IMG/VR virus record: IMGVR_UViG_3300035148_000223
Coordinates: 1 to 57,053 of that record
Source: a virus
Taxonomy: Duplodnaviria > Caudoviricetes
Length of the DNA stretch: 57,053 nt
Direction: 5' to 3' (one strand)
Shown: positions 1-57,053 of the stretch, in pieces
Layout: each line of letters starts with the position of its first letter
How positions within the stretch are numbered: position 1 is the first letter of the stretch
Notes under the pieces: generated by a model
The model's input: only the letters and a program-made list of their open reading frames with translations
What the model was told of the DNA's origin: nothing
Databases searched by the model: none
Translations under genes and position numbers: made by a program

Positions 1-1170
1 ACCGCCGCGCGGATTGCCACGGTCACGCTGGCTGGACAGGAAGCGGTCCTTGAGCGTGCGGTTGATGCCGCCGCCCGGATCGCCACCGTCACAATCGCGG
101 GGCAGAGCGTCGGGGCCACGCGGGACGTCACGGTCGCCAGCCGGATTGCCACGGTCACGATTCAGGGACAGGCGGTCGGGCTGACGCTCGGCGTGACGGC
201 CGCAGCCCTGACGCCGGGCGTGGCGACGATCACGGGCCAGCCCGTCGAGCTACAGGCGCGGGTGGACACGGCTGGGGTCAACGCGGGCGGCGTGCTGGCG
301 GGACAGCAGGTCGGCCGGTCCTGCGCGGTGGACGTCGCGAGCGTCGTTCCCGGCGGCATCACCATCGCCGGACAGCCCGTGGGCTTGTCGTGTGGCGTCG
401 GGACCTCGCTCCTGCACCGCACACTCGCGGGCCAGTCCGTTGAGGCGCAGCGGGCCGTCCAAACCGCGTCGGTCGTGGCCACCGTCACGGTGCAGGGGTC
501 TGCGCCGTCGGCCGCATTGGCGGTCTCTGCCGCCACGATCCAGCCCTCTGCCACGTTGGCAGGCCAGACGGTCGCGCGCACGCTGGCGGTCTCGGTCGCG
601 ACGCTTCAGCCGGGTGTGGCCACGCTGGCGGGGCAACCCGTCGAGGCCCTGCGCGAGGTCACCACGGCCTCGACCGGGACTGGCGCGGCGACCGTGGCCG
701 GACAGCCCGTCGGAGCCACGCTGGCGGTCGCTCCGGCCGCGATTCAGCCCGGTGCCGTCACGCTGGCGGGCGCGGCGGTCGGTCTCACGCGGGCCGTGTC
801 CGTCGCCACGCTCCAGCCCGGACTCGCCACGGTCGCGGGCCAGCCCACCGGGCTTACGCGTGTAGTCACAGGCGGGCAGATCATCGCGACCGGCGCGCCT
901 CAGACGCTCGATGGCCAGCCCTGCGGACGCACGGCGGCGGTCTCGGTCGCCGAGGTCAAGCCGCACACCTACGTCATCGGCCTGTCAGACCTGTCGCTCA
1001 CGGGCGCTCGCGCGGTCGTGTCGGTCTCGCAGCCGACGGCAACCACGGCAATCACGACGCCGGTTGCACGAAATGTGTCGCTCTCGCAGGTTGGGAGGGA
1101 TGCGATTTCGATAACTGGCGCTACACTGGCAGACGTCTGCGTCATTGGGTCTGATTCGGAGACGACATGA
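1..1170 (+). CDS. Ala/Val/Thr-rich repetitive virion appendage protein (5' truncated)
   Basis: Frame open from base 1; approximately 23-27 aa repeats such as ATLQPGVATLAGQPV; resembles the C-terminal half of 54732-55847. Confidence 0.75.
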   Translation, partial: TAARIATVTLAGQEAVLERAVDAAARIATVTIAGQSVGATRDVTVASRIATVTIQGQAVGLTLGVTAAALTPGVATITGQPVELQARVDTAGVNAGGVLAGQQVGRSCAVDVASVVPGGITIAGQPVGLSCGVGTSLLHRTLAGQSVEAQRAVQTASVVATVTVQGSAPSAALAVSAATIQPSATLAGQTVARTLAVSVATLQPGVATLAGQPVEALREVTTASTGTGAATVAGQPVGATLAVAPAAIQPGAVTLAGAAVGLTRAVSVATLQPGLATVAGQPTGLTRVVTGGQIIATGAPQTLDGQPCGRTAAVSVAEVKPHTYVIGLSDLSLTGARAVVSVSQPTATTAITTPVARNVSLSQVGRDAISITGATLADVCVIGSDSETT

Positions 1171-1568
1171 GCATCTCGATTCAGCTTGAGAAAAGCAGCA
1201 GCCGTGTTCTGGCCCTCCTGACAGACCTTGACGGCGTCACGCCGCTCACCAACTTGACGAGTGTCCTCGCCACCCTGAAGCTCACCCTCACCGAGCAGAA
1301 AAGCGGATCGGTCATCAACAGCCGCTCCGCGCAGGACGTCAAGAACGCCAACGGTTTCACGCTGCACGATGCCGTGCAGACGGACCCGGCCACCGGGACC
1401 ACCTACAACGTCAGCGGGTTTCTCGACCCAGCCGACAACGCGATCACCCAGACCTCTGCCGCGATGGAGGTCCATGTCCTGCTCTTCGAGTGGACGTGGG
1501 GGACGCCCACGCGCACGGGGCGCGGCGATGCCTCCTACGCGGTGCGGAACCTGCGGACGGTCGCCTAG
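1167..1568 (+). CDS. Hypothetical virion/baseplate-associated protein
   Basis: ATGA overlap with the upstream gene; beta-rich 133 aa protein; sits between tail appendage and lysis genes. Confidence 0.6.
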   Translation: MSISIQLEKSSSRVLALLTDLDGVTPLTNLTSVLATLKLTLTEQKSGSVINSRSAQDVKNANGFTLHDAVQTDPATGTTYNVSGFLDPADNAITQTSAAMEVHVLLFEWTWGTPTRTGRGDASYAVRNLRTVA

Positions 1569-1576
1569 AAGGACCT

Positions 1577-2086
1577 ATGCCCGAGAGCGAGTATGTGACT
1601 ATGTCCGAGTTCACGCGCTGGTGGAGCGAGGAGTCGAAGACCCGCGAGCGCCTAGAGCGCCGCATGGAGTCGGGCTTTTCGGACCTGAAGCGCGCTGTGG
1701 ACGAGGTGGCCGGGCTTCAGCGGGCCGCGAACGGCAAGACCGCCGAACACGCGCGCATGATTGCCGTGATGGAGCGGGACGTCGCGGCGATCAAGAGTGC
1801 CGAAGTCGATGTGGCCGAGACCGTTCACAGCATCCAGCAAGAGGGCTGTCACCAATACGAAAGTCACCGTGCCGCCCTCGGCGTGCTGGAGGGGTCCGGA
1901 GCCATGATGCCGACGGAGGGTCCGCCGTCGCGCAGCCTGTTCGTCATGCCTGCGCTGACCGTGCGGCAGAAAGCCGTCGCCGGAGTCGGCGTGACCGCTC
2001 TCTTGCTGCCCGCCGTGGTGGAGCTAGTGAAGCTCGCGACGGCGCTCGCGTCGTGGCTGCAAACGATTCATGCCGTGCCGAGGTAA
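1577..2086 (+). CDS. Coiled-coil protein with C-terminal transmembrane segment (lysis-associated)
   Basis: GAAGGA RBS; coiled-coil N-terminal half; hydrophobic AVAGVGVTALLLPAVVELV; upstream of the endolysin. Confidence 0.6.
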   Translation: MPESEYVTMSEFTRWWSEESKTRERLERRMESGFSDLKRAVDEVAGLQRAANGKTAEHARMIAVMERDVAAIKSAEVDVAETVHSIQQEGCHQYESHRAALGVLEGSGAMMPTEGPPSRSLFVMPALTVRQKAVAGVGVTALLLPAVVELVKLATALASWLQTIHAVPR

Positions 2087-2094
2087 TCCGTTCG

Positions 2095-2361
2095 ATGGCG
2101 ACGCCGACACGTCCGAGACCTTCCCCAACCCCTGAAGAAGAACGCGAGTGGCTGGCCGAGCGCGCGGCCATCCTCGTGTACGCCCTGCGCCATCTGGCCT
2201 CGGCGTGGCATCGGAAGCACGCGACGCCGGACGGGCCGACGTGGGCGCACTGTTCGGAACACTTCTGCAAGATGGCGCATGAAGCCTCGGAAGGGCGGCT
2301 GATGGCCGCGACGAAGACCGAGTACGGCGTGGTCGTCTCGCTGAAGGAAAAGGGGGCGTAG
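2095..2361 (+). CDS. Hypothetical protein
   Basis: MATPTRPRP ORF fills the gap; stop overlaps the endolysin start. Confidence 0.55.
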   Translation: MATPTRPRPSPTPEEEREWLAERAAILVYALRHLASAWHRKHATPDGPTWAHCSEHFCKMAHEASEGRLMAATKTEYGVVVSLKEKGA

Positions 2362-2813
2362 TGGAAGTCCTGCCGGGGAGCCGCTTGCACTGGACGGAAA
2401 TTGCCTGCCGCGACCGGCGCAACACGCCGTATCCGCTCGACTGGCGCACCGATCCGACGCGGCTTCCGGCGCTGGTCTCGGCCTTTCGCGCCGTGCGCGA
2501 TGAGTGTTCGGACGCGGCGGGGATGGATTGCCCGCTCCTGATCCTCGAAGGGTACCGGACAGAGGCCTATCAGGAAGTGCTTCGGCAGAACCCGCGCTAC
2601 AAGGCGGCGAAAAACTCGCAGCACTGTCAGGGCCGCGCGCTGGACGTCGCCTGCCCGCGCCTCTTGACCTTCGACGAGTTCGCGAACGCGGTGCGTCGCG
2701 CGTGCGCGCACGAGGGATCGCCGATTCGCTACGTCGAGCTTCGGCCGTCCATGAACTACATCCACTTCGACGTGCGGCCGACGAAGCGGCTGCTGGAGGA
2801 GACGGTCCCATGA
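2361..2813 (+). CDS. Endolysin, peptidase M15A family
   Basis: Zinc-ligand motifs EGYRT, AKNSQHCQGRALDV and YIHFDVR. Confidence 0.88.
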   Translation: MEVLPGSRLHWTEIACRDRRNTPYPLDWRTDPTRLPALVSAFRAVRDECSDAAGMDCPLLILEGYRTEAYQEVLRQNPRYKAAKNSQHCQGRALDVACPRLLTFDEFANAVRRACAHEGSPIRYVELRPSMNYIHFDVRPTKRLLEETVP

Positions 2814-3889
2814 CCGACAAGATCGTGTCGCCGAGTCGGCGCTACGAACTCAACATTCAAGACGACGGCAACCTCGTCGTCTACCGCTGTGCCGACGGGA
2901 AGCCCATCTGGGCGTCGAACACGGTGGATCTGTCCCCGCTCCCCCCTCCACCGCCCCCGTCTCCGTCGAGCCTGCCGCGCCTGCGCGTGCGCGGACACGT
3001 CTTCGAGACCGAGACGGGGGAGCCGTTCACCGCGATTCAGGCCAGTGATTTCAACCTGCTGTCGCGGTTCCAGTCCGGCGAGAACCTGTCCGAGTTGCTC
3101 GCGCAGCGCGTGGGGTGCGGGTTCAACATGCTCCGGGTGTGGACGCTCTTCAGCATTCCCAACATCGGCCACTACCTCGACATCGACTACGGCGCGGTGC
3201 CGGAGTTCCTCCAGTTGTGCGGCAGCTACGGTCTCTACGTCCAACTCACGGGCTACACCTCAACCGAACGGACAGACCACTGGCCACAGCTTGTGGACGC
3301 GGTTGCGGACGAGCCGAACGTGCTGCTGGAATTGGGCAACGAGTTGGACCTGCCGGTGAACCGCATCGAGATGAGCCGGTACGCGCGCCCGTCTGGCGTG
3401 CTGGCGTCCTCCGGCAGTGCGGGGTCTCAGACCGTGCCGACGTGGACGCCGTGGGACTACCTCGGCTGGCACACCAACGGCGCGAGCGAAGAGCAGCGGA
3501 AGGTGGGCCACAACGCGATGGAAAAGGCCGAGTCGGCAATCGGCTGGCGCGGGCCGGTGTTGACGAACGAGACGAGCCGGTTCCCCGACGTGGGCATGTG
3601 GGTGGGGCGCGATGCCGCGCAGCGGCGCAACCTTGCCTACGATGCGGCGGCGGGTGCGGCCTTGCTGTGCGCCGGGTCCTGTTTCCACTCGGTCGAGGGC
3701 AAGACGTCGGTGCTGTGGTCGCCGGAGACGATTGACGTCGCGTGTTCATGGGCGTGGGGCGCGCGGTCGGTGCCGCTGTCGGCCCAGCACGAAGCCTATC
3801 GCCGCCGAGACGACCTGCTGACAGACGCCTTGCTCCGCGTGTACCAGCGCGGCACGTCGGACGCGAACATCGTAACGATTCGGAAGTAG
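2810..3889 (+). CDS. Bulb-type lectin subdomain, Pro-rich linker and GH-A clan glycoside hydrolase-like domain
   Basis: LNIQDDGNLVVY...IWASNT lectin motif; PPPPPPSP linker; GFNMLRVW, ELGNE, YLGWH and PVLTNE motifs. Confidence 0.7.
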   Translation: MTDKIVSPSRRYELNIQDDGNLVVYRCADGKPIWASNTVDLSPLPPPPPPSPSSLPRLRVRGHVFETETGEPFTAIQASDFNLLSRFQSGENLSELLAQRVGCGFNMLRVWTLFSIPNIGHYLDIDYGAVPEFLQLCGSYGLYVQLTGYTSTERTDHWPQLVDAVADEPNVLLELGNELDLPVNRIEMSRYARPSGVLASSGSAGSQTVPTWTPWDYLGWHTNGASEEQRKVGHNAMEKAESAIGWRGPVLTNETSRFPDVGMWVGRDAAQRRNLAYDAAAGAALLCAGSCFHSVEGKTSVLWSPETIDVACSWAWGARSVPLSAQHEAYRRRDDLLTDALLRVYQRGTSDANIVTIRK

Positions 3890-3907
3890 TCAACCAAGGA
3901 GGGTGCG

Positions 3908-3949
3908 ATGGGAAGCTGCAAGGGCAAGGGCAAGGGACGGAAGAAGTGA
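3908..3949 (+). CDS. 13-aa basic micropeptide MGSCKGKGKGRKK
   Basis: Strong AAGGAGG RBS; TGA stop overlaps the GTG start of the holin-like gene. Confidence 0.5.
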   Translation: MGSCKGKGKGRKK

Positions 3950-4218
3950 ACCCGCTATACGTGACGATGCTCGGGGCGGCGCTCCGCGCGATCCTTTTGG
4001 GTCTGTGCGGGGGCCTCATCGAGAAGGGGATCTGGACGACCGGGCAAGTGGAACAGTTGGCCCTCGGGCTGGCCGGGTTCTTCGCGACCGTCGTCTGGAT
4101 TCTCTGGATCAAGTACAAGGACCGGCTGCATTTCGACGCGGCGCTCCAGACGCCAGCCGGGACGACCGAAAGCGAGATTCGGGCGTTGGTGAAGCGCGGC
4201 GAGTTGCCGCAGAAGTAG
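3946..4218 (+). CDS. Putative holin
   Basis: 90 aa, two hydrophobic helices, charged C-terminus, located in the lysis cluster. Confidence 0.7.
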   Translation: MNPLYVTMLGAALRAILLGLCGGLIEKGIWTTGQVEQLALGLAGFFATVVWILWIKYKDRLHFDAALQTPAGTTESEIRALVKRGELPQK

Positions 4219-4225
4219 AGGTCTT

Positions 4226-4612
4226 ATGGGTTGGCTGAAAAAGGCAGGCGTCATCATCGGACAGGTCACGGCGGCGGTCGTCGGTCTCGGCCCCGTCATC
4301 ACGACCCTCACCCCCACGAAAAAGGACGACGCCGCGCTCGTCGTCGTGCAGGACACCCTGAATCAGCTTGCGGGGATCGTCACGCAGGTTGAGGCGATGG
4401 CGGCGGCGCTCTCCCAGCCGTTGCCGGGGTCCGAGAAGCTGAAAATGGCGACGCCAATGGTCGCACAGGTCATTCTGGCCAGCAGCCTGATGGCCCGGCA
4501 CAAGATTGCGAACCCGGCGCTCTTCCAGCAGGGGTGCGCGAGTATCGGATCGGGCATGGCCGACGTCCTGAACTCCCTGAAGGACGACGTGGACACCATC
4601 GACAAGACGTAG
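4226..4612 (+). CDS. Hypothetical protein (lysis region, N-terminal hydrophobic stretch)
   Basis: GAGG RBS; MGWLKKAGVIIGQVTAAVVGLG; last gene of the + unit. Confidence 0.7.
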   Translation: MGWLKKAGVIIGQVTAAVVGLGPVITTLTPTKKDDAALVVVQDTLNQLAGIVTQVEAMAAALSQPLPGSEKLKMATPMVAQVILASSLMARHKIANPALFQQGCASIGSGMADVLNSLKDDVDTIDKT

Positions 4613-4632
4613 CCGCCCCTCAGAGGCACGAA

Positions 4633-4664
4633 CGCCCCGGATGGCCGTAGGGTCGTCCGGGGCG
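4633..4664. terminator. GC-rich hairpin between convergent transcription units
   Basis: CGCCCCGGATGGCC-GTAG-GGTCGTCCGGGGCG; no clear U-tract. Confidence 0.55.
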
Positions 4665-4710
4665 CAGAAGTCTTGTCCTAGCCAGAATGTGCCAGCCGTC
4701 GTGTCGATTT

Positions 4711-5088
4711 TCACCTTCGGCCGGGTGTCCCCGCTTGGGAGGCGGCAATCCAGCCGTCGGGGAGCGCATCCGGCCGAGGCTCTTCCTTCCGTCCAGCCGC
4801 CCAGCGCATCGCGAGCGTCACAAACTTGACGGCCTGCTCCTCTGAGATGACCGTGAGGACCGGGAACCCGCGCCACTCGTCGTGCCACTTGCGCTGGTCC
4901 GGGGTCAGGGGCTTCTTCCCGTTCTTGATTTCGATGACGTAGGTCCAGCCGCACGCGCCGACCAAGAGGTCTGGACAGCCATCGCCCACGGCCGCGAGAC
5001 TCTGGACCGAGAAGTTGGCCCGCTCGAAGATGCCCACGATGGCCTTCTGGTTGCCGTCCACCTTGCCGCGATGGCCACGTCGGTTCAT
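4711..5088 (-). CDS. VRR-NUC domain nuclease (Holliday junction resolvase-like)
   Basis: KVDGNQKAIV, GCPDLLVG, IEIKNGKKPLTPDQRKW motifs. Confidence 0.85.
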   Translation of the reverse strand: MNRRGHRGKVDGNQKAIVGIFERANFSVQSLAAVGDGCPDLLVGACGWTYVIEIKNGKKPLTPDQRKWHDEWRGFPVLTVISEEQAVKFVTLAMRWAAGRKEEPRPDALPDGWIAASQAGTPGRR

Positions 5089-5471
5089 TACCAGTCCTCC
5101 GGGGGTGGGGCGAAGTCTGTTTTGCGCGGGTGGCGCGTCACTTCGTCCACGATAGCGTCTTTCGTGAGGGTCCGCACGTCGGGCTTCGCCGTTGGGGTGG
5201 GCGGCGCGATGCCACGCCGGGCGAGTTCGGCCTTGACGTGGGCGACGGTGGGATTGGTTCTACGCGGGGTGTCCGAGGGGATGCGCCCGCAGGCGACGCG
5301 CAGGTCAAGTTCCGTCCACGTCTTGCGCGTGCCGTAGCCGTCTACGGTCACGACGCGGGTGTCGCCGTCGTGGTGGTAGACGTCTGTGACCGTGACGTGC
5401 TTCTGAGGGTCCTTCTCGCCGAGGCCGAGAATGTGGACAACCTCACCGATACCAAACGAGGTCGAGGTCAT
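5088..5471 (-). CDS. Hypothetical protein
   Basis: 127 aa ORF tightly coupled to its neighbours. Confidence 0.55.
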   Translation of the reverse strand: MTSTSFGIGEVVHILGLGEKDPQKHVTVTDVYHHDGDTRVVTVDGYGTRKTWTELDLRVACGRIPSDTPRRTNPTVAHVKAELARRGIAPPTPTAKPDVRTLTKDAIVDEVTRHPRKTDFAPPPEDW

Positions 5472-5730
5472 GGTGGGTGATCATCTCATGGTGTTCGGCG
5501 CAGAGGCCGACACAGTTGTCGGGGTCTGTGGGCGAACCGCCAAGCGACCGAGGCTTGACTTCATGCACATGTAGACGGCTGCCCCAGCGGGCGCGGCAGA
5601 CATAGCACCGGCCGTCCTGCCGCGCGATGACGAGACGTCGGCAATCGGCGCGGTCCTGTCGCGCGTGGAGGTCGCGCGCACGCTTCTCAGCCTTGCGCGT
5701 CGTCGGCTTCGGGAAGCGGAGTCCGGTCAT
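5443..5730 (-). CDS. HNH endonuclease
   Basis: CYVC...HVHEVKPRSLGG...NCVGLCAEHH. Confidence 0.8.
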   Translation of the reverse strand: MTGLRFPKPTTRKAEKRARDLHARQDRADCRRLVIARQDGRCYVCRARWGSRLHVHEVKPRSLGGSPTDPDNCVGLCAEHHEMITHHDLDLVWYR

Positions 5731-5739
5731 GGGTACAAC

Positions 5740-5778
5740 AAAAAAGCCCGCCCGGCCCCACGGGGGGCCGAACGGGCT
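5740..5778 (-). terminator. Rho-independent terminator
   Basis: On the minus strand AGCCCGTTCGGCCCC-loop-GGGGCCGGGCGGGCT followed by a T run. Confidence 0.75.
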
Positions 5779-5783
5779 GGTGG

Positions 5784-6377
5784 TCATGTGAGCGACTTCT
5801 GGTCGCGCTCGACGAGCTTGGCCTTGCGGCCCTCGCGCTGAAAGCTCGCCAGCATCTTGTCGGCATCCTCGGGCGAGCGGGCCTCGACGAGGACGTAGTA
5901 GGACAACTGGCCCATGCGCTTCGCCCGGCGAATCTCGGTGCCGAGTTTGCGGACGGGCCACGCCGCGCCGTCGTCGCCCTTCGCCGCCATCTCCAGCCAC
6001 TTGCGCTGCGACGGGGCCGGAAGGTCGGCGACCTCGCGGTGGTGCGAGAACGTCAGGCCGGACGCGGGCGGGTGACGATTCTCGGGCGGCACGTTCCGGC
6101 AGACCCACTTCCACTGCTCGGCGGTCGCGGGTTCGATCTGGAGCGTGTCAAGGATCTGCGAGAGTTCTTCGCTGTAGAGGTCTTCTCCGGCGATGAGCAG
6201 GTCGCCTACCCACCACTGGATTGCGCCGTGAATGGTGCCGCACCAATCGAAGACGGCTCCGAAGTCCGAGAGCGTCGGCTTGCCGGTCACGATGAGGCGG
6301 GTGGCCTCGAAGGTGAACTTCCCCGCATTGGACGGGCGCAGGGTCATCTTCGTGGCGTGCTTGTCGGGCGTGGTCAT
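5784..6377 (-). CDS. LmbU-like DNA-binding protein
   Basis: QWWVGDLL, LTFSHHREVADL, QRKWLEMA and WPVRKL motifs typical of the LmbU family. Confidence 0.7.
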   Translation of the reverse strand: MTTPDKHATKMTLRPSNAGKFTFEATRLIVTGKPTLSDFGAVFDWCGTIHGAIQWWVGDLLIAGEDLYSEELSQILDTLQIEPATAEQWKWVCRNVPPENRHPPASGLTFSHHREVADLPAPSQRKWLEMAAKGDDGAAWPVRKLGTEIRRAKRMGQLSYYVLVEARSPEDADKMLASFQREGRKAKLVERDQKSLT

Positions 6378-6703
6378 GCGGTCGGCTCCGAGACGAGCGT
6401 GTACATCCAGACGCCTTTCGAGACAAGGTCGCGCTCGATGCCGTAGCCTTGCTGCTTCAACTCGAAGATGCGCGCCCCGTAACGGTAGCAGATGCCGTTC
6501 AGCACGACGTTCGTCGCCGGTCCCTCGCGGAGCCTCGCGAGGACGCGGTCCTTGGCGGTCGCGAGTCGCGAGGCTTCGTCGGCTTGCTGCTCGGCATGGG
6601 TCTGCCAGACGGTCTGCCGCTCCGCTGGCGTGGGGAGGTCGGCGGGCCGGGTGACGGTGTAGCCGTCCTCGGCCAGACACGAGAAGAGGTCTGTCTGGTT
6701 CAC
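6374..6703 (-). CDS. Winged-helix DNA-binding protein
   Basis: RVLARL...RYGARIFELKQQGYGI; TAGGAGGACCC RBS, GTG start. Confidence 0.65.
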   Translation of the reverse strand: MNQTDLFSCLAEDGYTVTRPADLPTPAERQTVWQTHAEQQADEASRLATAKDRVLARLREGPATNVVLNGICYRYGARIFELKQQGYGIERDLVSKGVWMYTLVSEPTA

Positions 6704-7533
6704 TTGGGTCCTCCTAGCGCGCGACGCTGACTCGGGCCGGAGAGGGACCACATGCTCGCGCGCTCGCGCAAGCGGTCGTAGACGGCCATCCCGAACGCCG
6801 CCGTCATCGCCTTCGGCACCTCGGACGCCTCGGTCTCGGCCGGGATGTTGAGGACGAAGATGGTTGGGCGGTTGTTCTTCTGGCGCGCATCGAGCAGGGC
6901 GCGGAAGAACTCCTGCTGCTTGTCGGTCGTCGGCGTCTTCGTCAACTCGTCGATCACGAGGACGTCGTAGGTGGCGAGAATGTCGAGCAGTTCGTACTCG
7001 GTCTCGCCGTGGTCGTCGTCGCGGTGGCCGAAGGTCGCATTCCACCGCATCCAGATCACCTTCGCGTCGGTGTAGAGTCCGGTCTCGGTGCCTTTCTCCA
7101 GTGACCCGCGCAGCATGGCGATGGCCAGCCCGGACTTGCCGGTGCCGTTCGGGCCAAACAGCACGACGTCTGGCCGTTTGTCGCGCGGCTTGGCGAGCCA
7201 TTCACCCCCGCGCGCGGCCAGCGTCGGCTTGAGCAGGTCGCTCTTGTACGACGAGAGGGACCATGTGAGGCAGGCTTCCGGCACGCCCGCCTTGCGGAGC
7301 CGCTCGAAGAACACGCCATCGACAGACGGGGGGCCGCTGGGCCAGAGTTCGCGAAGCTGGCTGGCCGAGAGAACCTCGTCGGCCCGCTTGCTGGCGCGTT
7401 TGCGTGCGCCCGCCGGACAGAGGCAGCGCACGACGAGGAAGGTGCCGTTGAAGTCCTGCACGCGCAGCCAGCCGTCTGTGCAGTGCGGACATTCGCGGCC
7501 GACGTGATCGGCCGAGATGGCGGTGTAGCTCAT
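6700..7533 (-). CDS. DnaC/IstB-like helicase loader ATPase
   Basis: N-terminal CPHC...CLC zinc motif; Walker A GPNGTGKS; Walker B VLVIDEL; YDRLRE. Confidence 0.88.
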   Translation of the reverse strand: MSYTAISADHVGRECPHCTDGWLRVQDFNGTFLVVRCLCPAGARKRASKRADEVLSASQLRELWPSGPPSVDGVFFERLRKAGVPEACLTWSLSSYKSDLLKPTLAARGGEWLAKPRDKRPDVVLFGPNGTGKSGLAIAMLRGSLEKGTETGLYTDAKVIWMRWNATFGHRDDDHGETEYELLDILATYDVLVIDELTKTPTTDKQQEFFRALLDARQKNNRPTIFVLNIPAETEASEVPKAMTAAFGMAVYDRLRERASMWSLSGPSQRRALGGPK

Positions 7534-8282
7534 TCGTCCTCCATGAGAATCTGGGGCGGGGGCGCGCTCAGAACGTGCTTCCGATTGCGCGCCTCGGTCT
7601 GCCGCCGCAGGTCGTCGGCGTTCTGGGGCTTCTGCTGGGCGGCGAGTTTGTTCCAGCATGACGCGAGGATGGCCATGTCCTTCCCGCTCTGCTGGATGAA
7701 GCGGTCGTGGCTGTCGAAGAGCCGGGGGAGCATCGCGACGACGGCGTCGTACCCGTGCTGCTGAATCAGCCGCTTGGCGTGGGCGGCGTCCTTGCCGCTG
7801 TAGTGGGGCTTGGTTCCCACTTCTGCCCGGAAGAGCTTTTCGTGTTCCGAGAGCAGGGCCTTGATGGTGTGGGCGTTCCCCGTACGTACTGATGGATCTT
7901 GTGACGGATCTACTGACGGATCGGGTGACACCCGTGTCACCCCAGAGGTGACAGGTACGTCACCCCTAGTGGTCTCCGACGTCACCCCCAGATGTTGTGG
8001 GGTGTCAGATTGGCACCCCAAGAGATGAAGCCGCCAGACGGTCGGGAACCGGCTCGTCGCGGGCTTGTCCACCGCGATATAGCCTGCCGTTTCAAGGTCG
8101 CGCAGGCATCGTTGTACTGACCGCACGCTGATGTCGCAATCGGTCGCGATGGTCTTGACCGACGGATAGGAGCTTCGCCCTTGGTCGTTCGCGCAATCGG
8201 CCAGCTTGAGGAGAACGAGTCGGTGGGACGCCGAGGCGAGGCCCCGGACGTCCCACACGGCGGTCATGTAGCGGATGCTCAC
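7530..8282 (-). CDS. Replication initiator protein (N-terminal winged HTH)
   Basis: LVLLKLADCAND...SYPSVKTIATDCDISVRSVQRCLRDLETAGYI; immediately upstream of the DnaC-like gene. Confidence 0.82.
   Translation of the reverse strand: MSIRYMTAVWDVRGLASASHRLVLLKLADCANDQGRSSYPSVKTIATDCDISVRSVQRCLRDLETAGYIAVDKPATSRFPTVWRLHLLGCQSDTPQHLGVTSETTRGDVPVTSGVTRVSPDPSVDPSQDPSVRTGNAHTIKALLSEHEKLFRAEVGTKPHYSGKDAAHAKRLIQQHGYDAVVAMLPRLFDSHDRFIQQSGKDMAILASCWNKLAAQQKPQNADDLRRQTEARNRKHVLSAPPPQILMEDE
7925..8020. repeat. Iteron-like GTCACCCC/GGTGACA repeats inside the initiator gene (candidate origin)
   Basis: GGTGACACCCGTGTCACCC, GGTGACA, CGTCACCCC (twice), GGGGTGTCA and GGCACCCC cluster in the initiator linker, as in lambdoid origins. 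Confidence 0.5.
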
Positions 8283-9169
8283 TTGGCCCTCGTCACGAAC
8301 GTCGAGTCCTTCATCGCGCGCAGGCCCGTGACGTTGAGGTCCTTCTGCTGGCTCCGGGCCAGCGCGTCGAGGAGCTTGGACACGGGCGCGACCATCTCCA
8401 GCGTCGTGAGGCGCACGTCCGCCTCGGTCGCGAAGCGGGAGAGGTATTTCTGGATGACCTGCCCCGTGGGGTGGGCCTTCAACTGCGGCGACATGGACCG
8501 GAGCATTTCGGCCGCGACGCACGCGAGGATGAAGCTGTTGGGGTCATCGACCACGGCGCTCCACGTCGTACGCGTGTATTCGCCGTCCACCTTGCCGCCC
8601 GCTTCTGGCAGGGCCACGGGCTTGACGTTCAGCGGAGCCTCGGCCACCGACGCGGCCTGCTCTTTCAGTGCCGCCTTGACGGACTTGTCGGTGGTCGCCT
8701 TGGCGGCGGCGGCGAGTGCGGCCAGTTCTACGCGCCGCTTCTCGGCCGCTTCCGCCTCGGCCTTGCGCCGGGCCTCTGCCAACTCCCGCTCGCGCTCCTC
8801 GGCCACGCGCGCGTCGTATGCCGTGATGCTGCGGTTGCAGAGTTCTTTCTCGGACTTCGCGGGGTCAAGGAACGAGTCGCGCGTCTGGCTGATGATGGCG
8901 ACGACGTTCTTCGCCGGGTCCAGCATCTTCTTGAACGTGGCCTCGACGAGCTTGATCATCGACTGCGCGTCGCGGTAGCGCAGGGCCACCGTCTCGCGCA
9001 TCTTGGGCGTGGAGATGGGGTAGTAGACGCGGCCATCGGGTCCGGGGACCAACGCGGGCAGCGCGCTGTCGTGGGTGAACGTCGTGAACGCCTTCACGAG
9101 TTCCTCGGGCGGACGCGTGTCGATGGTGGTGACGGTCGGTGCCGCCGCAGAGCTAGACGTCTTAGCCAT
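8279..9169 (-). CDS. Coiled-coil protein in the recombination module
   Basis: GGAGGACCC RBS; long Glu/Ala/Arg-rich coiled coil. Confidence 0.7.
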   Translation of the reverse strand: MAKTSSSAAAPTVTTIDTRPPEELVKAFTTFTHDSALPALVPGPDGRVYYPISTPKMRETVALRYRDAQSMIKLVEATFKKMLDPAKNVVAIISQTRDSFLDPAKSEKELCNRSITAYDARVAEERERELAEARRKAEAEAAEKRRVELAALAAAAKATTDKSVKAALKEQAASVAEAPLNVKPVALPEAGGKVDGEYTRTTWSAVVDDPNSFILACVAAEMLRSMSPQLKAHPTGQVIQKYLSRFATEADVRLTTLEMVAPVSKLLDALARSQQKDLNVTGLRAMKDSTFVTRAK

Positions 9170-9773
9170 TGTGGGTCCTCCAGTACGATTCGAGCCGAGA
9201 AAGAAACACAGTATAGTCTTCCGGGTCTTCGTATTCACGCACGATGAGTTGGCCGTCGCGCAGATAGACCCCTAGCCGCCTGCGGGGCAGCGAGCCACGG
9301 TAGGGCGCGAGGAGGTCGTAGGCGGCGAGTTGCACGCCGTGATGCTTCGCGGGCGCGCACGTCTTGATGTCCAGCACGACTTCCCCCGCGTAGCGCGAGG
9401 TCGTGAGGATGCCGATGCGGTCCACGATGCCCGCGACACGTAGGTCGTCGCGGTAGAGGGGCGTCTCGATATGCGTGAAGTGCGGGCGGTTGACGGCCTT
9501 CCAGACCGCCCACTGGCGCAGGTAGCGTTGGTCCTCGGCGCTGGCCGAGGCGATGATGCGCCGCTGGTTCTGCTCGCTGGCAAGGTCCATCTTCACGGTC
9601 AGCTTGTGGATGCGCGTGCCGCGCTCGGCGGGACGCCCGTCCGACAGGAACTCCAGTTGGTCCTTGACCGTCTTCGGCACCGAAAGCATGGTGACGTGTG
9701 GGACGCGCACGCCCTCGAAGGTGAAGGCGTGCGCGGTCGCGTCAAAGCACAGGGGAGAGGGTCCGCGTGTCAT
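9162..9773 (-). CDS. PD-(D/E)XK exonuclease (RecB/Cas4-like fold)
   Basis: ERGTRIH, IETPLY, AGIVDRI, VLDIKT and QLAAY motifs. Confidence 0.85.
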   Translation of the reverse strand: MTRGPSPLCFDATAHAFTFEGVRVPHVTMLSVPKTVKDQLEFLSDGRPAERGTRIHKLTVKMDLASEQNQRRIIASASAEDQRYLRQWAVWKAVNRPHFTHIETPLYRDDLRVAGIVDRIGILTTSRYAGEVVLDIKTCAPAKHHGVQLAAYDLLAPYRGSLPRRRLGVYLRDGQLIVREYEDPEDYTVFLSRLESYWRTHNG

Positions 9774-10696
9774 TCGCCGGGCCGTTTCTTCGAGGCGAGC
9801 CACCCCAGCACGTCCTCGAAGTAGATGCTGGGCAGGTCGGCCGAGTGATCGACGTTGTACTTGAGCTTGATGTGTTTCTTCACGTCGTCGGGGTCACGGC
9901 CCGCCTCTTGGAGCTTGACCCACAGGAAATTGCGCTGCTTCTGGCTGATGGGATGCGGAGCCGAGGCGACCGGCTTGTCGCTCTTCCACTTGTCGGCGTT
10001 CGGGCTGTGCGGGGCCACCCGAATCTCCTGCCACTTCGGCGTCACGTCCACGCGCCGCCAGACGGCTTGCTCTTCGTTCTTGACGACGGCGATGACTCGG
10101 ATGCAGTTCGCCTTGATGAAGCGGTCCACGAACCGGCGGTCCCAGCACTCCGAGGCGATGCCGAGGTCCTTGCAGCACCGCATCAGCGCGTTGGACTTGA
10201 TCACTTCGAGCGCGGTCGCCTTCGAGACGCGCTTGTTGCTCGGGTTGTATTCGGCCTCGCCCCACGCGACGGCGCGCACGAGGTCATGCACGAGCAGCGC
10301 CCACTGCTGCATCAGCGTGGTGCCGTTGTCGTCCATGATGGGCAGGTTCAGGTTCTTCAGCGACCAGCCGCCGCTGCCGAAGACCGCTGTCAGTCTGCGG
10401 CGATACTCGACCTGCGGGAAGTAGATTTCCCCCGTGGGCAGGATGTCGATCAGGTCCGGGTCCACCGGGGCCGTGAGCGCCTTGTGCTGCTTCTCGGTGA
10501 ACGGTTCCTTGCCCCACGGGTAGCCGATGTAGGGCGCGGACGTGAGGGCAATCGGCTCGCTCGGGGTGGGCGGCGGCGGCGCACTGATGACCGTGATGAC
10601 GCCGTGGTCGCCGTGTGGCGCGCCGACGAGCGCGCGGGGTTCTACGCGCCGGGCGAGAGCGGTGGTGCGCGCAGGGGTCTTTTTCTTCGTCTTCAT
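9770..10696 (-). CDS. Mgm101/Rad52-family single-strand annealing protein
   Basis: IDILPTGEIYFPQVEYRRRLTAVFGSGGW...SNALMRCCKDLGIASECWD matches the Mgm101 core. Confidence 0.85.
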   Translation of the reverse strand: MKTKKKTPARTTALARRVEPRALVGAPHGDHGVITVISAPPPPTPSEPIALTSAPYIGYPWGKEPFTEKQHKALTAPVDPDLIDILPTGEIYFPQVEYRRRLTAVFGSGGWSLKNLNLPIMDDNGTTLMQQWALLVHDLVRAVAWGEAEYNPSNKRVSKATALEVIKSNALMRCCKDLGIASECWDRRFVDRFIKANCIRVIAVVKNEEQAVWRRVDVTPKWQEIRVAPHSPNADKWKSDKPVASAPHPISQKQRNFLWVKLQEAGRDPDDVKKHIKLKYNVDHSADLPSIYFEDVLGWLASKKRPGE

Positions 10697-10832
10697 GGGT
10701 CCTCCGTTTGCGTTTCGGGAAAAGAGCGGGTAGGATGGCCGTGGGTGCGGGTCCTCCAACTCTTACCCACTTCGGGCCTGACCACTGAACCTCCTGCCGG
10801 AGACCCAGCGTCAGGCCCGTTGCTTGTACGGG

Positions 10833-11057
10833 CTACCTCGGCGCGTGGTCGGTCGCCTCGCGCAGCGCCCACTCCATCGTATCGGCGACAGAGACGACGG
10901 CGTCCGGGTTGGCCTTGGCCAGCCGTCGGCGCAGCGTCGTCAGCAGTTCGTGACCGCTCGGCGTCAGCAGCACCGTCAGTTGCCGCGAGCGGTCTTTGCC
11001 CCGGAACAGCGAGCGCGGCCCGCCAACTCCCGGCGCAGAGGTCTTGAGCGTTGCCAT
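10833..11057 (-). CDS. Small DNA-binding protein (ribbon-helix-helix-like)
   Basis: GAAGGAG RBS; own promoter; LTVLLT...SVADTMEWALRE pattern. Confidence 0.55.
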   Translation of the reverse strand: MATLKTSAPGVGGPRSLFRGKDRSRQLTVLLTPSGHELLTTLRRRLAKANPDAVVSVADTMEWALREATDHAPR

Positions 11058-11079
11058 GTGAATGACTCCTTCTATGTCC

Positions 11080-11108
11080 AGTATATCTGCGCGCACGGGC
11101 GGTCTCAA
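11080..11108 (-). promoter_or_regulatory. Sigma70-like promoter
   Basis: TTGAGA-17 bp-TATACT on the minus strand upstream of the ATG at 11057. Confidence 0.7.
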
Positions 11109-11132
11109 GCGTTGCCCGTGCGCGCAGGGGTC

Positions 11133-11480
11133 TTACAGGTCATCCGTCGCGAAGCTCACGGCGCGAGGCGCGCGGATGTTGAACGTGACGCCGTTGACGC
11201 GCACGGCGGTTGTGGTGGAAGGCGGCTGCGTACGCGTGGGCGTGACGACGGGCGCACGCGCGAGCCGCACGGTGTCCTCGCGGTTCATGCGCTGGCTCGC
11301 GCGCCATGCGTCGATATGGCGGCAGGTCTTGTCGCCTTTCTTGAAGCGGTAGCTCGGGCAGGAACACCCGATGGTGCCTGTCGAGACGTGCCGCTTGAGT
11401 TCCCATTCCCGTCCGGGGTCTGAGTCGCTGTCGATGTAGGCGACGTGATCCCAGAGCATGCTACGGCGTCTTGGTCGCAC
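11133..11480 (-). CDS. SWIM zinc-finger protein
   Basis: CSCPSYRFKKGDKTCRHI (CxCx(n)CxH). Confidence 0.75.
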   Translation of the reverse strand: MRPRRRSMLWDHVAYIDSDSDPGREWELKRHVSTGTIGCSCPSYRFKKGDKTCRHIDAWRASQRMNREDTVRLARAPVVTPTRTQPPSTTTAVRVNGVTFNIRAPRAVSFATDDL

Positions 11481-11670
11481 GGGTCCTCCCTTCTGGGGCG
11501 GCGACAAGGATGACGCGCTTGATGTCGCGCGCGTTCGCCTCGGCCACGCGCCGGGCGTCGGTCTCGTCCGTGTACACTTCGACGGTCGTTCCCAAGAGAC
11601 CGAAGGTCCCTACGGGCTTGTGCGTGGTGCGCGAGACGAGAATCCAGCCGGGTCCGAATACCTTGGGCAT
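11461..11670 (-). CDS. Hypothetical protein
   Basis: TAGGAGGACCCATG start cassette. Confidence 0.6.
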   Translation of the reverse strand: MPKVFGPGWILVSRTTHKPVGTFGLLGTTVEVYTDETDARRVAEANARDIKRVILVAAPEGRTRATKTP

Positions 11671-11678
11671 GGGTCCTC

Positions 11679-12203
11679 CTACTCGATGTCCCACGACACG
11701 GCGTCAATGGCGTCCGCCATCTCGTCGCGGCGCGCCTGCTCCGTGTCCTCGGCGCTCTCCTCGGCGTCCTCGTCCGGCTCCTCTTCGTCCGGCTCCTCGA
11801 TGCCTTCGAGTTCATCCGCGATGCTCTCGCAGGCGTCGTAGCGGGTCTGGAGCAACTCGCCGGACGGCGCGTCCTGCAAGCTCTCCGGCATGTTGTCGCG
11901 GTTGTCGGACTGCTCCTGTCCGAGGTCTCGCACGTCGCTGGCAATCGACTCCAGCTCGCTCTTCGCCGTCGCGAAGTCCATCTCTCCCGCGCGCACGGCC
12001 TTGGCGACGTCCTCGGCGCGCTCCTGTAGGTCGTACATCTGGCCCTTGTAGGCCGAGTTCGTCAACTGCGACGCGCGGGGTTGCGTCTTGCTGACCTGCT
12101 TCGGGCCGTAGCGGTGCTTCCACCACCAGTACGAATCCCCCTTCTTCACGTCGGTTCCGGGGATGTCCTTCTGGGCCTTCTTCACGAATGTCGCTCGCGC
12201 CAT
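11679..12203 (-). CDS. Hypothetical protein with basic N-terminus and acidic C-terminus
   Basis: AGGAGGACCC RBS; MARATFVKKAQKD...YWWWKHRYG; very acidic tail. Confidence 0.75.
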   Translation of the reverse strand: MARATFVKKAQKDIPGTDVKKGDSYWWWKHRYGPKQVSKTQPRASQLTNSAYKGQMYDLQERAEDVAKAVRAGEMDFATAKSELESIASDVRDLGQEQSDNRDNMPESLQDAPSGELLQTRYDACESIADELEGIEEPDEEEPDEDAEESAEDTEQARRDEMADAIDAVSWDIE

Positions 12204-12223
12204 GTCCGGGTCCTCCTGTCGGG

Positions 12224-12691
12224 CTATAGGTCTTGCGGGTTGAACGTGATGTCGCGGACGCGTTCTACCCCCGGCTCCGAGAGCTTGGGGGTGATGCGGT
12301 TGATGGCGCGCTCGGTGCGGTCGATAGCGGCCGTGGCACGCTTGACGGTGTAGAGACTGCCCTCCTCCGCGCCCGTGCGGAGCTTGCGCCACGCCGCTTC
12401 GAGGCGCTTTTCGAGGCGGGCCTTCTGCGCCAGCAGCATGCTGGCGCGGTAGAGGTCTGTCCGCTTGAAGGCGGCGAGGGCCGCGCGCCGCTCGGCCTTC
12501 GTCTGGGCCTTGCGCGCCTCGGCTCGCCGCTTCCGAAGCTGGTCGTAGCCCCAGCGGATGTTGCGCCTGCACAGGCGGCAGGCATAGGCGCGGGACGCCA
12601 ACTTCGAGGTCTGGTTGGTCGTCCCGCACCACGGGCAATCGACGTAGGCCGCGCGCAGTTCACGAGGCTGAGTCGGCACAGTACACCTCAT
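12224..12691 (-). CDS. Zinc-ribbon plus coiled-coil protein
   Basis: CPWC...CRLC motif; basic coiled coil. Confidence 0.6.
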   Translation of the reverse strand: MRCTVPTQPRELRAAYVDCPWCGTTNQTSKLASRAYACRLCRRNIRWGYDQLRKRRAEARKAQTKAERRAALAAFKRTDLYRASMLLAQKARLEKRLEAAWRKLRTGAEEGSLYTVKRATAAIDRTERAINRITPKLSEPGVERVRDITFNPQDL

Positions 12692-13124
12692 GGCTCACGG
12701 TGGGCGGCTCGACGTCGTCTTCGCGCAAGAGTTCGAGCGCGAGGTCGCGGAGGTGGCTGTCGGGCCACAGCACGCCGCCAAAGAGGTCTGGCACCGTGAA
12801 GGTCCCGGTCTGCCACTTGTCGTCGAACATCATGTCGATGCCGCCGACGGATTGCGTGACGTGCCACTGCTTGCAGGTCGGGCAGCGGCGCTCCAGCAGC
12901 ATGACGAGGCCGACGTGCTGGTCGGGGTTGCCGTAGTAGCGGAGGTATTCCTCGTACGGGATGGGGATGTCGTGATTCATGTACGGCCCCTTCTCGTAGC
13001 TCTCCCGCGACTCGGGGAGCGGCTGGCCGTCGCTCCCCTCCGGCACGAAGGTCTCGTCGTACTCGATGCGGAACCGGCAGGTGGTCAGCACCGGGTTCGT
13101 CAGGCGATAGACCGGCACCTTCAT
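12660..13124 (-). CDS. Hypothetical protein
   Basis: MKVPVYRL; ATGA coupling; CPTC motif. Confidence 0.6.
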   Translation of the reverse strand: MKVPVYRLTNPVLTTCRFRIEYDETFVPEGSDGQPLPESRESYEKGPYMNHDIPIPYEEYLRYYGNPDQHVGLVMLLERRCPTCKQWHVTQSVGGIDMMFDDKWQTGTFTVPDLFGGVLWPDSHLRDLALELLREDDVEPPTVSHEVYCADSAS

Positions 13125-13507
13125 TTCCCTTCTCCCTTCATGGCGATGCGAACGCTGATGTTGCGGTCCTTCCAGAAGCGGTCCATGACGTGCCGCTTGA
13201 ACTTGGCGGCGGTCATCTCCGAGGCGTTGGTGGACAGGCCAACGTGGCGCTTCACGTCGTCGGCCGTGATGTAGAGGTCTTTCACGGTGCTGTCCACCTC
13301 CACCGTCGCGCGGAAGGCCCCGAAGAGGCGCTCGTAGACGTCCGCGCGGGTGGCAAACTCCTCGACGTTCGCCTCGGTGATGCGGGGCATGCCGACGAAC
13401 ATCGTCACCCAGATGAGGGTGTCGGTCGTCGGGTTGAGCTTGCCGTCCTTCGTCTTGCAGACGGTCTCGCGGTTCGCGATCTTCGAGATGTCCCAACTGA
13501 GTCCCAT
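13121..13507 (-). CDS. Hypothetical protein
   Basis: TAGGAGGACC RBS; 128 aa. Confidence 0.7.
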   Translation of the reverse strand: MGLSWDISKIANRETVCKTKDGKLNPTTDTLIWVTMFVGMPRITEANVEEFATRADVYERLFGAFRATVEVDSTVKDLYITADDVKRHVGLSTNASEMTAAKFKRHVMDRFWKDRNISVRIAMKGEGK

Positions 13508-13515
13508 TGGTCCTC

Positions 13516-14016
13516 CTACTGAAGCTCTTTCACGCCCAGTTCGCGGGCGATGAGGGCGATGAGGTTGCGGGTCTGGACGTTCGCGTTGACGATGTCTTGT
13601 AGGCCGAGGGCGAGCGCCGTGAGCCGCTCCTCGATGTGGGTGATGCGCTGCGCGACGGCGAGCAGCGTGTCGGTGTTCTGCTTGAGGGCTTTCCGGACGC
13701 CGTGTTCCCCGTTGGTCGGGAAGGGCAGCGCCGGTTCTACGGGCTGCGCCGAGGCAGCGGTCTTGTGGCGCTTGGCCTCGCGCGCCGCGCGCCGCGCCTC
13801 ACGCTTGGCGGCAGCGTCCGCCAGTCGGGCTTTCCTCGCGTCGAGGCCCGCCTTGTAGGCGGCGACGTTCTCGCGCGTGGCGAGCCGGTGGATGCGCTGT
13901 CGCCCCTCGCCCACGGCCACGCTCGGGATGCGGCCAACCTGCAAGAGGTGATTCACGGTGGTCGTCGTGTAGCCGAGGAAGTCAGCGATCTGGATCGGGG
14001 TCATCAGGTCAGACAT
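13516..14016 (-). CDS. Excisionase/MerR-like HTH protein with coiled-coil tail
   Basis: LMTPIQIADFLGYTTTTVNHLLQVGRIPSV. Confidence 0.7.
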   Translation of the reverse strand: MSDLMTPIQIADFLGYTTTTVNHLLQVGRIPSVAVGEGRQRIHRLATRENVAAYKAGLDARKARLADAAAKREARRAAREAKRHKTAASAQPVEPALPFPTNGEHGVRKALKQNTDTLLAVAQRITHIEERLTALALGLQDIVNANVQTRNLIALIARELGVKELQ

Positions 14017-14035
14017 GGGGTCCTCCGGGTGAAGG

Positions 14036-14070
14036 GGGCGTTTACACGGGTACTACCCATGTAAACGCCC
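14036..14070. promoter_or_regulatory. 35-bp near-perfect palindrome upstream of the HTH gene (operator or terminator)
   Basis: GGGCGTTTACACGGGTA-C-TACCCATGTAAACGCCC, 17-bp arms with one mismatch. Confidence 0.6.
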
Positions 14071-14086
14071 GATTGGTGCGAATCGA

Positions 14087-15166
14087 CTAGAGGTCTGTCG
14101 CCGAGAACGAGATGGCGCGGGTCCGCTCGACGACCATCGCGTCCACGGCGGTCTTGATCTGCGAGATGCTCTTGGCCACCTTCGCGCGCACGCCGCCGTC
14201 GGCATCGCGGAGGTCGTCCGGGGTGATGCCCGCCATCACCGCCTTGGCCTTCTGGACGAGCGCCGTGAGGCCCTCGTCGTTCGTGACGTTGCGGAGCGGG
14301 AAGTCCTCGAAGAACTCCGTCAGGTTGGTGACGAGCGAGTCGCGGAAGACCTTCGGCTTGCCGTCCGGGCCGGTCTGGAGCCGTTCCGCCATGTGGGCGA
14401 TGACCTCGCTGAACGCCTCGCTCATGCCGAGGCGGATGTCGGACACGACCTGCGCCAGCTTGGCCTCGGTCTTCTTCACGGCCTCGCCGTAGATGGCCGC
14501 GTCAATCGACTTCAACTGGTCCGGCACCTCGTCGATGTCCATGAAGAAGTACTCGAACTTGAACTTGCTGGCGACGACCTCCAGCTTCGGGTAGTCGGCC
14601 GGGTCGTACTGGTCGGCCAGCAGGGCGGCGGCTTCCTGCTTCAGGGCCGCGTAGCGGTCAAGGAACGCCTCGACCAACTGCTTGCGCTGGGTCTCGCGCT
14701 CGACGAGACCGTCGTAGATGGCCCGGACCTTCGCGATGGGGATGCGGTAGAGGCCCGCCATCAGGTAGGACGGCAGCGCGGCGGACGAGAGCCATATCTG
14801 GCAGGCGAGGTCGAATGCCGAGATGGCCTTGAGTTCCGGGGAGTCGAGCAGGCTCTTCTCCATCTTCAGCATCTTCTTCTCGGCAGCGGTCTGCACCTTC
14901 GAGAGGTCCGCCTTCTTCTCGTTGTTGAACCGGCGGGTGACGAGGCGCATGCCGATGGTCGCGCCCTTGACGACGGCCACGTCCGGGGTCTTGGTCTTGG
15001 CCGCGAGGATTTCCTTCGTGCGCGTGTCCGCCGTGTCCTTCGTCATCGGCGGCACCTTCGGCGCGGTTCTACGCGCGAACCGAGTGACGGTCTCGGTCTT
15101 CCGCATGGTGAACTTGCGGGCAGTGGTCTTGCGGGACGTGGTCTTGCGAGCAGTGGTCTTTTTCAC
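14087..15166 (-). CDS. DUF3150-like protein
   Basis: GLYRIP, YDPADYP and KPKVFRDSLVTNLTEFFEDFPLRNV motifs; last gene of the AAA operon. Confidence 0.6.
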   Translation of the reverse strand: MKKTTARKTTSRKTTARKFTMRKTETVTRFARRTAPKVPPMTKDTADTRTKEILAAKTKTPDVAVVKGATIGMRLVTRRFNNEKKADLSKVQTAAEKKMLKMEKSLLDSPELKAISAFDLACQIWLSSAALPSYLMAGLYRIPIAKVRAIYDGLVERETQRKQLVEAFLDRYAALKQEAAALLADQYDPADYPKLEVVASKFKFEYFFMDIDEVPDQLKSIDAAIYGEAVKKTEAKLAQVVSDIRLGMSEAFSEVIAHMAERLQTGPDGKPKVFRDSLVTNLTEFFEDFPLRNVTNDEGLTALVQKAKAVMAGITPDDLRDADGGVRAKVAKSISQIKTAVDAMVVERTRAISFSATDL

Positions 15167-15192
15167 GGTCGGGTCCTCCAGTTAGCAGCCGT

Positions 15193-15396
15193 CTAGTGCG
15201 AGTGGTGGTCGTGGGTGGTGCCGTCCGCGTGCGTGTGGACGTGGCCCGCGCGGGCCTTGACGGTGGTCTCGCCGCCGAGGTCCAAGCTGATCGTCTTCAG
15301 CAGGGCATCGGCATTCAGGTGGTTCGGCCCGGAGATGCGGCCGGTGGTGATCTTCACGTCGCCGTCCTCGGTGATTTCGATGCGGATGTCGTCCAC
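15193..15396 (-). CDS. DUF2997-like small protein with His-rich tail
   Basis: IRIEITEDGDVKITT...G..H...LGG pattern; canonical position next to DUF1257-like and AAA genes. Confidence 0.65.
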   Translation of the reverse strand: MDDIRIEITEDGDVKITTGRISGPNHLNADALLKTISLDLGGETTVKARAGHVHTHADGTTHDHHSH

Positions 15397-15400
15397 GGGG

Positions 15401-15727
15401 CTACCTCTTCGTGACCGCGTAGGTGTTCTTGCCGGTGGCCTTCAGCGACCAACCGAACTGCTTCGCGCGCTTCGCCACGACCTGATGCGCGTAGGCCCGC
15501 TTCGCGACGGGCGCGAACTCAGCGGCGTCCATGCTGGAGCCGCGCATCGTCACGCGTCCGTTCTCGAAGGAGCCGGACACGTAGCGGCCCTCGACCTCCC
15601 CGCTGAACGCGAGGTAGGCCGAGGATTCGGACACGCGCAGGCCAAGGGCCTTGAGGCCCTTGGCGAGGAGCGCGATGTCCGCGACGTCCAAGTTCACAGA
15701 GGTCTGGCGGACAGAATCACACGGCAT
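15401..15727 (-). CDS. DUF1257 (Ycf35)-like protein
   Basis: DIALLAKGLKALG...AYAHQVVAKRAKQFGW; follows the AAA ATPase. Confidence 0.6.
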   Translation of the reverse strand: MPCDSVRQTSVNLDVADIALLAKGLKALGLRVSESSAYLAFSGEVEGRYVSGSFENGRVTMRGSSMDAAEFAPVAKRAYAHQVVAKRAKQFGWSLKATGKNTYAVTKR

Positions 15728-15729
15728 GG

Positions 15730-17271
15730 TTACGACTCCTTCATGTCGGCGGTCTTGGCGATGAACGCCATCTCCGGCAGGGAGATAGCGCGCCCGCCGG
15801 ACGGGGGAAGAGCTTCCTGCCCCTGCGCCATGTAGACGCCGGGGACGTTGGCCGACAGGTAGCGCCCGTTGCACTCCTGCCGCAGCCGTTCGATCCGATC
15901 CGCCGCCGACCGCGCGAGCGGCACGACGTACGCCGCCGCGTCGAGCAGGCTGATGTCCAGCATCGACGCGAGGTAGCACAACTGCTTGATCTCGGCTCCG
16001 GTCCAGCCCTTGATGTTCGGGAGGGGCTGTTTCTTCAGGCCGTATTTCTTGAGGAAGATGGGGACGATCTTCGCCTGCTCGGCCTCGCTCGGCAGGTCGA
16101 AGAAGAAGGTGCCAAGCGTGAACCGGCGGCGGAACTCCGGCGGCAGCACGCCAATCGAATTGCAGGTCGCGATCCACAGGGCCTTGCCGCCGCTGATGGC
16201 CTGAATGACGTCGTTCGCATTCAGGATGTTGGCCTCGCTCTGGCCGACGAGCGAGTTCTTCATCGCGCCGAGGTCGTAGAGGATCGTCGGGACCTTGGCC
16301 TCGTTGCCCGCCGCCTTCGCGACGAGCGACTTCGCGGAGCCGGGGTGACCGATGAACATGAGGCCGCGCGCCTCGGTGTTCTGGAGGTAGGTGAGCAGTG
16401 CGCCAAGCTGGAATTGCGAGGTGCCGCTCGAATCGCCCGTGCCGTTGGTGCCGCTGCCCGCGAGCGCCTTTTCAATCTCGTCCATCCAGATGACGGCCGA
16501 GTAGGGGTCTTTCCCGGTGCGGATGCTCGTGATGAAGTTCTTCGCGACGTCGCAGCCACCGATGTCCTCGAAGGTCTCGGTGCCACGGTAGACGGACAGG
16601 CCCGCGACCTGTTCGATGGCCGCGTACTTCTGCTGCCAGAGCGACGGCACGTCCAGTCCATTCTCGTTGAGGCAGAGTGAGACGGCGGTCTCGGCCGAGA
16701 ATGCGGCCAACCCGGAGAGGGCATCGGCCACGCGACGTTCTACGTCGCCCGCGAGTGGGGGCAGGTTCGCGCCCACCATGAGTTTGTTCGCGATGCCGAC
16801 GAGCGCCGCGCGGTCGGGGCGGGTTTCGTCCAGCACGATGATGTCGCCCTGAAGCTCGGGCGGGGTCTTCTCTCCCGGCGGGGTGACGAGGACGAGCGTG
16901 CGCCGGTTCTGCTTGTAGAGGTCGCGCAGGTTCCAGATCCCCTGAAGCACGCCGGGGTCTGTCCAGAGCTTGTGGGCGTTGAGGACGAAGACGATGACGC
17001 GCTCCGGGGCCTTCGTCAGCTTGCGGAGCATGTCCACGGGGTTGCCGGTCGCGATGGCCGGGTCCTCGCCGCCGTTCAACTCGGTCGCGACGGGCGAACC
17101 GGCCGGGTTGAGCGGCATGATGCCGCGCACGATGTCGTGAACGAGCGCCGGGCTGGACTTGCCCAGCGTGTCGAGCAGGATGCCCACCAGCGAGGCGGGG
17201 TCCGGCGTCCGGGCCACCAGCAAGGGGGCCGAGGTGCGCCGGGCGGCGATGAAGAGGTCTTTCAGAGTCAT
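15730..17271 (-). CDS. Ycf46-like AAA+ ATPase
   Basis: Degenerate N-terminal AAA domain (IWNLRD...PPELQ); FEDIGG; WMDEIEKALAG; Walker A GHPGSAKS; ATCN...LPPEFRRRF; GWTGAEI. Confidence 0.85.
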   Translation of the reverse strand: MTLKDLFIAARRTSAPLLVARTPDPASLVGILLDTLGKSSPALVHDIVRGIMPLNPAGSPVATELNGGEDPAIATGNPVDMLRKLTKAPERVIVFVLNAHKLWTDPGVLQGIWNLRDLYKQNRRTLVLVTPPGEKTPPELQGDIIVLDETRPDRAALVGIANKLMVGANLPPLAGDVERRVADALSGLAAFSAETAVSLCLNENGLDVPSLWQQKYAAIEQVAGLSVYRGTETFEDIGGCDVAKNFITSIRTGKDPYSAVIWMDEIEKALAGSGTNGTGDSSGTSQFQLGALLTYLQNTEARGLMFIGHPGSAKSLVAKAAGNEAKVPTILYDLGAMKNSLVGQSEANILNANDVIQAISGGKALWIATCNSIGVLPPEFRRRFTLGTFFFDLPSEAEQAKIVPIFLKKYGLKKQPLPNIKGWTGAEIKQLCYLASMLDISLLDAAAYVVPLARSAADRIERLRQECNGRYLSANVPGVYMAQGQEALPPSGGRAISLPEMAFIAKTADMKES

Positions 17272-17295
17272 TGTGCGGTCCTCCATACAACGGGC

Positions 17296-17324
17296 ATTAT
17301 ATCACAGGCAGAAAACGTCAGCAA
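17296..17324 (-). promoter_or_regulatory. Strong sigma70-like promoter for the AAA operon
   Basis: TTGCTG-17 bp-TATAAT with extended -10 TG. Confidence 0.8.
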
Positions 17325-17345
17325 ATCCGGGGGCCGAGAAGGGTT

Positions 17346-17591
17346 CTACGCGCGGTCGGGCCGGAAGTCGAAGTAGATGCGCGGGTTGTGCTTGAAGAGC
17401 AGTGTGCCACGCACGCCGTCGGCCTTGCGGACGACGATGACGAACGGGGCCATGAAGCCCTCGACGTCGAAGTCCTCTTGCAGCGTGGTCGTGGTCCACG
17501 TCTGCGGCTCGCCCTCCACGATGGCGTCGGCGTCGGTGTGGGCGATGATGGTTCCCAAGATGAGTCGCCGGAGTTCGGTGGGGTCGTCCAC
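17346..17591 (-). CDS. Conserved hypothetical phage protein
   Basis: WTT..LQEDFDVEGFMAPFVIVVRKADGVRGTLLFKHNPRIYFDF. Confidence 0.7.
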   Translation of the reverse strand: MDDPTELRRLILGTIIAHTDADAIVEGEPQTWTTTTLQEDFDVEGFMAPFVIVVRKADGVRGTLLFKHNPRIYFDFRPDRA

Positions 17592-17593
17592 GT

Positions 17594-17797
17594 CTAGACC
17601 TCTTGCTGCGCGTCGGGCAGCGGTGTGGAGCGCACCGAGGGGCAACGGTCGCGCTCCGGGTTGTAGCGGGTCTGGATGCGGGACCGTGTCCCACAGTGGT
17701 CGCATACACGCGTAACGATGATCGTGCCGGGTAGCACGGGAACGGGCGGGCGCACGATGCGCCCGCACTTGTGGCAGAGGGGTTGAATCGGGTTCAT
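17594..17797 (-). CDS. Zinc-ribbon protein
   Basis: CHKC...CDHC; ATGA coupling. Confidence 0.55.
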   Translation of the reverse strand: MNPIQPLCHKCGRIVRPPVPVLPGTIIVTRVCDHCGTRSRIQTRYNPERDRCPSVRSTPLPDAQQEV

Positions 17798-18216
17798 CGC
17801 CGCCCACCGCGCTCGTCGTCTTCGTCCACGCGCGGGCCGCGAATGATGCAGCCGTCGCATAGCCGTTGTCCGCCAATGGACGTGAAGGCCAGCACGATCC
17901 GGCCGCAGTCGTCGCAGGTCACGCCGAGGTTCGGGTTCGGCATGAGCAGGTCGAGAATCTCCTGCGCGGCGGCGCGGTCGCGCTCGACCTGTGCGAGGTC
18001 CGTGCGCGGGGCCTCGTTGGTCTCGGACTCCATGCGGCGCGCGACGCGGACTTGGTCGAGCAAGTCCTCTACCCAGAAGCGCCACGGCCGCAGTTCCTTC
18101 TCGCGGTCGGGATTGGGCATCGGCAGCGTCGTGTCGGTGTCGGTCGCGGTGGCGTAGTCGTCGGTGAAGACGCAGACGACTTCGCCGTCGTTCGTGGTCA
18201 CGCTCACCTTAGCCAT
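17794..18216 (-). CDS. Hypothetical protein with C-terminal zinc finger
   Basis: AAAGGAG RBS; CDDC...CDGC. Confidence 0.6.
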   Translation of the reverse strand: MAKVSVTTNDGEVVCVFTDDYATATDTDTTLPMPNPDREKELRPWRFWVEDLLDQVRVARRMESETNEAPRTDLAQVERDRAAAQEILDLLMPNPNLGVTCDDCGRIVLAFTSIGGQRLCDGCIIRGPRVDEDDERGGRR

Positions 18217-18406
18217 TGACGGTCTCCTTTCGCTCGGCCCGAATCGTGAGCCACTCGTCGCGGCAGACGGGGTGGCAGGCCAGCCAGATGCAGGCTGGCG
18301 GTTCCGGGTGGGTGCGCGCGTAAGCGCGGAACTCGGCTTCCTCTTCGTCTGTGAGCGCGCGGAACAGGCGCTCGAATCCGTCGCGTGCGGTCGGTGGTCC
18401 GTACAT
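18209..18406 (-). CDS. Hypothetical protein
   Basis: GGAGG RBS; LFRALTDEEEAEFR...HPVCRDEW. Confidence 0.55.
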   Translation of the reverse strand: MYGPPTARDGFERLFRALTDEEEAEFRAYARTHPEPPACIWLACHPVCRDEWLTIRAERKETVNG

Positions 18407-18407
18407 C

Positions 18408-18953
18408 TCAGCAGCCCTCCATGATGTCGATGTTCTCTTCCGGCACGCGCATGCGGCGCGCGTAGTCCTCGCTGTCGTCGAACCGTGTCGTGCCGTCGTC
18501 GCAGTCGCCGTCGAAGCCCGGCGTGTGGTAGCCGTCGCAGGACGCGCACTTCCACAACGTGACGCGGGCGCTCGCGGCGACTACCCACTTGCGGCCACGC
18601 TTGATGAGCAGGGGCGCGTCGAGCGGCTCGCCGTCCTCGGTGATTCGCATGGGGCTACCGAAGTCGTAGCGGCTGTCCCAATGCGGTCCCATGAGGAACC
18701 ACGCGCCCCGGTCGCTGTAGAGGCGCGCCCGCGAGTATTCGTTGATGCGCGCCTTCGTGGTGTAGGAGTACCACCCGCCCGTCCGGAGCGTGATCCGGCC
18801 GTCCGGGTGGTACGTGACGACGTCCGTCCAGTGGTAGGTCACCGCGATGTCGCCGTCGAGGGTTCTACGCAGGCGCGTCGAGCGGCCCGGTAGCGGGCGG
18901 CTGTCCTTGCGGCCCAGATAGGCGTTTGCCTGTGCGAAGGTGCGAATGATCAT
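18408..18953 (-). CDS. Conserved hypothetical phage protein
   Basis: IAVTYHWTDVVTYHPDGRITLRTGGWYSYTTKARINEY plus C-terminal CxxC...HxxxFxGDC. Confidence 0.65.
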   Translation of the reverse strand: MIIRTFAQANAYLGRKDSRPLPGRSTRLRRTLDGDIAVTYHWTDVVTYHPDGRITLRTGGWYSYTTKARINEYSRARLYSDRGAWFLMGPHWDSRYDFGSPMRITEDGEPLDAPLLIKRGRKWVVAASARVTLWKCASCDGYHTPGFDGDCDDGTTRFDDSEDYARRMRVPEENIDIMEGC

Positions 18954-19303
18954 CACCACCCCCCGTGCGGCGGGCCGTAGTCGATGGGGGTGATGTCCAC
19001 CTCGCCCGACAAGACCGCTTCCATCTCGGCGATTTCGGTCTTCCAGCGCGGGCTGCGGTCGCTGATGTCGTCCACGCGGTAGCGCCCACGGCGTTCGTTG
19101 AGGATGGCCCACGCCTCGTCGAGGCAGCGGGCGTCCACTTCGAGGATCGGGGCGTGGAACGAGTGGCCGTTGCGGCGGTGCGCGATGCGCTTGATGTCGA
19201 GCCGAAGCTCCAGCCAGCGGAGCTTCGGATCGTCGGTGCGCTTCGTGAAGAGAACGTACGTGATGGGCCGAGGGGGCGTCGGCCAGCGCGCGGGCTTCGG
19301 CAT
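18953..19303 (-). CDS. Hypothetical protein
   Basis: TAGGAGGACCC RBS. Confidence 0.65.
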   Translation of the reverse strand: MPKPARWPTPPRPITYVLFTKRTDDPKLRWLELRLDIKRIAHRRNGHSFHAPILEVDARCLDEAWAILNERRGRYRVDDISDRSPRWKTEIAEMEAVLSGEVDITPIDYGPPHGGW

Positions 19304-19315
19304 TGATGGGTCCTC

Positions 19316-19588
19316 CTACTGGACGGTGGTGAACTTGGCCGACGCGAAGCGGATGCGCGTCGCCATCTGGGCTTCCATGTTGGCCTTCGCCGAGGTCGCC
19401 TCGTCGAGGGAGCGGAAGCTCGCGATCACGTCCCACTCGCTCGGGTCATGCTTGTGGTAGCCGATGAGGTGGTAGACGGTCGCGCTCTCGCCCTGCTGCG
19501 CGGTCACGGTCAACTGGCAGCACAGGGTTCCGATGATGTCGGCGTCCGTCATGGTGAGGCAGGGGTCAATCGCGCTCGTATTCTTCAC
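19316..19588 (-). CDS. Hypothetical protein (start uncertain)
   Basis: ORF fills the gap; its TAG stop is part of the next RBS cassette. Confidence 0.5.
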   Translation of the reverse strand: MKNTSAIDPCLTMTDADIIGTLCCQLTVTAQQGESATVYHLIGYHKHDPSEWDVIASFRSLDEATSAKANMEAQMATRIRFASAKFTTVQ

Positions 19589-19916
19589 GGTTCAGGTCCT
19601 CCATGTTGAAGTCTTCGAGTTGCGCCTCGGCCAGCGCCCGCACATCGGCCAAGACGTCTGGGGAGTTGGGAGTCGGCAGCACGATGTCGCCGCCGTCCTC
19701 GTCGGTGTAGACGGTGTAGTCGGTCACGGTGAAGTCGCTCATCTCGCAACCGTAGTCGCCGGGGTCCGACCACGTCTGCGGGTAGTTCCACCATGTGCCG
19801 CACACGGTGACCGCGATGTCGCCGATGACGCGCCCGGAGAGCGCGCCCACCCACGGCCCCTCAAACTTCGTGGAGCCGAGGGTGCCGGTGCCTTCGTACT
19901 TGCTTCCCCTCGCCAT
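19566..19916 (-). CDS. Acidic hypothetical protein
   Basis: MARGSKYEG...PQTWSDPGD; Asp/Glu-rich. Confidence 0.6.
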   Translation of the reverse strand: MARGSKYEGTGTLGSTKFEGPWVGALSGRVIGDIAVTVCGTWWNYPQTWSDPGDYGCEMSDFTVTDYTVYTDEDGGDIVLPTPNSPDVLADVRALAEAQLEDFNMEDLNREEYERD

Positions 19917-20173
19917 CACGCCCTCGCTCGCATGACGCGGCGGGCCAACCGCTCGTCGATGGTGTACCAGCACTTGCCGAAGAGCCTGCGCTGGCGGTGG
20001 AACTTGATGACGCCCGCCTTCTCCAGCCGCTCGCGCGCGGCCCAGATGGCGTGCGGGTGCCACGTAGACGTCGAGTCGTCCGGGTTGCGGCGGATGATGC
20101 GGATGACCTCGCGCTCGTTCGCGCGCATCGCCCGCTTGATGCGGATGTTCGCCGGGACGGCCTTGCGCTTCAT
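19916..20173 (-). CDS. Basic hypothetical protein (possible winged helix)
   Basis: TAGGAGGACCCATG cassette. Confidence 0.6.
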   Translation of the reverse strand: MKRKAVPANIRIKRAMRANEREVIRIIRRNPDDSTSTWHPHAIWAARERLEKAGVIKFHRQRRLFGKCWYTIDERLARRVMRARA

Positions 20174-20181
20174 GGGTCCTC

Positions 20182-20607
20182 CTAGATGTCCAAGCCACCG
20201 AACTGCGACCACACCTCGCAGGTCACGCCGCACTTGCGCGCGTTCGGCAAGCGGTAGGCCTCGCGGGTGAACGGCTGTCCGGGTCCGCCGTAGTGGGCCG
20301 GTAACAGCAGCCCGTCGCGCACGGCGTCGCGTTCTACGCGCGAGCCGAGGCGCAGGGGGATGAACACCTTGCGGTGCCACGAACCGGCGTCGTCGGTCGC
20401 GTCCACGACGACGATGCCATCGCGGAAGACCTCTTCCACAATGCGCCTCGTGACGTAGTGGTCGGGGCTGGACAGGATGTCGCGCGCGGTGCGCGGGGCG
20501 CACGCCGACTTGCCCCGGAGGTGCGAGCCGGGCGGCACGGGCATGGCGTTGAGCAGGTCCAGCAGGCGTTTGCAGTCGGCTTCGGACGTGGCGATGATGC
20601 TCTTCAT
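20182..20607 (-). CDS. Hypothetical protein
   Basis: TAGGAGGACCCATG cassette; HYGGPGQPF motif. Confidence 0.65.
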   Translation of the reverse strand: MKSIIATSEADCKRLLDLLNAMPVPPGSHLRGKSACAPRTARDILSSPDHYVTRRIVEEVFRDGIVVVDATDDAGSWHRKVFIPLRLGSRVERDAVRDGLLLPAHYGGPGQPFTREAYRLPNARKCGVTCEVWSQFGGLDI

Positions 20608-20615
20608 GGGTCCTC

Positions 20616-20918
20616 CTAGCGGCGGGGCTTCTCGGCGTTGGCATCCACCGACACCACGAGGGCGGCGTAGGCGTCTTCGGCGACGACGCGGTGCTGGATG
20701 GCGTAGGTGACCGCCAGCGCGGCCTCGCCGAGTTTGGCGTAGGCGGCATCGACGACCAGCGTGACCTCGCAGCGGTCGGTCTTGCGGTTCACGGCTCCGA
20801 ACATCACGTCCAGCGTGCGCGTGCCGCCGTCGCGGTAGCGGCTGACGCGGTCCTCGGCTTCGCGCAGGGCGTCGGCAATCGGGGTGGCGAACATCTGGAC
20901 GACAACGGTGACTTTCAT
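20616..20918 (-). CDS. Hypothetical protein
   Basis: TAGGAGAGACCATG RBS. Confidence 0.6.
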   Translation of the reverse strand: MKVTVVVQMFATPIADALREAEDRVSRYRDGGTRTLDVMFGAVNRKTDRCEVTLVVDAAYAKLGEAALAVTYAIQHRVVAEDAYAALVVSVDANAEKPRR

Positions 20919-20967
20919 GGTCTCTCCTAGAGGTCTGTCGGTGTGGGCGGGTTGGGGGCCGTGGGTT

Positions 20968-21180
20968 CTACGCGCGCGAGTCCGAGGAGATGCGGCGGAC
21001 GTGGGTCACTCGGCGGTCTCCGCAGAGGTCGCCGTTCGGGGCCTCGGTGCGGCACGCGTAGGTGCCGTACGGGGTCACGATGCGGACAGGCACGTCCGCG
21101 CTACGCGGATACCACTCTTCGGCAGAGAGGCGGATGCGGGTGCCGACGACGGGCGACCAATCCATACGACGGTGAATCAT
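20968..21180 (-). CDS. Hypothetical protein
   Basis: TAGGAGGACCCATG cassette. Confidence 0.55.
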   Translation of the reverse strand: MIHRRMDWSPVVGTRIRLSAEEWYPRSADVPVRIVTPYGTYACRTEAPNGDLCGDRRVTHVRRISSDSRA

Positions 21181-21188
21181 GGGTCCTC

Positions 21189-21755
21189 CTAGACGACTTC
21201 CCACTCGATGAGGAAGCGGTTGCCGACGCGGCGGTAGAGCGAGATGTTGCCGTGGTCGTTCAGGTAGTGGAAGTACTCGGCCTTCTGCGCCTTCGCCCAC
21301 CGCTCGCGGATGTGGACGCCGACGTTGGTGTGGCGGCTGTCGGGGTTCCGGTCCAGCACGCGCGCGAAGTCGCGCATCTCGCTCGGCGAGAGGTCTGAGG
21401 CGACGACGTCGCCGTCAAGGACGGCGGCGCGCAGGCCCTCGACGTCAATCCAGACGCCGATGTCGGCCCCGTCGCCCTCGTGCGCGCCGAAGTAGCAGAA
21501 GGCGGGGCAGTGGAAGTCGGCGATTTCGCAGAGGGCCGCGAAGTCCTCGTCGGTGTCGGTGCGGTCGTCCGGGCCGTCGTCCAGCGCGCCCATCGCGTAG
21601 TCGCCACGCGTGGCCAGCGCCCGAATCGTGCGGACGGTCGCGCGGTCCTTGCGGGACAGGCGCAGGGGTTCCAGCACGTCCAAGACGGCGGGGATGAGGT
21701 CTTCCAAGCGCAGGGTGCCAGTGGACACGGAGCCGATTCGCAGGGTGTTCTTCAC
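21189..21755 (-). CDS. Conserved phage early protein
   Basis: GSVSTGTLRLEDLIP...YFGAHEGDGADIGVW; AGGAG RBS, GTG start. Confidence 0.7.
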   Translation of the reverse strand: MKNTLRIGSVSTGTLRLEDLIPAVLDVLEPLRLSRKDRATVRTIRALATRGDYAMGALDDGPDDRTDTDEDFAALCEIADFHCPAFCYFGAHEGDGADIGVWIDVEGLRAAVLDGDVVASDLSPSEMRDFARVLDRNPDSRHTNVGVHIRERWAKAQKAEYFHYLNDHGNISLYRRVGNRFLIEWEVV

Positions 21756-21809
21756 GGTGCTTCTCCTGTGGACGTTCGTTGACGTGGAAGGTTCTACGCG
21801 GGAGCCGAG

Positions 21810-22106
21810 TTACGCGGCCAGTTGCTTCAAGGGCTGCGGGATGCTGGCGTAGCAGACGTAGACGGCGAAGCGGGGCGCGCGTCCGGCCTCGGCGCGGGTC
21901 AGGGTCTCGACGTGGACGATAGCGGGGCGGCGGTCGCGGCGGGTGACGCGCTCCACCATGAGGTTGACCTCGACGGCTTGTGTGCAGACGCCTTGCAGGA
22001 TGGCGTACGCGCCACGCGGCAGGCCCCGAAAGCGGCGCTTCGCGGGGAAGACCTTGCGGGCGGATGCGGGAATCTTCGAGCCGTTGAACGTGAAGCCGAA
22101 TACCAT
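21810..22106 (-). CDS. Hypothetical protein
   Basis: TAGGAGGACCC RBS. Confidence 0.6.
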   Translation of the reverse strand: MVFGFTFNGSKIPASARKVFPAKRRFRGLPRGAYAILQGVCTQAVEVNLMVERVTRRDRRPAIVHVETLTRAEAGRAPRFAVYVCYASIPQPLKQLAA

Positions 22107-22115
22107 TGGGTCCTC

Positions 22116-22319
22116 CTACCGCTTGCGAGCCGGGGTGAACTCATCGGCGATGGCGACGCCCGCGTCAGCCAGCGCCTTCACGAGCGCGTCGCGCAAGCCG
22201 CGCGCTTTGTCGTCGTCCCCGAGAATCTTGACGGGGACGAGGATGTCGCCCTTGCCGGGCAGGGCGAACTCGATGCAGCGGTTGAAGCAGGGCATAGCGA
22301 TGAGCGACGTCTTCTTCAT
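22116..22319 (-). CDS. First gene of the leftward early operon, hypothetical
   Basis: AAGGAGG RBS. Confidence 0.6.
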   Translation of the reverse strand: MKKTSLIAMPCFNRCIEFALPGKGDILVPVKILGDDDKARGLRDALVKALADAGVAIADEFTPARKR

Positions 22320-22329
22320 GGCGATTCCT

Positions 22330-22775
22330 CCTTGGCCTGATGGTCACAGCGCGGTAGGCCATGCCGCGTGACGCTCGGTGCGTTTCACTGTCTGGAGGGG
22401 AAAAGGGTTCTACGCGGGGGCCGACGACATGCGGTATGTGGCCAGCCCCCTGCGTAGCAAAGTGGGGTGCCGCGCGAGCCTTGCGGGTCGCACCCGAGAG
22501 AGAGGCACGCTGCCTGACCCTCAGTCACGGCTATGAAGAATAACGCTGGGGTTCCGAGTTCCCTTCGCCAACCCTGCCCTTCCGTCTCCCGCGCTCGCTC
22601 ACCTCATCGCCAGTGTGGCTACCCGACTCTGGGTGGTTGCTGCGCTTTCAACTCTTCTGCGTCCTCCGCGACGCCTTCCGAGTTGGCTACCCTTGGGCGG
22701 GCCGCTCTGCGCGGCCCCGATGTCCGCCTTCACTGATGCGGTGCATCAGCTACTCACGTCATCCCCGATGTCCCA
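22330..22775 (-). ncRNA. Candidate large structured RNA or 5' leader
   Basis: No credible ORF; many stems, e.g. TACGCGGGGG/CCCCCTGCGTA, GGGTGC/GCACCC, CAACTC/GAGTTG, GGGCCGC/GCGGCCC, CTGATGC/GCATCAG. Confidence 0.45.
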
Positions 22776-22804
22776 TGCGTTATTCAGTTGTCAAGTAGGT
22801 GTCC

Positions 22805-22834
22805 AGTATACCCTTGTCAAGGATATGAAGGCAA
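22805..22834 (-). promoter_or_regulatory. Leftward sigma70-like early promoter with an internal palindrome
   Basis: TTGCCT-18 bp-TATACT; CCTTGTCAAGG palindrome in the spacer; a second TTGACA lies just downstream. Confidence 0.6.
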
Positions 22835-22847
22835 ATCAGGGGGTCTG

Positions 22848-22932
22848 GTAAGTCCTTTAGAATCAACAGGTTACAGGCATTCTCAGGATGCCCAGAAAAG
22901 CTAAGTCCTTTAGAATCAACAACTTACAGGCA
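22848..22932 (+). repeat. Two ~31-bp direct repeats, each containing an IHF consensus site
   Basis: TAAGTCCTTTAGAATCAACAGGTTACAGGCA and TAAGTCCTTTAGAATCAACAACTTACAGGCA; both contain WATCAANNNNTTR. Confidence 0.8.
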
Positions 22933-23166
22933 CCCCTATTTCAGGCCCCAGAACAGGCCTGAAAAGCCCTCTGCCCAGATGGCCGATGCGCGGGCTGGTC
23001 GCGGAGGGTTCTACGCGCCTTCCGAGTGGGCTGGGGCAGGGGTCTGTCTACATGTGTAGAGAATTGGGGCCGGTCGCGCGGCAGCTATGCGATACTGCGC
23101 TTCGACACGCCGGGCTGGTCGCGTGTCGCGTTCGCGGGGGAGGCCCGGCCACGACAGGAGCGATTC

Positions 23167-23358
23167 ATGGCGAAGAAGACACCGAAGAAGGCGAAGAAGC
23201 CTGCTCGGGCCAAGGTCGTCGGGACCTTCAGCGGCTCCGGCAAGGCCAAGGGCGCACGGGGCGTCGTGTCCACCAAGGGCAAGCGCACCTACATCAAGAT
23301 CAACCCGAAGGGGAAGGGCGCGCCCACGCCCGGCGGCACCTCGCGCGACTCGGGCTGA
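23167..23358 (+). CDS. Small Lys/Gly-rich basic protein
   Basis: AGGAG RBS; MAKKTPKKAKKPARAK...; 63 aa. Confidence 0.7.
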   Translation: MAKKTPKKAKKPARAKVVGTFSGSGKAKGARGVVSTKGKRTYIKINPKGKGAPTPGGTSRDSG

Positions 23359-23380
23359 GTCCCAGCCTCGGCCCGCATGC

Positions 23381-23416
23381 GGCGCGGTCGTTCCCAGACG
23401 GCCGCGCCATCTTTTC
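23381..23416 (+). terminator. Hairpin with short T-tract after the basic protein gene
   Basis: GGCGCGGTCGT-TCCCAG-ACGGCCGCGCC followed by ATCTTTTC. Confidence 0.5.
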
Positions 23417-23422
23417 TGCCAC

Positions 23423-24085
23423 ATGGACAAGCTGTCCGAATCCCTCGCCATCCTCGAACGGTCAGCCCGCCAGTTCCCCACGGCGCTCGTCGCGTATAGC
23501 GGCGGCAAAGACTCGCGCGTCGTGCTGGACCTCTGCACGCGTGTCTTCGCGAAGGTCGAGGCCATGCACATGTACTTCGTGCCGGGCCTGCGCGTCATCG
23601 AAGAGCAGATGGTGTTCGCCCGCCAGACGTGGGGCGTCGAGTGTCGGCAGTACCCGTCCCACACGCTGCATCAGTCGCTCAAGTCGGGAGCCTACACGGC
23701 GAGCGATGCACTCTTGCGTGCGGTGCCGCCGTGGACCCGCATGGACGTCTACGAGTTGGCGCGCCGGGAAGCGCGGACGCGGATGGTCGTCACGGGCATG
23801 AAGGCGTCCGATTCCAACTCGCGCAAGCGGTGGCTCGGCTGGCAGAAGGACGACGAGGAGATGATCCACCCGATAGCCGCGTGGAACAAGTTCGACGTCC
23901 TGCAATACCTCAAGGCACGCGGCATCCCGCTCCCGGCTGCGGCCGATGGGCAGACCACGGGCGTCTCGGTCCAGCGGGACAACCTCCTGTGGCTGTACGA
24001 CACCTACCCGGATGACTTTGACCGCCTCGGTCGGCTCTTCCCGTTCATCGAGGCCGTGGTCTGGCAGCGGAAGTGGTATGGCTAA
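23423..24085 (+). CDS. PAPS-reductase-family (PP-loop) protein
   Basis: VAYSGGKDS PP-loop; TGMKASDS..R; HPIAAW. Confidence 0.85.
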   Translation: MDKLSESLAILERSARQFPTALVAYSGGKDSRVVLDLCTRVFAKVEAMHMYFVPGLRVIEEQMVFARQTWGVECRQYPSHTLHQSLKSGAYTASDALLRAVPPWTRMDVYELARREARTRMVVTGMKASDSNSRKRWLGWQKDDEEMIHPIAAWNKFDVLQYLKARGIPLPAAADGQTTGVSVQRDNLLWLYDTYPDDFDRLGRLFPFIEAVVWQRKWYG

Positions 24086-24851
24086 GAAGACCTCTGACCC
24101 GGTGAAGAAGCAGCGCGTCGTGAAGGCCCCGGTGGACCCGCCGGAGAAGCCGCCCACCCGCTCGCTCGCGGAATTGGGCATCGAGCGGTTCGTCTCGGCC
24201 ACGGTGCATCGCGACGTCCTGAAGAACGCGCCCTACAACCCGCGCGTCATCAACGAGGACGAGCGTCGTCGCCTGAAGAAGGGCATCGAAAAGGTCGGCG
24301 TGGTCGCCCCGGTGACGTGGAATCTCCGCACGGGCAATCTGGTCGGGGGCCATCAGCGCGTCAGCATCCTCGATACGCTCGCCGGGACGAAGGACTACAC
24401 GCTCACGGTGTCGCAGATTGACGTGGACGAGAAGCGCGAGAAGGAAATCAACCTGCTCCTGAACAACGTCGCCGCGCAAGGCCAGTGGGACGCGGCGGGG
24501 CTGGAAGACCTCTTGCGGACGCCGGACTTGGACATCGAGGCCACGGGGTTCAACGCGGCAGACGTCTTTCGGATGTTCGGCGCGGAGAGCCTGTCGCCGG
24601 AAGCCCTGAAGGACATGTCGGAGCGCCTCGACAAGATCAAAGAGGCCTTCGACGGTGCGCCCGAGAAGCGGGGCAACGCCTTCCCAGACGACTTCTACTT
24701 TGTGGTGGTGTTTCGGGACTATGAAGCGCGGGCCGAGTTCGCCGCCAAACTCGGCCTCGACGACAACCGCTATCAGGACGGCCGGTTGCTGCTGGCGTTG
24801 CTCACCGAGAAGGCTCCGGCACCACCCGCACCCCCGCCTGACGTCCTTTGA
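24078..24851 (+). CDS. ParB/Srx N-terminal domain protein
   Basis: APYNPRVI...LKKGIEKVGVVAPVTWN..TGNLVGGHQRV...EKEINLLLN. Confidence 0.85.
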   Translation: MAKKTSDPVKKQRVVKAPVDPPEKPPTRSLAELGIERFVSATVHRDVLKNAPYNPRVINEDERRRLKKGIEKVGVVAPVTWNLRTGNLVGGHQRVSILDTLAGTKDYTLTVSQIDVDEKREKEINLLLNNVAAQGQWDAAGLEDLLRTPDLDIEATGFNAADVFRMFGAESLSPEALKDMSERLDKIKEAFDGAPEKRGNAFPDDFYFVVVFRDYEARAEFAAKLGLDDNRYQDGRLLLALLTEKAPAPPAPPPDVL

Positions 24852-25119
24852 CCGGGAACGTGGTCGGCGACGGATTCGCGAAGTCGAGGAAGTAGGCCAG
24901 CTTGCGCTCGCCCTCCACGACCGCCCACCGCTTCCGCACCTTCGTCACGATGACCGAGACCGCCTCTGGGGAGCCGAGCTTGTAGAGAATCAGCTCATCC
25001 CCCGGCGTCACTCGCTCCAGCACGGGGTCCGGCCGTTGCCGATACCGCCGTTCACTGACCTTCACCCCGTCCAGAATCCGCTCGAAGTAATACGCGTGTA
25101 AGCCTGCGGCGACTCTCAT
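24802..25119 (-). CDS. ASCH/PUA-like domain protein
   Basis: LHAYYFERILDGVKVSERR...GDELILY; AGGAGG RBS; the only minus-strand gene I call in the late arm. Confidence 0.65.
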   Translation of the reverse strand: MRVAAGLHAYYFERILDGVKVSERRYRQRPDPVLERVTPGDELILYKLGSPEAVSVIVTKVRKRWAVVEGERKLAYFLDFANPSPTTFPVKGRQAGVRVVPEPSR

Positions 25120-25261
25120 CTGTCCAGACCTCCTATGTCTTGGATGTGCCTTATGCACAGGACATCCTACCTGCCCCTCTGGGGTCCAGTCCAGTAAATT
25201 GACCTGCCCTGTCCTCTGCCCAGACCCATCCTGCCAGCCCTCTTCTGTGTAGACTGCCTGC

Positions 25262-25789
25262 ATGCCCGAGACCGCAGACACCACGCCCGTCCCGCGCGCC
25301 ACCTACGGCCGCAAGTCCAAGCTCACCCCTGACGTCCTGAAGCGCATCACCGATGCCCTCAAGTCAGGGAACTACCGCGATACCGCCGCCGCCTACGCAG
25401 GCATCGGCGTCTCCACCCTCGCCCTCTGGATGCAGAAGGGCCGTGCCGCCATCGACCGCATCAACACCGAAAAGACCCGCACCATCGGCAAAGGCAAGAA
25501 CGGCCGCACGATTGAACCCAAGCCCACCGCGCAGGAACAACCCTACGTGGACCTCGTGGACGCCGTAAAAGGGGCTGAGTCGGAGGCGGAAGCGCGCATG
25601 GTCATGGTCGTCCAGAAGGCGGCTATCGGCGGGGAATGGACCGCCGCGATGACCTATCTGGAGCGGAAGTTCCCCGAGAAGTGGGGACGCAAGGATCGGC
25701 TCGCGCTCGACGTGGATCTGAAGAAACTCTCGACCGAAGAGTTGGAAACCATCGAGGCGATCATGGCGAAGGCGCGGACAGAGGCCTAG
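25262..25789 (+). CDS. terS: Terminase small subunit
   Basis: GRKSKLTP...AAAYAGIGVSTL HTH; WTAAMTYLERKFPEKWGR; DLKKLSTEEL. Confidence 0.8.
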   Translation: MPETADTTPVPRATYGRKSKLTPDVLKRITDALKSGNYRDTAAAYAGIGVSTLALWMQKGRAAIDRINTEKTRTIGKGKNGRTIEPKPTAQEQPYVDLVDAVKGAESEAEARMVMVVQKAAIGGEWTAAMTYLERKFPEKWGRKDRLALDVDLKKLSTEELETIEAIMAKARTEA

Positions 25790-25924
25790 CCCGGCAGTTC
25801 CCGCTCGACATGGACAAGGCAGAAAAAGTAGACTGGCCCAGCCGGTGAGGCGGGGTGTGCCTGTCCTCTCTCCTACCCGTCGGTCCCGAACGGGGAGCAA
25901 TTCGGGACGCGCTCTGGAGGACCC

Positions 25925-26041
25925 ATGTGGACCGGCTTCAATTCCCTGACAGACCTCTTTGCCGCGATGGCCGTGGCGTTCTTCGTGGGCGCGCTGCTGG
26001 GCGCATGGCTGGCCAGCCGTGAAGAGTCGGAGGACCGCTGA
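25925..26041 (+). CDS. Small membrane peptide (38 aa)
   Basis: GGAGG RBS; LFAAMAVAFFVGALLGAWL; TGATG coupling. Confidence 0.5.
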   Translation: MWTGFNSLTDLFAAMAVAFFVGALLGAWLASREESEDR

Positions 26042-26664
26042 TGGCCAGAGACATGCTGCTGTACGGGTTCAACGCCGCCGACGACATGGCGGACTTCGAC
26101 GCGTGGCTGAACGAGAACCCGGACCTGCACAAGTTCGTGCCGGACTACCACCGGCTCCAGATTGAGAAGTGGCTCTTCGACAAGCGCGCGACAATGGGGC
26201 CACGCATTATGGACGTGGGCGTAGACAATCCCCGGCGGTGGCTGGGGCCTGACTACTTCACGTTCGGGGAAGGGGGCGAAGACGTCCGGGGGGATCTCGT
26301 CTCCTTCCCCTTCACCGAGAACGACCTCGACACCATCATCTGCACAGAGGTCTTGGAGCATTGTGCGGACCCGTTCACGGCGTGCCGCAACATGCACCGC
26401 GCCCTCAAGCCCGGCGGGCGGCTCTTCGTCACGTCGCCGTTCTTCTGGCCGTGGCACGGGACGCCCCAGTACGCAGACTACTGGCGGTTCACCGCGCAAG
26501 GCTGGGAGGCGCTCCTGAAGCCGTTTGCACGAGTAGACATCTGGGCGTGCGCGTGGACGCCCGAGGGCCGGGTGTTCTACGACTTCATGCGGCGGTTCGA
26601 GTGCATGGGCATGAACGCCCTGACGGTCGCGACCACGGGCTACTGCTGCGAGGCCGTGAAGTGA
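26041..26664 (+). CDS. Class I SAM-dependent methyltransferase (small-molecule/glycan type)
   Basis: IMDVG, DTIICTEVLEH, RALKPGG, PFFWPWH and DYWRFT motifs. Confidence 0.85.
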   Translation: MARDMLLYGFNAADDMADFDAWLNENPDLHKFVPDYHRLQIEKWLFDKRATMGPRIMDVGVDNPRRWLGPDYFTFGEGGEDVRGDLVSFPFTENDLDTIICTEVLEHCADPFTACRNMHRALKPGGRLFVTSPFFWPWHGTPQYADYWRFTAQGWEALLKPFARVDIWACAWTPEGRVFYDFMRRFECMGMNALTVATTGYCCEAVK

Positions 26665-27182
26665 CGGTGGGCAAGCACACCTACGGCGCGGAACACGTCC
26701 GCATCGACTGGCCACAAGCCGAGGTGAGTATCGGGGCCTTCTGCTCTATCGCCTCGCCCGTCTCGATCATGGCGGGCGGGAATCACTATCTGGATCGCGG
26801 GACCACGTTCCCCTTCGGCCACCGGGCGCAAGAGGTCTTCCCGTTCCCCAAGGACGACCAGCCGACCACGCGCGGCCCTGTCCGCATCGGGAATGACGTC
26901 TGGATCGGCGCGCACGCCAGCATCATGTCCGGCGTCACGATTGGCGACGGGGCGGTGATCGCGGCCTACGCGCATGTGGCGTCCCATGTGAAGCCCTATG
27001 CCGTCGTGGGCGGCAATCCGGCAGCGGTCTTGTTCTTTCGCCATCCGCCCGAGACGGTGCGACGCCTGCTCGACATGCGGTGGTGGGACTTGCCGGACGC
27101 TGTGATCGCGGACATCGTGCCGTGGCTGATGGCCCGAGACCTCACGCCCTTGTTCGAGTGGTGGAAGGAGCGCACCGCATGA
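26661..27182 (+). CDS. Hexapeptide-repeat O-acetyltransferase (CatB/Vat-like)
   Basis: IGAFCSIA, GNH, IGNDVWIG, GVTIGDGAVIAA, PYAVVGGNPA and WWD motifs. Confidence 0.9.
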   Translation: MTVGKHTYGAEHVRIDWPQAEVSIGAFCSIASPVSIMAGGNHYLDRGTTFPFGHRAQEVFPFPKDDQPTTRGPVRIGNDVWIGAHASIMSGVTIGDGAVIAAYAHVASHVKPYAVVGGNPAAVLFFRHPPETVRRLLDMRWWDLPDAVIADIVPWLMARDLTPLFEWWKERTA

Positions 27183-27391
27183 CCGCGCAGGAGAAGGCCA
27201 ACGCCCTACGGGCAGGCATGGAACAGACGATGCTGCCCATCGTGATTCCCGGCGCGTCCGACGTGGCCCTGCTGCGCCCGACGCGGTTCGACTTCGGCCG
27301 ACACAAGGACCCCGAGGACACGCGCGTCTACGTGCGCGTCATGCTCGAAGTCGTCTTGGTCGATGACCCCCTGATCGTCACGCCCAACTAG
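27179..27391 (+). CDS. Hypothetical protein
   Basis: AAGGAG RBS; ATGA coupling. Confidence 0.55.
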   Translation: MTAQEKANALRAGMEQTMLPIVIPGASDVALLRPTRFDFGRHKDPEDTRVYVRVMLEVVLVDDPLIVTPN

Positions 27392-27400
27392 AGGTCTGCC

Positions 27401-27835
27401 ATGAACCGACGCGACTTCCTGTCGTCGATTGCCGCCGCCTACGGCATCACGCTCGTTCCGCTCACGGTCTTGCCCGATGGCCACGCCGACTACGTCGCGG
27501 TCGCGGAGCAGATCAACGAGGCCGCGAAGCCCACGCGCACGCTGACCCTGCCGATCTCCCTGCTCGACGCCGAGGACGCCGTGGTCGTCACGGCCCCCGT
27601 GGCGTTCACCGTCTACGAGGAGCCGGGCGACGTCCTGCGCTTGGTCGGCAAGGAACGCGGTGGGGTGACATGGGAAGCCGTGCCGCCCGGCCGCGCGATT
27701 CACCAGATCGTGTGCGACATCCATCTGCCGGAGCGGCAGATCGTCAAGCGACTCCGCTTCCCGTGGTACGGCGGGCCGATCTACACGAACGGCGGCAACA
27801 TCACCGTGCAAGACCTCAAGGTGACCCTCGCATGA
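27401..27835 (+). CDS. Protein with twin-arginine (Tat)-like N-terminus
   Basis: MNRRDFLSSIAAAYG; C-terminal TNGGNITV resembles the protein at 54282-54698. Confidence 0.6.
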   Translation: MNRRDFLSSIAAAYGITLVPLTVLPDGHADYVAVAEQINEAAKPTRTLTLPISLLDAEDAVVVTAPVAFTVYEEPGDVLRLVGKERGGVTWEAVPPGRAIHQIVCDIHLPERQIVKRLRFPWYGGPIYTNGGNITVQDLKVTLA

Positions 27836-27969
27836 ACGACGACACCACGCCGGGCCTGACGGCCCTGACCGGACTGTTCTTCAGGGCAGCGGTCTTCACC
27901 GTGTCCGTCGCCTCATTCGTCTCGGCCATCGTGTTCCTGCGGTGGGCCGTGCGGGCGCTGCTGCGCTAG
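27832..27969 (+). CDS. Small membrane protein
   Basis: One long hydrophobic helix; ATGA coupling. Confidence 0.5.
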   Translation: MNDDTTPGLTALTGLFFRAAVFTVSVASFVSAIVFLRWAVRALLR

Positions 27970-27973
27970 GGCC

Positions 27974-28558
27974 ATGCTGCGCTTCCGCGTGGTCGGGCCG
28001 AGGAAGACCCCTCGGATTGAGCTACGGGCGGACGATGACGTGCTGTTTACCGTCCCCGGCACGGCCCTGATCGACTTCAGCATCGAGCTTCGGCAGGACA
28101 CGCAAGAGGTCTGGTCCATGGGGGCGCGCGTTCCGCAGACCGTGAAGACGGGCCTGCAATCGGCCCTGCTCAGGATGACCCTGTTTGGCCCGGCCCTCGA
28201 CGAGGACCGGGCGCTCGCGCGCTGCATCGACCTGCTGTTTCAGAAGTATGGGCAGGAGATGACGCGGCGCGCCGGGGCGCGCGAGTCCGACGTGGTCTGC
28301 CTGACCGTGTTCGGCATGTACGACGACGAGGCGATTGCGCCCGTGGTCGGGGTGGCCCAGAACGACGCCAAGCCCGGAGAGACCGTGCGGGTGCAACTCG
28401 CCAGCATCACGCCGGGGACGCTCGCAGAGGTCTTTGCGCGCGAATCCACCGCCTACCCGTGGCCTGCGTCCACGCGGCCACCGGCCCGCGCCCCGAAGTC
28501 TCCCGTGACCACCTTCGGCGGGACACGCCCGCCACTGGCAGACCCGAATGACCTCTGA
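27974..28558 (+). CDS. Hypothetical protein with tail-tube-like and capsid-cement-like segments
   Basis: FSIELRQDTQEVWSMG versus tail tube YSIELDADIQDASALG; VVGVAQNDAKPGE versus cement VLGVLQNKPLAGE. Confidence 0.6.
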   Translation: MLRFRVVGPRKTPRIELRADDDVLFTVPGTALIDFSIELRQDTQEVWSMGARVPQTVKTGLQSALLRMTLFGPALDEDRALARCIDLLFQKYGQEMTRRAGARESDVVCLTVFGMYDDEAIAPVVGVAQNDAKPGETVRVQLASITPGTLAEVFARESTAYPWPASTRPPARAPKSPVTTFGGTRPPLADPNDL

Positions 28559-28793
28559 CCGTTCCTGCTGGACCTGCGCCTATCAGCGCAAGGGCGGGCA
28601 TCTGACGTTCCTCGGCATCTGCGGCTGGTTCGCCGCGAACGGCCGCGAGCCGAAAGAGATTACCCCCGCTATCGTGGACGTCGGCTGCAAGTTCCATGAG
28701 CCACGCGCCCAGCGGTCTGCCCACAAGGACGAGGTCTTCGTGGAGGGGCAACCCGTGGGTGAGTACTTTACGGAGGGGATGAGCGATGTCTGA
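28548..28793 (+). CDS. Cys-rich hypothetical protein
   Basis: CWTC...C...C motif. Confidence 0.5.
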   Translation: MTSDRSCWTCAYQRKGGHLTFLGICGWFAANGREPKEITPAIVDVGCKFHEPRAQRSAHKDEVFVEGQPVGEYFTEGMSDV

Positions 28794-29064
28794 CGACCTC
28801 CTCGACGCGGTGAAGGCGTTTGTTGAAACCTCGCGGGCGGCTGGCACGCTCACAAGCTGCGTGTACGCCAAGAACGGCACCAACACGAGACTGCTGTCGC
28901 ACGCGGAGATTGCGGGCCTCGTGTCCGAAGTGGAGCGGTTGCGCCAGCGCCACGCGGAGGCGGTGGAGGCGGCGTGGAGAGAGGGCTTCAACTGCTGGCC
29001 GCTACACGGGTCTGATGGGCAGGCCGCATGGCTGGCGTCCGAGGCGAGGAAGGGGCTGACATGA
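28786..29064 (+). CDS. Hypothetical protein
   Basis: GGAGG RBS; LVSEVERLR motif common in phage ORFs. Confidence 0.55.
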   Translation: MSDDLLDAVKAFVETSRAAGTLTSCVYAKNGTNTRLLSHAEIAGLVSEVERLRQRHAEAVEAAWREGFNCWPLHGSDGQAAWLASEARKGLT

Positions 29065-29351
29065 ACTTCTCAAGGCCCTGCGCGACGCCCGGCTGCGTGT
29101 CGCTCGCCCAGCCCGGACAGACCCACTGCCCCGTGCATCGCCCCGTGCTTGCGCCCGACCTGCCCCGCTACTGCAAGGGGTTCCGCCGCTGGCTGCATCG
29201 CCCGACGCGGCGCGTCATCGTGGTGCCGTCCGCATGGTCGCGGTTCACGTATCAGGGGCAGACCTATGTCCACGAACCCCGCGCCCTGCTCTCGGCCCCG
29301 ATGCTCGACGACGGGTATCGCTACCCCTCGAAGAATTGGGAGCGCGCGTGA
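29061..29351 (+). CDS. Zinc-binding protein resembling an HNH N-terminus
   Basis: RPCATPGC...HCPVH. Confidence 0.5.
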   Translation: MNFSRPCATPGCVSLAQPGQTHCPVHRPVLAPDLPRYCKGFRRWLHRPTRRVIVVPSAWSRFTYQGQTYVHEPRALLSAPMLDDGYRYPSKNWERA

Positions 29352-29566
29352 TCTGTCCGCACTGCGGGAAGACGCTGCCCTCGCGGCAGGCCCAATGGAT
29401 GCGCGAGCGTGTCGCCCAAGGGTTCTGCGCGCGGTGCAACGAGCCGCGTGGCGAAGGGCGGGAAGGCTGGTATTGTCTGCGGTGTGGGATTTTTCGCGCG
29501 GCGCATGCGAAGACGGTCTACAAACGCAAGCGGAGGAAACCCCATGTCCACCATCGACCGCGTTGA
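29348..29566 (+). CDS. Basic zinc-finger protein
   Basis: CPHC, CARC and CLRC motifs; GTGA coupling. Confidence 0.5.
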   Translation: MICPHCGKTLPSRQAQWMRERVAQGFCARCNEPRGEGREGWYCLRCGIFRAAHAKTVYKRKRRKPHVHHRPR

Positions 29567-29744
29567 CGTCTTTCGTCGGCTGCAAGCTCTCCCGCCGGAG
29601 TGTCCGCACGATGCCAAAGTGGGCCACCGCCTGAAGCAGGCCGGACGGCCAGACCGCTTCGAGACGGTCCTGCCGACGCTGCTCGCGAAATACTCCGCGA
29701 TCCGTCTGCACGAGTATGACGAAACGCACGCCCGATCCGTCTGA
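29544..29744 (+). CDS. Hypothetical protein
   Basis: GGAGGA RBS. Confidence 0.5.
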   Translation: MSTIDRVDVFRRLQALPPECPHDAKVGHRLKQAGRPDRFETVLPTLLAKYSAIRLHEYDETHARSV

Positions 29745-29916
29745 CCCGCGTGTCACCTTTCGCGAGTTCTGGGACTGGACCCAGCAGAGCAGCCTGCGCG
29801 ACCTCGCGCGCTTGGTGCCGCGCCCCTGCGGCGGGCGCGCTATCCTGTTCAACATTCCCGGTCGCCCGGTCACGGTCTGCTTCGACCGGCACGGTTACAT
29901 CGTAGGCCATGAATAA
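29716..29916 (+). CDS. Hypothetical protein
   Basis: 66 aa ORF immediately before terL. Confidence 0.45.
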   Translation: MTKRTPDPSDPRVTFREFWDWTQQSSLRDLARLVPRPCGGRAILFNIPGRPVTVCFDRHGYIVGHE

Positions 29917-29922
29917 CCCGAC

Positions 29923-31464
29923 ATGCTGCGCGTGAACTACGACGACATCGTCGCGGAACTGCGCGCCCGTGGGCGACGGCCCACCGTGGAGCCAGACGCG
30001 AAGTTCGCCAAGTATCGCGGCAAGCCCGTGGAGTTCGTGCAAGAGGTCTTGGGGTACTCGCTCTGGAGCAAGCAGCAAGCCGTCTTGCTCTCCACGACGA
30101 GCAACCGCCGGACGGCCGTACATTCCTGCCACGACTCCGGCAAGTCCTTCATCCTCGCCGCGACCGTCGCCTACTGGCTGTCCGTCTATCCCCCCGGCGA
30201 AGCGTTCGTCGTGACGACAGCCCCGACGTTCAATCAGGTGCGCGCGATTCTCTGGCGCGAAATCAACTCCATGCACGCCGCCGGGCATCTGCCCGGCACC
30301 TGCTCACAGGTGGAGTGGAGCATCGACGGCAAGCTCGTCGCGATGGGCCGCAAGCCGGACGACTACTCCCCCGGCGCGTTTCAGGGCATCCACGCCTTGC
30401 GCGTGCTGGTCGTCATCGACGAGGCCTGCGCGGTGGCCGCGTCCATCTGGGACGCCGCCGAAACGCTCATCACCAACGACGAGTCGGCCATTGTCGCCAT
30501 CGGCAACCCGGACGATCCCGACTCCCGCTTCCGCACGGTCTGTGACCCCGGCTCCGGCTGGCACGTCATCCATATCGACGGCATGGAGACGCCGAACTTC
30601 ACCGACGAACCCGTGCCGGATCTCTTGCGGAAAGTCCTCTTGTCACGCATCTGGGCCGAGGAGCGCGCGAAGGCATGGGGCGAGGACAGCCCGATCTACA
30701 TCTCGAAGGTGCGCGGGCGCTTCCCCGACCAAGCCGAGTCCGGCCTGATTCCCGTGCGCTGGATCATGGCGGCGTTCAACCGCTACCGCGACACCCCCGG
30801 CAAGCCCGGCCTGCGCGTCTTGGGCGTGGACGTGGGCGGCGGCACGGGCAACGATAAGACCGTCATCTACCTGCGCGACGGCGACACGGCGCGCCTCGTC
30901 CATGAGGACAATACCGCCGACACGATGCTGACCGCCTCGCGCATCGCCTTCCTCCTGCGCGAACACCGGGCGTCGCTCGCCGTCATCGACTCGGCCGGGC
31001 TGGGGAAGGGCGTCTACGACCGCTGCCGCCAACTCGGTGTCCCGTCCCACCCCGTCAACGTGGGAGAGGGCTGCGACGATGACACCGCTCGCGCCCAATT
31101 CGAGAACAAGCGCGCCCACTTCTACTGGAGCCTGCGCGACCGCTTCGAGAAAGGCGAGTTGCGGCTGGACCCGACCGACGACATCGTGGAAGGCCAACTG
31201 CGCGCCACGCGCTACAAGCTCACCCCGCGCGGGCGCATCGCGATTGAATCGAAAGACGACATGGCCAAACGCGGCCTGCGCTCGCCCGATCACGCCGACG
31301 CACTCATGCTATGCTTTGCTCCGTCGGTGAACGCGGCTGCGCCCTTGTCCGGGGCGTTCGGGGGGCTATCGTTGGGGTCACGCGTGAGCGCGTGGGTGGA
31401 CCCGGCCAATGAGGACATCGACCCGGATGACCTCGACGCCGAGTCCTCCCGAGACCCATTCTAG
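29923..31464 (+). CDS. terL: Terminase large subunit
   Basis: Walker A SCHDSGKS; VVIDEA; IGNP; nuclease motifs LGVDVG, IDSAGLG and SPDHADALML. Confidence 0.95.
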   Translation: MLRVNYDDIVAELRARGRRPTVEPDAKFAKYRGKPVEFVQEVLGYSLWSKQQAVLLSTTSNRRTAVHSCHDSGKSFILAATVAYWLSVYPPGEAFVVTTAPTFNQVRAILWREINSMHAAGHLPGTCSQVEWSIDGKLVAMGRKPDDYSPGAFQGIHALRVLVVIDEACAVAASIWDAAETLITNDESAIVAIGNPDDPDSRFRTVCDPGSGWHVIHIDGMETPNFTDEPVPDLLRKVLLSRIWAEERAKAWGEDSPIYISKVRGRFPDQAESGLIPVRWIMAAFNRYRDTPGKPGLRVLGVDVGGGTGNDKTVIYLRDGDTARLVHEDNTADTMLTASRIAFLLREHRASLAVIDSAGLGKGVYDRCRQLGVPSHPVNVGEGCDDDTARAQFENKRAHFYWSLRDRFEKGELRLDPTDDIVEGQLRATRYKLTPRGRIAIESKDDMAKRGLRSPDHADALMLCFAPSVNAAAPLSGAFGGLSLGSRVSAWVDPANEDIDPDDLDAESSRDPF

Positions 31465-31487
31465 GCGGGGGAGAGGGGACCGAAACC

Positions 31488-32882
31488 GTGGCCGAACCGA
31501 TCACACCCGGCAGTGGCGACATCTTTGGTGAGCTAGGCGATTCCGGACTCATTCGTTCCGCAGGGGTGGTGCAAGAGGAATGGCTGCGCGAACTGCGCGG
31601 CCTCGACGGCGTCAAGCGCCTGCGCGAGATGATCGACAACTGTCCGATCACCGGGGCCATCCTCTTCGCCATCAAACACCTCGCGCGCGGCGTCACATGG
31701 GACGTCGAACCCGCCGGGCAGACCAACGAGGAACTGGCGCAAGCCGAGTTCATCAAGGAATGCCTCTTCACCGACCAGTCCTCAACGTGGCAGGACACCC
31801 TCTCCGAAATCCTGACGTTCCTGCCCTACGGCTGGGCCTACCATGAGGTCGTCTACAAGCGCCGCCAAGGGCCGGGAGACGATCCGACCACGCGGAGCCG
31901 CTACACCGACGGCCGCATCGCCCTCCGCAAGATGCCGCTCCGGCCACAGGAAAGCCTCTGGCGCTGGGAGTTCGACGAGACCGGCGGCGTGCAGGCGATG
32001 ACGCAGTGGGCCGACGGGAAGATCGCGACCATCCCGATTCAGAAGTCCCTGCTCTTCCGGACAGAGGTCTTGAAGGGCAATCCCGAGGGCCGGTCCATCC
32101 TCCGCAACGCCTACATCACCTACGTTCGCCGCAAGCGCATCGAGAACCAAGAGGGCATCGGCATCGAGCGCGACCTCGCGGGCTACCCGGTCTTCACGGT
32201 CGAGAAAGACGGCCCGGACATCTGGAACCCGAACGACGAGGCGGCGCGTACGTGGCTGGCCAACATCCGCAAGCTCTACAAGAGCATCCGCCGCGACGAG
32301 CAAGAGGGCATGGTCAAGCCGTGGTGGCTGCGCTTCGAGTTGATGAGCGGGGCCTCGCGCCGCGTCTTCGACACGACCGCCATCATCGAGCGCATGGACC
32401 GCCGCATCGCGATGACCGTCCTCTGGGACTTCCTGCTCATCGGCCACGGGCAGACCGGGTCCTTCTCGCTGGTCTCCTCGCGCGCCTCGCTCGCGGCCGT
32501 CTCCCTCGAAGGCTTCCTCCAGACCATCTGCGACACGATCAACCGCTTCCTCATCCCGAACCTGCTCGACCTCAACGGCATGCGCTACGAGAAGCCGCCG
32601 ACGCTGAAGCACGGGGCCGTGGAAGCCGTGAGCCTGACGGAACTCGGCGCGTTCCTGACCACCCTGACGCAGTCCGGGTTCAAGGTCGCCACGCTGCCCG
32701 GCATGCTGCAATACCTCTTCTCGGCCGCGAAGATTCCCGTGGCCATCCCCGACGACTACGAGGAAACGCTCTCGGCCGAGCAGGAAGCGGAAACCGAGCG
32801 GATGATCAGCGAGCAACTCCGCGCCGCCCAACCGCCCGAGCAGCCGGAGGAGGCGTCCCCCGAACCCCCGGAAGCGGAGTAG
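31488..32882 (+). CDS. Portal protein (DUF935/Mu gp29-like)
   Basis: Follows terL; GNPEGRSILRNAY, GIERDLAG and GSFSL motifs. Confidence 0.9.
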   Translation: MAEPITPGSGDIFGELGDSGLIRSAGVVQEEWLRELRGLDGVKRLREMIDNCPITGAILFAIKHLARGVTWDVEPAGQTNEELAQAEFIKECLFTDQSSTWQDTLSEILTFLPYGWAYHEVVYKRRQGPGDDPTTRSRYTDGRIALRKMPLRPQESLWRWEFDETGGVQAMTQWADGKIATIPIQKSLLFRTEVLKGNPEGRSILRNAYITYVRRKRIENQEGIGIERDLAGYPVFTVEKDGPDIWNPNDEAARTWLANIRKLYKSIRRDEQEGMVKPWWLRFELMSGASRRVFDTTAIIERMDRRIAMTVLWDFLLIGHGQTGSFSLVSSRASLAAVSLEGFLQTICDTINRFLIPNLLDLNGMRYEKPPTLKHGAVEAVSLTELGAFLTTLTQSGFKVATLPGMLQYLFSAAKIPVAIPDDYEETLSAEQEAETERMISEQLRAAQPPEQPEEASPEPPEAE

Positions 32883-32885
32883 CCC

Positions 32886-35360
32886 ATGCTCCGCACGGGA
32901 CCGACCTCCACCGGCATCGAGAAATCCGGCGACGGGCCGTGGTCCGGATTCATCCCGGCCTTCCGTCGCGCCCTGACCGACCTCTGGGACGCCGTGTCGT
33001 GGCGCATCACCGACGCCCGCGCGGTCGCTATCCAGCGCGACTTCCGCCAGATCGGCAAGCTCGTCATCGAGGCGATTGCCGAGGACAGCACCGTGGGCGA
33101 CACGGCGGCATCCATCATCCAGCGGTCTTTCCAGACCACGGCGAAAGCCATCGGGCTGCGCGGGGCCACGCTCAATGAGGGCTGGGTCGCCGAGCGCGCC
33201 TCGGTCTGGGCCGACCTCCACGCGCAGAGCATGGTCAACGGCATGCGGGAAGCCGCCGGGTTCGCGCGGCAGTGGAAGCTCGCGCCCGCAGACGCCGGGG
33301 AATGGCTCCGGCAGACCTCTGGCCTGACACAGTCGCAGGTCCGGCGCATGGCCGTGGCCAAGGCCAAGGGAGCCGACCTCACCAAGTTCGGCGCGCTGCT
33401 CCGACAGGACCGCGCCCGCGTGATTGCCGAGCATCAGGCGCAATTCAGCTATCAGCAGGGCCAGCGCGCCGCCTACGCCGAGGTGGTCTCGCGCGGCGGG
33501 CGCGTGTCGCGACGGTGGGTCATCGCGTCCAGCGCATGCGACAAGCTCTGCCGACCAATGGCGGGACGGACGGTGTCGCCCGACGGCCTCTGGACCCTGC
33601 CCGACGGGCGTCAGGTCGAGACCCCCGTCGAGTCGCACCCGCACTGCCGCTGCCATGAGGTCTACACCGTGGCAGGGGTCTGGAAGCGTGAAGGTCCGGT
33701 CATACAGGACGGCCCGTCTGCGCCCGCCGCGCTCGCATGGTGGGTCCTTCAGAAGTACTCGCCCGGCCAAGCGCGCGTGCCTGCGGGCCAGCGCAAGGGC
33801 GGACAGTGGGTCAAGATCGCCGGGCCGAAAGGGAGCTTCAAGGTGCGGGCGCTGCCGGGCCTGCCGGTCAAGATCCTGTCGCATCGCATCTTCGACCACG
33901 TCAAAAAGACGCCGCAGAACGACAGCATCCAGTTGCTCAAGCAGGCGGACATGGGCGCACTCGGCGAGCGCCTCGTGCAGGGCTTCCTCACGAAGACCAA
34001 GCCGCCACTCCGCGTGGGATCGCTCAACAACAGCCGCAACAACGAAGCGGCCGACCTCGTCTACGATCACCGCATCATCGAGGTGAAGGGCGGCAACGCC
34101 GCGAACACCAAAGGCGCGCAGCAGTGGCGCGTCACACACGACCAAAAGCTCTCCGCGCGAGAAGAGGCGTACGTCGCCCGGTTCCCCAAGGCGCAGCAGC
34201 CACGCGTGAAGGCCGACCTGCGGCGGAAGAAGCAGGTTGATGCGATCCAGCGCAAGTACGAACTCGCCGACAAGCTGACGAAGCGGTATGGCGTCCAGTT
34301 CAAGACCGAGACGTGGACGCTCATCGTCAACACCAAGACCAAGCGCGCAGACCTCTTCAGCTTCGCGGGCATCTGCGAGACGATCAAGTGGAACAAGGCC
34401 AACCTGAAGAACAACTACCGAGGGAGCCTCGCCTTCAGCGGGTGGACGGCCGGGATTGATGCGCCCGTGCGCGCCGACCAAGCCCACAAGCTGAGAGGCG
34501 TCCGCAAGGCCGAGGACGAGGACGTCGAGAAGTACTCCCCGTCACAGCCGCGCGACCGACGCGGACGCTTTGCTGGTGGTATCGGGATTCCGATGACGGG
34601 CGGTGCTGGCTCGCGTCTGGATTCATCCGTTGGTGCCGGGAAAGGCACGCCCGCAAGCGCCTGCGCGGCCGTCAGTGCAAAGGCGCGTGGAGACCTGAAG
34701 AAGCAGGGCATCTCCACCGAAAACGCGAACGTCGTCGTCAAGAAGATGGAAGGCCGCACGGGTGGGTGGTACGACCGCGAGCGCGGGGAGATCGTCCTGC
34801 GCGCCGACATCGAAGCGGGCCTGAAGTCGAAGGACCCAGAGCTTCGCAAAGTGTGCGAGTCGGCCGTCGTCCACGAGACCATTCACTCCGGCACATGGGC
34901 CACGCAAGAGAAGTTCGAGATGACGACGCGCGATCCCATTCTCCAGACGGCGTCCGCGCAACTCGACGAGGCGATCACCGAACACAAGGCCCGGCGCATG
35001 GTGCATGGCGAGAAGGCCGACGTGGTGAAGATCGCGGCCGACTGGCACGCCAAGGCGAAGGCGACCAAGTCGCTCATCAGCTACGGCTATGAGGATCAGG
35101 TCGCCATCCTCGACGCCGTGGGGAAGAGCGGCGGGGCCAAGTGGCAGCAGGCCCTCTTCAAGGCCAGTCCGACCGCGCGCGTCCTGATGTTCGGCAAGGC
35201 GTTGCAGCAGGACTTCCTCCGCGATCCCGCCGTCCCGAAGTCGCTCAAGGCCGACCTGAAGGGCGACCTGAAAAACGTCAAGTACTGGGCCGACCAAGGC
35301 CTTGAGTTCGCCGACCTCTACCGGAAGAGCAAGGCCGCGTGGGCGAAGAAGGTGTTCTGA
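32886..35360 (+). CDS. MuF head morphogenesis protein fused to a PD-(D/E)XK nuclease-like domain and a HExxH metallopeptidase-like domain
   Basis: ACDKLC...HPHCRC (MuF); GALGE...ADL...IEVK; HETIH...LDEAITE; two KYSP..Q.R linkers. Confidence 0.8.
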   Translation: MLRTGPTSTGIEKSGDGPWSGFIPAFRRALTDLWDAVSWRITDARAVAIQRDFRQIGKLVIEAIAEDSTVGDTAASIIQRSFQTTAKAIGLRGATLNEGWVAERASVWADLHAQSMVNGMREAAGFARQWKLAPADAGEWLRQTSGLTQSQVRRMAVAKAKGADLTKFGALLRQDRARVIAEHQAQFSYQQGQRAAYAEVVSRGGRVSRRWVIASSACDKLCRPMAGRTVSPDGLWTLPDGRQVETPVESHPHCRCHEVYTVAGVWKREGPVIQDGPSAPAALAWWVLQKYSPGQARVPAGQRKGGQWVKIAGPKGSFKVRALPGLPVKILSHRIFDHVKKTPQNDSIQLLKQADMGALGERLVQGFLTKTKPPLRVGSLNNSRNNEAADLVYDHRIIEVKGGNAANTKGAQQWRVTHDQKLSAREEAYVARFPKAQQPRVKADLRRKKQVDAIQRKYELADKLTKRYGVQFKTETWTLIVNTKTKRADLFSFAGICETIKWNKANLKNNYRGSLAFSGWTAGIDAPVRADQAHKLRGVRKAEDEDVEKYSPSQPRDRRGRFAGGIGIPMTGGAGSRLDSSVGAGKGTPASACAAVSAKARGDLKKQGISTENANVVVKKMEGRTGGWYDRERGEIVLRADIEAGLKSKDPELRKVCESAVVHETIHSGTWATQEKFEMTTRDPILQTASAQLDEAITEHKARRMVHGEKADVVKIAADWHAKAKATKSLISYGYEDQVAILDAVGKSGGAKWQQALFKASPTARVLMFGKALQQDFLRDPAVPKSLKADLKGDLKNVKYWADQGLEFADLYRKSKAAWAKKVF

Positions 35361-35560
35361 TGTTGAAGCCGTCCGCCCTGTCTGCGCTGATGCAGCGCAT
35401 CATTCATCACGATGGCGAGGACCTCGACGCCCTGAAGCGCGACGTCTTGGCCTACCCGGACGAGCATCAGCAGAAGCCGCTGATCGACTGTGCCGCCCGG
35501 CATGGACTGGCAGAACTCTTCCTCCGCGAGGACGCCGATGGCGAAGAAGCCGACGCCTGA
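35360..35560 (+). CDS. Small acidic protein (candidate immunity)
   Basis: TGATG coupling to the MuF fusion. Confidence 0.5.
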   Translation: MLKPSALSALMQRIIHHDGEDLDALKRDVLAYPDEHQQKPLIDCAARHGLAELFLREDADGEEADA

Positions 35561-35849
35561 CCCGACCGACGACGAGATGGACGACCTCGTCGCCGAGGAC
35601 CGCGATCTGGTCCCGCCCGTCATCGGGCGCGACGCCCCCGTGGTTCCCCCGCCCCCGCGCGAGCGGTGGTTCACGCACGACGATCCCAACCTCCAAGCCG
35701 AAGCCGATGCCATTCAGCGCGAGGCCGAGGACGAGAACGAGCGCCGCGCGCAGGAGTTCGCCGCGAACCTCCTCGACTGGCTGCGCGAAATGCCGACCAA
35801 CGAACCCGAACCGCCAGCGTCGCTGCCGCCGACCCGAGGGACGGACTGA
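35538..35849 (+). CDS. Acidic Pro-rich protein (candidate immunity)
   Basis: GAGGA RBS; MAKKPTPDPTDDEMDDL. Confidence 0.55.
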   Translation: MAKKPTPDPTDDEMDDLVAEDRDLVPPVIGRDAPVVPPPPRERWFTHDDPNLQAEADAIQREAEDENERRAQEFAANLLDWLREMPTNEPEPPASLPPTRGTD

Positions 35850-36049
35850 TGATTCACGACCTGACGAAGGAAACGCGGGCCTTTGTGACCGTGCAGGAAG
35901 CCGCCGAATACCTCAACGTCGCGGAGCGCACGCTGCGCTACCAGATCCAGAAGGGCGCGCTGCCCGCGCATCGCGTCGGCACCCTCATCCGCATCCCGGT
36001 GCGCGAGTTGCGCGTCTATATCGGCATGGTGGTGCAGCCAGACGTCTAG
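35849..36049 (+). CDS. Excisionase-like HTH protein
   Basis: VTVQEAAEYLNVAERTLRYQIQKGALPAHRVGTLIRIP. Confidence 0.85.
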   Translation: MIHDLTKETRAFVTVQEAAEYLNVAERTLRYQIQKGALPAHRVGTLIRIPVRELRVYIGMVVQPDV

Positions 36050-36143
36050 CCGTATGCGGCAATCGCGACAACATCCCGCTTGACCTCTGCCCACGCGTTG
36101 CGGCACTCTGTCCCGTGAGCGCGACCCGCTCAAGGCAGGGTCA

Positions 36144-36647
36144 ATGGCCGAAACCGACGTCATCCTCCTGAAAAACGAGCCACTTCGCTACACCCTCGGT
36201 GTCGTGTACGAACCGAACACCGTGGACGCACACGAGGATTGGGCCAAGGAAGAGACGATTCGACAGGCCGCGTGGGACTTCGCCCGCAAGATGCAGGGCC
36301 GTCTCCCCATCCTCAAGACCGCCGTGGAGTTCATCGAGGCCATCTGCGCCCCGCAGGCTCCGCAGGTCCGCATCGACATCACCGACCTGCTGGCGGAAGC
36401 CGAGACCGTCCGCAAGGGCCGTCTCGGCGACATGCACGGCCAGTGGGACGACTCCCTCGGCGACATCGTCGAAACCTACCTCGCCCCGTGCGACCTGCTC
36501 ATCAACGGGCAGGCCGTCAAGGCGGGGTCATGGATGCTCGGCGTGGTCTGGTCGCCCGAATACTTCGAGAAGATTCTCGCCGGGGAGCGCGTCGGCTTCT
36601 CCCTCGGCGGACTGGCCCAGCGCGCCTACGGAGGGACGAATGCCTGA
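36144..36647 (+). CDS. XkdF-like prohead serine protease
   Basis: GVVYEP..VDAH.D, DMH, IVETYLAP, GSWMLGV and GFSLGG motifs. Confidence 0.85.
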   Translation: MAETDVILLKNEPLRYTLGVVYEPNTVDAHEDWAKEETIRQAAWDFARKMQGRLPILKTAVEFIEAICAPQAPQVRIDITDLLAEAETVRKGRLGDMHGQWDDSLGDIVETYLAPCDLLINGQAVKAGSWMLGVVWSPEYFEKILAGERVGFSLGGLAQRAYGGTNA

Positions 36648-37653
36648 GTTGCGGAATCTACGCGTGCATGAAGTCTCCGGCGTGGATCGCCCAGCCAACA
36701 AACGCGTCTTTCTCGTGGTGAAGTCCGAGGATGGCAACGTCAGCGAAGTGGAGGTGGAGCGCATGGGCGAAATGCCGATGGAAGCGCCCATGCGTGGCCC
36801 CTCCGATGACTTCACCGAAAACCTCATCAAGCGCCGCCTCTACCTCGTCGCCGGAACCATCGGCGAACTCTACGGCGCGCTCATGGAGACGCTGGAAGGC
36901 GTCGCGCACACTGCCGGAGATGGCCTCGCCGAAATCGAAGCGGCCCTCCGCGACTACTCGACGGCGATAGACAACGCGGTGCCAGACCTCATGGCCCGCA
37001 TGGGCACTGCGCTGGAAGACGCGCAGAAACGCGGCGCGAAGATCAGCGCCGACAGGATGCGTCGTCTGACGACGATCCAGCGCATCCTCAACGAAGTCCT
37101 CGATGAAGGAGGCAGCAAGCCGATGGCAACCGAGAAGAGCGAAACGCCGCCCGCGCCGCAGCCGGACGTGGAAGTCCAGAAGCGGCTCGCGGACCTCGAA
37201 GCTCTCGTCAAGTCGCAGAACGAGAAGCTCGAAACCGCGAACAAGCGCGCCGAAGACGCCGAGGCCGTGGCCAAGGCGGAACGGGAAGCGCGCGAACTCG
37301 TCACGAAGGGCGAGTTCATCAAGACCACCCTCCCCGCCCTCGGGCTGGCCGACACCGACGCCGCGATCCTGCTGGCCGTCGAGAAGGCCCTCCCGGTCGA
37401 GGTGGGCAACCGTCTCATCGACATCCTGAAGGCCGCGAACGAGCAGGTCGCCAAGGGCAAGCTCTTCGAGGAATCCGGCCTGTCCGGCGGGAAAGCCGCC
37501 ATCGCCTCCGACGACCCGGTCGTCAAGTTCACGGCGGAAGTCGCGGTGCGTGTCGAGAAGGGCATGACCCGCGAAGCGGCCGTGGAAGACATCACCAAGG
37601 CCGACCCCACGCTCTACGACCGCTACCGCGCGGCCGTGTCGCTGAAGGTCTAG
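36640..37653 (+). CDS. Scaffold protein (N-terminal EVSxVDxPAN strand; probable internal start at 37123)
   Basis: LRVHEVSGVDRPAN; coiled coil; AAGGAGG before internal MATEK; C-terminal PTLYDRY. Confidence 0.8.
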   Translation: MPELRNLRVHEVSGVDRPANKRVFLVVKSEDGNVSEVEVERMGEMPMEAPMRGPSDDFTENLIKRRLYLVAGTIGELYGALMETLEGVAHTAGDGLAEIEAALRDYSTAIDNAVPDLMARMGTALEDAQKRGAKISADRMRRLTTIQRILNEVLDEGGSKPMATEKSETPPAPQPDVEVQKRLADLEALVKSQNEKLETANKRAEDAEAVAKAEREARELVTKGEFIKTTLPALGLADTDAAILLAVEKALPVEVGNRLIDILKAANEQVAKGKLFEESGLSGGKAAIASDDPVVKFTAEVAVRVEKGMTREAAVEDITKADPTLYDRYRAAVSLKV

Positions 37654-37683
37654 CCCTCTTTCCAGTCACGAGGACACAGACAC

Positions 37684-38070
37684 ATGGCAACCGAAATCGC
37701 CCTGTTTCAGGACAGCTTCAAGGCCGAGAACGACCTCTCGTCCAATCAGTTCAAGTGCGTCGAGCTGTCCGCCGAAGATCAGGTGGATACCTGCGACGGC
37801 ACGACCGACTTCGTCCTCGGCGTGCTTCAGAACAAGCCGCTCGCGGGCGAGGCCGCCGAGGTGATGATCTACGGCGTCACCAAGGCCGTCTCCGACGGCA
37901 CCACGCCCATCTCCGTCGGCGATCCCCTCGGCGTGGACACCTCGGGCCGCGTGGTGAAGATCACCGCTGCCGCCGGGGCCAAGTCGCTCGGCCGTGCGCT
38001 TCAGGCGTCGTCGGCCGCTGGCACCATCATCAGCGTCCTGCTCACGCCGGGCGTCTACACCTCGGCGTAA
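37684..38070 (+). CDS. Capsid cement/decoration protein (DUF2190-like)
   Basis: GVLQNKP.AGE, ISVGD...GR and LGRALQA motifs; directly upstream of the major capsid gene. Confidence 0.8.
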   Translation: MATEIALFQDSFKAENDLSSNQFKCVELSAEDQVDTCDGTTDFVLGVLQNKPLAGEAAEVMIYGVTKAVSDGTTPISVGDPLGVDTSGRVVKITAAAGAKSLGRALQASSAAGTIISVLLTPGVYTSA

Positions 38071-38103
38071 GCCGACTTCACCTGAGACAAGGAGCATCCT
38101 TCC

Positions 38104-39060
38104 ATGCCGCAGCCAACCAGCCGCGACCTCCATGTCGATACGCTGTTGACGGACATCAGCATCGCGTATCGCAATCCGGCGTACATCGCCGATGCGATCT
38201 TCCCGGTGCTGCCCGTCAACAAGCGCAGCGACAAGATCCCCGCCTACAACCAGAGCTTCTGGTACCGTGACGACGCGCGCCTGCGCGCACCCGGCACCAA
38301 GAGCCGAGGCGGTGGGTTCACGGTGGACACGTCGGCCACCTACTACTGCGACCGCTTCTCGCGGCGCTTCGAGATCCCCGACGAGGTCCGCGACAACGCG
38401 GACGCGCCGTTCAACCTCGACGCCGACGCCACCCGGTTCGTGACGGACAAGGCGCTCATGCGCCGCGAGGTCGCGTTCGCGACCGACTTCTTCACGACCG
38501 GCAAGTGGACGACCGACAAGACCGGCGGGACCGACTTCACGAAGTGGTCCACGTACGGCACGTCCACCCCGATTCAGGACATGGACGCGTACAAGGACGT
38601 CGTCGAGGGCCTCATCGGCGTCGAGCCGAACAAGCTCATCTTCGGCAAGGCCGTGTACCTCCAGTTGAAGAATCACCCGGACCTCATCGACCGGATCAAG
38701 TACACCCAGCGCGCACAGGTCACCGAGGAACTGATCGCGTCGCTGATGGAGTTCCCGCAGTTGCTCGTGGGCCGCTCCATCTACACGACGACGGTCGAGG
38801 GGACGGCGGAAGCGTCGGTCTCCTACTCGCGCATCTGGGGCAAGAACGCCCTGATGGTGTACGTCCCGGCGTCGCCGTCGCTGCTCACCCCCGCCGCTGG
38901 CTACACCTTCCTCTGGAAGGCCGTCGGCAACGCGCCGCAGTACATCAAGCGGATGCGGGACGAGGAGCGCGAGATCGACATCGTCGAGGTCAACTCGTTC
39001 TTCGACCAGAAGATCACGGCCGCTCGCGCAGGGCTGTTCCTGTCCGCCGCCGTGGCGTAA
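38104..39060 (+). CDS. Major capsid protein
   Basis: HVDTLLTDISIAYRN..YIADAIFP; PNKL; LKNHP; IWG; strong RBS; position in the head module. Confidence 0.9.
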   Translation: MPQPTSRDLHVDTLLTDISIAYRNPAYIADAIFPVLPVNKRSDKIPAYNQSFWYRDDARLRAPGTKSRGGGFTVDTSATYYCDRFSRRFEIPDEVRDNADAPFNLDADATRFVTDKALMRREVAFATDFFTTGKWTTDKTGGTDFTKWSTYGTSTPIQDMDAYKDVVEGLIGVEPNKLIFGKAVYLQLKNHPDLIDRIKYTQRAQVTEELIASLMEFPQLLVGRSIYTTTVEGTAEASVSYSRIWGKNALMVYVPASPSLLTPAAGYTFLWKAVGNAPQYIKRMRDEEREIDIVEVNSFFDQKITAARAGLFLSAAVA

Positions 39061-39085
39061 CCAGCCAGACGTCTAGGGGGGAAAC

Positions 39086-39547
39086 ATGGCCGGTTCCAAA
39101 CGTGCTGAAGAGGCTGTGCCGGGCGACTACTGCGTCGCCCGGCGCACCTTCGCTTACACCGACGACCTGCCGCTCGACCGGGGGCAGGTCTTTCGGCTCA
39201 CCGGACAACTGAACGACGAAAAGCTCATCCGACTCGGCTACGTGGACCCTGTCGGACAGAAGCCCAAGACCACCTACCCGTGCCGCGTGTGCGGGAAGGA
39301 GTTCGTGGAGATGGGGCTACGGGACGGCCACGGCAAGGCCCGCCACGAAGACGAGACGGCCCTCCAGCGCGTTCTCGTCGCCCCGGAGCGTGACCCGGCC
39401 GAGAGCGATGACGAGTTCCAGAATCGCCTCGACGACCACGCCCGCGAGGCAGGCCTACTGGCGGATGCGGCGGAAGCCGACCGCATCGCGCAGGAAGACC
39501 GCGTCGCCCCGCTCTACATGGACAAGACTTCAGCCTCGCGCACGTAG
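39086..39547 (+). CDS. Head-associated protein with C2H2-like zinc finger
   Basis: CRVCGKEF...HGKARH; directly follows the major capsid gene. Confidence 0.6.
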   Translation: MAGSKRAEEAVPGDYCVARRTFAYTDDLPLDRGQVFRLTGQLNDEKLIRLGYVDPVGQKPKTTYPCRVCGKEFVEMGLRDGHGKARHEDETALQRVLVAPERDPAESDDEFQNRLDDHAREAGLLADAAEADRIAQEDRVAPLYMDKTSASRT

Positions 39548-39572
39548 CGCCAGACCTCTGTGAGGTAGTGAC

Positions 39573-40061
39573 ATGGGCATGGACAAACTCTCCGGTGCGG
39601 CCAACATCACGGGCGGCATCGTCTTCACCACGGGCGGCGAGATTCGCAGCGTCGAGGTCGCCCTGACCTCCGCGCAGGTCAAGGCGCTCCGCGCCACGCC
39701 GATCACCATCGTTCCGGCTCCCGGCGCGGGCAAGGCCGTCGTGCCGCTCGGCGGCGCGGCCTTCCTCGACTACGGCTCCAACGTCTTCACGGAGTCCACC
39801 GACAACCTCGCGCTTCGCTACGAGAACGGCTCGGGCGCGATCTGCTCTGGCACGATCACGTCGTCCGGCTTCATCACGGCGTCGGCCGACACGATGACGA
39901 GCATCGTGCCGAAGACCGATGCCATCGTGGCGAAGACCGTCTGCGAGAACAAGGCCATCGTCATCCACAACACGGGTGACGGCGAAATCGCGGGCAACGC
40001 GGGCGCGGACAACGTCGTGCGGATCAAGCTCACGTATCTCGTTCTGACGACGGGCTGGTAA
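39573..40061 (+). CDS. Putative virion structural protein
   Basis: LTSAQVKALRATPITIVPAPGAGK; beta-rich. Confidence 0.65.
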   Translation: MGMDKLSGAANITGGIVFTTGGEIRSVEVALTSAQVKALRATPITIVPAPGAGKAVVPLGGAAFLDYGSNVFTESTDNLALRYENGSGAICSGTITSSGFITASADTMTSIVPKTDAIVAKTVCENKAIVIHNTGDGEIAGNAGADNVVRIKLTYLVLTTGW

Positions 40062-40068
40062 GGTCGGG

Positions 40069-40092
40069 GCGGCTAGGCGTCGGCCTAGCCGC
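40069..40092 (+). terminator. Hairpin after the head genes
   Basis: GCGGCTAGG-CGTCGG-CCTAGCCGC. Confidence 0.45.
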
Positions 40093-40112
40093 TCTCGCCG
40101 CGAGGAGGCACG

Positions 40113-40919
40113 ATGCGCCAGTTTGACTCACGCGACTTCTGGGCAGCGGGTATCGGCGAGGCGCGGTCGGCCGTCGCGGCGGGCGGTCTCGCCTGCTCGG
40201 TCACGGCGGCACGCGCCGTGTTCCCGCACGGCACCGCGCATGTGCGGCTCTTCCCGCGCAACTTCTCGACCGCGACGCTCGTCAAGTTCGGCCTCGTCCC
40301 GTATCTGGCCGCGTTCTTCACGAACGATGGCCTCTCCACGGTGACGAACATCTCCCGCGCGGCGCAGGACGGCAGCACGGCGACGACCATCGACCTGTCC
40401 GGGCTGAAGACGCTCGGCAACGGCGGGGCCATCTATCTCGGCTGCCCGTGGATGATTCGTGGCCTCGACATCGACGTGCAGAACACGAACAGCAACGCCG
40501 CCACGTTGGCCGCGCACTACTGGAAAGGCTCGTGGACCTCGCTGTCGCCGACGGACGGCACGTTCCTCACGACCGCCACGCTCGCGCAGGATGGTCTCGT
40601 CACATGGACGCCGCCCACCGATGCGACGAAAGAGGCGCTGTCGTCCATCCTTGGGGCCGTGCCACTGCCCTTCGGCAGCGAGTCCTTGTACTGGTTCCGC
40701 CTGTCGGTCTCAGCCGTGCTGGACGCGTCCGTCACGCTGAACTCGATACTGGCGCTCCCTCGCTCGACGGCCTACGCCGAGTTGCTGTCGGGCATGGCGC
40801 AGGAGTTTCGGACAGAGGTGGCGCTCGGCGGACACGCGGGCGTCGAGGCGCTGACCGATGCCGGGACGGCGAACCTCGTCGTCGATTGCTGGACGGACTC
40901 GGGCAACGCCTTCGAGTAG
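40113..40919 (+). CDS. Putative virion structural protein
   Basis: GAGGAGG RBS; YW.GSW...DGT...G.VTW..P...LYWFRL motif. Confidence 0.65.
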   Translation: MRQFDSRDFWAAGIGEARSAVAAGGLACSVTAARAVFPHGTAHVRLFPRNFSTATLVKFGLVPYLAAFFTNDGLSTVTNISRAAQDGSTATTIDLSGLKTLGNGGAIYLGCPWMIRGLDIDVQNTNSNAATLAAHYWKGSWTSLSPTDGTFLTTATLAQDGLVTWTPPTDATKEALSSILGAVPLPFGSESLYWFRLSVSAVLDASVTLNSILALPRSTAYAELLSGMAQEFRTEVALGGHAGVEALTDAGTANLVVDCWTDSGNAFE

Positions 40920-40933
40920 AGACGTGAGGACGC

Positions 40934-41380
40934 ATGGAAGCCGTCTACAGCTACAGCGGCGATCCGTCTGTTTCGACGAAGGACATGGTGCGCTTCCTCA
41001 TCGGGGACACCTGCGACCCGTGGCTCCTGTCCGACATTGAGATTGAGTTCGTCGCCAGCAAGGAAGCCAACGCCTACCGCGCCGGGGCCGAATGCGTGCG
41101 CCGTATCCTCGCCTTCTACGCGCGTAAGCCGAACAAGAGCGTGGGCGGGTTGACGGTCAACTACGAGTCGATCACGCGCCAGTATCGCGACCTGCTCGAA
41201 GACCTTGAGCGGCGCGGGCGCGCCTCGCAGATTCCCGAAGCCGGGGGCATCTCCATCGACGACAAGAAGACCCTGCAACTCGACACCGATTGGCCGCAGC
41301 CGGACTTCCGGAAGGGCCAGTTCGACCGTGACGACGTGCCGAGTCAGGACCCCTACACCTCGCCCGAGGAACTCGCATGA
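40934..41380 (+). CDS. Head-tail adaptor
   Basis: YSYSGDP...DMVRFLIGDT...LLSD.EI. Confidence 0.8.
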   Translation: MEAVYSYSGDPSVSTKDMVRFLIGDTCDPWLLSDIEIEFVASKEANAYRAGAECVRRILAFYARKPNKSVGGLTVNYESITRQYRDLLEDLERRGRASQIPEAGGISIDDKKTLQLDTDWPQPDFRKGQFDRDDVPSQDPYTSPEELA

Positions 41381-41715
41381 CGACGCGGTGTCAGCAGACG
41401 TTCCTCGGCGACATCGAAGACCTCTTGCCGGATACCATCACGGTTCAGAGCGTCACCGGGCGGGACGTCCACAATCAACTGACGTTCGGCACGGCGCGCA
41501 CCGTCGCCTGCCTCGTCGAGGGCAAGACCCAGATTGTCCGCGACGTCAACGGCGACGACGTGACGAGCGCGGTCACGATCTACGGTACGAGCGGGCTGTC
41601 GGTATACGACAAGATCACGTTGCCGTCCCGGTTCGATCCGCGCTCCCCTCGCATCCTCACCATCGAGCGGAACGTGGACGAACTCGGCAACGGCTTCGAC
41701 GTGGTGTACGCATGA
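41377..41715 (+). CDS. Head closure (stopper) protein
   Basis: Position in the neck module; beta-rich; DKITLP. Confidence 0.7.
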   Translation: MTTRCQQTFLGDIEDLLPDTITVQSVTGRDVHNQLTFGTARTVACLVEGKTQIVRDVNGDDVTSAVTIYGTSGLSVYDKITLPSRFDPRSPRILTIERNVDELGNGFDVVYA

Positions 41716-42101
41716 TCAGCGTGACCGTGACCGGCAACGCGGACGCCTTCCGGCGGCGCGCGGAAGCACTGGCCGACACGGCGCTGTCGGCAGCGGCCGA
41801 GGCGGCGTACGAGTTCGCGCAGGAGGTCATGGAGGACTCGAAGGCCAACTACTGCCCGGTGGACACGGGGCGGTTGCGCGACAGCGGCTTCGTCGAGCGG
41901 CCGATGGTCGCGCGCATGGGCAACGGCGGCGGGTTCGCGATTCAGATGGGCTACCGGGCCGAGTACGCGGTGTACGTGCATGAAATCCCGGCGCGGCACC
42001 TCCACGGCTCATGGAAGTACCTGTCGATTCCGTTCCGCAAGCACGCGGGGCGGTACGCCGACCGCGTGAGGGCCGCGTGGTTCCGGTACAAGGGGCGCTG
42101 A
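41712..42101 (+). CDS. HK97 gp10-like neck/tail completion protein
   Basis: CPVDTGRLRDS, YAVYVHE and KYL..P motifs. Confidence 0.85.
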   Translation: MISVTVTGNADAFRRRAEALADTALSAAAEAAYEFAQEVMEDSKANYCPVDTGRLRDSGFVERPMVARMGNGGGFAIQMGYRAEYAVYVHEIPARHLHGSWKYLSIPFRKHAGRYADRVRAAWFRYKGR

Positions 42102-42102
42102 C

Positions 42103-42495
42103 ATGGTTCTCGACGCCATCGCGACGCTCCTACAGACCGCTGGCTACGGCACCATCGGGACAGACCTCTTCTACCCGGAGATGCCCGACCAGCCGGACGA
42201 TTGCTTGGCGCTGGCGGACTTCCCGGCTGGCGCGCCGGAGATGCAGCTTGGGTATGGCCGGGTGGGTCTGGAAATCCTCCGGGTACAGGTCACGGTGCGC
42301 GCCGCCCTGTATGACACCGGGCGGACGCGCATCGAGGGCATTGTGACCGAGTTGGCCAAGGTGCTGAATCAGAGCGTGAGTGGCGTGCGCTACCTCGCGA
42401 CGGTCCCGAACCGCACCCCGTCCAGCATCGGGCGCGATCCCAACGGGCAATACCTCTTCACCGTGGACTTCGACGTGATGAAGGAACCGGGATGA
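42103..42495 (+). CDS. Tail terminator (minor capsid-like) protein
   Basis: GTDLF...MPDQPD; VQVTVR; IGRD.NG. Confidence 0.8.
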   Translation: MVLDAIATLLQTAGYGTIGTDLFYPEMPDQPDDCLALADFPAGAPEMQLGYGRVGLEILRVQVTVRAALYDTGRTRIEGIVTELAKVLNQSVSGVRYLATVPNRTPSSIGRDPNGQYLFTVDFDVMKEPG

Positions 42496-42607
42496 TGACG
42501 GTCGTCTGTCGTCTCAACTGTGGGCGCGTGGCGCGTTCAGAAGGCTCAACGATCCCCCCCGAAGAGCTTGTCCAGCCCGCGCCCACTCTTTTCCAAAGGG
42601 GGGTGTC

Positions 42608-43666
42608 GTGAGGATCTTGTTCTGTAAGCCAGCCGCCGAGTTCAGCGTGTCCGACGTCGCCCGAGGGCTGCGCGCGGCCCTCGTCCGTCAAGGCCACGAC
42701 CTGCGCGACTACGACATGGGCAAGCGGCTGGCCTACCACTCGCGCGCGATGGGCGAGCTGTACGTCGAGCAGGTCTCGGCCGTGAGCAAGCAGGCCAGCG
42801 AGAACATCTTGATCGAGGCCATGTACCATCACGCCGACCTCGTCATCATCGTGTCCGCGCTGATTTACCACCCCGCCGCGCTCGTGCTGCTGCGAATGGC
42901 CCGTGTGCCGACCGTCGTCCTCCACACCGAATCGCCGTACTGCGACGACGATCAGGTCGAATGGGCAGCGGCCAACCCGGATGCGCTGCACTGCACGCAT
43001 GACGCCGCGAGCGCGCGGAAGCTCGGCTGGGCCTACGTCCCGCACTCCTACGATCCGAATATCCACAAGCCCTGCCGGGAAGAGATGGTGCTGGGCAGCG
43101 ACGGCACGCCGCGCATCGAGTGGGACAACGAGGCAGACCTCCAGTCCGACAAGGCCTGCGACGTCTGCTTCATCGGCACGGGCTGGCCGGAGCGCATCGC
43201 GTTCTTGGAGCAGGTCGATTGGACCGGCATCGACCTGCGGCTCTACGGTCTGTGGACGGCCCTGCGCGAGGACAGCCCCCTGCGGAAGTTCTATCGCGAA
43301 GGCTTGGTCCCGAACGAAGAGGCGGTGTCGTACTACCGTGCCGCGAAGATCAACATCAACGTGCATCGGGCCGATCCCACGGCGGAAAGCCTCAACCCGC
43401 GTGGCTTCGAGCTTCCGGCGTGCGGGGCGTTCACGCTGACCGACTATCGCAAGGAAGGCGTGGAGCTATTCGGGGACTCGATGCCGGTCTTCGAGACCCC
43501 GGCCGATCTGGAGCGATTGGTCAGGCACTATCTGGCCAACCCCGAAGAGCGGATGCGGTTGGCGCGGGCCGCATTCGACCGTGTCCGACCGTGCTTGTTC
43601 GACAACCGTGCCGTCTCGCTTATGAGCGCGGCGCAGGGCCGCTTTACGGCCACCAAAGGAGACTGA
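42608..43666 (+). CDS. CgeB-like GT-B glycosyltransferase
   Basis: TESPY, DVCFIGT...ER, YRAAKININVHR, LNPRGFELPACG and TDYR motifs. Confidence 0.85.
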   Translation: MRILFCKPAAEFSVSDVARGLRAALVRQGHDLRDYDMGKRLAYHSRAMGELYVEQVSAVSKQASENILIEAMYHHADLVIIVSALIYHPAALVLLRMARVPTVVLHTESPYCDDDQVEWAAANPDALHCTHDAASARKLGWAYVPHSYDPNIHKPCREEMVLGSDGTPRIEWDNEADLQSDKACDVCFIGTGWPERIAFLEQVDWTGIDLRLYGLWTALREDSPLRKFYREGLVPNEEAVSYYRAAKININVHRADPTAESLNPRGFELPACGAFTLTDYRKEGVELFGDSMPVFETPADLERLVRHYLANPEERMRLARAAFDRVRPCLFDNRAVSLMSAAQGRFTATKGD

Positions 43667-43667
43667 C

Positions 43668-44075
43668 ATGGGAACGCCGATTCATGGAGCAGGGGCGGTC
43701 ATCTATCTGTCCGCTGACTCCGGCAGTGCTGCCATCCCGCTCGCGGAGCAGGTCAACTACAGCATCGAACTCGATGCGGACATTCAGGACGCCTCGGCGC
43801 TGGGGTCCGTCTGGGGGTCCAGCGTCAAGGGCATGAACAAGTGGTCCGGGTCGTGCGACGGCAACTTCGACACGGGCAGCAAGACGCTGTGGACCGCCGG
43901 GACCTCCGCGACGGCCGTGAAGATGTACCTCTACCCGCTGGCGACCAGCCCGACCCTGTACTACTACGGGTCGTGCTTCGTGAAGCTCGGGAAGGTCATC
44001 TCGGGCGGCGTGGCCGCGAAGTCCACGTCGGGCTTCTCGTTCACGGGTCAGGGCGAACTGGCCGTCAAGCCGTAA
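43668..44075 (+). CDS. Major tail tube protein
   Basis: AAAGGAG RBS; HG.G, GMNKWSGS, LYP and FSFTGQGEL motifs. Confidence 0.85.
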   Translation: MGTPIHGAGAVIYLSADSGSAAIPLAEQVNYSIELDADIQDASALGSVWGSSVKGMNKWSGSCDGNFDTGSKTLWTAGTSATAVKMYLYPLATSPTLYYYGSCFVKLGKVISGGVAAKSTSGFSFTGQGELAVKP

Positions 44076-44084
44076 CGTCGAGCG

Positions 44085-44423
44085 ATGTTCGAGGCGCGCG
44101 GTACGTCTGGCGTCGTGCGATGCGGCTACCAGACGGCCGCGCGCCTCGGGTCGTGGCGTGTGGTCACGGTCAACGCCACGCTGGGCGGGCCGACCAGCAC
44201 ACTCACGGCTCGCGTATCTGGCCAGCCCTCATGGTGGTTGACGCAACGCCCGCTTGAAGTAGACCTGCAACTGGATACGTCTGTGTGGACGTGGCCGGTG
44301 CAGGTCGTCCGCGTGAGCGAGGGCACGCTCACGGCGACGCTGCCGGGAATGCCCGTGGTGAAACAGGGGGGAACGTGGGAAAGAACCGATTCGTCATGCC
44401 GCAGTTGGTCACGCTCGACCTGA
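44085..44423 (+). CDS. Hypothetical tail-associated protein
   Basis: Lies between the tail tube and chaperone genes. Confidence 0.5.
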   Translation: MFEARGTSGVVRCGYQTAARLGSWRVVTVNATLGGPTSTLTARVSGQPSWWLTQRPLEVDLQLDTSVWTWPVQVVRVSEGTLTATLPGMPVVKQGGTWERTDSSCRSWSRST

Positions 44424-44782
44424 CAGACGGTGACTGGCTGCGCGTGAAGCGCGAACTCAACGTCGGGGAGAAGCGGGCGCTGCAAGGCGCGGGCTTCCGC
44501 GAAGTCAAGGGCGTGGTCGGGTCCGATGACATCAAGGCCGACGCGGTCTTGCAGGTGAATTGGGGCGAGGCCGAGATTGCGCGCGTCTGCATGTGGGTGA
44601 AGGAGTGGTCGTTCCGCGACGCGCAGAACAACCCGGTTCCCGTGAACCGCGAGAGCGTCTCGGCGCTGCACAGCGACTCCTTCGACGAGATCGTGAAGGC
44701 CCTCGACAAGCATGTGGAGGCGATTGAGGCCGAACGAAAAAACGAGTCTGGAGCGACGGGGTCCGCTCCGACCTCATCCTGA
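44375..44782 (+). CDS. Tail assembly chaperone (G-like)
   Basis: Upstream of the tape measure; KEWSFRD...PV motif; ends just after a slippery site. Confidence 0.8.
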   Translation: MGKNRFVMPQLVTLDLTDGDWLRVKRELNVGEKRALQGAGFREVKGVVGSDDIKADAVLQVNWGEAEIARVCMWVKEWSFRDAQNNPVPVNRESVSALHSDSFDEIVKALDKHVEAIEAERKNESGATGSAPTSS

Positions 44783-44883
44783 TGCGCTTCATGGGGTGGA
44801 GCTACCGCGACCTGTGCGACATGCCCGCGTCGTGGTGGCCCATCCTGATAGACCTCTTCGAGGAAGCCAATCGCGAGGACTAA
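44737..44883 (+). other. -1 programmed frameshift (A AAA AAC) producing the GT-like chaperone extension
   Basis: Heptamer at 44737-44743; the -1 frame reads RVWSDGVRSDLILMRFMGWSYRDLCDMPASWWPILIDLFEEANRED to the TAA at 44883. Confidence 0.8.
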
Positions 44884-44886
44884 CCC

Positions 44887-47800
44887 GTGACCGCTGACGA
44901 AGTCACCGCCATCCTGAAGGCCCGCGACGAGGCCAGCGGCGTCATTCGCGGGATGCTGAGTAACGTCGAGTCGGGCATGAAGGGCCTCGCGGGGACAGGC
45001 GAGGGCGTCACCTCCATTCTCAAGACGATGGTCGGCACCTTCGGCGGGTTCGCGGCGGCGAACGCCGTGATGGGCGCGGTCAGTAACTCGTTCAGCATGG
45101 CGAAGTCGGCGATCATCGACATGAACGCCAACCTCGAAACCTCCACGCTGAAGTTCACGACGCTGATGGGCGATGCGGGCAAGGCCCGCGAGCATGTGCA
45201 GGGGTTGTTCGAGTTCGCGAAGAAAACCCCGTTCGAGAGCGGGCCGATTCTCGAAGCCTCGAAACTGCTGCGGACCTTCGGTGGCGACGCGCTCGACAAC
45301 ACGAAGAACCTCACGCTCATCGGCGACGCTGCCGCCGCCTCGGGGGCGGGCATCCAAGACCTCGGCTTCTGGGTCGGACGCATGTACTCGTCCATGCAGG
45401 CCGGTCGTCCGTTCGGCGAAGCCGCGATGCGCTTGCAGGAGTTGGCCATCCTCACGCCGGAAGCCCGCAACCAACTGGAGCAGATGCAGAAGAGCGGGGC
45501 CAAAGGCGCGGAAATGTTCGACGTCTTCACGAAGAGCATCGAGCGGTTCAGCGGATCGATGGCGCTTCAGGAGAAGTCGTGGACCGGCGTGACCTCGACG
45601 TTCGCGGACGTGGTCAAAATGGCCTCGGCAGACCTCTTCCGGCCGCTCTTCGAGGCCGTGCGGGACACCATCTACAAGATCAATCAGTTCCTCGGCAGCG
45701 ACCTCGTGCAGGAGGGCATCAAGCGCCTCGCCGAGAAGATGGAGGTGTTCTTCAACTTCATCGTGCAGTGGGGCGACGTGGCCGTGCAGGGGCTTGTGGA
45801 GGTGTTCGGGACCATCTCCAAGCACACCGAGACGGTTCTACGCGGTGTGGACCAGCTCGCCGAGGCGTTTACGAGCAACCTCGCGCCCGGCATCGAGGCC
45901 GTGAAAGACCTCTTTTCGACCATGATCGACCTCGACACGCAATTCGTGTCGGGCATCCTGTCGGCGCTGGACGCGATGGCTCCCTCGGTCTGGCAGGCGA
46001 TTGTGGACGTGGTCGAGGCGCTCTCGGCTGGCTTCTCCTATGCCGCCGAATGGCTGGCGGTGCTGTACGAGTCCGCCCAGCCCGCGCTGGAAGCCTTCGG
46101 CGACGCGATCTGGTCCGCCATCGTGGAGACCGTCAAGACGCTGGCGTCGGCCTTCTCGCTCGTCGCGGGCGTGCTGGAGACGGTCTGGAATATCGGGGCA
46201 GAGGTCTTGGCGTGGATTCGCCAGAGCGAGACCGCGATGGCCGTCCTCGGGGCGGTCTGGAGCGCCGTCGTCGCGCCGATGAAAGCGGTCGCGGACGCCA
46301 TCTCGATCACCATGTGGGCGATCCGGAAGTTCATCGACACGGTGCGCGAGGCGCTGGAGCTTGTCGGCCTGCTGAAGACGCGCCTACCAGAGGTCGCCGG
46401 AGACTCCGGGTTCAAGGCCTTGACCGACCGGGGCCTGAAGCCCGCAGGGGAAGCCTCGCAAGTGCTGGCCGCGCAACTCGGGAAAGCCAATGACGCGCTC
46501 GGGGTCATCTCCGGAGGAGGGTTGCCGAAGGCGACCGCCGCCACGAAGGCCCTCGGCGACGAGGCCGACAAGACCGGGAAGAAGATCAAGGACGCGCTGG
46601 GAGACCTCTTCAAGGGCGGCTACGACAAGATGCTCGTCGAGAACGAGAAGAAGCTCCGCGACGCCGCGAAGGTCACCGACGACCAATTCGGCGCGGCGAT
46701 GCAGAACATTTACAAGCCGTGGCAAAAACCCACGACGCCCATCATCGAAGAAGGCGAGGGCTTCGGGGTGGTTCCAGAAATGCTTCGCAAGCCCGGAGAG
46801 CAGGCCGCGCAAAGCTGGCTCGAAGGCTTCAAGTCGATTCAGCAGGGCGCTCCCGCGCTCATCGTGCAAGCCCTCGCGGGCGGTGGCGGCATGTCTGGAG
46901 CGTTTCAGGCGCTCGGGACTCAGTACGGCAACATGATCGGCGCGAACCTGTCGAAGTCGATCAGCGCCAAGTTTGCGAACAACGCGACGCTGTCGAAGAT
47001 GGGGGAGTCGCTCGGTGGGCTGATGGGACCGCTGGTGGGCGCGGGCATGCAGAAGCTCGACCAATGGTCTGCCAGCGCAGAGCAGTCGGCCAGCAAGACG
47101 AAGGCGGCGTTCGCGGGCGCGGCCTCATGGGCCGCGAAGGGCATGATGATTGCCGGGCCGTGGGGAGCCGCGATTGGCGGCGTCGCCGGGGCCATCAAGG
47201 GCGTCTTCGCCGCGACCGCCGAGGGCAAGAAGGTCAACGACCTCCGCGATCAGTTCATCAGCGCCGCTGGCGGACTGGCCGCGCTGAACGAGAAGGCGCA
47301 CAAGGCGGGGGCCACGCTCGACCAACTGCTGAAAGCGAAGAATACCAAGGAGTTCGAGGCAGCGGTCACGGCCCTCAACGGGAAGCTCGCGGTCACCGCG
47401 AAGTTGGAAGCCGACCTGCTGGGCCTGCGCGGAGAGTTGGCAAGTCGTCAGGCGATGGACTGGAAGACGGCCGAGGAACTCATCACCAAGTACGGCGGCT
47501 CGCTCGCGAACCTCGGCAAGCAGTTCACCGATGCGAAGACGCAGGCGAATTGGTCCGACATCTGGGCCGATTGGGACCGCCTCACGACGATGGGCGCGGA
47601 CGTCGGCGGCGTGCTGTCGTCTATGAGCGACGAAATCAGCAAGCTCGTGCAGGAGTCGGTGGCCTTCGGGACCACGATTCCGGAGAACTTCCGCGCGCTC
47701 ATCGACGAACTCGCGCGCACCGGGCAACTCCTCGACGAGAACGGGCAGGCGATCAAGGACACGTCCAATCTGAACTACGGCGAGAAGATGTTGAGCGACA

Positions 47801-48192
47801 CCGACAAGCTCATCGCGAAGATCGACGAGTTGATCAAGACGCTCTCGACCGGGCTGGTCGCCGCTGCCGAATCGGGCGTGCAGGGCATGGCGAATGCCTT
47901 CCGGAGCGCCGACCTTCGCATCTCGCCACGCGTGGACTGGCCGCGCGACGGCATGGAGGAGACGCCGTCGTTCGCCTCGGGCGGCTGGGGCAACTTCGGC
48001 CGTGGCACGTTGGCGATGCTGCACGGGCGCGAGGCTATCGTCCCGCTGGACAAGCCGTCGGCGATTGGGCGCGCCCTGTCCTCGCAGACCTCTGGCGGCG
48101 GACGCGCCAACATCTATCTCGACGGGCGCATGGTCGCCGAATTGCTCGTGCCGCACCTTCCCGGTGTCGTGCGCGACTACGCGCTGGGGTAG
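44887..48192 (+). CDS. Tape measure protein
   Basis: 1101 aa, Ala/Gly-rich helical; FAKKTPFE; FASGG...LAMLHGREAIVP C-terminus. Confidence 0.95.
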   Translation: MTADEVTAILKARDEASGVIRGMLSNVESGMKGLAGTGEGVTSILKTMVGTFGGFAAANAVMGAVSNSFSMAKSAIIDMNANLETSTLKFTTLMGDAGKAREHVQGLFEFAKKTPFESGPILEASKLLRTFGGDALDNTKNLTLIGDAAAASGAGIQDLGFWVGRMYSSMQAGRPFGEAAMRLQELAILTPEARNQLEQMQKSGAKGAEMFDVFTKSIERFSGSMALQEKSWTGVTSTFADVVKMASADLFRPLFEAVRDTIYKINQFLGSDLVQEGIKRLAEKMEVFFNFIVQWGDVAVQGLVEVFGTISKHTETVLRGVDQLAEAFTSNLAPGIEAVKDLFSTMIDLDTQFVSGILSALDAMAPSVWQAIVDVVEALSAGFSYAAEWLAVLYESAQPALEAFGDAIWSAIVETVKTLASAFSLVAGVLETVWNIGAEVLAWIRQSETAMAVLGAVWSAVVAPMKAVADAISITMWAIRKFIDTVREALELVGLLKTRLPEVAGDSGFKALTDRGLKPAGEASQVLAAQLGKANDALGVISGGGLPKATAATKALGDEADKTGKKIKDALGDLFKGGYDKMLVENEKKLRDAAKVTDDQFGAAMQNIYKPWQKPTTPIIEEGEGFGVVPEMLRKPGEQAAQSWLEGFKSIQQGAPALIVQALAGGGGMSGAFQALGTQYGNMIGANLSKSISAKFANNATLSKMGESLGGLMGPLVGAGMQKLDQWSASAEQSASKTKAAFAGAASWAAKGMMIAGPWGAAIGGVAGAIKGVFAATAEGKKVNDLRDQFISAAGGLAALNEKAHKAGATLDQLLKAKNTKEFEAAVTALNGKLAVTAKLEADLLGLRGELASRQAMDWKTAEELITKYGGSLANLGKQFTDAKTQANWSDIWADWDRLTTMGADVGGVLSSMSDEISKLVQESVAFGTTIPENFRALIDELARTGQLLDENGQAIKDTSNLNYGEKMLSDTDKLIAKIDELIKTLSTGLVAAAESGVQGMANAFRSADLRISPRVDWPRDGMEETPSFASGGWGNFGRGTLAMLHGREAIVPLDKPSAIGRALSSQTSGGGRANIYLDGRMVAELLVPHLPGVVRDYALG

Positions 48193-48195
48193 CCG

Positions 48196-50010
48196 ATGGC
48201 GCTCACCGTCACCATCGGCGGCGTGACGAAGACGCCAGTCGCGATGACGCTCTCGTCGGCGCAGAACGAACGCGACCGCCTGACGCTCACGCTCGTCTCG
48301 GACACCGGGGCCAACATCCGCCCGAACATCGACGACGAAGTGCTGGTGGTCGAGGACAGCGTGACCATCTTCGGCGGCTCCGTCAAGACACCGGAACTGT
48401 CGGGCCTCGGCACCTCACCCACGGCCGTCTCCGCGCGGGCGTCCTGCCTCGACTACAACGAACTCGGCGACCGCATCGTCGTCGTCGGCCTGACCATCCC
48501 CACGGGGACGCTGAAGGCGGCGGCGACCGCGCTCTTGCCCTACCTGCCGGGCGTGTCGATTGACTCGTCGTGGACGTCCGACGGGCCGACACTGCCGGAG
48601 TTGGTCTATGACGGGCTGTACGCCGACGCGGCGCTGGAAGACCTCTCGACGCGCACCGGCTGGGTCCGCAACATCAACGCCACGAAAAAGCTCAAGTTCT
48701 GGACCCCCGGCACCATCGCGGCCCCGTGGAACGTCACCGATGGCGACGGCAACGTCGTCGGCGACCTCACGTCGGTTATCACGCGCAAGGACTACGCCAA
48801 CCGCATCATCGTGAAGTTCCTCGACGCGGCGATTTCCGCGTGGGGGTTCTTCGGCCCGAAGCAGGGCATGTCGTCCCTGCCCTCGGCCGGAGAGACCGTC
48901 ACGGTGGGCAGCAAGACCTACACATGGCGCGCGACGCTCGGCGCGCCTGCGAACGAGGTCCTGATCGGCGCGGACGTCAGTGCGTGCATCAGCAATCTGG
49001 CCTGCGCCATCGTGGAAGGCGACGGCAAAGGCCCGACCTACTCGACCGCCACCACGGCCAACACGCAGGTCATCGCGTGGCAAGCCGCGCCAGACCGCAT
49101 GACGGTCAAGGCCCAGACAGCGGGAGCCGCCGGAAACAATCTCGCGCTGACGACGAACTGCGCGAACTGGCGCTGCTACCACGAAGGCAACATCGAGTGG
49201 GGGCATCTGCAAGGGGGAGCCGACGAGGCCTTCCGGAACTCGGTGCAGGTCGATGCCGTGGCGCTCCAGCCGCCCGTCTACACGCGTATTGTCGAAGCCG
49301 CCAACGTCTACAACGTCACCGATGCGACGGCCATCGGCGAAGCCATCCTGACCGAGGCCACGGTCGTCATGGAGACCGTCCGGTACAAGACGCGCCGGTC
49401 GGGGCTGACCGTCGGGATGTCGCAGACGATTGCCTCGGCCAAGCGGCATGTGACGAGTGCGACGTTCCTCATCACGGCCATTGAGACGACATGGTCGCCC
49501 GGCGGGCTGGCGTGGCGCGACGTGACGGCCATCAAGGGCACCACGTATAGAAATACCTCTTGGCGTGAGCTGTACAAACAGTGGTCTGGCGCGAGCGGGA
49601 CCGCGCAGTCGGTCACGTACGGGGGCGTGGGCGGTGGTGGGTCTTCCCCGACCGCGCGCGTCTACACGCTGGGCGGGTCACGGTCGCTCTACGTTGCGCC
49701 GAACCCGAAGGCATGGACGCCAGTGCCGGAGTGGATACCGTTCAAGGCCCCGGCGGGCTTCTCCGCGCGGGTGCGCGTGTGGATGTGGGCGCGAAACGCG
49801 GGCATCACGGTCTCGGCCCGCGTGACGAGTGGGACGGATGGCATCACGTTCGGCACGGTGTCCGCATCGCTCGCGGACGTGACCGGGCAGACCGTGACAG
49901 AGCGCACGGCCGACTTCGTCGTCGAGGCCGACAAGTACTATCGGCTAGAGGTCTATCCAAGCTCTAACGGGGAGGGCGTCGGATGTCTCGGATATGTCGA
50001 GTCGCTGTAG
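48196..50010 (+). CDS. Tail tip/hub protein
   Basis: Follows the tape measure; IFGG.V and DYANRI motifs. Confidence 0.75.
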   Translation: MALTVTIGGVTKTPVAMTLSSAQNERDRLTLTLVSDTGANIRPNIDDEVLVVEDSVTIFGGSVKTPELSGLGTSPTAVSARASCLDYNELGDRIVVVGLTIPTGTLKAAATALLPYLPGVSIDSSWTSDGPTLPELVYDGLYADAALEDLSTRTGWVRNINATKKLKFWTPGTIAAPWNVTDGDGNVVGDLTSVITRKDYANRIIVKFLDAAISAWGFFGPKQGMSSLPSAGETVTVGSKTYTWRATLGAPANEVLIGADVSACISNLACAIVEGDGKGPTYSTATTANTQVIAWQAAPDRMTVKAQTAGAAGNNLALTTNCANWRCYHEGNIEWGHLQGGADEAFRNSVQVDAVALQPPVYTRIVEAANVYNVTDATAIGEAILTEATVVMETVRYKTRRSGLTVGMSQTIASAKRHVTSATFLITAIETTWSPGGLAWRDVTAIKGTTYRNTSWRELYKQWSGASGTAQSVTYGGVGGGGSSPTARVYTLGGSRSLYVAPNPKAWTPVPEWIPFKAPAGFSARVRVWMWARNAGITVSARVTSGTDGITFGTVSASLADVTGQTVTERTADFVVEADKYYRLEVYPSSNGEGVGCLGYVESL

Positions 50011-53000
50011 GGCTGTGGTTCCTGTCGGCTGTCGCCGCGAGCGCACAGGTCGAGCTTGACGTCAGCAAGATCCGCCTCGGGTCTGCGCCGTGCGTCATCC
50101 TGACGGGCAGCGGCACACCTGAAGGCGCGGTAGTCGGGAACGTCTGCGACATGTACCTGCGGACGAACGGCACGACCTTCGCGACCATCGTCTACGTCAA
50201 GACCGACAACGGCGACAATACCGGCTGGGTGTCCGCTGGCGGCGTGACCGGCAGCGGCACGCTGAACTACCTGCCGAAGTGGACTTCGACGAGCGCCATC
50301 GGGGATAGCGTCATCTACGAGAGCGGGACCAACCTCGGCCTCGGCACGACGACGACGACCTACAAGGTGACGACGGGCGGCACCGTGGCTCCGGCCACGG
50401 CCTATGCCTACGACCTCGGCGCGTTCACGAAGAAGTGGCTGACGCTCTTCGCCGCCGAACTTCGCGTGGAAACCCTCGTCGCGGCCGAAGTGCAATCGAC
50501 CATCGGGGGCCGCGTCGTGGTCGCGCCAACGACGCAACTGACGGCGGATCTTGCCGCTGCCGCGACCAGCATCTCCGTCAAGCACAACAATCTGGAGAAC
50601 GGCGACTTCGTGCGGCTGGAGTCGAATGGCAACGTCGAGTGGATCAAGATCACGCAGGCTCCGCAGGGCAGCGGCCCCTACACCCACACCGTCACCCGTG
50701 GACTGGATTCGGGCGGCACCGGACACGATTGGTCGGCTGGCGATGCGCTCGTGACGACGGGCAAGGCCGCTGGCGAAGGCTACATCGACCTCTTCAGCGA
50801 CCGCTCGGCAGCGTCCTCCAGCGTGTACGGCCCGACGATTCTCGGGGTGGCCCGCACGAACACGACGAGCTATCTCGACGTTGCGCCGCGATGGGCCATT
50901 GGCAATCTGCGCGGGACGTACGGCTACGCGGCCGATACCTACGGGGCCGCGTTCGGAGATGCCTCGAAGTCGTGGCTGACGCTGGACGACACGAACGGCC
51001 TCCGCATGGGGAACGGTGCGAACGTCAAGGTGTCGATCACCCCGCTTGGCTCCGCGACGTTCGTGGGCGATGGCGACGGCATCACGAACATCGACGGCGG
51101 CAACATCCAGACGAGCAGCATCACCGCGAACAAGATCCTGCTGAATCCCGGCTACTCAGGCGCGGCCCTGAACGCCGATCCGAACTTCCTCGACTCGACG
51201 GCGTGGGGCGCTGGCATCAACATCGTGACGGGCATCACCGACGGCAAGGTCGGCTCGAACGCGATGGCGAACACCGCGAACAACTACCTGTGGGGCTACA
51301 GCGGCAACATCCCGGTGGACCCCTCGAAGATGTATCGCGTGAGAGCATGGATTCGGAAGACGGCCGGAAGCGGGGTCGATAACACCTACCTGTGGATGTC
51401 GTTCTGGCAGGGCGACGGCACGACGGCCGCATCTCCGAACGACATGTACGTGTCGAATTGCAGTCCGATCTCTACGACACCCGGAACGTGGACGGAGTGC
51501 GTCGGAGACTTCGGCTATGGAGACGCTACGCATCCGACCCCATCGAATGCGAAGTTCATGCGCGTCGGCTATGGCCTGAACAACTCGGCCACGTCGAGTG
51601 TCATCCAGATGCAAGACCTTCGCCTCGAAGAGATGGCACCGGCCAGCCTCATCGTGAACGGGGCCATCACCGCCGACAAGATTGCCGCGAACACGATCAC
51701 GGCAAGCAAGATGGTCGTCGGCCAAAGCGGTCAGTACATCAACATCGATCCCATGCTCAAGGACACGAGCGTCTGGGGGAGCGCCGGGGCAGGGACGTTC
51801 ACGATCAATACGCTGAGTGGCGTTCCAGCGGGGAACGAGGTCATTCGCTCGAACGCGAACGCCACGGCCTACGTGGAGGATAAGAACTACTACGCCATCG
51901 ACGAAACGAAGACCTACCGTTTTCGCTTCTGGGCGAGAGGCGTGGGCGAGAATGGCATCCTCTACGCAGACCTCCGGCAGTACGCCGACATGAGCGGGAC
52001 CACCTGTGGCACCAACGGGGGGCGCAACCCCTACGACCCCAACGCCGTGAGCGTGCCGGATGCGTGGACGGAATACTCGGGGACGTTCGGGCCGGGTCAA
52101 TGGATCTCCGGCTGCACGAAGTTCGTGAAGCTCGACTGGCTGCTGAACTACGGCGGAACGGCAGGCTACATGGAGATCGCCTACCCACGCATGGAAGAAA
52201 TGGTCACGGGCGAGTTGGTCGTCAACGGGTCGATCACCGCCACCGACATGAATGTCTCGACGCTCTCGGCCATCACCGCCAACATGGGTAGCCTGACCTC
52301 TGGCAGCATCGTGGTCGGGTCGTCGGACAAACTCTGGCTGAACGACTCGTCGGACGGCGCACTCAACATCGGCGGCAGCACGAAGGCGTCGGCCCCGTTC
52401 CGCGTCACCGCAGCCGGGGCGCTCACGGCGACGAGCGGCACCATCGGCGGCTGGACGCTCAATACGCAAACGCTCTACTCCGGCACCGGATCGAACTCCG
52501 CTGGCATCCATTCGGGCGGCACGTCCACGGTGCGGTTCTTCGCGGGGAGCGCGACTCTGGACTCGGCCCCGTTCCGCGTGACGCAAGACGGATCGCTGAC
52601 GGCAACCAACGCCAGTATCAGCGGTAGCGTAAGTGCCGCGAGTGGGGCCGTGACCATCGACGGAAGCGGGATCACCATCGACAACGGGTCGAGCGGGTAC
52701 AACCAAGTGAAGTGGGACGATGGCTCGACCATCGGCTCCGGGTCGGACGTGCTGAACATCTCGGCCGATTCGCAGATTTCGCTCAACGTCGTGAGCGGCA
52801 ATCTGAAGATCGATAGCGGTGGCATCTTCACCAACTACCAGCGCGACCTTGGCACGAACAGCTACCGTTGGCATGACCTCTATATGGTCGGAGACATCTG
52901 GTGGGATTCGCCGCCCTCTACGACCGCTGATGACTGGCCGATGGTCTGGTCGCCCTCGATCAAGGCGCTGTACTACAAGAGCGATGCGGCGTCCTGCTCC

Positions 53001-53141
53001 TACGCGGGGGCGTCGGAGGCCGGGATCGTGACGAGTTGCGCCGAACCCGTCCAGCCTCAGATTGACGCGCTGAAGCAGGAAGTCGCAGACCTGAAGGCAC
53101 AGGTCGCGGCCCTCATCGCACTACTCGGGGGGAGACAATGA
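49983..53141 (+). CDS. Tail fibre/receptor-binding protein with two CBM-like repeats, C-terminal coiled coil and N-terminal signal peptide
   Basis: GGGGAGG RBS; MSRICRVAVGLWFLSAVAASA|Q; ITA.KI repeats; QIDALKQEVADLKAQV. Confidence 0.8.
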   Translation: MSRICRVAVGLWFLSAVAASAQVELDVSKIRLGSAPCVILTGSGTPEGAVVGNVCDMYLRTNGTTFATIVYVKTDNGDNTGWVSAGGVTGSGTLNYLPKWTSTSAIGDSVIYESGTNLGLGTTTTTYKVTTGGTVAPATAYAYDLGAFTKKWLTLFAAELRVETLVAAEVQSTIGGRVVVAPTTQLTADLAAAATSISVKHNNLENGDFVRLESNGNVEWIKITQAPQGSGPYTHTVTRGLDSGGTGHDWSAGDALVTTGKAAGEGYIDLFSDRSAASSSVYGPTILGVARTNTTSYLDVAPRWAIGNLRGTYGYAADTYGAAFGDASKSWLTLDDTNGLRMGNGANVKVSITPLGSATFVGDGDGITNIDGGNIQTSSITANKILLNPGYSGAALNADPNFLDSTAWGAGINIVTGITDGKVGSNAMANTANNYLWGYSGNIPVDPSKMYRVRAWIRKTAGSGVDNTYLWMSFWQGDGTTAASPNDMYVSNCSPISTTPGTWTECVGDFGYGDATHPTPSNAKFMRVGYGLNNSATSSVIQMQDLRLEEMAPASLIVNGAITADKIAANTITASKMVVGQSGQYINIDPMLKDTSVWGSAGAGTFTINTLSGVPAGNEVIRSNANATAYVEDKNYYAIDETKTYRFRFWARGVGENGILYADLRQYADMSGTTCGTNGGRNPYDPNAVSVPDAWTEYSGTFGPGQWISGCTKFVKLDWLLNYGGTAGYMEIAYPRMEEMVTGELVVNGSITATDMNVSTLSAITANMGSLTSGSIVVGSSDKLWLNDSSDGALNIGGSTKASAPFRVTAAGALTATSGTIGGWTLNTQTLYSGTGSNSAGIHSGGTSTVRFFAGSATLDSAPFRVTQDGSLTATNASISGSVSAASGAVTIDGSGITIDNGSSGYNQVKWDDGSTIGSGSDVLNISADSQISLNVVSGNLKIDSGGIFTNYQRDLGTNSYRWHDLYMVGDIWWDSPPSTTADDWPMVWSPSIKALYYKSDAASCSYAGASEAGIVTSCAEPVQPQIDALKQEVADLKAQVAALIALLGGRQ

Positions 53142-53470
53142 AACGGATCTCTGTCGGCCTTGTCGTCGCCGTCTTGTTCGGCGCTGCGGTCCTGTTCGCG
53201 CAGGCCAGCATGGAAATCACGTTCACGGTTCCGGCTGATACGGTGGCGGTCGTCAAGCAGGTTCTCGCCAAGCGGCAGCGCGTAGATCCGACGACGATCA
53301 CCGACCTCCAAGCACGCAACGGCATCTTGGCCTTCTGTCGCGATGCGGTACAGGCCGAAGTGCGCGTGTGGCGTCGTTCGGAGGACAAGGCTGCGCTGGA
53401 CGTGCTGTTCAACGACCTCACGGAAGAAAAGCGAGCGCAGGTTCGCGCCTACATTCTCAGTCTCAAGTGA
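53138..53470 (+). CDS. Signal-peptide-bearing small protein
   Basis: MKRISVGLVVAVLFGAAVLFA|Q. Confidence 0.7.
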   Translation: MKRISVGLVVAVLFGAAVLFAQASMEITFTVPADTVAVVKQVLAKRQRVDPTTITDLQARNGILAFCRDAVQAEVRVWRRSEDKAALDVLFNDLTEEKRAQVRAYILSLK

Positions 53471-53477
53471 GGCCGCG

Positions 53478-54266
53478 ATGATCGTCGGACTGCAATCGGG
53501 TTTCGGCTCCCTGCTCGGCCCCGCGCTGACGGCAGACCTCCGCGCCCTCGGGTTCGGGATGCTGCGGCTGGACTGCCAGCAGGTCGTTTCGGCAGACGTC
53601 TTCCGGGGCCTTGTGCGCGAAGTGCAGGACGCCGGGATGACGCCGCTGTGCATCGTGTCGCCGGAGAACATCCTCGCGATCCCGAACGACTGCTCCGGTC
53701 TCGACCTCGAAGTGATCAACGAGGCAGACCTCCGGGGAATGAGTCCGGCCAGCTATCTGTCGGCCGTGCTGACCGTCTACGAGCATGTCGAAGGGCGGCA
53801 TCGCATCTGGGCTGGAGGGGTCTCGAATACGACGGCCAGCAAGCTCCGCTGGCTGCGCTCGGTGGTCGTGGCGCTGCCGTCTGACGTGGGCGTGACGCTG
53901 CACCGCTACCCGAAGAACGGGGAAGGGCCAGCCGCGCCACAGGACGGCTTCCGGGCGCGGGCGGACGAGTTCCGCGCGATTCGCAGTCTCGTCGGCCAGC
54001 GCCCGTGGGGCTGTAGCGAGCATGGGCATCACACCGGGCCGCAGTCGAAGGGCTGGTGGCTGTGGCGGCGCACTTGGCGATGGACGGACGGACAGGTGGC
54101 GGACTTCGGGCGGCAGGAAATGAAGCTCTGGCGCGATGCCGGGGCGTCCTTCGCCGTCTGGTATCAACTCAACGACGGGGTAGGTGCCGACCCCTTGGAT
54201 CGGTTCGGCATCAGACGGCTCGACGGTAGCTGGAAGCCCGTCGCGCACACATTGACGGCTCAGTAA
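53478..54266 (+). CDS. GH-A clan glycoside hydrolase-like protein
   Basis: LRLD, EVINE, TLHRYP, CSEHG, WYQLND and FGI motifs. Confidence 0.65.
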   Translation: MIVGLQSGFGSLLGPALTADLRALGFGMLRLDCQQVVSADVFRGLVREVQDAGMTPLCIVSPENILAIPNDCSGLDLEVINEADLRGMSPASYLSAVLTVYEHVEGRHRIWAGGVSNTTASKLRWLRSVVVALPSDVGVTLHRYPKNGEGPAAPQDGFRARADEFRAIRSLVGQRPWGCSEHGHHTGPQSKGWWLWRRTWRWTDGQVADFGRQEMKLWRDAGASFAVWYQLNDGVGADPLDRFGIRRLDGSWKPVAHTLTAQ

Positions 54267-54281
54267 CGAAGGAGACGAACG

Positions 54282-54698
54282 ATGGCGAGCTATTGGTTCA
54301 ATCACGGGGCGAACAAGGTGGGCGACGGCACGGTGGTCTGGACCTCGGCCACCATCAAGGCGCGGCTGGTCAACGCCGTTCCGGCCCGCACGATCACGTC
54401 CATGACCGGGCAGACGGCTATCGGGACGGACCCGACGCTCGGCACGAAGAGCATCAGCAAGGACGACACGAACAACCAGATCAAGTATCTGGCCGCGAAC
54501 CCGACGTGGACCGCCGTGGCCGGTGGCTCGACGGTGGCCGCGTGCATCGTGTACGCGTTCATCACCGACGACGCGAACAGCATCCCGCTGTGCGTGCATG
54601 ACGTGACGGACACGGCGACGAACGGTGGCGACATCACGATTGACTGGCCGACCGTGAACTCGACCGACAACTGCGTGATGTACACGACGCAGACGTAG
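54282..54698 (+). CDS. Minor tail protein
   Basis: AAGGAG RBS; IKARLV, ANPTWT and TNGGDITIDW motifs. Confidence 0.75.
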   Translation: MASYWFNHGANKVGDGTVVWTSATIKARLVNAVPARTITSMTGQTAIGTDPTLGTKSISKDDTNNQIKYLAANPTWTAVAGGSTVAACIVYAFITDDANSIPLCVHDVTDTATNGGDITIDWPTVNSTDNCVMYTTQT

Positions 54699-54731
54699 GG
54701 CTGAGTCCGCGATGAACGGTGGGGGCGAGTC

Positions 54732-55847
54732 ATGGCTGTAGCACACGACGCCGCGACGGGCAGCGTCTACACGGCTGCGACCTCGCCCCACACGTTCAAT
54801 CACACGCCGACCGGGACGCCGAAGGGCGTTCTGCTGTTCTGCATCAACTACGATTCCTCGACGAAGCGCGTCACCGCCGCCAGCTATGGTGGTCAGGCGA
54901 TGACGGAGGTCGGGGATGCGTCCGACACCGCTGGCGAAGCCACGAACGTCGCGGTCTGGTTCCTTGGCTCGGGCATCCCGACCGGCCAGCAACAGGTCAG
55001 CATCGACGTCGGCACCGCCGGGGACGACCACTACTTCGTCTGTGTGACCGTCACGGCTTCGACCGCCTCCACGGCCATCCAGAACACCCAAGAGATCAAC
55101 GGCGACACGGCCAACCCGCAAGTCACGCTTCAGTACGGGGGAATCTCTTGCCTTGGCTACGTGGGGCTGGCCGGTGGAGCCTCGACGGTCGCGTCGTACT
55201 CGCTCCTCTCGGGCATGTCCACCGGCCTGTCCAACGACTCTGGGCAGGAGATTCAGCGCGTGGACCGGCAGACCTCTGCCGGGACAAGCAACTTCACCAT
55301 CGGCTACAGCTACGCCACGTCCGACGACGTGGCGCTGTTCGCGGTCGCCGTGCGCGAGGAAACGGCGCAGACGATCACCGGACAGTCGGTTGGGCTGAAT
55401 GCCGCCATCTCGGTCGCCAGCGTCCTACCGGGAGCCGTGACGGTCAACGGCGCGACCATCAACGCGAACCTCGCCGTCACCGCCGCGACCCTTCAGGCGA
55501 CTATCACGCGAGCCGGAGCGTCGATTGGCCGCGACTTGTCTGTCGTCGATGGCATATCAGGCAAACCGGCCGAAGTCATCGTCGGCCCCGTGACGGTCGC
55601 GGGAGCCGCTGTCGAGCGAGCGATGACCGTCACCGCTGCGGCGGCGGTGCCGGGGCATGTGAGTATCTACGCGCAAGATGCCGTCGCGCTGGCATCTACC
55701 GTGGCCGCTGGCACCGTGCAGCCGGGGGCCGTCACGATCAACGGGGTGGATTCGTTCTTCTCGACAATGAGTGTGACTGCCGCCGACATCTCCGTGCCGG
55801 AGCAAGCCTCGTCGGTGGTATTCTTCCGCCGCGTTCGCGTGGCATGA
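54732..55847 (+). CDS. Virion appendage protein (beta-sandwich plus Ala/Val/Thr repeats)
   Basis: SYGGQAMT motif; C-terminal repeats resemble 1-1170. Confidence 0.7.
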   Translation: MAVAHDAATGSVYTAATSPHTFNHTPTGTPKGVLLFCINYDSSTKRVTAASYGGQAMTEVGDASDTAGEATNVAVWFLGSGIPTGQQQVSIDVGTAGDDHYFVCVTVTASTASTAIQNTQEINGDTANPQVTLQYGGISCLGYVGLAGGASTVASYSLLSGMSTGLSNDSGQEIQRVDRQTSAGTSNFTIGYSYATSDDVALFAVAVREETAQTITGQSVGLNAAISVASVLPGAVTVNGATINANLAVTAATLQATITRAGASIGRDLSVVDGISGKPAEVIVGPVTVAGAAVERAMTVTAAAAVPGHVSIYAQDAVALASTVAAGTVQPGAVTINGVDSFFSTMSVTAADISVPEQASSVVFFRRVRVA

Positions 55848-55855
55848 GGTCTTCC

Positions 55856-56227
55856 ATGAAGAGAGTCTGGGTCGCCGTCCTGTTCCTCTTGGTCGCCAGC
55901 GTTGCCGTCGCACAGCAGACGAAGCCGACGAATCCCCGCGAAGGCACGTTCTCGGCCAGCCCCGATCACGCGCAACTGGACAGGTACGTTCTCGGGTTCT
56001 TCCTGCCCGGTGCGGCCAGTCCGGTGCAGACGCAAGACATCGGGAAGCCGACGCCGGACGGGTCTGGGGTCTGCACGTTCACGTTCAACTCGCAGCCGTT
56101 GACGTTCGGCGTGGACTACGTGGCAAAGGTCAAGTCGGTAGCCGGAGCCGCCGAAAGCGGCTGGAGCGAGGCGTCCAACCCTTTCGACCGGGTGCCGGGA
56201 AGCCCCGGCAAGCCTGTGATTCGGTGA
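55856..56227 (+). CDS. Signal-peptide-bearing fibronectin type III-like protein
   Basis: MKRVWVAVLFLLVASVAVA|Q; YVAKVKSV...ESGWSEASN. Confidence 0.7.
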   Translation: MKRVWVAVLFLLVASVAVAQQTKPTNPREGTFSASPDHAQLDRYVLGFFLPGAASPVQTQDIGKPTPDGSGVCTFTFNSQPLTFGVDYVAKVKSVAGAAESGWSEASNPFDRVPGSPGKPVIR

Positions 56228-56285
56228 ACTGGCTGTGGCGCTGGCTGTGGCGGGTCTTCGGATGGTGTGAATGAAAAGAGGGCGT

Positions 56286-56732
56286 ATGACGAAGTGGATC
56301 GCCGGAGCAGTGGTCGTGTTGCTGTTGCTGTCGGGACAGGCGTTCGCGCAGGGAACGACGACGCCCACCGTCCTGCCCACGGGCGCGGTCGGACTGGCGC
56401 AGAAGCTCTTGCTCACGCTACGCGGCGTGGATGCCGTCGATCATACGATGATGCTGCCGACCGGCTGTACCGTGGCGTGGGCGGTCCATGACGAGAAGGG
56501 CGCGGTGGTCGAGGGCGTGGCCGATTTCGTCGAGCAAGCCGCGTCCGCAGAGTCTCCGGGCGGCTGGTGGTTCGTGCCGAAGGGCAAGATGGGAACCTAC
56601 ATCGTGAAGGCCACCGTCACGCTCCCGGCGCAGCAGTCGCCGCTCGCGGCTCCAGCCGAAGCGAAGATGATCGTGCAGGGCGACATCGTGAAGGTCATCA
56701 TCGGGTTCACCGGCTCGGCGGTTCCCAAGTAG
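56286..56732 (+). CDS. Signal-peptide-bearing Ig-like protein
   Basis: MTKWIAGAVVVLLLLSGQAFA|Q; GTYIVKATV. Confidence 0.65.
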   Translation: MTKWIAGAVVVLLLLSGQAFAQGTTTPTVLPTGAVGLAQKLLLTLRGVDAVDHTMMLPTGCTVAWAVHDEKGAVVEGVADFVEQAASAESPGGWWFVPKGKMGTYIVKATVTLPAQQSPLAAPAEAKMIVQGDIVKVIIGFTGSAVPK

Positions 56733-56740
56733 AGGTCTGC

Positions 56741-56989
56741 ATGGCAGTTACGCTGGCGGCGACTCACAGCGGAGCGCAGTACCCGTGGGGCTACGAGCTT
56801 CGCATCGACCTGACAGACGGCACGCGCCTGTACCATCGCGCCGCCGTGTGGCCAACGGAGCCGTCATCGGCGCAGATCGACGAGGCCGTGGCCACCGTCA
56901 TCGTGCAGCTTGAGGCGTTGCTGAATCCACCCGAACCGGAGCGCCACTACCGGATCATCTGCGAGGACGATGCGGAGGTGCTGCTGTGA
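56741..56989 (+). CDS. Hypothetical protein
   Basis: GAGG RBS supplied by the AGAGGTCT motif. Confidence 0.55.
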   Translation: MAVTLAATHSGAQYPWGYELRIDLTDGTRLYHRAAVWPTEPSSAQIDEAVATVIVQLEALLNPPEPERHYRIICEDDAEVLL

Positions 56990-57053
56990 TCGACATCGAC
57001 CTGCGCGTGACGCTCACGACGCAAGAGCGCCAAGCATGGCAGATCATCCGGCC
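56986..57053 (+). CDS. Hypothetical protein, 3' truncated
   Basis: GGAGG RBS; GTGA coupling; open to the window end. Confidence 0.45.
   Translation, partial: MIDIDLRVTLTTQERQAWQIIR

Follow-up and report, generated by a model that had tools for sequence, protein, structure and literature searches.

The 824-aa protein encoded directly behind the portal gene of this phage, here termed P0001, is a phage-type polyvalent protein, a known kind of head-locus polypeptide, that carries a seemingly undescribed header tag. Two cargo modules stand in tandem behind an N-terminal MuF domain; each is opened by a conserved header, and a Gly-rich spacer belongs to the second. The preferred reading, to which a probability of about 0.6 is assigned, is that the MuF domain acts as a carrier for header-opened modules that behave as mobile cassettes and would be packed into the head and ejected from it. 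The window, that is, the whole stretch of 57,053 nucleotides that was analysed, comes from an uncultured, linear IMG/VR contig with an estimated completeness of 70%.

P0001 starts 3 nt past the portal stop codon, and its gene is succeeded by those for an XkdF-type protease, scaffold, cement and capsid proteins. The principal genes of this head module are as follows:

31488..32882, plus strand: portal protein gene (Pfam Portal_Mu, E 2.5e-24)
32886..35360, plus strand: 824-aa MuF polyvalent protein P0001 (ORF call)
36144..36647, plus strand: prohead protease of the XkdF type (Pfam Peptidase_S78_2, E 1.4e-17; also phrog_3017, head maturation protease, in PHROGs, E 2.4e-26)
36640..37653, plus strand: scaffold protein, 337 aa, enriched in [VIL]-x-K

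The portal protein is the probable docking partner of the MuF domain. GC3 lies at 0.84-0.90 across all three parts of P0001. Taken as a whole, the protein has nothing above threshold in Pfam, PHROGs, NCBIfam, PADLOC or PDB sequences, and a phmmer search against 1.84 billion representative proteins returned 541 matches at E<=1e-3. The ORF, linkers, motifs and small downstream ORFs listed in a preliminary description of this DNA were all recovered at or near their reported positions.

The N-terminal part of the protein contains a MuF domain that is recognized through its relatives:

33153..33701, plus strand: divergent MuF domain, residues about 90-272 (homology to Pfam-verified MuF proteins)

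The direct profile match of PF04233 to P0001 stays below the cut-off (12.2 bits against 29.6, E 0.011); it covers 33378-33656 and profile positions 24-110, the sole place in the window where this profile matches, and hmmscan reports nothing. In the phmmer search, residues 90-272 match two small proteins, P0100 (E 2.5e-14) and P0149 (E 1.2e-12), whose aligned parts are themselves Pfam Phage_Mu_F (29.9 and 52.4 bits, respectively). The Cys/His motif ACDKLC (residues 217-222) ... HPHCRC (251-256) is encoded at 33534-33653, and its C..C...HP.CRC block is common to P0001 and the members of alignment A4. The MuF core that had been read from the letters alone is thus borne out by transitive homology, the shared Cys/His motif and gene position. 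In the proposed mechanism, this domain would bring P0001 into the procapsid beside the portal.

Two header peptides and a spacer divide the remainder of the polypeptide:

33747..33809, plus strand: header 1, long form, LQK then YSPGQARVPAGQRKGGQW, residues 288-308 (motif pattern)
34524..34571, plus strand: header 2, short form, VEK then YSPSQPRDRRGRF, residues 547-562 (motif pattern)
34572..34646, plus strand: Gly-rich spacer behind header 2, residues 563-587 (composition)

The proposal that repeated linkers introduce two successive cargo modules holds. A six-frame scan of the 57-kb window for Y-[SNTD]-P-x-Q-x-R finds headers 1 and 2 and no other site; the local form is K-Y-S-P-x-Q-x-R, with the long and short forms present in one protein. 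The consensus of the header class is [YFW]-x-x-x-[QH]-[PA]-R ... G-x-[FW], and among the best 150 of the 541 relatives 62 contain it, in 84 copies placed between unrelated domains. Headers open cargo modules of unrelated kinds, whether the carrier is a portal, a MuF or a protease protein, and the 12 residues behind them are rich in Gly throughout the family (fraction 0.28 versus 0.09 overall). The linker had initially been treated as a feature of this one protein; it is instead a widespread header of cargo modules, and judged by sequence both linkers are local copies of that header, followed by a Gly-rich spacer. No description of the header peptide was found in the literature, and it seems not to be described in PMC5512222, since the main text of that article holds no matching terms.

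Cargo module 1 follows header 1 and has the predicted fold of the PD-(D/E)XK nucleases:

33810..34478, plus strand: cargo module 1, residues 309-531, PD-(D/E)XK fold (alignment A1, AF2, VIA-align)

On the strength of its modelled fold and conserved motif, this module is a predicted metal-dependent PD-(D/E)XK endonuclease. The segments GALGE (357-361), ADL (389-391) and IEVK (398-401) contain the predicted catalytic residues E361 (33966-33968), D390 (34053-34055) and E399-x-K401 (34080-34088). All 39 sequences of alignment A1 keep D390, E399 and K401, and conservation at G357 and E361 is at least 90%. The AF2 model (pLDDT 84.1, pTM 0.77) places E361 on helix 1, D390 where a strand begins and E399-x-K401 on the strand that follows. 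When the model was compared with 48,161 chains by VIA-align, 24 reached Z>=5, the top rows being nearly all PD-(D/E)XK enzymes. The best match was the Holliday-junction resolvase Hjc (1gef; Z 8.5, the tool itself rating a Z of about 8 as 'middling'; rmsd 2.5 over 101 aligned residues), followed by 2wcw (Z 8.3), NhoI (Z 8.2) and I-Ssp6803I (Z 8.1), while PvuII, VRR-NUC and tRNA-splicing endonucleases occupy lower rows within Z 8.5 to 5. The PD-(D/E)XK-like middle domain anticipated in the preliminary description is supported by its modelled fold, which has the alpha-beta-beta-beta-alpha-beta core of the superfamily, and by the invariant E..D..ExK motif, and the per-domain AlphaFold check advised there yields the PD-(D/E)XK fold for this module. 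The core fold is common to module 1, Hjc and small type II and homing endonucleases (1gef, 2wcw, 8q5n, 2ost), in which E...D...E-x-K likewise sits on helix 1 and strands 2 and 3. However, sequence identity to these enzymes is 11-18%, and module 1 differs from them in a long helical insertion (model residues 140-184), in extra N- and C-terminal strands and in being encoded as capsid cargo. Foldseek returned nothing for the module at E<=1e-3 in PDB or BFVD; its family carries no name in any library searched and has no Pfam match, the LPD and PolyVal models included.

The distribution of this nuclease shows how the module travels. It is present in 146 of the best 150 of the 541 phmmer matches and is terminal, with a tail of <=10 aa, in 129 of these 146 proteins; in all 40 viral loci the tail behind it is <=46 aa. 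Among the relatives it is fused behind four portal families, MuF, Peptidase_S78 and DUF2213, and also behind Acb1, 2H, His_Phos_1, ART-PolyVal, InPase and a PI3/PI4 kinase. A tblastn search detected the domain in none of 50,697 GenBank phage records, so that no cultured example is at hand. P0002, the closest relative (50% identical), ends about 10 residues past the nuclease, just before the place of linker 2. In the phage of locus L013 (portal E 6.6e-79 to this phage) the nuclease is fused to the portal and the MuF protein is bare; in that of L022 (portal E 1.9e-97) the nuclease stands alone and a HELGH domain is attached to MuF; and in P0013 an HExxH domain stands behind the nuclease. Because the same nuclease is borne on the portal or stands alone in related phages, the module behaves as a cassette that passes from one carrier to another. 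The exchange of cassettes at the linkers, for which a comparison of related phages had been recommended, is thus evident both in the stop of P0002 and in the portal-borne or stand-alone nucleases.

Cargo module 2 occupies the C-terminal end of P0001:

34647..35357, plus strand: cargo module 2, residues 588-824, containing HExxH, tentatively zincin-like

It is tentatively regarded as a small zincin-type peptidase on the basis of its HExxH motif together with language-model and structure leads. HETIH lies at residues 663-667 (34872-34886), and DEAITEH at 694-700 (34965-34985) forms part of a Glu-rich helix 27-33 residues past it; an HExxH motif arose by chance in 77 of 20,000 shuffles of the module. 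In the AF2 single-sequence model, which is of low confidence and not usable (pLDDT 43), HETIH falls at the end of a predicted helix. Sequence searches found no relatives of the module: three different cuts gave nothing in Pfam at E<=10, and NCBIfam gave nothing relevant. A search of the window with MPTase-PolyVal (PF18818) at E<=10 came back empty, and module 2 does not match the HExxH domain of L022 and P0013 (hhalign probability 0.14). In the ESM Atlas, the first named match (0.95, 189 shared features) belongs to a cluster that is 18% Peptidase_M78, and nine of the ten best named matches share its family or clan, all of these rows being 'under the bar'; the structure rows (Zn_peptidase, M56, M76 and SprT-like, TM 0.35-0.57) are likewise all 'under the bar'. 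Of the zincin-like domain first suggested, the HExxH motif stands and the leads point to clan MA, whereas no profile matches and the AF2 confidence is that of the model above.

Three short genes follow P0001, each coupled to the one before:

35360..35560, plus strand: ORF A, 66 aa, acidic (15 D+E versus 7 K+R), its ATG overlapping the P0001 stop (TGATG)
35538..35849, plus strand: ORF B, 103 aa, very acidic and Pro-rich (26 D+E versus 11 K+R), with GAGGA 6 nt upstream of its start and a 23-nt overlap with ORF A
35849..36049, plus strand: excisionase-type HTH protein, 66 aa, coupled to ORF B (TGATG)

The two small acidic, translationally coupled ORFs reported downstream are present, with the TGATG and 23-nt overlaps just listed. 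Both have a coding-type GC3 pattern, and neither has a family in Pfam, PHROGs, NCBIfam or PADLOC. The excisionase-type HTH gene (Pfam HTH_17, E 8.5e-12; TIGR01764, E 3.6e-13; PADLOC mad1, E 1.1e-8) is a third coupled gene, absent from the preliminary description.

The XkdF-type prohead protease may cut after the Lys of a hydrophobic-x-K (h-x-K) motif directly before each header, which would release header-capped enzymes from their MuF anchor; this step is put forward tentatively, at somewhat less than even odds. In the scaffold, [VIL]xK, a pattern picked after sight of the sequence, occurs 12 times against 5.2 +/- 2.0 expected (z 3.6; 0 of 1000 shuffles reach 12) and ranks 1 of 56 analogous patterns; the scaffold homologue of L022 has 12 against 4.5 expected (rank 1 of 40) and that of L013 has 14 against 7.0 (rank 3 of 68), the three scaffolds being not independent because they are homologues. 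The 824-aa P0001 itself has 20 against 12.2 expected (10 of 1000 shuffles), and the pattern shows no enrichment in the capsid protein or terminase. The h-x-K motif directly precedes the header in LQK/Y and VEK/Y of P0001, in MQK/Y of L013 and in LEK/F of the 359-aa protein of L022. Cleavage after Lys gains support because [VIL]-x-K ranks 1-3 in the three scaffolds and precedes the header in this lineage. Elsewhere, only 3 of 79 header copies have h-x-K immediately in front of them, Ala being the commonest residue there; in P0002 the register of the motif relative to the header is off by one, and at L041, where the protease is XkdF-like, the header lacks a preceding Lys. The recurrence of the hydrophobic-x-K pattern in the scaffold, pointed out in the preliminary description, is above chance, and release by the prohead protease is compatible with the observations: the scaffold enrichment in related phages favors it, and the 3 of 79 headers elsewhere speak against it.

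An alternative, considered rather unlikely, is that the prohead protease does not cut at all; the HExxH domain would process the protein itself, or the whole protein would be ejected, with the header serving as a cassette joint. Phages whose protease families differ retain the header but not h-x-K, and HExxH domains are also found on MuF in L022 and behind the nuclease in P0013, both of which agree with such a scheme. In the text of PMC5512222, moreover, metallopeptidase domains are proposed to release polyvalent units, and some of these proteins are transferred at full length. Self-processing sits poorly with the fact that most header-bearing proteins among the matches have no peptidase domain and that module 2 matches neither MPTase-PolyVal nor the HExxH family of L022 and P0013, and the scaffold enrichment in [VIL]xK, together with the Lys before the headers of this lineage, fits a head-protease site.

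P0001 could also be a MuF polymorphic toxin, with an antibacterial nuclease and/or HExxH domain and with ORF A and ORF B as cognate immunity proteins that protect the producer or lysogen, which is judged improbable. A MuF N-terminus, variable enzymatic C-terminal domains and two coupled acidic ORFs without a known family are what such a system would present; a MuF toxin family is documented in PMC5576092 (Jamet et al. 2017), and two immunity proteins per toxin have precedents as presented in PMC11699363 (Apk2 with Aph1 and Tis1; Bxa with BAH and Bsi). The assignment of ORF A and ORF B as immunity genes in the preliminary description was nevertheless not sustained: they have no homologues in the 40 viral loci with the nuclease domain, which share no small downstream ORF family among themselves, and the head modules of L013 and L022, which have the nuclease (and in L022 also an HExxH domain), contain no small ORFs between the MuF and protease genes. 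In its behavior the nuclease family resembles Acb1, 2H, ART and further header-tagged cargo. In comparison with the MuF toxins as portrayed in these two articles, which share the N-terminal MuF, the variable enzymatic C-terminus and the small downstream ORFs, P0001 has two cargo modules where the toxins have one, and its candidate immunity ORFs are unique to this phage, being absent from relatives with the same nuclease. Such toxins are encoded by temperate phages; the sequence of this record, about 70% complete, gives no evidence of lysogeny, a scan of its 49 other ORFs at a limit of E<=1e-4 having detected no integrase or repressor family. The nuclease might, alternatively, be an Hjc-like resolvase that clears branched DNA at the packaging vertex in the producer, with the zincin taking part in head maturation, a possibility regarded as highly improbable. 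It draws on the Holliday-junction resolvases among the best structural matches, on the fusion of the nuclease to portals of four families and on T4 endonuclease VII, which is reported to associate with the portal protein. Yet the same tag heads the clearly host-directed Acb1, ART and 2H domains, with the nuclease strung behind them; prohead protease and MuF proteins bear the nuclease too, and it is also encoded on its own; and the C-terminus of the portal would face the capsid interior, away from incoming branched DNA.

The reading of P0001 as a MuF carrier with header-opened cargo accords with the phage-type polyvalent proteins and their MuF- or portal-fused effectors described by Iyer, Burroughs, Anand, de Souza and Aravind in 2017 (PMC5512222). 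As that article depicts them, these proteins likewise join several unrelated enzymatic domains in one head-locus polypeptide, and a MuF carrier, a metallopeptidase-like domain and presumed delivery at infection are found in both. P0001 combines MuF, PD-(D/E)XK and HExxH modules in a gene between those of the portal and the protease. It departs from the described proteins in that its nuclease matches no Pfam family, the LPD and PolyVal models included, and its HExxH domain does not match MPTase-PolyVal, which is a frequent but not obligatory hub domain of polyvalent proteins.

T4 Alt and the internal proteins of T4 are located inside the capsid and are cut by gp21. The ejection proteins of SPN3US and phiKZ-like phages are also capsid-internal and processed by the prohead protease (PMC10052503, PMC7411985). 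The proteins of these systems are packed in the head and ejected, like the proposed cargo of P0001, and their cut motif is short, of the form hydrophobic-x-charged and frequent in scaffolds, the same form as the candidate site considered here. In contrast to them, the protease of this phage is of the XkdF type (Peptidase_S78_2), Lys is the last residue of the candidate site, fusion to MuF and not a removable N-terminal signal would provide the targeting, and the conserved header would stay on the freed module.

Judged by its relatives, the nuclease of module 1 represents a widespread, unnamed family of capsid cargo. By analogy with MuF and polyvalent proteins, the nuclease and the HExxH module would most likely enter the head along with the DNA and be delivered to the next host, in which the nuclease would act on host or rival DNA.

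The 824-aa MuF protein is a genuine, well-formed phage polyvalent protein in which two header-tagged cargo modules follow a MuF domain, and proteins of this kind are already known. Every element listed in the preliminary description (a MuF core, two linkers, a nuclease motif, an HExxH motif and two small ORFs) is present. The record is linear, with an estimated completeness of 70% and a GC content of about 66%, and its head and tail module occupies the + strand from 29.9 kb on, beginning as follows:

29923..31464, +, large terminase, first gene of the head and tail module
31488..32882, +, portal (Portal_Mu, E 2.5e-24)
32886..35360, +, 824-aa MuF gene, between the portal and three small coupled genes
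35360..35560, +, ORF A, 66 aa, TGATG overlap with the stop of the 824-aa gene
35538..35849, +, ORF B, 103 aa, GAGGA 5' of its start and a 23-nt overlap with ORF A
35849..36049, +, excisionase-type HTH gene, TGATG overlap (HTH_17; TIGR01764, E 3.6e-13; PADLOC mad1, E 1.1e-8)
36144..36647, +, XkdF-type prohead protease, 167 aa (Peptidase_S78_2, E 1.4e-17; phrog_3017)
36640..37653, +, scaffold, directly after the prohead protease

The scaffold is followed, in order, by a cement protein, the major capsid protein, a tail terminator and a 1101-aa ORF of tape-measure size. The capsid protein has identities below 40% with its counterparts in Arthrobacter, Roseobacter and Microbacterium phages. All three small genes have a GC3 of 0.81-0.88 and a low GC2, as do real genes of the window. 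A 901-aa antisense ORF (31782..34487, -) was rejected as a gene; it lies opposite the portal and MuF genes, whose + frame has a GC3 of 0.87-0.90, and is a shadow frame of the kind that high-GC coding DNA typically produces. The HTH gene, wedged and translationally coupled between the MuF and prohead protease genes, occupies an odd place for a DNA-binding regulator, and the related viral head modules L013 and L022 lack such a gene. No integrase family was found among the 49 other ORFs scanned in this roughly 70% complete record. Elsewhere, a replication and recombination arm encodes an Mgm101/Rad52-type annealing protein (9770-10759, -; E 1.4e-38) and an IstB/DnaC-like ATPase (6700-7659, -), and a glycosyltransferase-like gene (42608-43666) lies among the tail genes.

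The MuF protein as a whole gave no match in Pfam, PHROGs, NCBIfam, PADLOC or PDB sequences, retrieved only itself in a full-length word-indexed homologue search, and had no tblastn match in 50,697 GenBank phage records. A search for related loci with this protein, with its 539-aa relative P0002 or with an alignment of the two found none in the viral, metagenome and genome collections. Exhaustive phmmer with the whole protein against 1.84 billion representatives returned 541 matches at E<=1e-3, the best 150 of which were listed, and 206 at E<=1e-10. Among them, residues 90-272 match small proteins that end right after the MuF region, and two relatives (P0100, E 2.5e-14; P0149, E 1.2e-12) score above the Pfam cut-off for Phage_Mu_F across the aligned part, sharing an R-A-x-x-I-A block and a C..C...HP.CRC block. 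The Phage_Mu_F model itself matches the window in a single place, this region, at 12.2 bits, below its cut-off. Despite that score, homology to P0100 and P0149 together with the common motif blocks bears out the MuF core, and residues 90-272 are taken, from these alignments, as a divergent yet genuine MuF domain.

Module 1 (residues 309-531) is a predicted PD-(D/E)XK nuclease with its predicted active site intact, in agreement with the nuclease-like middle domain proposed earlier. Across 39 aligned sequences, the P-V-D-L Asp and both the Glu and the Lys of E-V-K never vary, and an upstream G-x-x-x-E is at least 90% conserved. In the AF2 model built from this alignment (pLDDT 84.1, pTM 0.77), the first long helix contains E361, D390 stands where a strand begins, and the strand that follows bears E399-x-K401. 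A VIA-align comparison with 48,161 chains ranked Hjc (1gef, Z 8.5; 2wcw, Z 8.3), NhoI (8q5n, Z 8.2), I-Ssp6803I (2ost, Z 8.1) and an Hjc-type resolving enzyme (1ob8, Z 7.9) above PvuII, VRR-NUC, tRNA-splicing endonucleases and further restriction enzymes, a Z of about 8 being middling by the tool's own note. Foldseek returned no row at E<=1e-3 from the PDB or BFVD; with that search empty and the Z values middling, the assignment rests on fold and motif together. The family profile drew a single chance row (E 0.61) from PDB sequences, no Pfam family covered the nuclease region in the 21 + 17 proteins scanned, and neither PHROGs nor NCBIfam supplied a name. Searches by tblastn with the window's nuclease domain or with the family member P0071 found nothing at E<=1e-3 in the 50,697 GenBank phage records.

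A region homologous to residues 291-517 is present in 146 of the 150 listed matches, nearly all of which reach the query via the nuclease domain; judged by these homologues, the cargo family is frequent in metagenomic phages. As far as our literature searches reach, it has no published description. The domain sits at the very C-terminus (tail of at most 10 residues) in 129 of the 146 proteins, with tails of 11-60 residues in 7 and of more than 60 in 10, the window's protein included; across 40 viral loci, it never exceeds 46 residues and is no longer than 9 in 36. Its carriers are portals of four Pfam families, MuF, Peptidase_S78 and DUF2213 proteins, and it also occurs in strings with Acb1, His_Phos_1 + 2H, ART-PolyVal, InPase or PI3/PI4 kinase; 7 of the 17 locus ORFs scanned contain no Pfam family at all. 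Polyvalent proteins as described by Iyer et al. 2017 keep the same domain company.

Module 2 (residues 588-824) had no relative in a word-indexed search with two length windows or among the best 150 of the 541 phmmer matches, and no profile match in Pfam, NCBIfam or MPTase-PolyVal. Its HETIH motif is of a type (HExxH) that arises in just 77 of 20,000 shuffles of the domain, and about 30 residues further downstream comes a helix that bears a Glu. AF2 run without an alignment gave an unusable model of this C-terminal domain (pLDDT 43), in which a beta-hairpin-helix-helix layout surrounds the motif. In the ESM Atlas, the first named match scored 0.95 with 189 features in common and belongs to a cluster that is 18% Peptidase_M78; 9 of the 10 best named matches have the same family or clan as the first, and the structural neighbours (Zn_peptidase, M56, M76, SprT-like) all fall under the tool's bar. 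Of the zincin-like third domain in the preliminary description, the HExxH motif stands; the zincin fold, with no profile match and so low a pLDDT, is probable and stays a tentative assignment. A second unnamed HExxH family, C-terminal on MuF or behind the nuclease and without a Pfam match, is formed by the HELGH domain of the L022 MuF protein (L022:2095-4068) and the HEMGH domain behind the nuclease of P0013, a listed relative; these are homologous (BLASTP E 1e-18), and neither BLASTP nor hhalign detected a relation of module 2 to them.

The two small ORFs had been proposed as immunity genes. Some MuF toxins do have two adjacent immunity proteins (PMC11699363). ORF A and ORF B match no family in Pfam, PHROGs, NCBIfam or PADLOC, have no homologue in the 40 nuclease-bearing viral loci and are missing from L013 and L022, so the proposal finds no support. 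A resemblance of ORF A to ankyrin-type repeats, noted by eye, met with nothing in Pfam at E<=10, and no claim is made. Conjecturally, ORF A, ORF B, the HTH gene and module 2 may have arrived together.

The two linkers are, by their sequence, copies of a general header that separates unrelated domains among the relatives: an aromatic residue, [QH]-[PA]-R, 2-10 further residues and G-x-[FW]. Within the six frames of the window, the word Y-S-P-x-Q-x-R occurs only at residues 291 and 550 of the 824-aa ORF. A recent internal duplication was considered for this repeat and rejected; the DNA of the two linkers is alike over just 27 nt, at 74% identity, which indicates that the repeat is kept at the peptide level. 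The pattern recurs in 62 of the 150 listed proteins (84 copies); the 149 other than the window's contribute 31 short-form and 51 long-form copies, and the window's protein has one of each. Glycine makes up 28% of the 12 residues after the header and 9% overall. In 5 of the 10 proteins with an internal nuclease, a header follows 16-38 residues after that domain. The literature searched, full text included, and the accessible parts of PMC5512222 and PMC5576092 contain no description of the header.

Comparison with related phages bears out the suggestion that cassettes are swapped at the linkers. P0002 (50% identical, E 5.8e-152) aligns to residues 5-531 and ends short of header 2, about 10 residues past the nuclease. 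Two groups of viral loci have the window's head genes:

L022/L021 (portal E 1.9e-97, capsid E 1.6e-67): portal; 657-aa MuF ending in the HELGH domain; 241-aa nuclease alone; 2H-XkdF protease fusion; 359-aa protein; scaffold
L013/L012/L014 (portal E 6.6e-79, capsid E about 1e-50): terminase; 662-aa portal-nuclease fusion; 343-aa bare MuF; 2H-XkdF protease; scaffold; capsid

These gene orders place the same nuclease on MuF, on the portal or alone, and an HExxH domain on MuF recurs in the window and L022. The XkdF-type proteases of L013 (7693-8646) and L022 (4938-5984) bear an N-terminal 2H domain (2_5_RNA_ligase2, E 1e-8 and 5.5e-7), which makes the protease itself a cargo carrier there; the window's 167-aa protease lacks this domain.

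It had further been proposed that the prohead protease frees each module by cleavage after Lys. As a general rule this is argued against by the sequences of 79 header copies in other proteins, in which a hydrophobic-x-Lys triplet directly precedes the aromatic residue in 3; position -1 is Lys or Arg in 11 and most commonly Ala (25). Within the lineage, four copies have Lys at -1 and a hydrophobic residue at -3 (the slash standing directly before the header): LQK/Y and VEK/Y in the window's protein, MQK/Y at the L013 portal-nuclease joint and LEK/F in the L022 359-aa protein. P0002 (ITKK/F) is offset by one residue, and in the stand-alone nuclease of L022 the triplet IFK lies three residues ahead of a header without the aromatic residue. 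Of three more loci that encode an XkdF-like protease, L031 reads IGK/A, L017 reads TEK/R and L041 has no Lys.

Enrichment of [VIL]xK in scaffolds; the pattern was picked after sequence inspection, and the three scaffolds are mutually homologous.
Scaffold; observed; expected; z; rank
Window; 12; 5.2; 3.6; 1 of 56
L022; 12; 4.5; 4.1; 1 of 40
L013; 14; 7.0; 3.1; 3 of 68

The same pattern shares first place in the 824-aa protein (z 2.6); capsid proteins, terminases and the L013 and L022 portals show no enrichment of it. A coiled-coil origin of the enrichment is judged unlikely, as heptad spacings (gaps of 0, 2 or 3 before Lys) are not enriched. Prohead proteases classically have the scaffold as their bulk substrate, and the site cut in T4 is hydrophobic-x-Glu, which makes T4 a fair analogy for reading these as cut sites. 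The literature searched holds no data on the cleavage specificity of XkdF-type proteases. That the XkdF-type protease of this lineage cuts after the Lys before the header is thus a candidate reading of the sequences, to which we give somewhat less than even odds. The window scaffold (36640-36735), the L013 scaffold (8681-8780) and the L022 359-aa protein (5994-6100) have a similar start, E-V/I-S-x-V-D-x-P-A and then a hydrophobic stretch that closes with Lys, which may be a common element for docking or for recognition by the protease. The L022 protein has, in addition, a basic tail and an internal header, FNPWHDTRGRF after LEK.

Phages disarm the host with proteins injected alongside the DNA; except for a few model phages, we know of no account of which proteins travel with the DNA or of how they are loaded and released. 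The broadest reading of the present locus, which we put at a probability of roughly 0.3, is that the header marks every phage-head cargo module and that each copy is directly preceded by the cut site of its own lineage's prohead protease, here hydrophobic-x-Lys for an XkdF-type enzyme. On this reading, a polyprotein anchored by MuF or the portal would be converted during capsid maturation into free enzymes, each starting with the same header, which would serve as a retention or ejection label. A protease site peculiar to the lineage may be paired with the header in this way, and as far as our searches reach such a pairing has no published account. If the reading is true, the cut-site residue would co-vary with the protease family across phages and the header would stay constant.

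The locus adds an unnamed, widespread nuclease cargo family, a clear case of one cargo cassette on three different carriers within one phage lineage, and a concrete candidate rule, in which a universal header follows a protease site specific to the lineage. With such a rule, capsid cargo could be read straight from the sequence of uncultured phages, and, should the header turn out to label loading or release, chosen proteins could be loaded into phage heads with it.
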